DNA from: Candidatus Electronema aureum | GTDB lineage: Bacteria > Desulfobacterota > Desulfobulbia > Desulfobulbales > Desulfobulbaceae | Length of the DNA stretch: 32,000 bases | Assembly (NCBI GenBank): GCA_004284765.1 | Contig: NQJD01000020.1 | Location: 14,014-46,013 of the forward strand | Direction: 5' to 3' | Part shown: positions 1-32,000 of the stretch, in pieces | Layout: each line of letters starts with the position of its first letter | Position numbering within the stretch: position 1 is the stretch's first letter | Translations under genes and position numbers: made by a program | The notes under the pieces: model-generated | What the model saw: the letters and a program-made list of their open reading frames with translations, nothing else | Database searches by the model: none | Told to the model about the DNA's origin: nothing

Positions 1-639
<639 letters not shown>

Positions 640-841
640 GATGGTGTTTAGGTGGTTCAATCTACGCCACGCCGCCTGAGGGCGGGCGACACGATGATGC
701 GCAGGAAGGCTTAAAACTGCATAGTTTATCAAGCAGATTAGACAGCAAGGGGTGTTCTGTCAAGGATTTTGCGGCGAGATATACAACACCACCTTGACCA
801 ATAGTCCGCCGTAGTTGATGACAGTGTGCTTGATGAAAATG

Positions 842-1897
842 TTACGGGTACGATGAAGAGTTGGAAGCACGACTTCCTTCAAGATGTTTTGGATCGACAT
901 CGCTGGGTATTTGAATTCGATAATCATTAATCTTGACGTTGCTGCCCCATCGATCATCTTTGTTTTCAAAAAGTTTCCAAGGAAAAAGAAACGCATCGAC
1001 TACCTTCCCCTCTCCAACTGTCAGAACACGTAAGTCAAACATACAATCATTATCTGGGTGATGGTTCTTTATCGCAGAGAGAATGGCAGCAAGAGTTGGC
1101 TTGATAACTGTAGGATCAGGATTCGTAGAATACGCTCGTACTGTTTGGCAGATTGGTTGCCGTTGGCCAAGTGATGACAAGCCATGCAGTCTGGTTAAGC
1201 AGTCCAAATTATGGCGCAATGTTCTCTCATGATATTGATCATCAAGAGACCATATTCTATTGACATAATTGAGAACGCTTACAATGGTGAAAGCCAGCTT
1301 GCTCAACTCAACACGACTAATCTCGAATGGATGATTAACGCAACCACCCTTTACTCTTGAGCTTACCCGGAGGACACCATCGTTAGATGTAAAGTGTCTG
1401 TCATGAATTATTGTTCCACGAAACGGTTCTAGAATCTTGTACAAACATATAAGCCTCTCCTTCAACCAAGGTCTTGACTCGATTATGTGGGGAAAGGTTG
1501 GTGATGGAGAGCTTTTCAGACTCTTGATCTTCTCCTCAAACCGGAACGTCTTTTTGCAACCGTTCTGTTCAAGAATCCACTCAATGAGCATATCGAGCAG
1601 CTTGAATGTCGTGATAAAAACAAGTGGTGCTCCTGCAGTTAGGAAGCCTGCTTGCCAAGGAATACCTCCTCCTATAACAAAATTCACTTCACAATAATTG
1701 ACAAAGTTGACCTCCGAGCTATCAACTGGACAGATAAATACATCAGGAATCTTGCGGAACCATGGGGTTTCAATGAATTCAGCAATGTTATAGACAGCTT
1801 CTAAAAACCACGCTTCGTACTCCGTCCGTTCATTAAGAAGACGAAGTGCAGATTTGTCATAGTGTGTCATTTTCTTGTTTCCATTCTTTTCGTGCAA
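842..1897 (-). CDS. hypothetical protein, 351 aa, no recognisable motif; low-GC orphan between argG and argF
   Basis: A long open frame with a TTG start at 1897, preceded by GGAGGTG about 6 nt upstream. An alternative ATG lies at 1870. Sampled 60-nt lines inside the gene are about 42% GC, against about 58% in a sampled argF line. I see no signal peptide or transmembrane segment. Confidence 0.6.
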   Translation of the reverse strand: MHEKNGNKKMTHYDKSALRLLNERTEYEAWFLEAVYNIAEFIETPWFRKIPDVFICPVDSSEVNFVNYCEVNFVIGGGIPWQAGFLTAGAPLVFITTFKLLDMLIEWILEQNGCKKTFRFEEKIKSLKSSPSPTFPHIIESRPWLKERLICLYKILEPFRGTIIHDRHFTSNDGVLRVSSRVKGGCVNHPFEISRVELSKLAFTIVSVLNYVNRIWSLDDQYHERTLRHNLDCLTRLHGLSSLGQRQPICQTVRAYSTNPDPTVIKPTLAAILSAIKNHHPDNDCMFDLRVLTVGEGKVVDAFLFPWKLFENKDDRWGSNVKINDYRIQIPSDVDPKHLEGSRASNSSSYP

Positions 1898-2073
1898 TCT
1901 TCACCTCCAGCACATATCCGCCACCCGTCCGCAATGCTGTCATGTCATGGCGTGGCCAATAATGTGGCGTAATCGTTGCCCCTGATGCTTTAAAAAAACC
2001 GTTAGGCCGTACCGCCGGGTGGTGCTTGCGAAAAAGAAGTGATTGGCGGCACGGTCAGTGTGAGCGATGGAGA

Positions 2074-2994
2074 TCAGGCCACGCCGCAGATCATGGCCTC
2101 CAGAATGGCCTTGTGCATGTGCATCTTGTTCTCGGACTGATCAAACACCACGCTCTGCGGCCCTTCCAGCACCTCTTCGGTGATTTCCTCATCCCGATGC
2201 GCAGGCAGACAGTGGAGGACAACCGCATCGTTGGCCGCACGTGCAAGCAGCTCGGCGTTGAGCTGATACGGGCGGAAAACAGCTAACCGCTTCTCCTTCT
2301 CCTTCTCTTTGCCCATTGAAGTCCAGACATCAATGTTGATCACATCTGCCCCTTGCACTGCCTCTGCTGGGTCACGTAACAAGGTAATCGGCTGCGAAGC
2401 AATCTTGCGGGCGGCTTGGAGAATAGCAGGAGCAGGTTCGTAGCCTTCAGGACACGCGAGAGTCAGCGGAAAGCCCAGCACGGCGGCAGCTTGTATCCAT
2501 GAGTTAGCCATATTGTTGCCGTCACCCAACCAAACAATCTTCAGCTTTTTCGGATCACCCTTCTTCTCAATCACCGTCATCAAGTCGCTGAGGACTTGAC
2601 AGGGGTGGTGCAGATCAGTGAGGGCGTTGATCACCGGCACTTCGGAATAACGGGCCAGTTCTTCCACCACCTGTTGGCCAAAGGTGCGCACAACCAAAGC
2701 ATCGGCGTAACGACACAGCACTCGTGCCATATCTTTAAGCGGTTCGCCCCGGTCGAGCTGTGTTTCTTTTGCCTGAAGAAAGATCACTTGGCCGCCTAAT
2801 CCGTACATGGCTGCCTCAAACGACACCCTTGTGCGGGTGGAGGGCTTTTCAAACAACATGCAGATGCTTTTGCCGGCAAGCTGCTGATGGCGGAGGCCGG
2901 AGGCAGTCTCTTTTTTCAGTGCTGCTGCCCGGTCAAGGAAGGATTGGAGCTGGGCCGGGGTAAAATCTTGTAACGCCAACAAATGGTTGCTCAT
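2074..2994 (-). CDS. argF: ornithine carbamoyltransferase
   Basis: The protein carries the STRTR carbamoyl-phosphate motif (KPSTRTRVSFE), HPCQ (DLHHPCQVLSDL) and HCLPAHR. I place the start at the internal ATG (2992-2994, MSNHLLALQDF...), giving 306 aa. The 41 extra N-terminal codons in the ORF track look non-coding. Confidence 0.9.
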   Translation of the reverse strand: MSNHLLALQDFTPAQLQSFLDRAAALKKETASGLRHQQLAGKSICMLFEKPSTRTRVSFEAAMYGLGGQVIFLQAKETQLDRGEPLKDMARVLCRYADALVVRTFGQQVVEELARYSEVPVINALTDLHHPCQVLSDLMTVIEKKGDPKKLKIVWLGDGNNMANSWIQAAAVLGFPLTLACPEGYEPAPAILQAARKIASQPITLLRDPAEAVQGADVINIDVWTSMGKEKEKEKRLAVFRPYQLNAELLARAANDAVVLHCLPAHRDEEITEEVLEGPQSVVFDQSENKMHMHKAILEAMICGVA

Positions 2995-3204
2995 GATAGA
3001 ATATCTCGATGTTCTGAAAACAGACTGCGCAGGGCCAGCACCCTGAACCCGCGCCAAGGCGGCGCAGGCTGTGCAGCCGAAAAAAGTATTGATATAAGAA
3101 AAAAAGCGGTTTTGCAAAGCAATTCTGCTTTTACTTGATCATTTCTTTAGGAGAGAGGCCAAGAACAGTTTTTGCCTTCTGACCAGCAGCGCGGATGGCT
3201 TATC

Positions 3205-4848
3205 TTATTGCTCCAAACTACTGAGGCCTTTTTTCAGGCAAAAATAGGAGGCAAGACCGCCAATCAGGGCGATAAGCACCAAGGTGCCTATTGAGAGCAA
3301 CAAAGCCAACGAATCGATCTGACCACCACGTAGCCAGAAGCGCAGCAGGCGATAATTGCCGCTGAAGCCGATGACTAACATCAGCAGTTCCATTGCCAAG
3401 CTGACGAACATGAAGAGCATCATGCCGAAACTGCCTTGCGCAGCGGTCCGGCTTTCAATCTTAAAATCAGCGTACATCGCCCCGAAACCAAGAGCTAAGG
3501 CCAGCGCACTCCACGTAATCACTAAACTCACGCCGATAGACACCCACCACATCGGCCCGGTGATTTGTAGCAGGGCGTTAGAGGCAATGATCAGGAAGAG
3601 GATGACCAGCGTAAAGGGGATGCAATAAAAGAGATACTTGCAAAGCAGATATTTTGGCAAAGGCAGCGGCGAAGAACGGATGGCAGCAAAGGCCATGCCT
3701 TCGGCACCGATGGAAGGATAGACGAAACGAGCTGCGAGCGAGGTTGCTAAGAAACCAGCCAAGCCGATATTGGCAAAGGCAATCAGGTTGGCGAGATATT
3801 CGGTGGGCATGGGCGAGCGGTCAAGGGGCAGGGCCTTGAAGTTGTACAAATATACCACAATCAGCGCACCGACCAGAAAGAGCTGCGACCACTCGGCTGA
3901 ATCGCGGAGAAAAAGCTTTGCCTCTTTATGAAAAATGCGGAGCAAAGGCGAGGGACGGTAGTCTTTGCCACCAAAAGTGCGCGAGCCGCCAAAGGATTCC
4001 TGCGCTTTGCTGAAACCGTCGAAGAAGAATTTTTTCATCAGCCATTCCCCGACCCAGAAAAGAATCAACGGAGTGAGCAAAAGCAACCCAGCAGCTAACC
4101 AGTCAACCGTCTGATCTTGGAGATAGCCGCCAAGGAGTAGATTAGCCCAAGAGGGCGGCAGCAGAGCAGAGCCGGGGGTTTGGAGGTTAGAGAGGTAATC
4201 AACAAAGTCGGGGAACTTTTCCGGGTCAGCTAAATCCTCCGGCTTCAGCAGGCGGATGACCAAATAGAGCAGAATACCAAAGAGCAACGACAGATACACC
4301 GCGATATCTTTGGTCTGCTTGGCTGGGAAGAGCCTAACCAGTAAAATCGTTGCGCCGAGACCGATGCCGCTGGCAGTCAGAGCGGTGCTGAGAACGGCAA
4401 GCAGCACAAGCAGATGATAGAACCATCCAGCGGCAAAGACCGTGCCGTAAGCGCCGAAGATCGGCAGCGAAAAAATGACCATCATCCACGAGGTATAGAG
4501 GAACGAGGTCACAAAGCGCATACGAAAGAGCTGCTCTTCTTTGACCGGTGCGCTACACAGGATTTCATTATCCGAAGAAAGATAGAGCGACGATACTGCC
4601 GAAACCATTGATGAAAAAATCAGCATGGCGAACATAATCATCCAAGCCATCTGAAATATCTTCAAGCTGAGGATGATGCCCAGCTCGCTCTGGCTGTGGA
4701 AATAACTAATCGTCCGCAGACTGATCAAATAGAGCGCAACAAAGAGAACTGCGCCGAAGCCAAGTACAGCGGCAGTACGCAGGGAAATCCGACTGCCTCG
4801 AAAGAAGCGGTTGCGGATGCTGAAAAGGAAGGGGCGGAAGAGAAGCAT
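3205..4848 (-). CDS. polytopic integral membrane protein, 547 aa; putative permease partner of the upstream ABC ATPase
   Basis: Hydrophobic segments run throughout the protein, at least 10 putative transmembrane helices by eye. The ATG start is preceded by AAGG. It is the last gene of the same-strand operon that contains the ABC ATPase. No specific family motif was recognised. Confidence 0.5.
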   Translation of the reverse strand: MLLFRPFLFSIRNRFFRGSRISLRTAAVLGFGAVLFVALYLISLRTISYFHSQSELGIILSLKIFQMAWMIMFAMLIFSSMVSAVSSLYLSSDNEILCSAPVKEEQLFRMRFVTSFLYTSWMMVIFSLPIFGAYGTVFAAGWFYHLLVLLAVLSTALTASGIGLGATILLVRLFPAKQTKDIAVYLSLLFGILLYLVIRLLKPEDLADPEKFPDFVDYLSNLQTPGSALLPPSWANLLLGGYLQDQTVDWLAAGLLLLTPLILFWVGEWLMKKFFFDGFSKAQESFGGSRTFGGKDYRPSPLLRIFHKEAKLFLRDSAEWSQLFLVGALIVVYLYNFKALPLDRSPMPTEYLANLIAFANIGLAGFLATSLAARFVYPSIGAEGMAFAAIRSSPLPLPKYLLCKYLFYCIPFTLVILFLIIASNALLQITGPMWWVSIGVSLVITWSALALALGFGAMYADFKIESRTAAQGSFGMMLFMFVSLAMELLMLVIGFSGNYRLLRFWLRGGQIDSLALLLSIGTLVLIALIGGLASYFCLKKGLSSLEQ

Positions 4849-4913
4849 AGTGCCTTGTCGCCTGTTTTGGGTTGATATTCTCCAGTCTTATTCCAACCTG
4901 CCGGAGCGGATAG

Positions 4914-5169
4914 CTTACTTTCCCTGCGGCAAAGTCGCCTTGCTTTGCCATAAAGTCGGTTTACTTTGTCACAAAGCAAGCCTGCTTTATCACGGAGCAC
5001 ACCTGATACGTCTCAAAGAAGACCTACTTTATCGTAAAGCAAGTCTTCTTTGTTGTAAAGTAAGTCTGCTTTGTTGCAAAGAACACCTACTTTGTCACAG
5101 AGCAAACCTGACGCACCTCAAAGTAGACCTGCTTTACGGCAAAGAAAGCCTACTTTTACACAGGCAAAG
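4914..5169. repeat. tandem array of 12 imperfect 21-bp units (the first unit is 25 bp); consensus about CCTRCTTTRYNRYAAAGNAAG with a CTTT-N5-AAAG inverted core
   Basis: Units start at 4914, 4939, 4960, 4981, 5002, 5023, 5044, 5065, 5086, 5107, 5128 and 5149. An example is tttaCTTTgtcacAAAGcaag, where CTTTGTCACAAAG (4964-4976) is a perfect 13-bp palindrome. There are no spacers between units. Confidence 0.9.
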
Positions 5170-6001
5170 CCGGATTAAGCAACTTTAACACCGCGATTTC
5201 CGGGTAGCAGTTAAAGCGCACCGGATAAATAGCCCAACCTATGCCTCGGCTGATAAAGAGTTTGGTTTTCTCGGTGATAATCAGGCCACTCGAATAGTGC
5301 TTGTTCTGCACAGGCAGCACGGGCGGGCCAAAAAAAGGCAGCACTATCTGCCCGCCGTGTGTATGGCCGCTTACCACCAGTGAAAGCGGCGTTTTGAACG
5401 ATGTATCCACTGAGTCGGGGTTATGAGCGAGGAGAATCCGGCATTCGTTTTCCTCTGAATTGGCAAAGGCTTGGTCGATCTTCAATTGATCTTCCCAAAG
5501 ATCGCCTCCACCGCCAAGGACGAGCCGTTCCTGGCCCCGTTCAATCACTTTGCGCTGATGACGAAGATTCTGCCCGCTCCGTTCCAGCCAGTAGAGGGAA
5601 CGTTCCGTGTCTGCCGAATGATCATGATTGCCTAAGACCGAGAATACGCCGTGCCGCGCTTGCAGCTGCATCAAGATTGGCCAGACCTGATCAATCTCTG
5701 CCGTGGTGTTTCTTTTATGCACATAATCGCCAGTGCAAAATATGGCATCAGGACGCAGGGCATTGGTTCGTTCCACTACCTTTTGAATAAAGGCGGCAGA
5801 AACGAACCGACCGAGATGCAGATCAGTCAGATGGGCAATTGTGAACCCGTGAAAGGAAGGCGGCAAATTGGCAATTGAAATCTGGTAGCGGTTGACGAGA
5901 ACAATGTTTCGTTCAATGAAGACCGTGTAGCTGCCTGCCAAGGCAGTAGCAAGGCCATAGGCAGCCAGTCGGAGCACGGCCCTGCGACTAATGCCACTCA
6001 C
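5156..6001 (-). CDS. calcineurin-like metallophosphoesterase with a twin-arginine-type N-terminus (YaeI-like)
   Basis: It has the metallophosphoesterase motifs LTDLHLG, CTGDYVH, GNHDH and GHTHGGQ. The N-terminus, MSGISRRAVLRLAAYGLATALAG, looks like a Tat signal or signal anchor. Its GTG start overlaps the ATPase stop codon (GTGA, 5998-6001). Confidence 0.8.
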   Translation of the reverse strand: MSGISRRAVLRLAAYGLATALAGSYTVFIERNIVLVNRYQISIANLPPSFHGFTIAHLTDLHLGRFVSAAFIQKVVERTNALRPDAIFCTGDYVHKRNTTAEIDQVWPILMQLQARHGVFSVLGNHDHSADTERSLYWLERSGQNLRHQRKVIERGQERLVLGGGGDLWEDQLKIDQAFANSEENECRILLAHNPDSVDTSFKTPLSLVVSGHTHGGQIVLPFFGPPVLPVQNKHYSSGLIITEKTKLFISRGIGWAIYPVRFNCYPEIAVLKLLNPALPV

Positions 6002-6774
6002 GCGCTTTTCAATGCCTCAATCACCTGCCGCATCTCCCAAGCACCGGTTAGCTCCAGGAAGATATCCTCCAGATTAAGGCTCTGATCTGCCTTGCCCGCC
6101 TGGTTGCGCAGTTCCTCCATCGTGCCGATGACACGTAGGGTGCCATTGGTGATGATGGCGATCCGACGGCAGAGTTCTTCCGCAATTTCTAACGAGTGTG
6201 TTGAAAGAAAGATCGCCGTACCCGCCGCAGCCTTTTGCTTAAACAGTTCTTTAACAATGCGGGCTGATTTAGGATCAAGGCCGACCATTGGTTCGTCAAT
6301 GATCATCAGCGGTTGGTCAAGCATCAGCACTGAAGTCATGATCAGCTTTTGGCGCATCCCGTGCGAATAGCTCTCAATCAGATGATCCTGCCACTTGCCG
6401 AGATCAAAGATATCTAAATAGTTCTGCGATTCCGCACTGAATCGCTGCTCCGGGAGCTGATAAAGGCTGGCGATGAACTTCAGATACTCGCTGCCGGTCA
6501 GTTTTTCAAACAGCCAAGGCCGGTCAGGGACGTAGCCGGTGTCCTGTTTGCAAGCAAGAGGCTGTTCAATCAGCGAATGACCGTTGATCAGCACTGTGCC
6601 GCTATCCGGTTGTAGCAGCCCGGCCAGTATCTTGATCGTCGTGGTCTTGCCTGCGCCGTTTGGGCCAAGGAAACCGAAGATTTCCCCGGCAGCAACTTCA
6701 AGACTGATATCGTTGACAGCGGTGAAGTCAGCGAACGATTTGCACAGATTGTTTATTTGTAGGATGGGGTTCAT
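5998..6774 (-). CDS. ABC transporter ATP-binding protein
   Basis: It has Walker A (GPNGAGKTT), a signature-like YSHGMRQKL, Walker B (LMIIDEP) and an H-loop (LSTHS). Confidence 0.9.
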   Translation of the reverse strand: MNPILQINNLCKSFADFTAVNDISLEVAAGEIFGFLGPNGAGKTTTIKILAGLLQPDSGTVLINGHSLIEQPLACKQDTGYVPDRPWLFEKLTGSEYLKFIASLYQLPEQRFSAESQNYLDIFDLGKWQDHLIESYSHGMRQKLIMTSVLMLDQPLMIIDEPMVGLDPKSARIVKELFKQKAAAGTAIFLSTHSLEIAEELCRRIAIITNGTLRVIGTMEELRNQAGKADQSLNLEDIFLELTGAWEMRQVIEALKSA

Positions 6775-6785
6775 GATTGCAGCTC

Positions 6786-8240
6786 TTACTTATTCGGCAG
6801 AATCTCAATCTTTAGCTTACCCAGCAATCCGCCAATCGCAACTTGCCCTTCCACATCAGCACGAGTGAAGCGAATATGGTAAAGATCAGCAGGGAGCTGG
6901 TTAACGGTTGTATCAAGACTGACCCACTGGCCGTTAATACAGACCTCATTCCAAGCATGGTAATAGAATGCACCCTTATGCAGAGTAACTCCAACGGCAA
7001 TGGTAGTAGAAATACCGAGGCTTCTACTCAATGCAGCGAACAACGCCGCGTGTTCATTGCAGTCGCCGACACCGTTTTCCAAGGTGGTGATAGCATCGGG
7101 CAGACCAATGACTGGCCTTTTCTCTATGTTCTTATAGACCCAATCCGCTAACAGTCTGACTTGTGTCGTCGGATCATGCTCTTTACCGACAATTTCCTTG
7201 GCTTTGGCGATAATGGTATCATCTTTAACCTGCACGTAACGGCTGCCTCGCAGGTATTTCTCCTCAGCACAGCCTGCTGCATCCTTCTGTCCGGTAGTGT
7301 TCAGCGGAGGAAAAGCCTCCTGAGTGATAACTAATCTCCCCGCAGCCCATTGCTGCCGTCCGCCGTTCAACTCTACTGCTGCCTCGGCGGGAAAATGGAG
7401 CTGATACACGGCAGTTGCGCTGTTTTCTGGCGATAACGTACCTGAATACTGCACTGCCACCGCTGCTAACAGCTCATCACCGCTATCTTGGATGTCCATC
7501 GCCTTGAACTTAGGCTCTGCTTCAAAGACGAAACCCGCCGGTGACTCCTGTTTGATGATTTTGCCTTCGTCGTCTATCCAAAAAGTAGTATTCATGCCAG
7601 CATACGACTCGGTAAACTCATGCAACTTATGCACTCGCCCGCTGATCAGCTCCTTGTCGCGACCCTTGTATGTGATAATCGATTCGTGTGGAGTTAAGGT
7701 GAGAGGATCAATAAAGGGAATCTTGAGTTTGTCGCCCGCCTTGCTGAGTTTGGTCAACAGATAACCGCGCTGGTTAAGCGGCAACAGAGGCTTGTCCGGC
7801 AGCGAGATGGAATCTTTAATGATCGTCTGGCCTGTGTCTAAGGTAAAATGAACCGTGTTTCCCTCTGTCCGACCTTCAGCTTTGGTGCTGGAAAAAGGGG
7901 AAGAGAAGGTGAACTGGAAACTTTTGAGGCGCATTCCACTGTCTAATTCCGCACTGAGGTTCATCTGCATCGGCTGGACACTCTTAACTACCTTGAGCTT
8001 GAGCGATGCTTGCTGTTGGACACTGTATCCACCGCTATCAAGAGGGCGGAAATCCTCCATCACATAACCGATGCGTTTGCCGTGCAGATACACACCATAA
8101 TATTGCTGATACTTTGCTGTGAGTAGGACAGCTTGTTCGCTGCTGTCTAAGGAGGAGATAAAGAAATCGCGCTGCACCAATAAACCCAGCAAGAGCAGCC
8201 AGCAAGAGATGCAAACAATTTTGAGAAGACGGGAGGTCAT
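6786..8240 (-). CDS. membrane-anchored transglutaminase-like (Cys-His-Asp) domain protein
   Basis: The C-terminal part has a transglutaminase core: GVGDCNEHAALFAAL, then YYHAWNEV, then SLDTT. The start is placed at the ATG at 8238-8240 (MTSRLLKIVCISCWLLLLGLLV, an N-terminal transmembrane segment). The ORF track extends to a TTG at 8375, so the start is uncertain. Confidence 0.7.
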   Translation of the reverse strand: MTSRLLKIVCISCWLLLLGLLVQRDFFISSLDSSEQAVLLTAKYQQYYGVYLHGKRIGYVMEDFRPLDSGGYSVQQQASLKLKVVKSVQPMQMNLSAELDSGMRLKSFQFTFSSPFSSTKAEGRTEGNTVHFTLDTGQTIIKDSISLPDKPLLPLNQRGYLLTKLSKAGDKLKIPFIDPLTLTPHESIITYKGRDKELISGRVHKLHEFTESYAGMNTTFWIDDEGKIIKQESPAGFVFEAEPKFKAMDIQDSGDELLAAVAVQYSGTLSPENSATAVYQLHFPAEAAVELNGGRQQWAAGRLVITQEAFPPLNTTGQKDAAGCAEEKYLRGSRYVQVKDDTIIAKAKEIVGKEHDPTTQVRLLADWVYKNIEKRPVIGLPDAITTLENGVGDCNEHAALFAALSRSLGISTTIAVGVTLHKGAFYYHAWNEVCINGQWVSLDTTVNQLPADLYHIRFTRADVEGQVAIGGLLGKLKIEILPNK

Positions 8241-8412
8241 GGCAAGATCACAGAAAGGAATGCTCAAAGTCCCTCGGAAAAGCAGCTGTTCGCTCAGAGA
8301 CGACAGAACAGCTGCTTCAAGATGACAAAAATCGGTACGTACCAAAAGAATACAACACGGCTGGCTGGCCGTCAACGTGATGCAGTGGAAATGCGAAGAT
8401 CATCTTCTCACT

Positions 8413-11031
8413 TCAAGTCCCCTGCACCATCTTAGTAATCCTCGTGTAATCCGTTTTTCCGCTTCCTAACAGCGGAATAGCCGCCACCCGCTGCACGGAG
8501 CGGATGTTGTGCAGCGGAGAAAGCCCCGCGTCACGGAGAGCTTGGTTTGCTTCCTGCCGATCTGTGGCTAAGGTGGTCAGCAGAACCAATTCCGGGTGCT
8601 GTTCATCGCCAGCAGCGGCCACTGCCAGCACTGGCCCGTCTCCTGCCGGGTAGTGCGCCTCCAGCACTTGCTCTATCGCGGGCAGAGAAATCATTTCGCC
8701 GCCTAATTTGACAAAGCGTTTCAGCCGTCCGGCAAAGACCAGCACCCCGTTCTGTTCATACACTAAGTCGCCGGTGTCATACCAAGAGTATCCGTCGAAG
8801 CGGACAAAGGGGTTGTTCGCATCACCGAGATAGCCGGAGAACACATTCGGCCCGCGCACCAGCAGCCGACCGTTCTTGCCCGGAGCCACGGGCTGGCCGC
8901 TCTCCACATCAAGGAGGACATAGTGCATCGAGGGCAGGACTTTCCCTATCGTGCCGGGCCAAGGATCATCAAGCGAGTTGACCGACACCACCGGCGAGCA
9001 CTCGGTCACGCCGTAGCCTTCGCAGAGCACGGCGCGCGGGCACTTCTGGCGCAACGCGGCAAAGATATGATCCGGGCATTTCTCCGCTCCAGAGAAGATC
9101 AGACGCAAAGATTGAAGCAGCTCAGGCTTGCCAGCGCGCAGCATACCCTGTAAAAAGGTCGGCGTGGCGATTAAAGCGGTCACGCCGTAGGCTCCGGTCA
9201 TCCGGGCCAGCATCGCGCCCTCAGTCGGATTGGGCCAATAGACCGTGCGCAGGCCAGCGCAGAGCGGCAGAATCACAGTTCCGGCCAAACCCAGCGAATG
9301 AAAGAGCGGCAGAATGCCTAAGAGGCGGTCGTTGGAGGATAAAGACAGCACCTTGGCGAAATCGCGGAGATTGGCAAGGAAATTGGCGTGCGTGAGCGGC
9401 ACTGCTTTGGGCCGGGTCTCAGAACCAGAGGTGAAGAGTATGGCTGCACTGTCAGCGATCTCGACTTCGCGGAGCTGCTGCCAGGAAATATAGCTCTTGA
9501 GCAGGGCGGCGAGCTTCTGGCCCGCTGAAATGCGACCCGCCATATCCTCTAAATACAGCCATTCCACCCCCACCTGCTCTAATTCAATCCCCTGCGTGGC
9601 TAATCTGCTGGTCAGCGCCCTAACCGTGATCACTTGCGTTGCGCTGACCACACCGAGCGAGTGCTTCATGTTGGCGGTGCCGCTCGTCCAGTTGACCATT
9701 ACCGGCTCTTTGCCGCTGAACATCACCGCCAGCCAGCAGATGACCGCGCTGACCGAGCCGGGGATCATAATGCCGATGCGCTTACCCGGCATTTTTTCGA
9801 TCTCCGGCAGCAAAGCGTAGATCGACATGACGATCTGCCGCCAGGTTTTATCGCCCCGGATTTGATCAGAAAGGATCACCTGACTCGGATTTTTCTTTGC
9901 CTGGCGCAGAAACAGCTCGGCAATGGTTGCTCCTTCCGGGATGGTCAGCGTTTTTTCCGGCACCGGTTTGAACCAGTGGGCGGAAACAGGCTTCAGCTCT
10001 GCTCCGGCTAAGGTCGGCATGATGCCGCCAGCGGCCAGAATGCAATCCGCGACCGTTTTCAAGGCTTCCAGATTGTCCGCAGCCACACCAAATTCCTGCT
10101 GAAGCCATGCGCCGAACTCTGCCAGCACCAAGCTGTCTAAACCAAGGTCTCCGGCGAGGCTGTCGTTCTCATGAAGAGGCCCTGCACCGGCCAGCTCCTG
10201 CAATTTATCCATCACTAAGGTATGGATGGAGGCAGGAATTTTGCCGAGATCGGTATCCGCGAATTCAGGCTGCGCTTCGTCGTGGTAGATCGGCGCAGAA
10301 CCTTGCCACCAAAAGAGCGGCACCTCGGTGTTCCGGTCAGGCGCGCGGTTGTAGAAGTCCTCTAACCAGCGGTTCATCTCCTTTTTGTCAGCGCGGCGCG
10401 GAAATTTTTCCGGCTCAATCAGCTCTAGTTCGACCTTCCGCCGAGGCGTGAAGAGGATGCCGTTCACCAGCACGGCGAAGAGCAGGCCGCTGATATTTTT
10501 CAGCAGCGACGGCAAGCCCTTAGCCCGGCTGTAGCGGCTGCCCCACAGCCCACGGATGCGGATGAGGACAATCCGCGCTTCCGGCACCGCATGAACGATG
10601 GAGGCCGCGCCGCTGTTGCCGCCGATCACCTCTATCTGGCTCCGGCTGATCCGGCCTGATGGATAAAGAAGGACGTTGTCGCCGCGCTTCAAGGCTGCGA
10701 TGATTTCTTCGATCCCAGCAAAAACTTGCTCTTTCACCTGCGCGCCGCCGGTGTTGAGGTCAGGAATGCGGATCGCCCGCATCTGGGCCATCAGCCAGCG
10801 GAACAGCGGGTGGTTCGTCTGCGTCTCGTCCGCGAGCGGGCGCGGCGTGAAGCGGCTCCAAAGTAGGCTCATGACAATCACCGGGTCAATCAGGGCCTGA
10901 TGGTTCGGTAAGAAAAGGATCGGGCGGTGATCGTCGCGGCTATTCTTCTTGAGTTCGCGCAACCCCTCCACGCGGATGCGGTAGCGGAGACGGAGCAGGC
11001 AGGCCAGCAGGAGATTGAGCAGGATTTTCAT
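8413..11031 (-). CDS. tri-domain protein: PlsC-type acyltransferase, then a carrier-protein (PP-binding) domain, then an AMP-dependent acyl synthetase (Aas-like)
   Basis: The N-terminal part has the HX4D acyltransferase motif (NHQALID) and YPSGRISR. The middle has a phosphopantetheine-site-like GDLGLDSLVLAEF. The C-terminal part has adenylation motifs: ILFTSGSETRPKAV, GYGVTECSP, YDTGDL, GRLKRFVKLGGEMIS and GSGKTDY. The ATG start has GAGG 7 nt upstream. Confidence 0.8.
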   Translation of the reverse strand: MKILLNLLLACLLRLRYRIRVEGLRELKKNSRDDHRPILFLPNHQALIDPVIVMSLLWSRFTPRPLADETQTNHPLFRWLMAQMRAIRIPDLNTGGAQVKEQVFAGIEEIIAALKRGDNVLLYPSGRISRSQIEVIGGNSGAASIVHAVPEARIVLIRIRGLWGSRYSRAKGLPSLLKNISGLLFAVLVNGILFTPRRKVELELIEPEKFPRRADKKEMNRWLEDFYNRAPDRNTEVPLFWWQGSAPIYHDEAQPEFADTDLGKIPASIHTLVMDKLQELAGAGPLHENDSLAGDLGLDSLVLAEFGAWLQQEFGVAADNLEALKTVADCILAAGGIMPTLAGAELKPVSAHWFKPVPEKTLTIPEGATIAELFLRQAKKNPSQVILSDQIRGDKTWRQIVMSIYALLPEIEKMPGKRIGIMIPGSVSAVICWLAVMFSGKEPVMVNWTSGTANMKHSLGVVSATQVITVRALTSRLATQGIELEQVGVEWLYLEDMAGRISAGQKLAALLKSYISWQQLREVEIADSAAILFTSGSETRPKAVPLTHANFLANLRDFAKVLSLSSNDRLLGILPLFHSLGLAGTVILPLCAGLRTVYWPNPTEGAMLARMTGAYGVTALIATPTFLQGMLRAGKPELLQSLRLIFSGAEKCPDHIFAALRQKCPRAVLCEGYGVTECSPVVSVNSLDDPWPGTIGKVLPSMHYVLLDVESGQPVAPGKNGRLLVRGPNVFSGYLGDANNPFVRFDGYSWYDTGDLVYEQNGVLVFAGRLKRFVKLGGEMISLPAIEQVLEAHYPAGDGPVLAVAAAGDEQHPELVLLTTLATDRQEANQALRDAGLSPLHNIRSVQRVAAIPLLGSGKTDYTRITKMVQGT

Positions 11032-11073
11032 GATCAGACCTCAGAGAAATGGTTGCAGGGCGAGACAGAACCT

Positions 11074-11140
11074 CTGTAGGGGCAGGCCCCAGTGCCTGTC
11101 CTGGCTGCTGTTGGGCAACCACAGGGGGTTGCCCCTACAG
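11074..11140. repeat. two inverted copies of a roughly 28-bp REP-like hairpin unit (CTGTAGGGGCA...)
   Basis: The left copy is CTGTAGGGGCAGGCCCCAGTGCCTGTCC. The reverse complement of the right copy is CTGTAGGGGCAACCCCCTGTGGTTGCCC. The outer 11 bp are identical. Each copy folds on its own (GGCAGGC/GCCTGTC versus GGGCAACC/GGTTGCCC). The pair lies 43-109 nt upstream of the Aas-like start codon. Confidence 0.8.
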
Positions 11141-11227
11141 CGCATTGCGAAATACGCATCCAGCGATGCGCGGAACCGGTCTCAAAACCGGATGAACGGC
11201 TCCGGCGGGCCGTTGAACTGATCCCTT

Positions 11228-11267
11228 GATACCGATGAACAGCACCTCGCATCTGTTCAACGGTATC
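11228..11267. other. long hairpin or palindrome in the metF / Aas-like intergenic region
   Basis: The sequence is GATACCGaTGAACAG-cacctcgcat-CTGTTCAaCGGTATC, a 14-bp stem with one A-A mismatch. A T5 run (11278-11282) follows on the plus strand only, 10 nt after the stem. Confidence 0.5.
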
Positions 11268-11354
11268 TTGCACTCTGTTTTTCGGATTGCCGTGGCGGTT
11301 CAGCGGCAGTCGTGCTGGAAAGAAGCAAGGGCAGGCGCAGAAATTTGCCTCTGC

Positions 11355-12827
11355 CTATTTTGTTTTCCGTACCCTTCCGGTAAATAAATTAATCCAGAAC
11401 GAGGTTTTTTCCAATGCCCAGTCCTTGGGTGGCAGCGGCGGCTGGGCTACCAAGAGAGCAAGGGTGGTTTGTGGAGCAAGGCGTTCATAAACTCGCACCC
11501 AAAAACACCGACGTTCTGGGAAGACTTCGCAGAAACCAGAACGACTACCACCGCAGGGACCGTTGACTAAACGCTTAGGACAGCCTGCTTGAGGACAAAG
11601 AAAGGTAGCACGTGCCAAAGTGCAGTCGCCGCACATCCGACAGTTGAATAGCACGCGCTTTACTGCCCGTTCTATCAGCGTTAGAGCCGCTGTTCGCCGT
11701 TTTCCTTGAGCGCAGTAAAGGCAAAAATGGGCGAAGAGTCTGCCGGTGAGCTGCTGCTGATCAAACATCAAGCGATGACTCAAAGCACGCATTTTGACTG
11801 AGCCGGGTTTTAAACCGGGCCGCAGCTGAGTTTCTTCCAGTATACTCGCTTTTTGTCGGTAGAAATACCACGTTTTTCTGAAGGGGAAATTCCAAGTTGC
11901 TGCTGGCAGCTCGGCCTCTTGATCGAATTGGATACATTTATCCAAGACCGTGCTGAGATCAGCAAAGCTCAGGCCGTTACCACCCAAATGTACTCCTTGA
12001 AAACCACTGCGCTTGAGCCGAGCAATCATCATCGCTGCCCGTTCAAGACGTACCTGACTTTGTCCTGCCGCTGCTTCGTGTTCTATCTGAGTCAACAGCT
12101 CTTCAGCAAGCAGCACGCCTGGCACTTTGCCAGCAGCCATTGCTCGCGCCACGGGCAACGAAGGAATAAAAACATTGGCCAGCACGGGTAAAGTGATACC
12201 ACTTCGCCGAACAAAGGTTATCAGCTCATTAAACTTGTGGAGATCAAAGCCCAGTTGACTGATGATGAAGTCTGCTCCAGCCTCTACTTTGTGCCGTAGC
12301 TGCACGTACTGCCAAACTTGCTCGGCCTCAGTTGCTTTGAAAGGCGAAACCACGCAGCCTTTAAACAGTGGCTGCACCTCTGCATCTCCGCCAAGGAAAC
12401 GGCCTTGCTCCATGTCCCGCAGGAGACGAAGAGTCTGGATGCTGTCTAAATCAAACACGGGCCGCGCTTGACCGTAATAGCCCGGCTTTGGAAAATCACC
12501 GCCCAGCACTAAAAGCGAGTGCAGACCTAATCGCTGATAGAGATAGATGTGACTAACCACCTGATCCCGGTTTTTATCCTTGAGGGAGAAGTGGATCAGC
12601 GGCTCAATACCGATGTTGAGCAGCTCTTCGCCAATGGCTGCCGGAGCCAAGGCTGGGCTACCGCCGGGATTATCTGTGACCGACAAAGCACTGACCCTGC
12701 CGTCTGCCTTGACGTGGCGAGCAAAATCAAGCATCCGCTCCACTCGTCTGCCACCGCTGCTTTGTCCAGGTACCAGCTCGTAGGTGATGATGAATTCATG
12801 CGGACGTTGAAGCGCTGTTTTGAGCAT
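11355..12827 (-). CDS. metF: methylenetetrahydrofolate reductase (MetF-like) fused to a C-terminal Cys-rich MetV-like domain
   Basis: The N-terminal ~300 aa match the MTHFR pattern (ITYELVPG..., SVTDNPGGSPA, LVLGGDFP). The C-terminal part, CRMCGDCTLARATFLCPQAGCPKRLVNGPCGG, parallels the stand-alone MetV-like protein at 28810-29478 ([32 protein letters not shown]). Confidence 0.75.
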   Translation of the reverse strand: MLKTALQRPHEFIITYELVPGQSSGGRRVERMLDFARHVKADGRVSALSVTDNPGGSPALAPAAIGEELLNIGIEPLIHFSLKDKNRDQVVSHIYLYQRLGLHSLLVLGGDFPKPGYYGQARPVFDLDSIQTLRLLRDMEQGRFLGGDAEVQPLFKGCVVSPFKATEAEQVWQYVQLRHKVEAGADFIISQLGFDLHKFNELITFVRRSGITLPVLANVFIPSLPVARAMAAGKVPGVLLAEELLTQIEHEAAAGQSQVRLERAAMMIARLKRSGFQGVHLGGNGLSFADLSTVLDKCIQFDQEAELPAATWNFPFRKTWYFYRQKASILEETQLRPGLKPGSVKMRALSHRLMFDQQQLTGRLFAHFCLYCAQGKRRTAALTLIERAVKRVLFNCRMCGDCTLARATFLCPQAGCPKRLVNGPCGGSRSGFCEVFPERRCFWVRVYERLAPQTTLALLVAQPPLPPKDWALEKTSFWINLFTGRVRKTK

Positions 12828-12983
12828 AATCTTTGCAGCAAATGGGAAAAAGAACGAGATGCAAGGTCAAGATGCGATACTCTTGCGCCTGCTCAAGAAC
12901 GTAGGAATGACAAAAAGAAGCCTGATGAATCAAAAGGAACGTACAACAGAAGTGCTACGCGGGAAGATGATGCTGCGGAATAT

Positions 12984-13059
<76 letters not shown>

Positions 13060-13176
13060 TCCAAACGGAGGCCATAATAGCCTTGATTTGTTCTGCTGTC
13101 AAGCGGTAATTTCCACAGAAAAGTCGGAATGCAGAAAAAAACAATCAGCTGTTGACCGCCTGCTGCTGAAAAGGGC

Positions 13177-13205
13177 TTGCATTTTTTGCAGGGGAGATGT
13201 ATGAA
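13177..13205 (+). promoter_or_regulatory. candidate sigma70-type promoter for rpmB
   Basis: TTGCAT (13177-13182), a 17-nt spacer, then TATGAA (13200-13205), about 48 nt upstream of the rpmB ATG. Confidence 0.4.
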
Positions 13206-13252
13206 TAACAATTCAAAATTTCACGAACAACCCCCTGCAAGGAGAACATATC

Positions 13253-13447
13253 ATGTCGTATAAATGTGAAATCTGTGGAAAAGGCCCGGCCACTGGCAAT
13301 ATTGTCAGTCATGCACACAACAAAAGCAGACGACGTTGGCTGCCAAATTTGCAGACAGTTCGCTCTGTCAGCGGCAGCGGTCGCACGGCCCGCATCCGGG
13401 TTTGTACCCGCTGTATTCGTTCCGGCGCGGTGGTTAAGCCTGCTTGA
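13253..13447 (+). CDS. rpmB: 50S ribosomal protein L28
   Basis: MSYKCEICGKGPATGNIVSHAHNKSRRRWLPNLQ... is the typical short bacterial L28 pattern. An AAGGAG RBS lies 8 nt upstream. Confidence 0.9.
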   Translation: MSYKCEICGKGPATGNIVSHAHNKSRRRWLPNLQTVRSVSGSGRTARIRVCTRCIRSGAVVKPA

Positions 13448-13470
13448 TCTTTTGAGAGCGCAGTGTGTGC

Positions 13471-13510
13471 AAAGGGCGCGGAGAGCTTCTTTCCGGCCCT
13501 TTTTTTATTT
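13471..13510 (+). terminator. rho-independent terminator after rpmB
   Basis: AAAGGGCGCGGAGAG...CTTCTTTCCGGCCCTTT forms a stem of about 12 bp with one bulge, followed by TTTTTTATTT. Confidence 0.75.
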
Positions 13511-13535
13511 CATGACCTTGTGACAGGAGGAACTT

Positions 13536-13790
13536 GTGAGCAACGAGGAAATACGTTTTTTGCCTTTTGATGAAGCCAGTCAGTTAGTCGGTGCTATTCA
13601 AGAGGAAGAGGATGTTGATGACCCGGATCACCGTATTTTTACGGTGTACTCCAAGGATGATCGCGAACTTTGCTGGTTTGACTTTGATGAAGTAGTCAAG
13701 GATGTTAAGCCGGTCAAAGGTGACAAGGGGCGGGAGCAGGTGACAGAATACATTCTGCACCGTATTCCCGACTGGGTGCTTGATCTGTAA
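13536..13790 (+). CDS. hypothetical acidic protein, 84 aa
   Basis: The GTG start has AGGAGG 6 nt upstream. The protein is strongly acidic (EEEDVDDPD, FDFDE). A GCCGCTGCT/AGCAGCGGC hairpin follows at 13796-13818. Confidence 0.6.
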   Translation: MSNEEIRFLPFDEASQLVGAIQEEEDVDDPDHRIFTVYSKDDRELCWFDFDEVVKDVKPVKGDKGREQVTEYILHRIPDWVLDL

Positions 13791-13966
13791 TAGAAGCCGC
13801 TGCTTCCGTAGCAGCGGCGTTTCCGCAGTTCCCCCGCAGTTGAGGCCAGTTGTGCTATCAGCGTTCTGATGAGAATATTTCCTATTCCTACCCAGTACGT
13901 TCTGTTATACTACCGAGTAGCGCAAAAGGACCATCAGCACAGGAGGAACTCAATCGGCAGGAACTC

Positions 13967-15079
13967 ATGATCATCAAAGGTTATTCATCAATTCCTGAAC
14001 GACTGCATTTAGTCGTTACTGGCGAAACCGGCAAGGCTCTGTCTTTTGTTATTGAGCGGGATCGGGCCGCAGTAATTCTGGCAGTGCTGCTTTTTCTCAT
14101 GACTGCTTTAACCGTTGGCACTTGGTTAGGAACACGGTTCTTTCAGGAAAAAAGAGTGCTGGCTGTCAAGGCGGTTAGCCAAGAACGAGAGCTGAAATCC
14201 TTTCACAGCGATTTTGAGGGGCAGCTCCAGCAAGAGCTGGCTATTCGTGAGCGCAATTGGCAGGAACAGGCTGCTGCTTATCAGACCCAGATCAACTCAC
14301 TTCAACAGGAAAAAAAAGCTACTGCCCAGCACTTCAGCGCAGAGCAGGAACGATTGATCTGCCGCTACGAAGAAGAACTATCCACTATCAGCACCGCTGG
14401 TTCAGCGAAAACAGCGCATCTACTGGCCGAGTTGGAGCAGGCGCAACAGGACAAGCAGGAGCTGATCGAGAAAACTGCGGGCCGTTTAGATGAGCGCAGT
14501 CGGATGATCGAAACCATGATGAGCCAGATCGGCGTGGATGTCAAGGTGAGCAAAAAGCCTAACTCCAACAGCGGTGGCCCCTTTGTGGCGGTAACTTTTG
14601 ATGAACGCTCCAGCGAGCGGCTCCTAAATCGGAGTGATCGCTATATCAAGGCGATCCAGCAGATGCCCTTAGGTCTGCCCGCACGAGGCAGAATCACCAG
14701 TGGTTTTGGTCGTCGCAGCGATCCTTTCAACGGCCTGCTTGCTTTTCATGCCGGGATTGACTTCAAGGGCGGCATCGGCGACAATGTCACAGCGACTGCC
14801 GAGGGCGTGGTGAAAGAAGCAGGCTGGGATCAGGGTGGATTTGGCAATTATGTGGTTGTGCGACACGGTAATGGCTACGAAACTTTGTTTGCCCATTTGA
14901 GTAAAACGCTGGTCAGTACAGGTGACGCAGTCAGTCGGGGAGATGCAGTCGGACTGTTGGGTAACAGCGGTCGCTCCACCGGCCCCCATTTGCATTATGA
15001 AGTTCACTACAAAGGCAAAGCGGTTGATCCGGAAAAATATCTTTCCGTCGCCGATCTTTCGTTTATTGTGCCTATGTGA
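13967..15079 (+). CDS. M23 family (LytM-type) metallopeptidase with an N-terminal transmembrane segment and a coiled coil
   Basis: The C-terminal part carries M23 motifs: HAGIDF, GNYVVVRHGNGYETLFAHL and GNSGRSTGPHLHYEV. The central region is Q/E-rich and coiled-coil-like. The start is uncertain; the ORF track begins at a TTG at 13850, and I prefer the ATG at 13967. Confidence 0.8.
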   Translation: MIIKGYSSIPERLHLVVTGETGKALSFVIERDRAAVILAVLLFLMTALTVGTWLGTRFFQEKRVLAVKAVSQERELKSFHSDFEGQLQQELAIRERNWQEQAAAYQTQINSLQQEKKATAQHFSAEQERLICRYEEELSTISTAGSAKTAHLLAELEQAQQDKQELIEKTAGRLDERSRMIETMMSQIGVDVKVSKKPNSNSGGPFVAVTFDERSSERLLNRSDRYIKAIQQMPLGLPARGRITSGFGRRSDPFNGLLAFHAGIDFKGGIGDNVTATAEGVVKEAGWDQGGFGNYVVVRHGNGYETLFAHLSKTLVSTGDAVSRGDAVGLLGNSGRSTGPHLHYEVHYKGKAVDPEKYLSVADLSFIVPM

Positions 15080-15101
15080 CAGGTGATGAGGAGATTGAAC
15101 A

Positions 15102-15587
15102 ATGGGTTTATTCAGCAAGGAAGAGAAGGCAAAACCAAAAACAGAACCCGCCGCTGCTGCGCCGCTGCCGGAGAAAAAAATTGTGAAAAACGACAAAGAC
15201 CCGATTGAGAGTGTGTTGGCCAAAGAAATGACTATTAAGGGCGAAGTTTCCTTTAAAGGGAAGGCCCGCTTCGATGGCACTATTGAAGGTAATATAACCG
15301 GAGAATACCTCATTCTCAGTGAAACAGCTAATGTCACCGGCAATATCGATGCGGCCACATTAGTTTGCCACGGCAGAGTGCAAGGTAATATCACTGCTGA
15401 GATCGTCACGGCTCATGCCACCTCCTCAATCAACGGTATTCTTAAATCAGAAAATCTGACTGTGGAATCCGGGGCTTCCTTAGATGGCGAAATTCATGCC
15501 AGTTCCCGTAAGCAGACTCAGGTTTCTGGCCCTGATCGAGCAAAAATTCTGCTAACCCCGCCGATAGCTGAAAATCCGAAGAAATAA
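15102..15587 (+). CDS. bactofilin family cytoskeletal protein
   Basis: The repetitive beta-helix pattern IKGEVSFKGKARFDGTIEGNITGEYLILSETANVTGNIDAATLVCHGRVQGNITAE is typical of bactofilins (CcmA/BacA-like). A GAGGAG RBS is present. Confidence 0.8.
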   Translation: MGLFSKEEKAKPKTEPAAAAPLPEKKIVKNDKDPIESVLAKEMTIKGEVSFKGKARFDGTIEGNITGEYLILSETANVTGNIDAATLVCHGRVQGNITAEIVTAHATSSINGILKSENLTVESGASLDGEIHASSRKQTQVSGPDRAKILLTPPIAENPKK

Positions 15588-15620
15588 CGCTGGGCAGCAT
15601 GACAGCTCCCAGATGAAGGC

Positions 15621-15663
15621 AAGCGGAGGCGGTCCGAAGAGGACGGCTTCCGCTTTTTTCTTT
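15621..15663 (+). terminator. rho-independent terminator after the bactofilin gene
   Basis: AAGCGGAGGCGGTCC-gaaga-GGACGGCTTCCGCTT forms 13 Watson-Crick pairs, 1 G-U pair and 1 mismatch. It runs into TTTTTTCTTT. Confidence 0.8.
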
Positions 15664-15722
15664 GCGGCATTCGCAGTTTTTTTCCGCCGCTGTCTGTGGT
15701 AGAGTATAACCGTGTGAAAACG

Positions 15723-15753
15723 CTGTAGGGGCAACCCCCTGTGGTTGTGTCCC
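15723..15753. repeat. third copy of the REP-like unit seen at 11074-11140
   Basis: CTGTAGGGGCAACCCCCTGTGGTTG (15723-15747) is identical over 25 nt to the reverse complement of 11116-11140. It lies upstream of the first pilT-like gene. Confidence 0.85.
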
Positions 15754-15819
15754 GCAGAGCTTCCCGGCTCGCCGGAAAAAAGGCAGGCGCAGGGGCCTTC
15801 CCTTACTGGAATGTGTGCT

Positions 15820-16881
15820 ATGGCGATATTGGACAAGGTGTTCAAAGCGGCGGTTGATCTGAAAGCCTCTGACATTCACGTGCTGCCCGGCGAGCCGTTT
15901 ATGGTGCGGCGGCTCGGCAAAATGATCCGGCTGAAAAGCCAGCCGCTCACCGACGCAAGCTGCCGCAAGGTGATTCTGGAGATTTTAAACCCGGAGCAGC
16001 AGCGCGTCCTCCGCGATGAGATGCAGTTAGATTTCGCCTATGACGTGGAAGGCTTGGGTCGTTTTCGAGGCAGTGCTATGTTTCATAACAACGGCCTTAG
16101 CTGCATCTTCCGAGTTATTCCGGGCAAAATTCCTTCCTTCAAAGAGCTGGGTATCCCGGATGTAATGCACAAAATTTTGGAAAATCACCAAGGCATCATC
16201 TTGGTGACAGGGGCAACAGGCCACGGCAAGACCACCACGCTGGCTTCAATGGTTGATCACATCAACAGCACCAAGGCGCATCACATCCTGACTGTTGAAG
16301 ACCCAATTGAATTTGTCCACCCGCTCAAGAAAGGGGCGGTGAATCAGCGGCAAATCGGCAAGGACACCTTGGCGTATGCTAACGCCCTGAAAGGTGCGCT
16401 GCGCCAAGACCCGGACGTGATTGTGATCGGCGAGCTGCGCGATCTGGAAACGGTCTCCTTGGCTATCTCTGCTTCGGAAACTGGCCATTTAGTTATCGGC
16501 ACTTTGTCCACCTCCAGCGCGCCAAAAACCGTAGATCGGATCATTGACTCCTATCCTTCTGGTGAGCAGAATCAAATCCGGGCTATGCTCAGTGAATCTC
16601 TGAAAGCGGTCTTTACCCAGCGATTAGTGCCCAGCGCGGATGGCTCCTGTATGCATATGGCTGCTGAAATTATGCTCGGCAACCTGTCTATTGCTAACCT
16701 AATCCGTGACAACAAAACCTACCAGATTCGCTCCACTATGCAGATGGGCAGGGCTTCTGGCATGAAGCTGATGGATGAGTCGGTGCTGGAGATGTTGCAG
16801 CAGGGGAAGATCACCTATGACACTGCTAAGGCCAACATCGACAAGAAAGAGCTGCTAAAGCCCTTTGCACCCAAAGCCTGA
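15820..16881 (+). CDS. PilT/PilU-family type IV pilus retraction ATPase paralog
   Basis: It has ASDIHV, Walker A GATGHGKTT, TVEDPIEF, Walker B VIVIGELRD and GHLVIGTLST. The start is placed at the ATG at 15820 (MAILDKVFKAAVDLKASDIH); the upstream extension in the ORF track overlaps repeat sequence. Confidence 0.85.
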   Translation: MAILDKVFKAAVDLKASDIHVLPGEPFMVRRLGKMIRLKSQPLTDASCRKVILEILNPEQQRVLRDEMQLDFAYDVEGLGRFRGSAMFHNNGLSCIFRVIPGKIPSFKELGIPDVMHKILENHQGIILVTGATGHGKTTTLASMVDHINSTKAHHILTVEDPIEFVHPLKKGAVNQRQIGKDTLAYANALKGALRQDPDVIVIGELRDLETVSLAISASETGHLVIGTLSTSSAPKTVDRIIDSYPSGEQNQIRAMLSESLKAVFTQRLVPSADGSCMHMAAEIMLGNLSIANLIRDNKTYQIRSTMQMGRASGMKLMDESVLEMLQQGKITYDTAKANIDKKELLKPFAPKA

Positions 16882-16925
16882 AACCAGATCATCACGAGCG
16901 GGACAGAAATCCACGGTAAAACATC

Positions 16926-17993
16926 ATGGCACAGATTGATTCATATTTCAACCAGATGAAAGAACGCGGGGCCAGCGACCTGCACATGGTTATCGGCTTC
17001 CCGCCAATGCTGCGCTTGCGGGGCGAGCTGGTGCCGTTAGACGAACCAGTACTCACCCCGGAAAGCAACAAGCGTATTCTCTTTGAAATCCTTGATCAGG
17101 ATCAGCAGGCGATTATTGACAAAAACCGGGATTTCGACAAGGCGTATGCGCTGGAAGGCGTGGGTCGTTTCCGTTGCAACTTCTTCTATCAGCAGCGAGG
17201 TCTCGGCGCGGTCTTCCGCATCATTCCGACCAAGATTTTGACCCTTGACCAGTTAGGAATGCCGGACGTGGTGAAGGGCATTGCCGACTACGTGCGCGGC
17301 ATGGTTTTAGTCACCGGGCCAACTGGCAGCGGTAAATCAACCACGATGGCGGCGATCATCGACCTGATTAACGACAAGCATCCCAAGCACATCATCACTA
17401 TTGAAGACCCGCTGGAGTTTGTTCATCCTAACAAGCAGTGCGTCTTTTCTCAGCGAGAAATCGGTAGTCATGCCAAGAGCTTTGCCCAAGCCCTGAAGGT
17501 TGCCAACCGCGAGAATCCTGATGTCATTCTCGTCGGTGAAATGCGCGATCTGGAAACCATCTCGGCGGCCCTGACCTGCGCCGAACTGGGCATTCTGATC
17601 TTCGGCACGCTGCACACCAACAGCGCGGCCAAGACCATCGACCGGATCATTAATGCTTTCCCGGCTGAGGAGCAGGCCCAAACCCGCACCATGCTGGCGG
17701 ATTCACTCAAGGGCGTTATCGCCCAGCAGCTGCTCAAGACCAAAGACGGCAAAGGTCGCTGCGCTGCGGTTGAAATCCTGATCGGCTCGAACGCATTGGC
17801 CAGCATCATCCGCGAAGGCAAAATTAACCAGATTGAGTCGATGATTCAGACTGGCACCTCGCAAGGTATGCAGACAATGGATCAGTGCTTGCAGCGGCTG
17901 ATTGACGAGGGCAAGATAACGGTTGAGGCAGCACGAGAGAAAGCGATCAACAAAGGCTTGTTCCCGCTGCCGGATGACGCAATGGGAGGGTGA
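16926..17993 (+). CDS. pilT: type IV pilus twitching motility ATPase PilT
   Basis: It has GASDLHM, Walker A GPTGSGKST, TIEDPLEF, VILVGEMRD, GILIFGTLHTNSA and LASIIREGK. Confidence 0.9.
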   Translation: MAQIDSYFNQMKERGASDLHMVIGFPPMLRLRGELVPLDEPVLTPESNKRILFEILDQDQQAIIDKNRDFDKAYALEGVGRFRCNFFYQQRGLGAVFRIIPTKILTLDQLGMPDVVKGIADYVRGMVLVTGPTGSGKSTTMAAIIDLINDKHPKHIITIEDPLEFVHPNKQCVFSQREIGSHAKSFAQALKVANRENPDVILVGEMRDLETISAALTCAELGILIFGTLHTNSAAKTIDRIINAFPAEEQAQTRTMLADSLKGVIAQQLLKTKDGKGRCAAVEILIGSNALASIIREGKINQIESMIQTGTSQGMQTMDQCLQRLIDEGKITVEAAREKAINKGLFPLPDDAMGG

Positions 17994-18230
17994 TGGATGC
18001 TGCACAGGTCTATTCGTTGATAATAGTGAACCGTGAGTTGTGAAGCGGACGGCACCTAAAAAATTACATTCAATTTACCGTTAATTTCCGGCGGAAAAAC
18101 AAATCATATCGAAAAGATTAATTAACCACTACAACGATTGTATTTTATTGATCACTCACGGTTAAATGCGGGCGAATGACTTATGCGAGAGATATGTTGT
18201 TTTTCAAGTGTCGTCCGCTTGCTTTGTCAC

Positions 18231-19637
18231 TCATGGTTCAAATGCCTCGCAGCTCCGTTCAATTAAACAGGCAGTGCGAAATTCCGCAGGCGCAATCGCT
18301 TGTTCCGCCGCTTCAACCACTTGCCCGGCTAATTTACCGCCTACAGAATTTTTTTCTGAACCCTGACCAAAAACTAACTGCACCACGTGGGCGGCACAGA
18401 GCTGCTCCGCAGGTCGAGATGGAATGAAGGCGGTGGTGCCGTTTTGCTCGGTCTCATGCAGCAATCCGCCGGTGATGAGCATATCTACGGTTTGGCCCAA
18501 ATCAGCCTCATTCCTGACTGCGCAGCTTTCGGCCAATTCCTCCTCCTCAGTGGCTTGGGCACGGGCAAAATTGCCATAAACCGTGAGCAGGACATCAAAC
18601 GCCTGTTGAAGCCGCTGCCGAGCTGTACTGTCCGCGCCGGGCAGTCGGTAATGGTTGCGATTTTGAATCGCGTAAGCCAGCACTGCGCCGAGCAAAATAA
18701 ACATCCAGCCAAGCTGCATCCAGACCAGAAAGAGCGGCACAGTGGCAAAGGAACCGTAAATGGCGTTGTAATTGGCCACACCGACCTGGAGGGCCACATA
18801 ACCTCTCTGAACAATAAACCAAAATACTGCCCCAAACAGTGCCCCGCAGAGCGCCGCTCCGGTTTTGACTTTGACGCTGGGGAAAAAAAGATACATCATC
18901 ATCAAGGACAAGGTGATGAAAATAAAGGGCAACAGCTTGAGTAGCAAGCCTACCGTCCACGCCGAAGGAATGACTGCATTGATATGCTCCATAATCTTTT
19001 GCGATTGCAGCACTGCGTCACCAGCCAAGGCGATATTGACCGAGATCGGCAAGAGAACGAGTAAGGCTAAGTAATCCATGATTTTACGAAAAAGCGGGCG
19101 GCCTCGTCGGGTATGCCAGATCGCATTCATGGCATCTTCCACCGAACTAAGAACGGTGATCACCACAATCAACAGACCCGCAATACCAAAAGCACCGAGC
19201 GCGGCAAAATTAGTGTTCTCTACATAATCGAAGACCGTATCAACCGCATTGTGCAGATGGCGGTTGAGCGAAGGCAGCTCTGGTTCCGCCGGTTCATCCG
19301 CAGATGCGGCTTGCTCAACAGCTGCTTTCACTCTAGATTCTGGATCAAGCTGATCAATCAGCCGGTAGGCCGCGATCCGCATCTGATTGCCGTTGCCCAG
19401 CCCCTTGAGGATGGCCGTACTCATCGCCAGCAGCGGCACCATCGACAGCACCACAGAAAAAGTCAGGGCTGAGGCACGTAAAGAAATATTGCTATCGGTG
19501 AATTCCTGCCACATGATCAGCAGGATACGGAGCAAGGTGCGAAGCAGGGCCACAGGACGATTTTCGCCCGGTCGACAGGCAAAAGCCCAGTAAGTCAGAC
19601 GGCCCGGTTTACTAAGCTGAGGTGCAGAAACAGTCAT
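18231..19637 (-). CDS. YihY/BrkB family membrane protein with a C-terminal soluble extension of about 130 aa
   Basis: ISLRASALTFSVVLSMVPLLAM and the multiple transmembrane segments are typical of the YihY (formerly 'RNase BN') family. The C-terminal third is hydrophilic. Confidence 0.7.
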   Translation of the reverse strand: MTVSAPQLSKPGRLTYWAFACRPGENRPVALLRTLLRILLIMWQEFTDSNISLRASALTFSVVLSMVPLLAMSTAILKGLGNGNQMRIAAYRLIDQLDPESRVKAAVEQAASADEPAEPELPSLNRHLHNAVDTVFDYVENTNFAALGAFGIAGLLIVVITVLSSVEDAMNAIWHTRRGRPLFRKIMDYLALLVLLPISVNIALAGDAVLQSQKIMEHINAVIPSAWTVGLLLKLLPFIFITLSLMMMYLFFPSVKVKTGAALCGALFGAVFWFIVQRGYVALQVGVANYNAIYGSFATVPLFLVWMQLGWMFILLGAVLAYAIQNRNHYRLPGADSTARQRLQQAFDVLLTVYGNFARAQATEEEELAESCAVRNEADLGQTVDMLITGGLLHETEQNGTTAFIPSRPAEQLCAAHVVQLVFGQGSEKNSVGGKLAGQVVEAAEQAIAPAEFRTACLIERSCEAFEP

Positions 19638-19651
19638 TGCGGCAGAACAAT

Positions 19652-20014
19652 TTAGGCAAGTAGCTCTTTTTTACGCACTGCCTCAGCTTTAATCCGATCA
19701 AGTAGCTCGGCCAGCACCGGCTTAACATGCTCGCGCAGGTCTCCGGCTACGATGATAAAAAGTAGGTCATCACCGGGCTGAAAACTGCCAGAAGCGGCTT
19801 CGATGATGATTTCATAAATACCTGGCCAGATAAGGTATTCCAGCCGTAACCGCTCGATTTGTTCTTGATCGATTTCGGTTTCCAAGCCGCTGACCTCTGC
19901 GCCGTCTTTGCGCGACCAGTTCCGCACAACACCGTTGTGAATGAGGATCATGCCGACTTTTTCGGTGAAGTCAGGCCGGTTTTTCAGTTCCGCGATGGTT
20001 TTCGAGATGTCCAT
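19652..20014 (-). CDS. MoaE-like (molybdopterin synthase large subunit fold) protein, 120 aa
   Basis: The pattern GMILIHNGVVRNWSR...PGDDLLFIIVAGDLREHVKPVLAELLDRIKAEAVRKKE parallels MoaE (GAVVTFTGKVRN...PGDEIVFV...HR...LK...WKKE). The assignment is by eye only. Confidence 0.45.
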   Translation of the reverse strand: MDISKTIAELKNRPDFTEKVGMILIHNGVVRNWSRKDGAEVSGLETEIDQEQIERLRLEYLIWPGIYEIIIEAASGSFQPGDDLLFIIVAGDLREHVKPVLAELLDRIKAEAVRKKELLA

Positions 20015-20019
20015 GCTGT

Positions 20020-21444
20020 TTACCGTTTGCGTTTTGTTGTTTTCTTTTGCACAGCTTTGGTCTTGGCAGTGCGCCGGAGAGCTACTGTATTGTCTGATCG
20101 TTTATTTTTTATTATATTTGATTTACTTGATTTTTTTGTAGGAATACGAAAGCTACGGACAGCAGAGGTCTTGTTTGGTTTGACTCTGTAGCTCCGCTGT
20201 ACCTGCGGTTTTGGTCTTACTGGCACGAAATCAGGTAGTTGACTGTTGTAAAGCAGGGTCCCCGGCATGGTGCGAATGCGTTCACGGATAAAGTGGGTGG
20301 CAGGCAGATGAATAATCACCTCACTGGGAATATACTTTTTCCCCTCCAATAGAGGTTGCAGCAGCGCGGGATTCAAACGATTGAATTCCGTCTCGGAAAC
20401 ACCAAAATACTGGCGCAATTCTGGGGCTGAGGCATAACCTTTCAGTCGCAACGACGCAGTGATTAAAGGCCGCTCACGAAGTAAATTCTGGTCGTTTTCC
20501 AAACGTCGAGCGACACGCAGTGCGGCAATAAATTCCGAATAAAAATTCTTGGAGGCAAAGCCAAAGGCACTGCCGGAATGATTAGCAAAGATGGCCGGAT
20601 AACTGCCCCACTGCTTCTTGGCGCGCAGCATCCCCCCTCGACCGTGGTTATAGGCAGTGAGTGCGAGCGGCCAAGAGCCAAGTTGCCGATAGTTTTCCTT
20701 GAGAAAACGCGCGGCGGCATCGGTGGCGATGTAAAGATCGAAACGCTCATCAACCAGCTCGTTGACGCGCATGAACTCTTTGCCGGTGTAGCGGGTAAAT
20801 TGCCACAATCCAACCGCAGCAGCCTTAGAATGCGCCCCCGGATTGAAGGAGGATTCAACATGGGGCAGATAGGCCAGCTCCAGCGGCAGATCATGCATCC
20901 GCATGATCCGCTTGATCGCAGGCATGTAGGCACCAGAACGCACCACCCCTTCTTGAAAACGATTTTTCAGGCCAGTCTGCACTCGCATATTTTCCGCAGC
21001 AACAGCAAAGGCTACAGGAGTTTTCTGTTTGAATAGTGAGTAAATTCTCAATTCTTCAGCGGTTTGCGGCATTCCGCCTTCCGCGAATTTTCGCAAAAGG
21101 CCACCATAACGGAATCGGGCTAACTCGCCAAGTTTTTCATTGATTTTGGCTGCGCCCGGAGTATCCTTGGCTGCCAGATTGATCACGGCGTAAACGAGGC
21201 TGAGGTCACTTTTGTCGTGCAAAACTCCTTGGGATTCGCTGTAAGTTCCGTAGATTTTTTCCCAAAAGTTGACATTGGGTACCATCAGCGCATAGACCGG
21301 AAAATTAAATTCTGTCACAGTCGAGCTGACAGACTGAGGAGCCGGAAGTCTGCTGATGTTGTTCGGCAGCTGAAATTGCGCGGAGGCGGGCGCAGCGGCA
21401 AGGATAAAGTAGGCAAGAACGATTTTTTTGACAACTGACGGCAT
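20020..21444 (-). CDS. MltD-like lytic transglycosylase (SLT domain plus a LysM-like region) with a very basic C-terminal tail
   Basis: It has a signal peptide (MPSVVKKIVLAYFILAAAPASAQ) and an SLT catalytic region (LPHVESSFNPGAHSKAAAVGLWQFTRYTG). The last ~65 aa are about one third K/R. The ORF track frame runs to 21921 but overlaps the divergent NUDIX gene, so I use the ATG at 21442-21444. The start is uncertain. Confidence 0.75.
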   Translation of the reverse strand: MPSVVKKIVLAYFILAAAPASAQFQLPNNISRLPAPQSVSSTVTEFNFPVYALMVPNVNFWEKIYGTYSESQGVLHDKSDLSLVYAVINLAAKDTPGAAKINEKLGELARFRYGGLLRKFAEGGMPQTAEELRIYSLFKQKTPVAFAVAAENMRVQTGLKNRFQEGVVRSGAYMPAIKRIMRMHDLPLELAYLPHVESSFNPGAHSKAAAVGLWQFTRYTGKEFMRVNELVDERFDLYIATDAAARFLKENYRQLGSWPLALTAYNHGRGGMLRAKKQWGSYPAIFANHSGSAFGFASKNFYSEFIAALRVARRLENDQNLLRERPLITASLRLKGYASAPELRQYFGVSETEFNRLNPALLQPLLEGKKYIPSEVIIHLPATHFIRERIRTMPGTLLYNSQLPDFVPVRPKPQVQRSYRVKPNKTSAVRSFRIPTKKSSKSNIIKNKRSDNTVALRRTAKTKAVQKKTTKRKR

Positions 21445-21582
21445 GGGAAACCTAAGCATCTGAGGGAACATTTCGGCTGCCAAGCAGCCTGAACAGTGTT
21501 CGATTGTAGCACACTTTTTGAAAAAAACGGCAAAAAGAGGTCTGTAGCGGATATTTTTGCAGAAAAAATCAACGTAATCAGC

Positions 21583-22065
21583 ATGTACACTCCAATCATC
21601 GGCACTCTTGGTTATGTTCTCTCCCCGGATGCTCAACACGTGCTGCTGTTGCACCGTAATACCCGCCAAGACGACCAGCATCTCGGTAAATACAACGGCT
21701 TCGGCGGTAAGATGCAGGCAAACGAGGATGTGTATTCTTGCATGGTGCGGGAAATTGAGGAAGAAGCGGGTATCATTTGCCGAGAAATGACGCTGCGCGG
21801 TACCGTGAATTGGCCCGGCTTTGGCATAGGCGGGGAAAATTGGCTCGGTTTCATTTTTCTGATCACTGCCTTTGACGGTCTCCCCCAATCCCACTGCCCG
21901 GAAGGGGAAATTGGTTGGCATCCGCTGGCAGAGCTAGACCAGTTGCCGATGTGGGAAGGCGACCGCTATTTTCTCCCCTTAGTTTTTGACGGCGATCAGC
22001 GGCCTTTTCATGGACATCTGCCCTATTGCCAAGGCAGGCCAGTGAGCTGGCAATATTTTCGCTAA
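21583..22065 (+). CDS. NUDIX hydrolase (MutT-like)
   Basis: The Nudix box GGKMQANEDVYSCMVREIEEEAGI matches GX5EX7REUXEEXGU. The start is placed at the ATG at 21583 (MYTPIIGTLGYVL). Confidence 0.85.
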   Translation: MYTPIIGTLGYVLSPDAQHVLLLHRNTRQDDQHLGKYNGFGGKMQANEDVYSCMVREIEEEAGIICREMTLRGTVNWPGFGIGGENWLGFIFLITAFDGLPQSHCPEGEIGWHPLAELDQLPMWEGDRYFLPLVFDGDQRPFHGHLPYCQGRPVSWQYFR

Positions 22066-22180
22066 AACCGCAACAGAAAATTTTTCAATTGCCGCCAAGC
22101 CGCAAAACTGGTATTTACTGCTGATTTGCAGTGAAATTTTTCGAGACTGTCCTGAAGGCGCACGGAGGAGCGCATTCATT

Positions 22181-22438
22181 ATGAAGAATAACGATGAGAT
22201 TGTCCGGCTTGAACAGTTAGTTGAGAGTTTGATCAGCCGATACAAGGAGCAAAAGGAAAAAATCCAGACCTTGGAAAAAAAACTCCGCGACCGCGAGGAA
22301 GAGTGCGAGCTGCTCAAGTTAGAGAATGCTGACATGCAGAAGCAGCGGACAGAAATTAGTGCCCGGCTGTCTGGGCTACTGGGCCGCATTGAAGGCTGGG
22401 AGTCTGAATTGGGCAAAAAAGGAGATAAAGGCAATTGA
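22181..22438 (+). CDS. small coiled-coil protein, ZapB-like
   Basis: An 85-aa heptad-rich protein (LEQLVESLISRYKEQKEKIQTLEKKLRDREEECELLKLENADMQKQ) directly upstream of zapA. A GGAGGAG RBS is present. Confidence 0.45.
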   Translation: MKNNDEIVRLEQLVESLISRYKEQKEKIQTLEKKLRDREEECELLKLENADMQKQRTEISARLSGLLGRIEGWESELGKKGDKGN

Positions 22439-22495
22439 TACCATTGAGCAGAATGATGTCTGCGTCAATTTTTTCGCGCCGGAGCTGACAGAAGC

Positions 22496-22807
22496 ATGGA
22501 CGAACGCCGGATCAGCGTTGCCCTGTTCGGGCAGGAATTTTCTTTTTATACCGATGCGCCGGACGAGGAAGTGCAGCAAGCGGTCACGCTGCTGCGCGAA
22601 GAGCTGGAGCTAACCGGTCTGAGCCTGAACGGCAATGCGGTTCCCTCAAGTACGATGTTAGTGCTGGGCTGCTTGCGCTTGGTTGCGCGCTGCGTGAGCC
22701 AAGAAAATGCCTTCAGCAGATTTCAGGCAGAGCGAAAATTGGACATAGAGCGGAAGCACTTGATTTCAGGTCTGACTGATAAGGTTGTGGCGGTGTTGCA
22801 GGGGTGA
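22496..22807 (+). CDS. zapA: cell division protein ZapA
   Basis: The N-terminus (ISVALFGQEFSFYTDAPDEEVQQAVTLLREEL) and the 103-aa length fit ZapA. The assignment is by pattern only. Confidence 0.6.
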   Translation: MDERRISVALFGQEFSFYTDAPDEEVQQAVTLLREELELTGLSLNGNAVPSSTMLVLGCLRLVARCVSQENAFSRFQAERKLDIERKHLISGLTDKVVAVLQG

Positions 22808-22808
22808 G

Positions 22809-22847
22809 CGGAAAAAATAGGTTTTGCTTTTTCCGGTTTTTTATTTT
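22809..22847 (+). terminator. rho-independent terminator after zapA
   Basis: CGGAAAAA-(11 nt)-TTTTTCCG followed by GTTTTTTATTTT. Confidence 0.6.
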
Positions 22848-22858
22848 ATAGAATAGAA

Positions 22859-23037
22859 AGCAAGTTTCCCTGCGCTGTTTGTGATCGACAGAGTATTGAG
22901 CCAACTCTCTTTGATAGGGCAGCTCCTATTCTGCTGGACTATGGAAAACTTTATTGATTTCCAGACGACAGCATGGCGCGCCCACCTATTTCGATAGGTT
23001 TAATCATTCTGTTGACACGGCAGTGCGGGGATTTTTT
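22859..23037 (+). ncRNA. candidate structured sRNA of about 179 nt, 6S-RNA-like by position and architecture
   Basis: A promoter-like TTGCTT (22824-22829), 17-nt spacer and TATAGA (22847-22852) precede it. Positions 22868-22894 pair with 23006-23030 in 25 bp (19 Watson-Crick, 6 G-U, two 1-nt bulges), enclosing 111 nt. The helix is followed directly by ATTTTTT. The G-U pairs make the helix specific to the plus strand. The interior can form a rod with a large internal loop of about 18 by 16 nt. zapA-ssrS adjacency is known from E. coli. Confidence 0.4.
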
Positions 23038-23271
23038 ACAGCCGAAACGGTGTTGAGTACGTAAGCCTGACAGAATCAGGTCTATCATCAACCCTGTTGT
23101 AAAAATCCCTTCCCTTCTAACCCGATGCGGCAGCGTCCTGCCGTGTTATCCTGCATCTCCGCTTTTCATCGTCCCTTCTGTAGCAGCAGAAATGTATTTC
23201 TTCATTCCATTATCCGCAGTTATTTCCGTAAACGGAGAAGCTGCTGCAATTATATCTTAGGTTATGCAATT

Positions 23272-24831
23272 ATGAACGGGACAACAGCATTACTGTTTGC
23301 CCTGACCTTGGCCGTAGGAGCTGGGGTTGGTTTTTTTCTCCGAAAGAAGTTAATTGAAGGCAATCAGGCGGATATTGAGAAACAGCGTCTGCTGATTATT
23401 GAAAACGCCATTCATGAAGCCGAGCAGATCAAGAAAGAAAAACTGCTCCAAGTGAAAGAAGAAATCTATCAGTCTAAAAACGAGGCTGAACTGGAGATTA
23501 AAAATTCTCGAAAAAATATTGAAAACGAGCAGCGGCGATTAGAGCGAAAATTAGACAAAGTCCATGAGGAGCTGAATGATCTCAAGGACAAGGAAACTGA
23601 TCTCACTTCCCGCGAAAGAAAGTTGACAGCTAAAGAGCAGACTGTTGTTGAGCGGGAAAACGAGGCAAAATTGCTGATTGTCGAGCAGCAGCAGAAATTG
23701 GAAAAGATTGCCGGAGTCAGTTGTGATGAGGCCAAAAGGCTGCTGATAGAGTCAATTGAAAGCGAAGCCCGGATGGATGCTGCTAAACGATTGACAAGGA
23801 TTGAGAATGAAATGAAACTGGAGGCTGATCGCAAGGGGAAAAATATTCTTGCTTTGGCCATTGCCCGTTATGCCGGTGATTATGTTGCGGATAAAACCGT
23901 TTCTATGGTACCTTTGCCTAATGATGAAATGAAAGGGCGAATTATCGGCAGAGAAGGACGCAACATCCGAGCGATTGAGGCAGCGACTGGTATTGATATT
24001 ATCATCGACGACACCCCAGAAGCGGTTATTCTCTCCGGCTTTAACCCGATTCGGCGAGAAATAGCTCGTCAGTCGCTGCTTCAGCTTATTTCTGATGGTA
24101 GAATACATCCGGCCCGGATTGAAGAAGTGGTGGCCAAAGTCACGCACGATTTGGATGTAGAAATTAAAGAGGCCGGTGAAAAAGCCACCTTTGATGTCGG
24201 CGTACACGGGATGCACGTTGATTTAATCAATTTAATCGGGCGGCTGAAGTACCGATCCAGCTACGGCCAGAACATTCTTCAGCATTCCTTGGAAGTGGCC
24301 TTTCTCTGTGGAGTCATGGCGGCAGAGCTGGGCATCGATGTGAAAAAGGCCAAACGAGCCGGGCTGTTGCATGATATCGGTAAAGCGGTGGATCACGAGG
24401 TGGAAGGCTCCCATGCCGTTATCGGTCGTGATTTAGCAAAAAAATACGGCGAGCGTGAAGATATTGTTTACGCCATCGGTGCCCATCATGAGGATCAGCC
24501 GCCGCAGAGCGTGCTGGATGTGCTGGTGCAGTCCGCAGATGCCCTTTCTGGTGCCCGACCTGGCGCACGAAAAGAGATGCTGCAAAGCTATGTTAAACGC
24601 TTAGAAGATTTAGAAAAGATCGCTAACGCTTTTGCGGGTGTGGAGAAATCTTACGCGGTACAGGCCGGACGCGATCTGCGAATTATTGTCAACAGTCAGC
24701 AGGTAGGCGATGACGCAGCAACCCTGATGAGCCGCGACATTGCCAAGGCGATTGAGGAGCAGCTGACCTATCCCGGCCAGATTCGGGTTACGGTGATTCG
24801 GGAAACGAGGGCGGTGGAATATGCAAAATAA
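23272..24831 (+). CDS. rny: ribonuclease Y
   Basis: It has an N-terminal transmembrane helix ([23 protein letters not shown]), a long E/K coiled coil, a KH domain ([15 protein letters not shown]) and an HD domain ([12 protein letters not shown]). At 519 aa from the ATG at 23272, it is a typical length. The longer frame in the ORF track is upstream non-coding sequence. Confidence 0.9.
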
Positions 24832-26050
24832 CACCATGATGAAACCGGTTGAGGAGCAGATCGCCCTGATTGAGCGCGGCTGCGAGGGGTTAATTTCCAA
24901 GGAGGAGCTGGAGCAGAAGCTCAAGGCTTCGTTGGAAAGCGGCAAGCCGCTAAAAATTAAAGTGGGCTTTGATCCTACTGCGCCTGATCTTCACCTTGGT
25001 CATACCGTGTTGTTGCAAAAGCTGCGTCAATTTCAGCAGCTTGGCCACGAAGTGCATTTTCTCATTGGTGACTTCACAGCCCAAATTGGCGACCCAACTG
25101 GCAAATCTGAAACCCGACCGCCTCTGAGTCGCGAGGATGTGGTTCGCAACGCCGAGACCTACAAAGCTCAGGTTTTCAAGATGCTTGACCCTGCCAAGAC
25201 CAAAGTGGTTTTTAATTCGGCTTGGTTGGGCCAGCTTTCTGCCTACGACATGATTCGGTTAGCCTCAGAGTTGACCGTAGCTCGAATGCTGGAGCGCGAT
25301 GATTTCAAAAAACGGTTCACCAGCAATCGACCTATTTTTATTCATGAATTCTTCTACCCCCTCTTTCAGGGCTATGACTCGGTGGCTCTGGAAGCCGATG
25401 TGGAATTAGGTGGCACCGATCAGCTTTTCAACCTACTCATGGGCCGGGAAATGCAACGTTATCGGGGAATGCAGCCCCAAGTTGTGCTGACCACTCCGCT
25501 GTTGGAAGGTTTGGACGGGGTGAATAAAATGAGCAAGTCGTTGGGTAATTATATCGGTATCTCCGAGCCACCGAACGAAATTTTTGGCAAGGTGCTGTCG
25601 ATCAGTGACCCGCTGATGTTTCGCTACTATGAACTGCTCAGTGATCTATCTTTAGCAGAAATCGCTGTCTTAAAACAGGATGTTGAAGAAGGCAGAGCGC
25701 ATCCCAAGGCGGTCAAGGTACGGTTAGCCAAAGAATTAGTAGCTCGATTTCATGATCAAGACGCGGCGGAAGCAGCGGAAAAGCATTTTGAGCAGGTTTT
25801 CAAGCAACGAGAGTTACCCGATGATATCCCGGAAAAAATCTTGGTCGCTGGTGGCTCAATTCTGTTAGCCAAGCTGCTCTTAGAGGCCGAGCTGGTTTCC
25901 TCTGCCTCTGATGGCCGTAGAATGATTACGCAAAACGCCGTGACCGTCAATGGGGAAAAGGCAGTAGATGCCAACGCGGAACTCCTTGCTCACGGCGAAA
26001 TGCTGCTAAAAGTGGGGAAACGACGTTTCTGCAAGGTGATTTTTGTCTGA
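24821..26050 (+). CDS. tyrS: tyrosine--tRNA ligase (type 2, with a C-terminal S4-like domain)
   Basis: It has a HIGH-type motif (PDLHLGHTV) and a KMSKS motif (NKMSKSLGN). The ATG at 24821 overlaps the rny stop. An alternative start lies at 24836. Confidence 0.9.
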
Positions 26051-26138
26051 TCGTGCTTCTTCTTTGGGTCGGAACACGGTATAATAACGCGAGTTAATTT
26101 GTCACTGCTGTTCCTTCTATTTTCAAGGAGCGGAAATT

Positions 26139-26600
26139 ATGGACGTTTCACCCGTGTTGATCTGGTTTCTGTTCGGGATATTCTGTTTTTTCACTGAACT
26201 GATTTTTCCCAGTTTCTTCCTCTTCTTCCTCGGCATTGGGGCGTGGTGTGCGGCAGCGGTCTTGGCTGTGATCAGTGTGCCGCTTACCGCCCAGCTCCTC
26301 ATTTTTCTCGTCTGCTCACTCCTCAGTTTGATCCTGCTCAGAGCGCGGCTTAAATCAATTTTTAGCGGCAGTTCGAGCGAAGAAGCTGATTCTGTGAATA
26401 TGAATTCTACCCCTGCCACCGGGGTTGTCACTGATGCTATCATTCCACCTGCTGATGGCAGGGTCAAATACGGAGGTTCGTTCTGGCGAGCCACTTCTGA
26501 TGAACCTATTGCCGAGGGTACGGTGGTGTTGATTGTAGATAAGAAAGACCTTATTATCAAAGTTCGCGCCTTGAGTGCGAACAAGGAGGAGGTAACATGA
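26139..26600 (+). CDS. NfeD family membrane protein
   Basis: The N-terminal part has hydrophobic helices and the C-terminal part is a soluble beta-rich domain (GRVKYGGSFWRATSDEPIAEGTVVLIV). Its stop overlaps the start of the downstream SPFH gene (ATGA at 26597), the classic nfeD-stomatin pairing. An AAGGAG RBS is present. Confidence 0.8.
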   Translation: MDVSPVLIWFLFGIFCFFTELIFPSFFLFFLGIGAWCAAAVLAVISVPLTAQLLIFLVCSLLSLILLRARLKSIFSGSSSEEADSVNMNSTPATGVVTDAIIPPADGRVKYGGSFWRATSDEPIAEGTVVLIVDKKDLIIKVRALSANKEEVT

Positions 26601-27580
26601 GCGGTTTGTTATTTGGTGTCATTGTCTTAGTTATCTTTTTTATCATTTTGGTTTGGAAAACAGCAGTTATTGTTCCCCAGCGTAATGAATATGTAATTGA
26701 ACGATTGGGAAAATATCGTGACACACTGGAAGCTGGCTTTCATATCCTCATTCCTTTTCTCGACAAGATCGCCTACAAACGGAACCTAAAGGAAGAGCCG
26801 ATTGATATCGGCAGTCAAACCTGCATCACGGCGGACAACGTGACGTTAGAGGTTGATGGCATCATGTATCTCCAAGTGATCAACTCGCGCCAGTCAGCCT
26901 ACGGCATTGCAGATTATCATTTCGCCGCCTCTCAGCTTGCACAGACCTCGCTCCGCTCCGCCATCGGCAAGATCACTTTGGACAGCACCTTTGAAGCCAG
27001 AGAAACCCTGAACAAGCAGGTGGTTGAGGCGATTGACGATGCGGCTCAGAACTGGGGCATCAAGGTGCTGCGCTACGAGATCAAAGATATTCAGCCACCG
27101 CGCTCAGTGCTGGAAGCGATGGAAAAGCAGATGCAGGCCGAGCGCGAGAAGCGGGCCGAGATCGCCCGTTCCGAAGGCGATCGGCAGTCGATGATCAACC
27201 GGGCTGAGGGTGAACGTTCCGAGGCTATTGCCCGCTCCGAGGGCGAAAAGATGAAGCGGATCAACGAGGCCGAGGGCCGGGCGCAGGAAATCCTCAAAGT
27301 CGCCGAGGCCACAGCTGAAGGAATCCGCAAGGTCGGCGAAGCACTGGCTTCCACTGGCGGTCGAGAGGCAGCTAATCTTGAGGTGGCCAAGAAATATTTG
27401 GATGAATTCGGCAAACTGGCCAAGGTGAACAACACCATGATCGTGCCCGGCAATCTCACTGACGTGGCAGGCATGGTTGCCACGGCCATGACCACCCTGC
27501 GGCAGACGAGCAAAACAGCAGCACCGGTGTCTGTTGCTGCCCGGCCTGAAGCTCACTTAGAGCGACCGCCAGTACGCTGA
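26597..27580 (+). CDS. SPFH/band-7 (stomatin/paraslipin-like) protein
   Basis: It has an N-terminal transmembrane segment, an SPFH pattern (VPQRNEYVIERLGKY...TADNVTLEVDGIMYLQV) and a C-terminal E/R/A-rich coiled coil. Confidence 0.85.
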   Translation: MSGLLFGVIVLVIFFIILVWKTAVIVPQRNEYVIERLGKYRDTLEAGFHILIPFLDKIAYKRNLKEEPIDIGSQTCITADNVTLEVDGIMYLQVINSRQSAYGIADYHFAASQLAQTSLRSAIGKITLDSTFEARETLNKQVVEAIDDAAQNWGIKVLRYEIKDIQPPRSVLEAMEKQMQAEREKRAEIARSEGDRQSMINRAEGERSEAIARSEGEKMKRINEAEGRAQEILKVAEATAEGIRKVGEALASTGGREAANLEVAKKYLDEFGKLAKVNNTMIVPGNLTDVAGMVATAMTTLRQTSKTAAPVSVAARPEAHLERPPVR

Positions 27581-27593
27581 TTGCCAGTTGACA

Positions 27594-27659
27594 GCAGACA
27601 GAGCTGGCTGCTACATTGAAGGATGCGTAGCTCTGTTTGCATGACGTTTTCTTTTTTTT
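27594..27659 (+). terminator. probable terminator after the SPFH gene
   Basis: GCAGACAGAGCT / AGCTCTGTTTGC forms 12 bp including one G-U, with a 23-nt loop. TTTTCTTTTTTTT begins 7 nt after the stem. Confidence 0.45.
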
Positions 27660-27685
27660 AGATATCTCAACCTGAGGTGTGGTTT

Positions 27686-27871
27686 ATGTTCGGACTGGGA
27701 ATGCCTGAGCTGATTATCATTCTGGTCATCATCGTGATCATTTTTGGAGCTGGTAAGCTGCCGGAGATTGGTTCTGGCATTGGCAAGGGAATCAGAAACT
27801 TCAAAGACAGCGTCAAAAAATCAGACGATGATCCCAAGACCATAGAAAAGGACAACAGTAAAGAGAGCTAA
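27686..27871 (+). CDS. tatA: twin-arginine translocase subunit TatA/E
   Basis: [40 protein letters not shown] is canonical TatA. A GAGGTG RBS precedes it. I use the ATG at 27686 rather than the GTG at 27677 in the ORF track. Confidence 0.85.
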
Positions 27872-27911
27872 AGTGCAGCCCTGACAACCTTCTCATAGGA
27901 GTGAAACTGTC

Positions 27912-28166
27912 ATGTTTGGACTCGGAACCCCTGAATTAGTCGTGATTTTTGCCATTGCCTTTCTGCTCTTTGGTGGTAAAAAACTGCCGGAGATCGGTGC
28001 AGGTTTGGGCAAAGCCATCCGCTCATTTAAAAGCGGCTTAGATGAAGTGGAAGAATCAACCGGTATAGAGGGCATTACAAAGCAGTTGCCCGGTGTACGC
28101 GAGGTTGCTGCGGTGCAGGAAAAAATTGATCAAGCAAAGAGTATTGGCAGGATGCTGACGAAGTGA
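27912..28166 (+). CDS. second TatA/TatB-family paralog
   Basis: MFGLGTPELVVIFAIAFLLFGGKKLPEIGAGLGKAIRSFK with a longer acidic tail. An AGGAGTG RBS is present. Confidence 0.8.
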   Translation: MFGLGTPELVVIFAIAFLLFGGKKLPEIGAGLGKAIRSFKSGLDEVEESTGIEGITKQLPGVREVAAVQEKIDQAKSIGRMLTK

Positions 28167-28225
28167 ATCGTTCAGATTGTTTATTTCTCAGCATTACTGT
28201 GCTGCAAAGAACTGTTTGTGTTGTA

Positions 28226-28267
28226 AACAGAAAAACACCAGCCTATAGCTGATCCAATAGGCTGGTG
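28226..28267 (-). terminator. rho-independent terminator for the minus-strand 143-aa gene, in a convergent intergenic region
   Basis: CACCAGCCTAT-(10 nt)-ATAGGCTGGTG is a perfect 11-bp stem (28236-28267). On the minus strand it is followed by TTTTTCTGTTT. Confidence 0.7.
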
Positions 28268-28283
28268 AACAAGTTCAAGACGC

Positions 28284-28715
28284 TTACTGCCCGATTTCAG
28301 CCTTGACGATATTGCTTTTGCTGCAAGAGCCTTTTGATATAACGGGGGTCACGCAGACGAGTGCATATATTTCATCGACAGGAACAAGATGCAGCGAGTC
28401 TTCATCCAGCACGTCTTCCCCTAAGATTACGCTCCGTTCAAAAGTGTAAGGTGGTACGTGTATAATTTTTGTTGAAAAGTTGTACAGCTTATCGTCAATC
28501 CCGTCCTCATAGGGAGGACACCATTCTTCATTCGGTGAACATTGCTCGTCATGCGGAGCATCTGACCCCCAAAGCGATATATCTTCTTTAAAAAGAAGCC
28601 CCTTGGTCAGCTCCTCTAACTTCGATAGCTTGAGCTTGTACGAGACAGTCACCTTAATAGCTTTGCTGGGTTTGTTTTGTTCGAGCGTCAGCTTGACATC
28701 ATAGACAATAGCCAT
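28284..28715 (-). CDS. hypothetical protein, 143 aa, low-GC orphan
   Basis: The ATG start has a GAGGGAGAG RBS. Sampled lines are 33-45% GC. I see no signal peptide or known motif. The gene has its own terminator. Confidence 0.6.
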   Translation of the reverse strand: MAIVYDVKLTLEQNKPSKAIKVTVSYKLKLSKLEELTKGLLFKEDISLWGSDAPHDEQCSPNEEWCPPYEDGIDDKLYNFSTKIIHVPPYTFERSVILGEDVLDEDSLHLVPVDEIYALVCVTPVISKGSCSKSNIVKAEIGQ

Positions 28716-28749
28716 GTTACTCTCCCTCTATCACTTTTAGCGAAATGCC

Positions 28750-28795
28750 GACAGGTTGATCCCTAAGCAGTTATACTGCTTGAATTCAACCTGTC
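28750..28795. other. nested perfect palindrome between metV-like and the 143-aa gene
   Basis: GACAGGTTGA tccct AAGCAG ttata CTGCTT gaat TCAACCTGTC has 10-bp outer arms and 6-bp inner arms. No T-run follows on either strand. Confidence 0.7.
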
Positions 28796-28809
28796 AGCGT
28801 ATGAAGACC

Positions 28810-29478
28810 CTACACCGTCAAATCCTCCCGTACCCTCTTCCTTGGCCCACCATGCCCAGAGCTTGACCAATCGCGGATAGGTGCTGATGCAGTCAGCTCC
28901 TGCTGCCGCTCTAACCTGCCCATGCGGTCGTAGATCATCTGCCAGACGCAATCAGTCTCGGCATTGATCTCACAGCGGCCATTAACCGAGCCACCACAGG
29001 GGCCATTCATCAGGCTCTTGGCACAGCGGGCCACAGGGCAGAGGCCGCCAGTGAAGTGCAGCACACAGTGGCCGCAACCTGCACACATCTCCTTCCACAC
29101 GCCTTGCTCGGCAGAGCCACCAAAGAAGGTGGTATTCAGGGCGGGATACACATGCTCGGCAGGCCGCAGATTGGCAATGAAATTCACGCCGACCCCGCAG
29201 GCAGTCGAGAGAATAGCATCGTACTGGCCTTTGTACTGATCAAGGCTGTCGATGTATTCTTTGTCGCACTGACGCACCAAAGATGCCGTGTTTACCTCAG
29301 CCTCCTTGCCTTCCTTCTGCAAGCCGAGGCGCACCAGCGAGGCAAGTATCTCTGCTTCTCGCTCCCCGCCTGCGGAGCAGACTGTGACACAGCCCTTGCA
29401 GGCCAGCACGAGGATGCGCTTGCAGTCCTGCACCATCTTCAGTATTTCAGCCAGCGGCTTCCGTTCAGCTACTATCAT
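28810..29478 (-). CDS. MetV-like protein (stand-alone MTHFR C-terminal Cys-rich domain protein)
   Basis: The Cys-rich C-terminal half, CAGCGHCVLHFTGGLCPVARCAKSLMNGPCGGSVNGRCE, matches the C-terminal domain of the MetF fusion at 11355-12827. It sits directly downstream of the mvhD-like gene. Confidence 0.7.
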   Translation of the reverse strand: MIVAERKPLAEILKMVQDCKRILVLACKGCVTVCSAGGEREAEILASLVRLGLQKEGKEAEVNTASLVRQCDKEYIDSLDQYKGQYDAILSTACGVGVNFIANLRPAEHVYPALNTTFFGGSAEQGVWKEMCAGCGHCVLHFTGGLCPVARCAKSLMNGPCGGSVNGRCEINAETDCVWQMIYDRMGRLERQQELTASAPIRDWSSSGHGGPRKRVREDLTV

Positions 29479-29500
29479 GGCAATCTCCCAATACGATAAA

Positions 29501-29923
29501 TCAAGCCGCCTTGCGGCAGAAAGGACTTGGCCCGAGGCTGCGGATCAACGCATCCATTTCCTCAGCTACGGCAATGAACTCAGGATGCAGGCCGCGCTCT
29601 ACGTGGTACATCCGCACCCGATCTTGTTCCACGCCCATCTCGACCAGGGCCTTGCGCACCGAGGCAACTCGCTTGGCCGCCCGCTGGCTGCCCTTGACAT
29701 TGTGGCAGCCATCCAGCGGGCAGCCGACCACATACACGCCGTCCGCCCCGTCTTCAAAGGCTTTGAGCAGGTCAGTCTCTTCTATCTTGCCGGTGCAGGC
29801 CAAGCGGGTCATGGTGATGTTGGCCGGGAAGTTCAGTTCCCGCAGGATACTGCCGCCCTCGGTGCAGCTCTGCTGGGCGGTGTAATGACAGCTGAACAGA
29901 CGGATGTCTGGTGTGAAACTCAT
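29501..29923 (-). CDS. MvhD-like (methyl-viologen-reducing hydrogenase delta subunit family) protein
   Basis: The pattern LACTGKIEETDLLKAFEDGADGVYVVGCPLDGCHNVKGSQRAAKR is the MvhD/FlpD family pattern. The start is the ATG at 29921-29923 with a GGAGAG RBS. The longer frame in the ORF track is rejected. Confidence 0.75.
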   Translation of the reverse strand: MSFTPDIRLFSCHYTAQQSCTEGGSILRELNFPANITMTRLACTGKIEETDLLKAFEDGADGVYVVGCPLDGCHNVKGSQRAAKRVASVRKALVEMGVEQDRVRMYHVERGLHPEFIAVAEEMDALIRSLGPSPFCRKAA

Positions 29924-29940
29924 CGTTCTCTCCACAGATG

Positions 29941-30504
29941 TTAATTTGCGCAGCAGGCAGCGAGCAACCGCTCGTCTTCGGCCTGATTGAGGACAATAGC
30001 CTGAGCTGGGCATTCGCCCGCGCAGATACCGCACGCCCGGCACTCAGTCGGGTCAATAGTTGCTACACCGCTGTTGTCGATCTTAGGAATGTCCCAAGGA
30101 CAGACCCGGATACAGGTGAGGCAGGAGACGCAGAGATCACGCTGCACCTGAGCAGCCTTGCCTTTCTCAACCAGCTGCTCCAGCGTGACATAGCCCTTCT
30201 TCAGAGCCAGCTTGCGCAGCACGGTCATGATGTCAGCAAAGCCCACATTCTGCGGGCAGACCGGCACACAGCTGCGGCAGCCAGAGCAGTACCAGAGCAG
30301 GTCAGAGGAGAGCAGCCGTTCCTCCATGCCGAGGCGAATCATGTGGATGATTTTACGGGGATCGTAGGCCGGAACCGCCATGCTCACCGGGCAGGCACTG
30401 GAGCAGGCACCGCAGGCAAAGCAGGAGTTCAGGTGTTCGCCACCGAGTTCAGCCGCCACCTCGGTGCTGAACCCGGAGCTTGTTGTAAAGACTTGGAGAG
30501 ACAT
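29941..30504 (-). CDS. iron-sulfur protein with four CX2CX2CX3CP motifs (HdrC-like plus a 2x[4Fe-4S] ferredoxin domain)
   Basis: The four motifs are CFACGACSSACP, CSGCRSCVPVCP, CVSCLTCIRVCP and CRACGICAGECP. An AAGGTGG RBS is present. Confidence 0.75.
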   Translation of the reverse strand: MSLQVFTTSSGFSTEVAAELGGEHLNSCFACGACSSACPVSMAVPAYDPRKIIHMIRLGMEERLLSSDLLWYCSGCRSCVPVCPQNVGFADIMTVLRKLALKKGYVTLEQLVEKGKAAQVQRDLCVSCLTCIRVCPWDIPKIDNSGVATIDPTECRACGICAGECPAQAIVLNQAEDERLLAACCAN

Positions 30505-30554
30505 ACTGCCACCTTAATATATGTTGAATGGGGAATGATCAGTCAGATAGCGCA

Positions 30555-30583
30555 TAAGTACCCTACTCAGGGACTTTTGTCAA
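30555..30583 (-). promoter_or_regulatory. candidate sigma70-type promoter for the Fe-S / mvhD / metV-like operon
   Basis: The minus strand reads TTGACA (30583-30578), a 17-nt spacer, then TACTTA (30560-30555), about 50 nt upstream of the ATG at 30504. Confidence 0.35.
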
Positions 30584-30621
30584 CGATGACAGAGAAGCCA
30601 TCAGCCTGCCTTGCCGTATCA

Positions 30622-31848
30622 TCAGTTGCGCAGAAGGAGGAAGTTGATAGCAGGCAGCGCGGCACTAACCGGCCCACCGAAGACATAGGCAGAGCCTTTG
30701 GCACTGTCATCGCCATACGCTCCGACGACCACCGTATCCCCATCCACGGCCACGGAAGAGCCGAAATAGTCATCAGCGCCTCCGTCAGCGGCGACCAGCT
30801 TGCTTTGCTGGTTCCATGTGCTGCCCGTGCAAGTAAAGACGTATGCCGCGCCTTTGCTGGTGTCATTGTTAGAAGCCCCGACAACCACCGTGTCCCCATC
30901 CACCGATACAGAATAACCAAACCAGTCAACCTCACTCCCGTCAGTGGCGGTTAGCTTTGGCTGCTGCTGCGTCCACACACCACTCGTGCGAGTAAAGACA
31001 TACGCCGCGCCTTTCTCAGTGTCATTACCGGAAGCACCGATGATCGCTGTGTCTCCATCCACTGACACAGAAGAGCCGAAATAGTCATCAGCGGCCCCGT
31101 CTGCGGCAATCAGCTTCTGCTGCTGGCTCCACACACTGCCCGTGCGGGTAAAGACGTATGCCGCGCCTTTTCTGCTGTCATTGCCGGAAGCACCGATGAT
31201 CGCTGTGTCTCCGGCCAGTGACACGGATGTGCCGAAGTAGTCATGAGTAGCCCCGTCATTATCGGTTAGCTTTGGCTGCTCGCTCCACACACCATTGGTA
31301 CGGGTAAAGACATACGCCACGCCTTTACCGCTGTCATTGCCGTGCGCCCCGATGATTGCTGTGTCGCCATCCACTGACACAGAAGAGCCGAAAAGGTCAT
31401 CAGCAACCCCGTCAGTGGCGATCAGCTTCTTCTGCTGGCTCCAGCTACCGCCCGCAGCCCGGACAAACACATAGGCCGAGCCGGAATCAGTGCCCTTGTC
31501 GTCATCGTGGCATGCCCCGATGATTGCCATGTCCCCGGACACAGCCACACTGACACCGAACTCGTCGCCAGCGGCCCCGTCATCGGCGGTCAGCTTCTGC
31601 TGGCTCCAGCTGCCGTCCACAGCCCGGGTAAAAATATAGACCGCCCCTTTCCCACCATCATCGTAGTGTGCCCCGATGACTGCCGTGTCCCCGGACACCG
31701 ACACGGAAGAGCCAAACTCCTCGCCATCGGCCCCGTCCCCTGTCAGCAGCTTCTTCGCCGTGGTCGGGTCAATGGCGGCCTGCGCTTGTCCGACCGCCAG
31801 CACGAGCAGCGCGGCCAAGAACAGCAGTCCCTTCAACGTTGTTTTCAT
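30622..31848 (-). CDS. secreted FG-GAP-repeat protein, predicted seven-blade beta-propeller
   Basis: It has a signal peptide (MKTTLKGLLFLAALLVLAVGQAQA) followed by seven units of about 52 aa, of the form FGxSVSVDGDTAIIGAxxxDxxKGAAYVFTRxxxxWxQQxKLxAxDGAxDDx. The underlying DNA repeats are near-identical in places; for example, ggaagcaccgatgatcgctgtgtctcc occurs at both 31029 and 31184. An AAGGAGG RBS is present. Confidence 0.8.
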   Translation of the reverse strand: MKTTLKGLLFLAALLVLAVGQAQAAIDPTTAKKLLTGDGADGEEFGSSVSVSGDTAVIGAHYDDGGKGAVYIFTRAVDGSWSQQKLTADDGAAGDEFGVSVAVSGDMAIIGACHDDDKGTDSGSAYVFVRAAGGSWSQQKKLIATDGVADDLFGSSVSVDGDTAIIGAHGNDSGKGVAYVFTRTNGVWSEQPKLTDNDGATHDYFGTSVSLAGDTAIIGASGNDSRKGAAYVFTRTGSVWSQQQKLIAADGAADDYFGSSVSVDGDTAIIGASGNDTEKGAAYVFTRTSGVWTQQQPKLTATDGSEVDWFGYSVSVDGDTVVVGASNNDTSKGAAYVFTCTGSTWNQQSKLVAADGGADDYFGSSVAVDGDTVVVGAYGDDSAKGSAYVFGGPVSAALPAINFLLLRN

Positions 31849-31905
31849 TCTGTCCTCCTTGCAAAGATGAATATAACCTAATGTGCAACTCTTAAAAAAG
31901 ATGCC

Positions 31906-31976
31906 CGATCCATTGGGCGCATCCTGTAGAATAGTGGTATCTAAGCCCTATTCACAAGGAGTGCGCCAATGGATCG
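31906..31976 (+). promoter_or_regulatory. fold-back inverted repeat that buries the start codon of the partial ORF at the window end
   Basis: CGATCCATTGGGCGCA (31906-31921) pairs with TGCGCCAATGGATCG (31962-31976) in 15 bp with one bulge. The 40-nt loop contains a TAGAAT -10-like hexamer (31927-31932) and the AAGGAG RBS (31956-31961). The ATG (31969-31971) lies inside the right arm. Confidence 0.5.
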
Positions 31977-32000
31977 AGACGATTTTGTTATTGCTGTCTT
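31969..32000 (+). CDS. 5' end of an unidentified ORF (MDRDDFVIAV...), truncated by the window edge
   Basis: The ATG has AAGGAG 7 nt upstream. Only 10 codons are visible, so no product can be assigned. Confidence 0.35.
   Translation, partial: MDRDDFVIAV

Follow-up and report, generated by a model that had tools for sequence, protein, structure and literature searches.

A strictly phased array of 21-bp dyad-symmetric repeats between a metallophosphoesterase and an ABC permease gene of Candidatus Electronema aureum

The window analysed here, which is the whole stretch of 32,000 nucleotides from Candidatus Electronema aureum, carries on its minus strand, in this order, genes for an acyltransferase/PP-binding/AMP-binding protein, a transglutaminase-like protein, an ABC ATPase and a metallophosphoesterase, followed by a tandem repeat array and by the genes for a PF16949 permease and an ornithine carbamoyltransferase. 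The closest named homologues of the phosphoesterase, with 75–88% identity, are found in Candidatus Electronema and in "Desulfobulbus sp. F4/F5", in agreement with an origin from a cable bacterium; a megablast search of E. coli genomes gave no hit, which speaks against enterobacterial DNA. The rest of the window is of housekeeping nature, with 6S RNA, a tRNA, RNase Y, TyrRS, arginine synthesis, MTHFR, pilus ATPases and bactofilin; the 6S RNA gene (22864–23035, plus strand) immediately precedes that of RNase Y (23125–24831, plus strand), and the tRNA gene (12987–13059, minus strand) adjoins that of MTHFR. An earlier reading of this DNA, made from its sequence only, had singled out a 307-bp gap among junctions that are otherwise of 11 nt or overlapping, and this description was accurate: the gap that separates the stop of the phosphoesterase gene from the start of the permease gene covers 4849–5155 (307 bp), and the other junctions measure 11 nt and a 4-nt overlap. 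The features of the locus are as follows.

3205–4848, minus strand: ABC_tran_2 (PF16949) permease gene, downstream of the array
4849–4913, minus strand: non-repetitive 65-nt leader from the array to the permease ATG (promoter scan)
4914–5144, no strand: array proper, 11 units, each of an 8-bp spacer and a 13-bp dyad-symmetric core CTTTR-N3-YAAAG
4943–4955, no strand: perfect core CTTTGCCATAAAG (CTTT-N5-AAAG count)
4964–4976, no strand: perfect core CTTTGTCACAAAG, the best palindrome of the array, with 6-bp arms and a central base
5027–5039, no strand: perfect core CTTTATCGTAAAG (CTTT-N5-AAAG count and core folding)
5048–5060, no strand: perfect core CTTTGTTGTAAAG (CTTT-N5-AAAG count)
5069–5081, no strand: perfect core CTTTGTTGCAAAG (CTTT-N5-AAAG count)
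5132–5144, no strand: perfect core CTTTACGGCAAAG (CTTT-N5-AAAG count)
5145–5165, no strand: marginal 12th unit AAAGCCTACTTTTACACAGGC, overlapping the last codons and the stop (5156–5158) of the phosphoesterase gene
5156–6001, minus strand: metallophosphoesterase gene (PF00149), upstream of the array
5998–6774, minus strand: ABC ATPase gene, whose counterpart directly abuts the permease gene in distant relatives
4811–5188, plus strand: antisense 125-aa "heptad" ORF, rejected as a gene (stops, substitution pattern, no Pfam match)

The array had been described as twelve contiguous in-phase units, of which eleven hold. These occupy 4914–5144 as strictly in-phase 21-bp units: in a 21-nt register counted from 4914, AAAG (or GGAG/AGAG) ends at 4934, 4955 and so on up to 5144, and the phase slip is 0. 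The twelfth unit, which does contain the phosphoesterase stop codon as had been noted, is marginal, agreeing with the other units at just 6–15 of 21 positions, and is partly ancestral coding sequence, in which the phosphoesterase C-terminus NPALPV and the stop after it are common to relatives. Tandem Repeats Finder called a period of 21 at 4930–4976 and at 4964–5110, and the lag-21 identity reached 0.657 in the array against a window mean of 0.280 (sd 0.055), making this the sole strong 21-bp periodicity in the 32 kb, with every other segment at or below 0.45. The proposed palindromic core CTTT-N5-AAAG was verified as well. It occurs seven times in the 32-kb window, where 1.0 occurrence is expected, six of them inside the array, and a count of at least seven was reached by none of 100 shuffles of the window; the stricter form CTTTR-N3-YAAAG occurs six times against 0.17 expected, always inside the array. 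The perfect palindrome reported at 4964–4976 is indeed the best one present.

Despite this regularity, the units are far from identical to each other. The identity between them is just 53–63%, that is, about 40% of positions differ, CTTT is missing from two of them (4998–5018 and 5103–5123), and the first unit takes the form CTTT-N9-AAAG with a 4-nt spacer, its total still being 21 bp. Additionally, a weak higher-order period of 105 bp (five units) was detected, in which units i and i+5 are most alike. Since the two units lacking CTTT are exactly five apart, this likeness points to the past duplication of a 105-bp block. The array is old and degenerate, with its phase kept exactly across 11 units in spite of the divergence of about 40% between them. 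It does not have the structure of a CRISPR array, given that the units are contiguous and that the 8-bp "spacers" are themselves repeated rather than unique.

The comparison with related DNA showed that the locus is identical in two Logan assemblies, and that two further close relatives, a JGI contig (L003) and an ENA scaffold (L123) whose flanking proteins are 95–97% identical to those of the window, carry the array with 13 and 14 substitutions, respectively. A comparison of copy number between strains had been recommended, and it revealed the same number of units in the three close strains. The L123 scaffold, a metagenome scaffold of 47 kb, terminates inside the array (contig position 47302), which suggests that arrays of this kind can break short-read assemblies. 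On the other hand, neither five other Electronema-type loci nor 17 permease-orthologue loci have the array. In Ca. Electronema sp. V4, phosphoesterase and permease are 3 kb apart, with three genes of the opposite strand in between; in GCA_002413355 this place is taken by HetE-N, TPR and DUF29 genes; and in Ca. E. halotolerans, as in two other contigs, unrelated genes come after the phosphoesterase. The 17 metagenome loci, with permease orthologues of 33–89% amino acid identity, showed neither a 21-bp array nor an upstream phosphoesterase. In a relative with a 72%-identical permease orthologue (L142), the stop of the ABC ATPase gene (2220–2999) abuts the permease start (3001–4641), and a similar abutment was judged by eye in L139. 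Given that the ATPase abuts the permease in distant relatives, the ancestral order was likely ATPase then permease, with Electronema having a phosphoesterase gene and a variable segment in between, a segment that, among the loci compared, appears to be filled by the array in the lineage of the window only. The array is lineage-specific and situated at a rearrangement-prone junction, running from ABC ATPase through phosphoesterase and variable DNA to permease, and is not a conserved operon component; in this respect, its presentation as an integral element of the operon did not survive the comparison with the orthologous loci that lack it. Since the array is missing from other Electronema species, any function that it has would be either dispensable or recent. 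It marks a junction of variable content at which the permease has become separated from its ABC ATPase.

The substitutions that separate the close strains are unevenly distributed within the units. Compared with L123, the cores differ at 4 of 143 sites and the spacers at 10 of 88 (p = 0.011), while the third codon positions of three flanking genes accumulated 135 substitutions over 1071 sites. The core rate is therefore about five times below that of third codon positions (p = 1.3e-4), and that of the spacers is indistinguishable from it (p = 0.87). A similar split was obtained for L003, with 4 core and 8 spacer substitutions whose positions were mapped by hand, against an uneven local background in which third-position divergence is 7% in one flanking gene and 21% in the other. 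The five central bases (N5) of the cores are conserved between strains as well. The slow evolution of the cores, the fixed copy number and the exact phase indicate that the cores are maintained, which argues that they are probably under purifying selection and that the spacers drift, on small counts of 14 (L123) and 13 (L003) substitutions.

The sequence-only reading had not recognised a described repeat family, and in this it was mistaken, as the array appears to belong to the 20–21-nt tandem repeats of constant size and variable sequence treated in PMC8161180. In that article (Int J Mol Sci 2021), Subirana and Messeguer (citing J Bacteriol 202:e00229-20) describe "enigmatic" bacterial non-coding tandem repeats with a constant size of 20–21 or 52 nt and a variable sequence, for which they suggested, without evidence for either, small or sponge RNAs or else a protein that polymerises on DNA (PMC8161180). 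Their surveys were made on complete genomes and centred on Bacillus and Paenibacillus (PMC8161180). Later papers citing that work offer no function for these repeats. To our knowledge, cable bacteria lie outside these surveys. As far as its sequence tells, the array fits this class, understood as intergenic bacterial tandem repeats of variable sequence whose unit has a constant 20–23 nt: its period is 21 by three measures, within the 20–21 (up to 23) nt of the class; it has 11 solid units and a marginal one, where at least four head-to-tail copies define the class; it is non-coding, as judged from stops in L003, the lack of codon-position bias and the lack of a Pfam match; and its sequence and position are lineage-specific, being present in three close strains and absent from 5 + 17 loci. 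Like these repeats, it is intergenic and has a short conserved "signal" inside a variable unit, and arrays of the same length and different sequence occur in related genomes. However, with its between-unit identity of 53–63%, it is far more degenerate than the typical catalogued arrays. No mention of a dyad-symmetric CTTT-N5-AAAG core, of its recurrence across phyla, of selection on cores versus spacers or of a link to fn3 proteins was found in PMC8161180.

The search for further members of the class was performed on 185,579 species genomes with a single pattern, three CTTT-N5-AAAG cores at 21-bp spacing. Among the matches listed, more than 119 stretches carry this pattern, whereas about 0.004 would be expected at random by our own estimate. 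The listed arrays are genuine, with 3–24 units, several per genome and in both orientations; they share period and core, while the N5 and N8 parts vary between taxa. Most of those listed come from Bacteroidota, and the others from Planctomycetota, Verrucomicrobiota, Lentisphaerota, Acidobacteriota, Armatimonadota, Chloroflexota, Cyanobacteria and a few other taxa. They are mostly intergenic, with 29 in co-directional, 12 in divergent and 11 in convergent gaps, according to an ORF-based approximation. In 38 non-redundant units, both dyads extend beyond the imposed CTTT/AAAG, with complementarity of 58% at spacer pair 14–21, 47% at spacer pair 15–20 and 45% at core pair 5–9, where 25% is expected at random. 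Paired long 21-bp arrays with unlike units, adjoining or near each other, were observed in Planctomycetaceae MAGs (L027, 28–258 and 260–544; L063, 7065–7278 and 7563–7709), and in Prevotellaceae (L005, 352–420; L045, 2734–2790) 17–19 near-perfect units are followed by a GC-rich hairpin and a T run, resembling a terminator. A kinship between the Electronema unit and that of a Pyrinomonadaceae array (L059) was considered and rejected, as the identity of 16/21 is not significant in view of 8 fixed positions and about 100 comparisons (own estimate).

Closer to the window, the related Electronema DNA contains five more intergenic arrays with periods of 21–23 bp, roughly one per 20 kb seen, whose units differ from each other and from those of the one strong array in the 32 kb of the source genome. 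Each has its own palindrome, for example TTCGCA-AC-TGCGAA, AAAAGGC-AG-GCCTTTT or CCTCG-AG-CGAGG. Their positions are the following.

L124, 52–283: intergenic array
L124, 12848–12899: intergenic array
L128, 6041–6112: intergenic array
L131, 2515–2590: intergenic array
L131, 5578–5704: intergenic array

The clustering of genes neighbouring the class arrays yielded one artefact cluster, made up of translated repeats, one cluster of ABC ATPases that is due to chance and one family of proteins with a fibronectin-type (fn3) domain. The latter, found by clustering the ORFs next to arrays, adjoins an array in six loci from four phyla. Its members have 200–230 aa, with a helical N-terminal domain and a C-terminal fn3 domain, are 26–35% identical to each other and number at least 592, all annotated as hypothetical. 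Three further members were picked regardless of arrays, and each has a 21-bp array upstream, a strong one in L159 and in L165 and a degenerate one in L162. Hence, all nine loci, from four phyla, have a 21-bp array of 8–20 units that ends 90–370 nt upstream of the start, with differing unit sequences, such as GAACTTAACTTAGTTCGGCTT in L159. The fn3 genes are located as follows.

L018, 278–973: fn3 gene
L044, 505–1116: fn3 gene
L059, 230–841, minus strand: fn3 gene
L066, 5893–6528: fn3 gene
L088, 4160–4852, minus strand: fn3 gene
L101, 5310–5942: fn3 gene
L159, 2501–3112: fn3 gene
L162, 2501–3112: fn3 gene
L165, 2501–3193: fn3 gene

In L066, a promoter with 12/12 consensus (TTGACA-16-TATAAT) directly follows the array, and terminator-like hairpins lie downstream of the fn3 gene in L066 and L159. 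Regarding the protein itself, NCBIfam gave no match and PHROGs matched the fn3 domain only; likewise, the comparison of an AlphaFold model (pLDDT 80) with PDB and BFVD by Foldseek recovered the fn3 domain only and gave no hint of DNA binding. No fn3 homologue is encoded within the window. The module shows that at least some arrays of the 21-bp type have been kept as upstream elements over long evolutionary distances.

As far as can be judged from sequence comparison, the Electronema array is a real, non-coding element that appears to be under selection and is neither unique nor a conserved part of its operon. How it could act is a matter of ranking: a phased platform for protein on DNA is placed first, an RNA duplex or processing element second and a functionless satellite third. 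The preferred reading, to which we give slightly less than even credence, is that of a platform on which dyad-symmetric sites, set in helical phase, would be bound by a candidate dimeric DNA-binding protein. The array would then act at the level of DNA: cores that recur every two helical turns would all lie on the same face of the helix and could allow the cooperative loading of a dimeric DNA-binding or nucleoid-associated protein that tolerates sequence variation, and the resulting nucleoprotein stretch might set or insulate the transcription of the downstream permease relative to the upstream genes. A platform for dimeric protein on one face had already been suggested for this array, and that suggestion is retained for the exact phase and the symmetric half-sites, without the accompanying iteron or centromere label. 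In the cores, only purines occur at position 5 and only pyrimidines at position 9; nevertheless, the two do not covary, with 4 Watson–Crick pairs out of 8 against 4.25 expected (hand count of units), so that they look like two independently degenerate half-sites rather than like a base pair. An action on DNA is also favoured by the occurrence of class arrays in divergent and convergent as well as co-directional gaps, and by the fn3 loci, which put arrays upstream of genes and once beside a promoter. The sharing of period and core by class arrays that otherwise vary, the extension of both their dyads and the equal folding of their two strands in co-directional gaps point the same way, as do, independently, the constant size with variable sequence and the polymerising protein put forward in PMC8161180. 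Against it, no candidate binding protein emerged and no regulon signal was seen; the half-site model does not require the N5 conservation observed between strains; and other Electronema arrays have a period of 23 bp, which is a non-integral number of helical turns. Concerning a regulon, the remainder of the 32-kb window has no CTTTR-N3-YAAAG outside the array, and some 95 kb of related Electronema-type DNA contain a single one, a rarity that gives no sign of a regulon.

A comparable architecture is known from ribbon-helix-helix operator arrays, such as the metboxes of MetJ and the heptads of the omega protein, which have dyads at the centre of each unit as well as at the junction of units and are bound cooperatively. 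The Electronema array resembles them in having tandem units with dyads at centre and junction. However, ribbon-helix-helix arrays have a period of 7–8 bp and few copies and are located in the promoters of a defined regulon, whereas the period here is 21 bp, the units number 11–12 and there is no sign of a regulon.

A broader form of the platform reading, rather unlikely in our estimation, is that arrays of dyad-symmetric units of about 21 bp constitute a cross-phylum, cis-acting nucleoprotein or promoter-upstream element that functions by helical phase and not by sequence. The Electronema array would then represent a selected instance of it, since its cores appear to be under purifying selection. 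If this were true, the module of array, promoter and fn3 gene present in Acidobacteriota, Bacteroidota, Lentisphaerota and Verrucomicrobiota would offer a tractable experimental entry point. The class has been without a function since its description in 2020, and the present array makes it testable. What is new here comprises the selected cores with drifting spacers, the CTTT-N5-AAAG/21-bp design in many phyla and the fn3 family with its upstream array; through the selection on cores, the recurring design and the fn3 link, what reads such arrays becomes a testable question.

An RNA element is possible, if somewhat less likely than the platform. It would require that the array be co-transcribed on the minus strand with its flanks, with units pairing into long imperfect duplexes that would act like REP/BIME or RNase III sites, either stabilising the upstream message or cleaving it and uncoupling it from the permease message. 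Neither the scan nor inspection by eye revealed a sigma-70-like promoter in the 65-nt leader (4849–4913), and no convincing terminator or promoter separating the array-flanking genes was found by scan; a 6-pair hairpin followed by a T-rich tail (5165–5148, minus strand) is a weak terminator-like site, with one stem base different in L003. As no promoter-like site lies between array and permease, the array is probably transcribed, which keeps an action at the RNA level open. Each unit is nearly self-complementary, so that neighbouring or distant units can pair, and the near-palindromic units make the gap fold far better than shuffles on both strands, with –129.8 kcal/mol (z = –6.3) for the sense strand versus –109.8 kcal/mol (z = –5.7) for the antisense. 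The fold still amounts to –101 kcal/mol when pairs are restricted to a 45-nt span, because whole units pair with their neighbours, and to –52 kcal/mol at a 20-nt span. Moreover, all five of the clearly intergenic 21–23-bp arrays in related Electronema DNA carry short palindromes and sit between co-directional genes wherever both flanks are visible, and some Bacteroidota arrays directly precede a terminator-like hairpin.

These observations are counterbalanced by several others. The string of twelve mini-hairpins that had been imagined for the transcript finds little correspondence in the predicted fold, as single core hairpins are marginal and only 2 of 11 cores form the proposed stem at 37 °C, the predicted stability coming almost wholly from pairing between neighbouring or distant units. 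The sole variable stem position shows no covariation in the hand count, and the mismatches, 16 G–U against 11 A–C (11 against 16 when taken as G–T against A–C), reveal no significant strand asymmetry. Equally, no sense-strand preference was seen in 24 co-directional class arrays (10 vs 14, p = 0.54). RNA structure leaves the exact 21-nt phase without a reason, and the spacer substitutions between strains, assessed by eye, break pairing more than they preserve it. Finally, no Rfam family matched the array at gathering score, and a permissive search returned only noise in the form of miRNA-like hairpins (E of at least 0.45). The REP/BIME elements of Enterobacteria and Pseudomonas, short imperfect palindromes in transcribed operon gaps that can cluster, influence the stability of mRNAs and are bound by nucleoid or topology proteins; the copies of one REP family are scattered, often alternate in orientation and are linked to RAYT transposases. 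The Electronema array likewise consists of short imperfect palindromes in an operon gap, but its units are direct instead of alternating and strictly phased at 21 bp, and its motif does not occur elsewhere in the window.

The next alternative, a functionless satellite that arose by slippage or duplication, including that of the five-unit 105-bp block, at a recombination-prone junction and that is tolerated because the spot is non-essential, is less likely still. In its favour, the array is lineage-specific, with unrelated genes at the same position in other species; strong unit divergence is combined with a 105-bp higher-order repeat; class arrays are found in every type of intergenic context; and the repeat class as such is without known function (PMC8161180). 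A satellite would nevertheless hardly be expected to have cores that evolve about five times more slowly than synonymous sites next to neutral spacers, a copy number that is constant among three strains, an exact phase despite unit divergence of about 40%, or counterparts that have been kept in front of orthologous genes in four phyla.

The two remaining readings are both highly improbable. Iterons and repeat-type centromeres, such as the parC of R1 and the 20-bp repeats of pSK41 parC, are phased direct repeats of about 20–22 bp along which many copies of a dimeric protein assemble on the same side of the helix. Taking the array as a partition centromere, or as an iteron origin of plasmid or ICE type, would account for the resemblance of tandem direct repeats of about 21 bp to iterons and to the pSK41 repeats. 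However, the context of the array is chromosomal, with genes of housekeeping type around it (arginine synthesis, MTHFR, 6S RNA, RNase Y, TyrRS), the annotated ORFs of the window include no Rep or Par family of Pfam, BLAST found no plasmid or phage similarity of the array, only four viral contigs carry the three-core pattern and class members occur many times per chromosome, so that the membership in this group that had been put forward is not supported. As regards coding, the plus-strand ORF 4811–5188, read as a Cys/His-rich heptad-repeat protein, keeps one frame open across the array in the window and in L123, but it was rejected as a gene because it contains two in-frame stops in L003, has no third-position bias (substitutions by codon position, counted by hand, of 4/6/4 against L123 and 6/3/4 against L003, whereas 37 of 43 in the flanking phosphoesterase gene fall at position 3 against L123), matches no Pfam family and was passed over by the gene callers, and because 93 arrays of the wider class have no frame that is consistently open, some being closed in all six. 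The array is hence non-coding and, for annotation, should be treated as a repeat region and not as a gene.

Two other repeat-rich segments were observed in the window. The gap between the MTHFR and acyltransferase genes (11032–11354) is structured too, with a fold z of –3.4 and a lag-21 identity of 0.44; it contains a 28-nt inverted repeat (11074–11101 and 11113–11140) and, at 11135–11260, about six differing small palindromes at 21-nt spacing, each with a GAAC end. At 30740–31443, tandem repeats of 156 and 315 bp lie within the gene of an FG-GAP repeat protein (30622–31848, minus strand) and are coding repeats.
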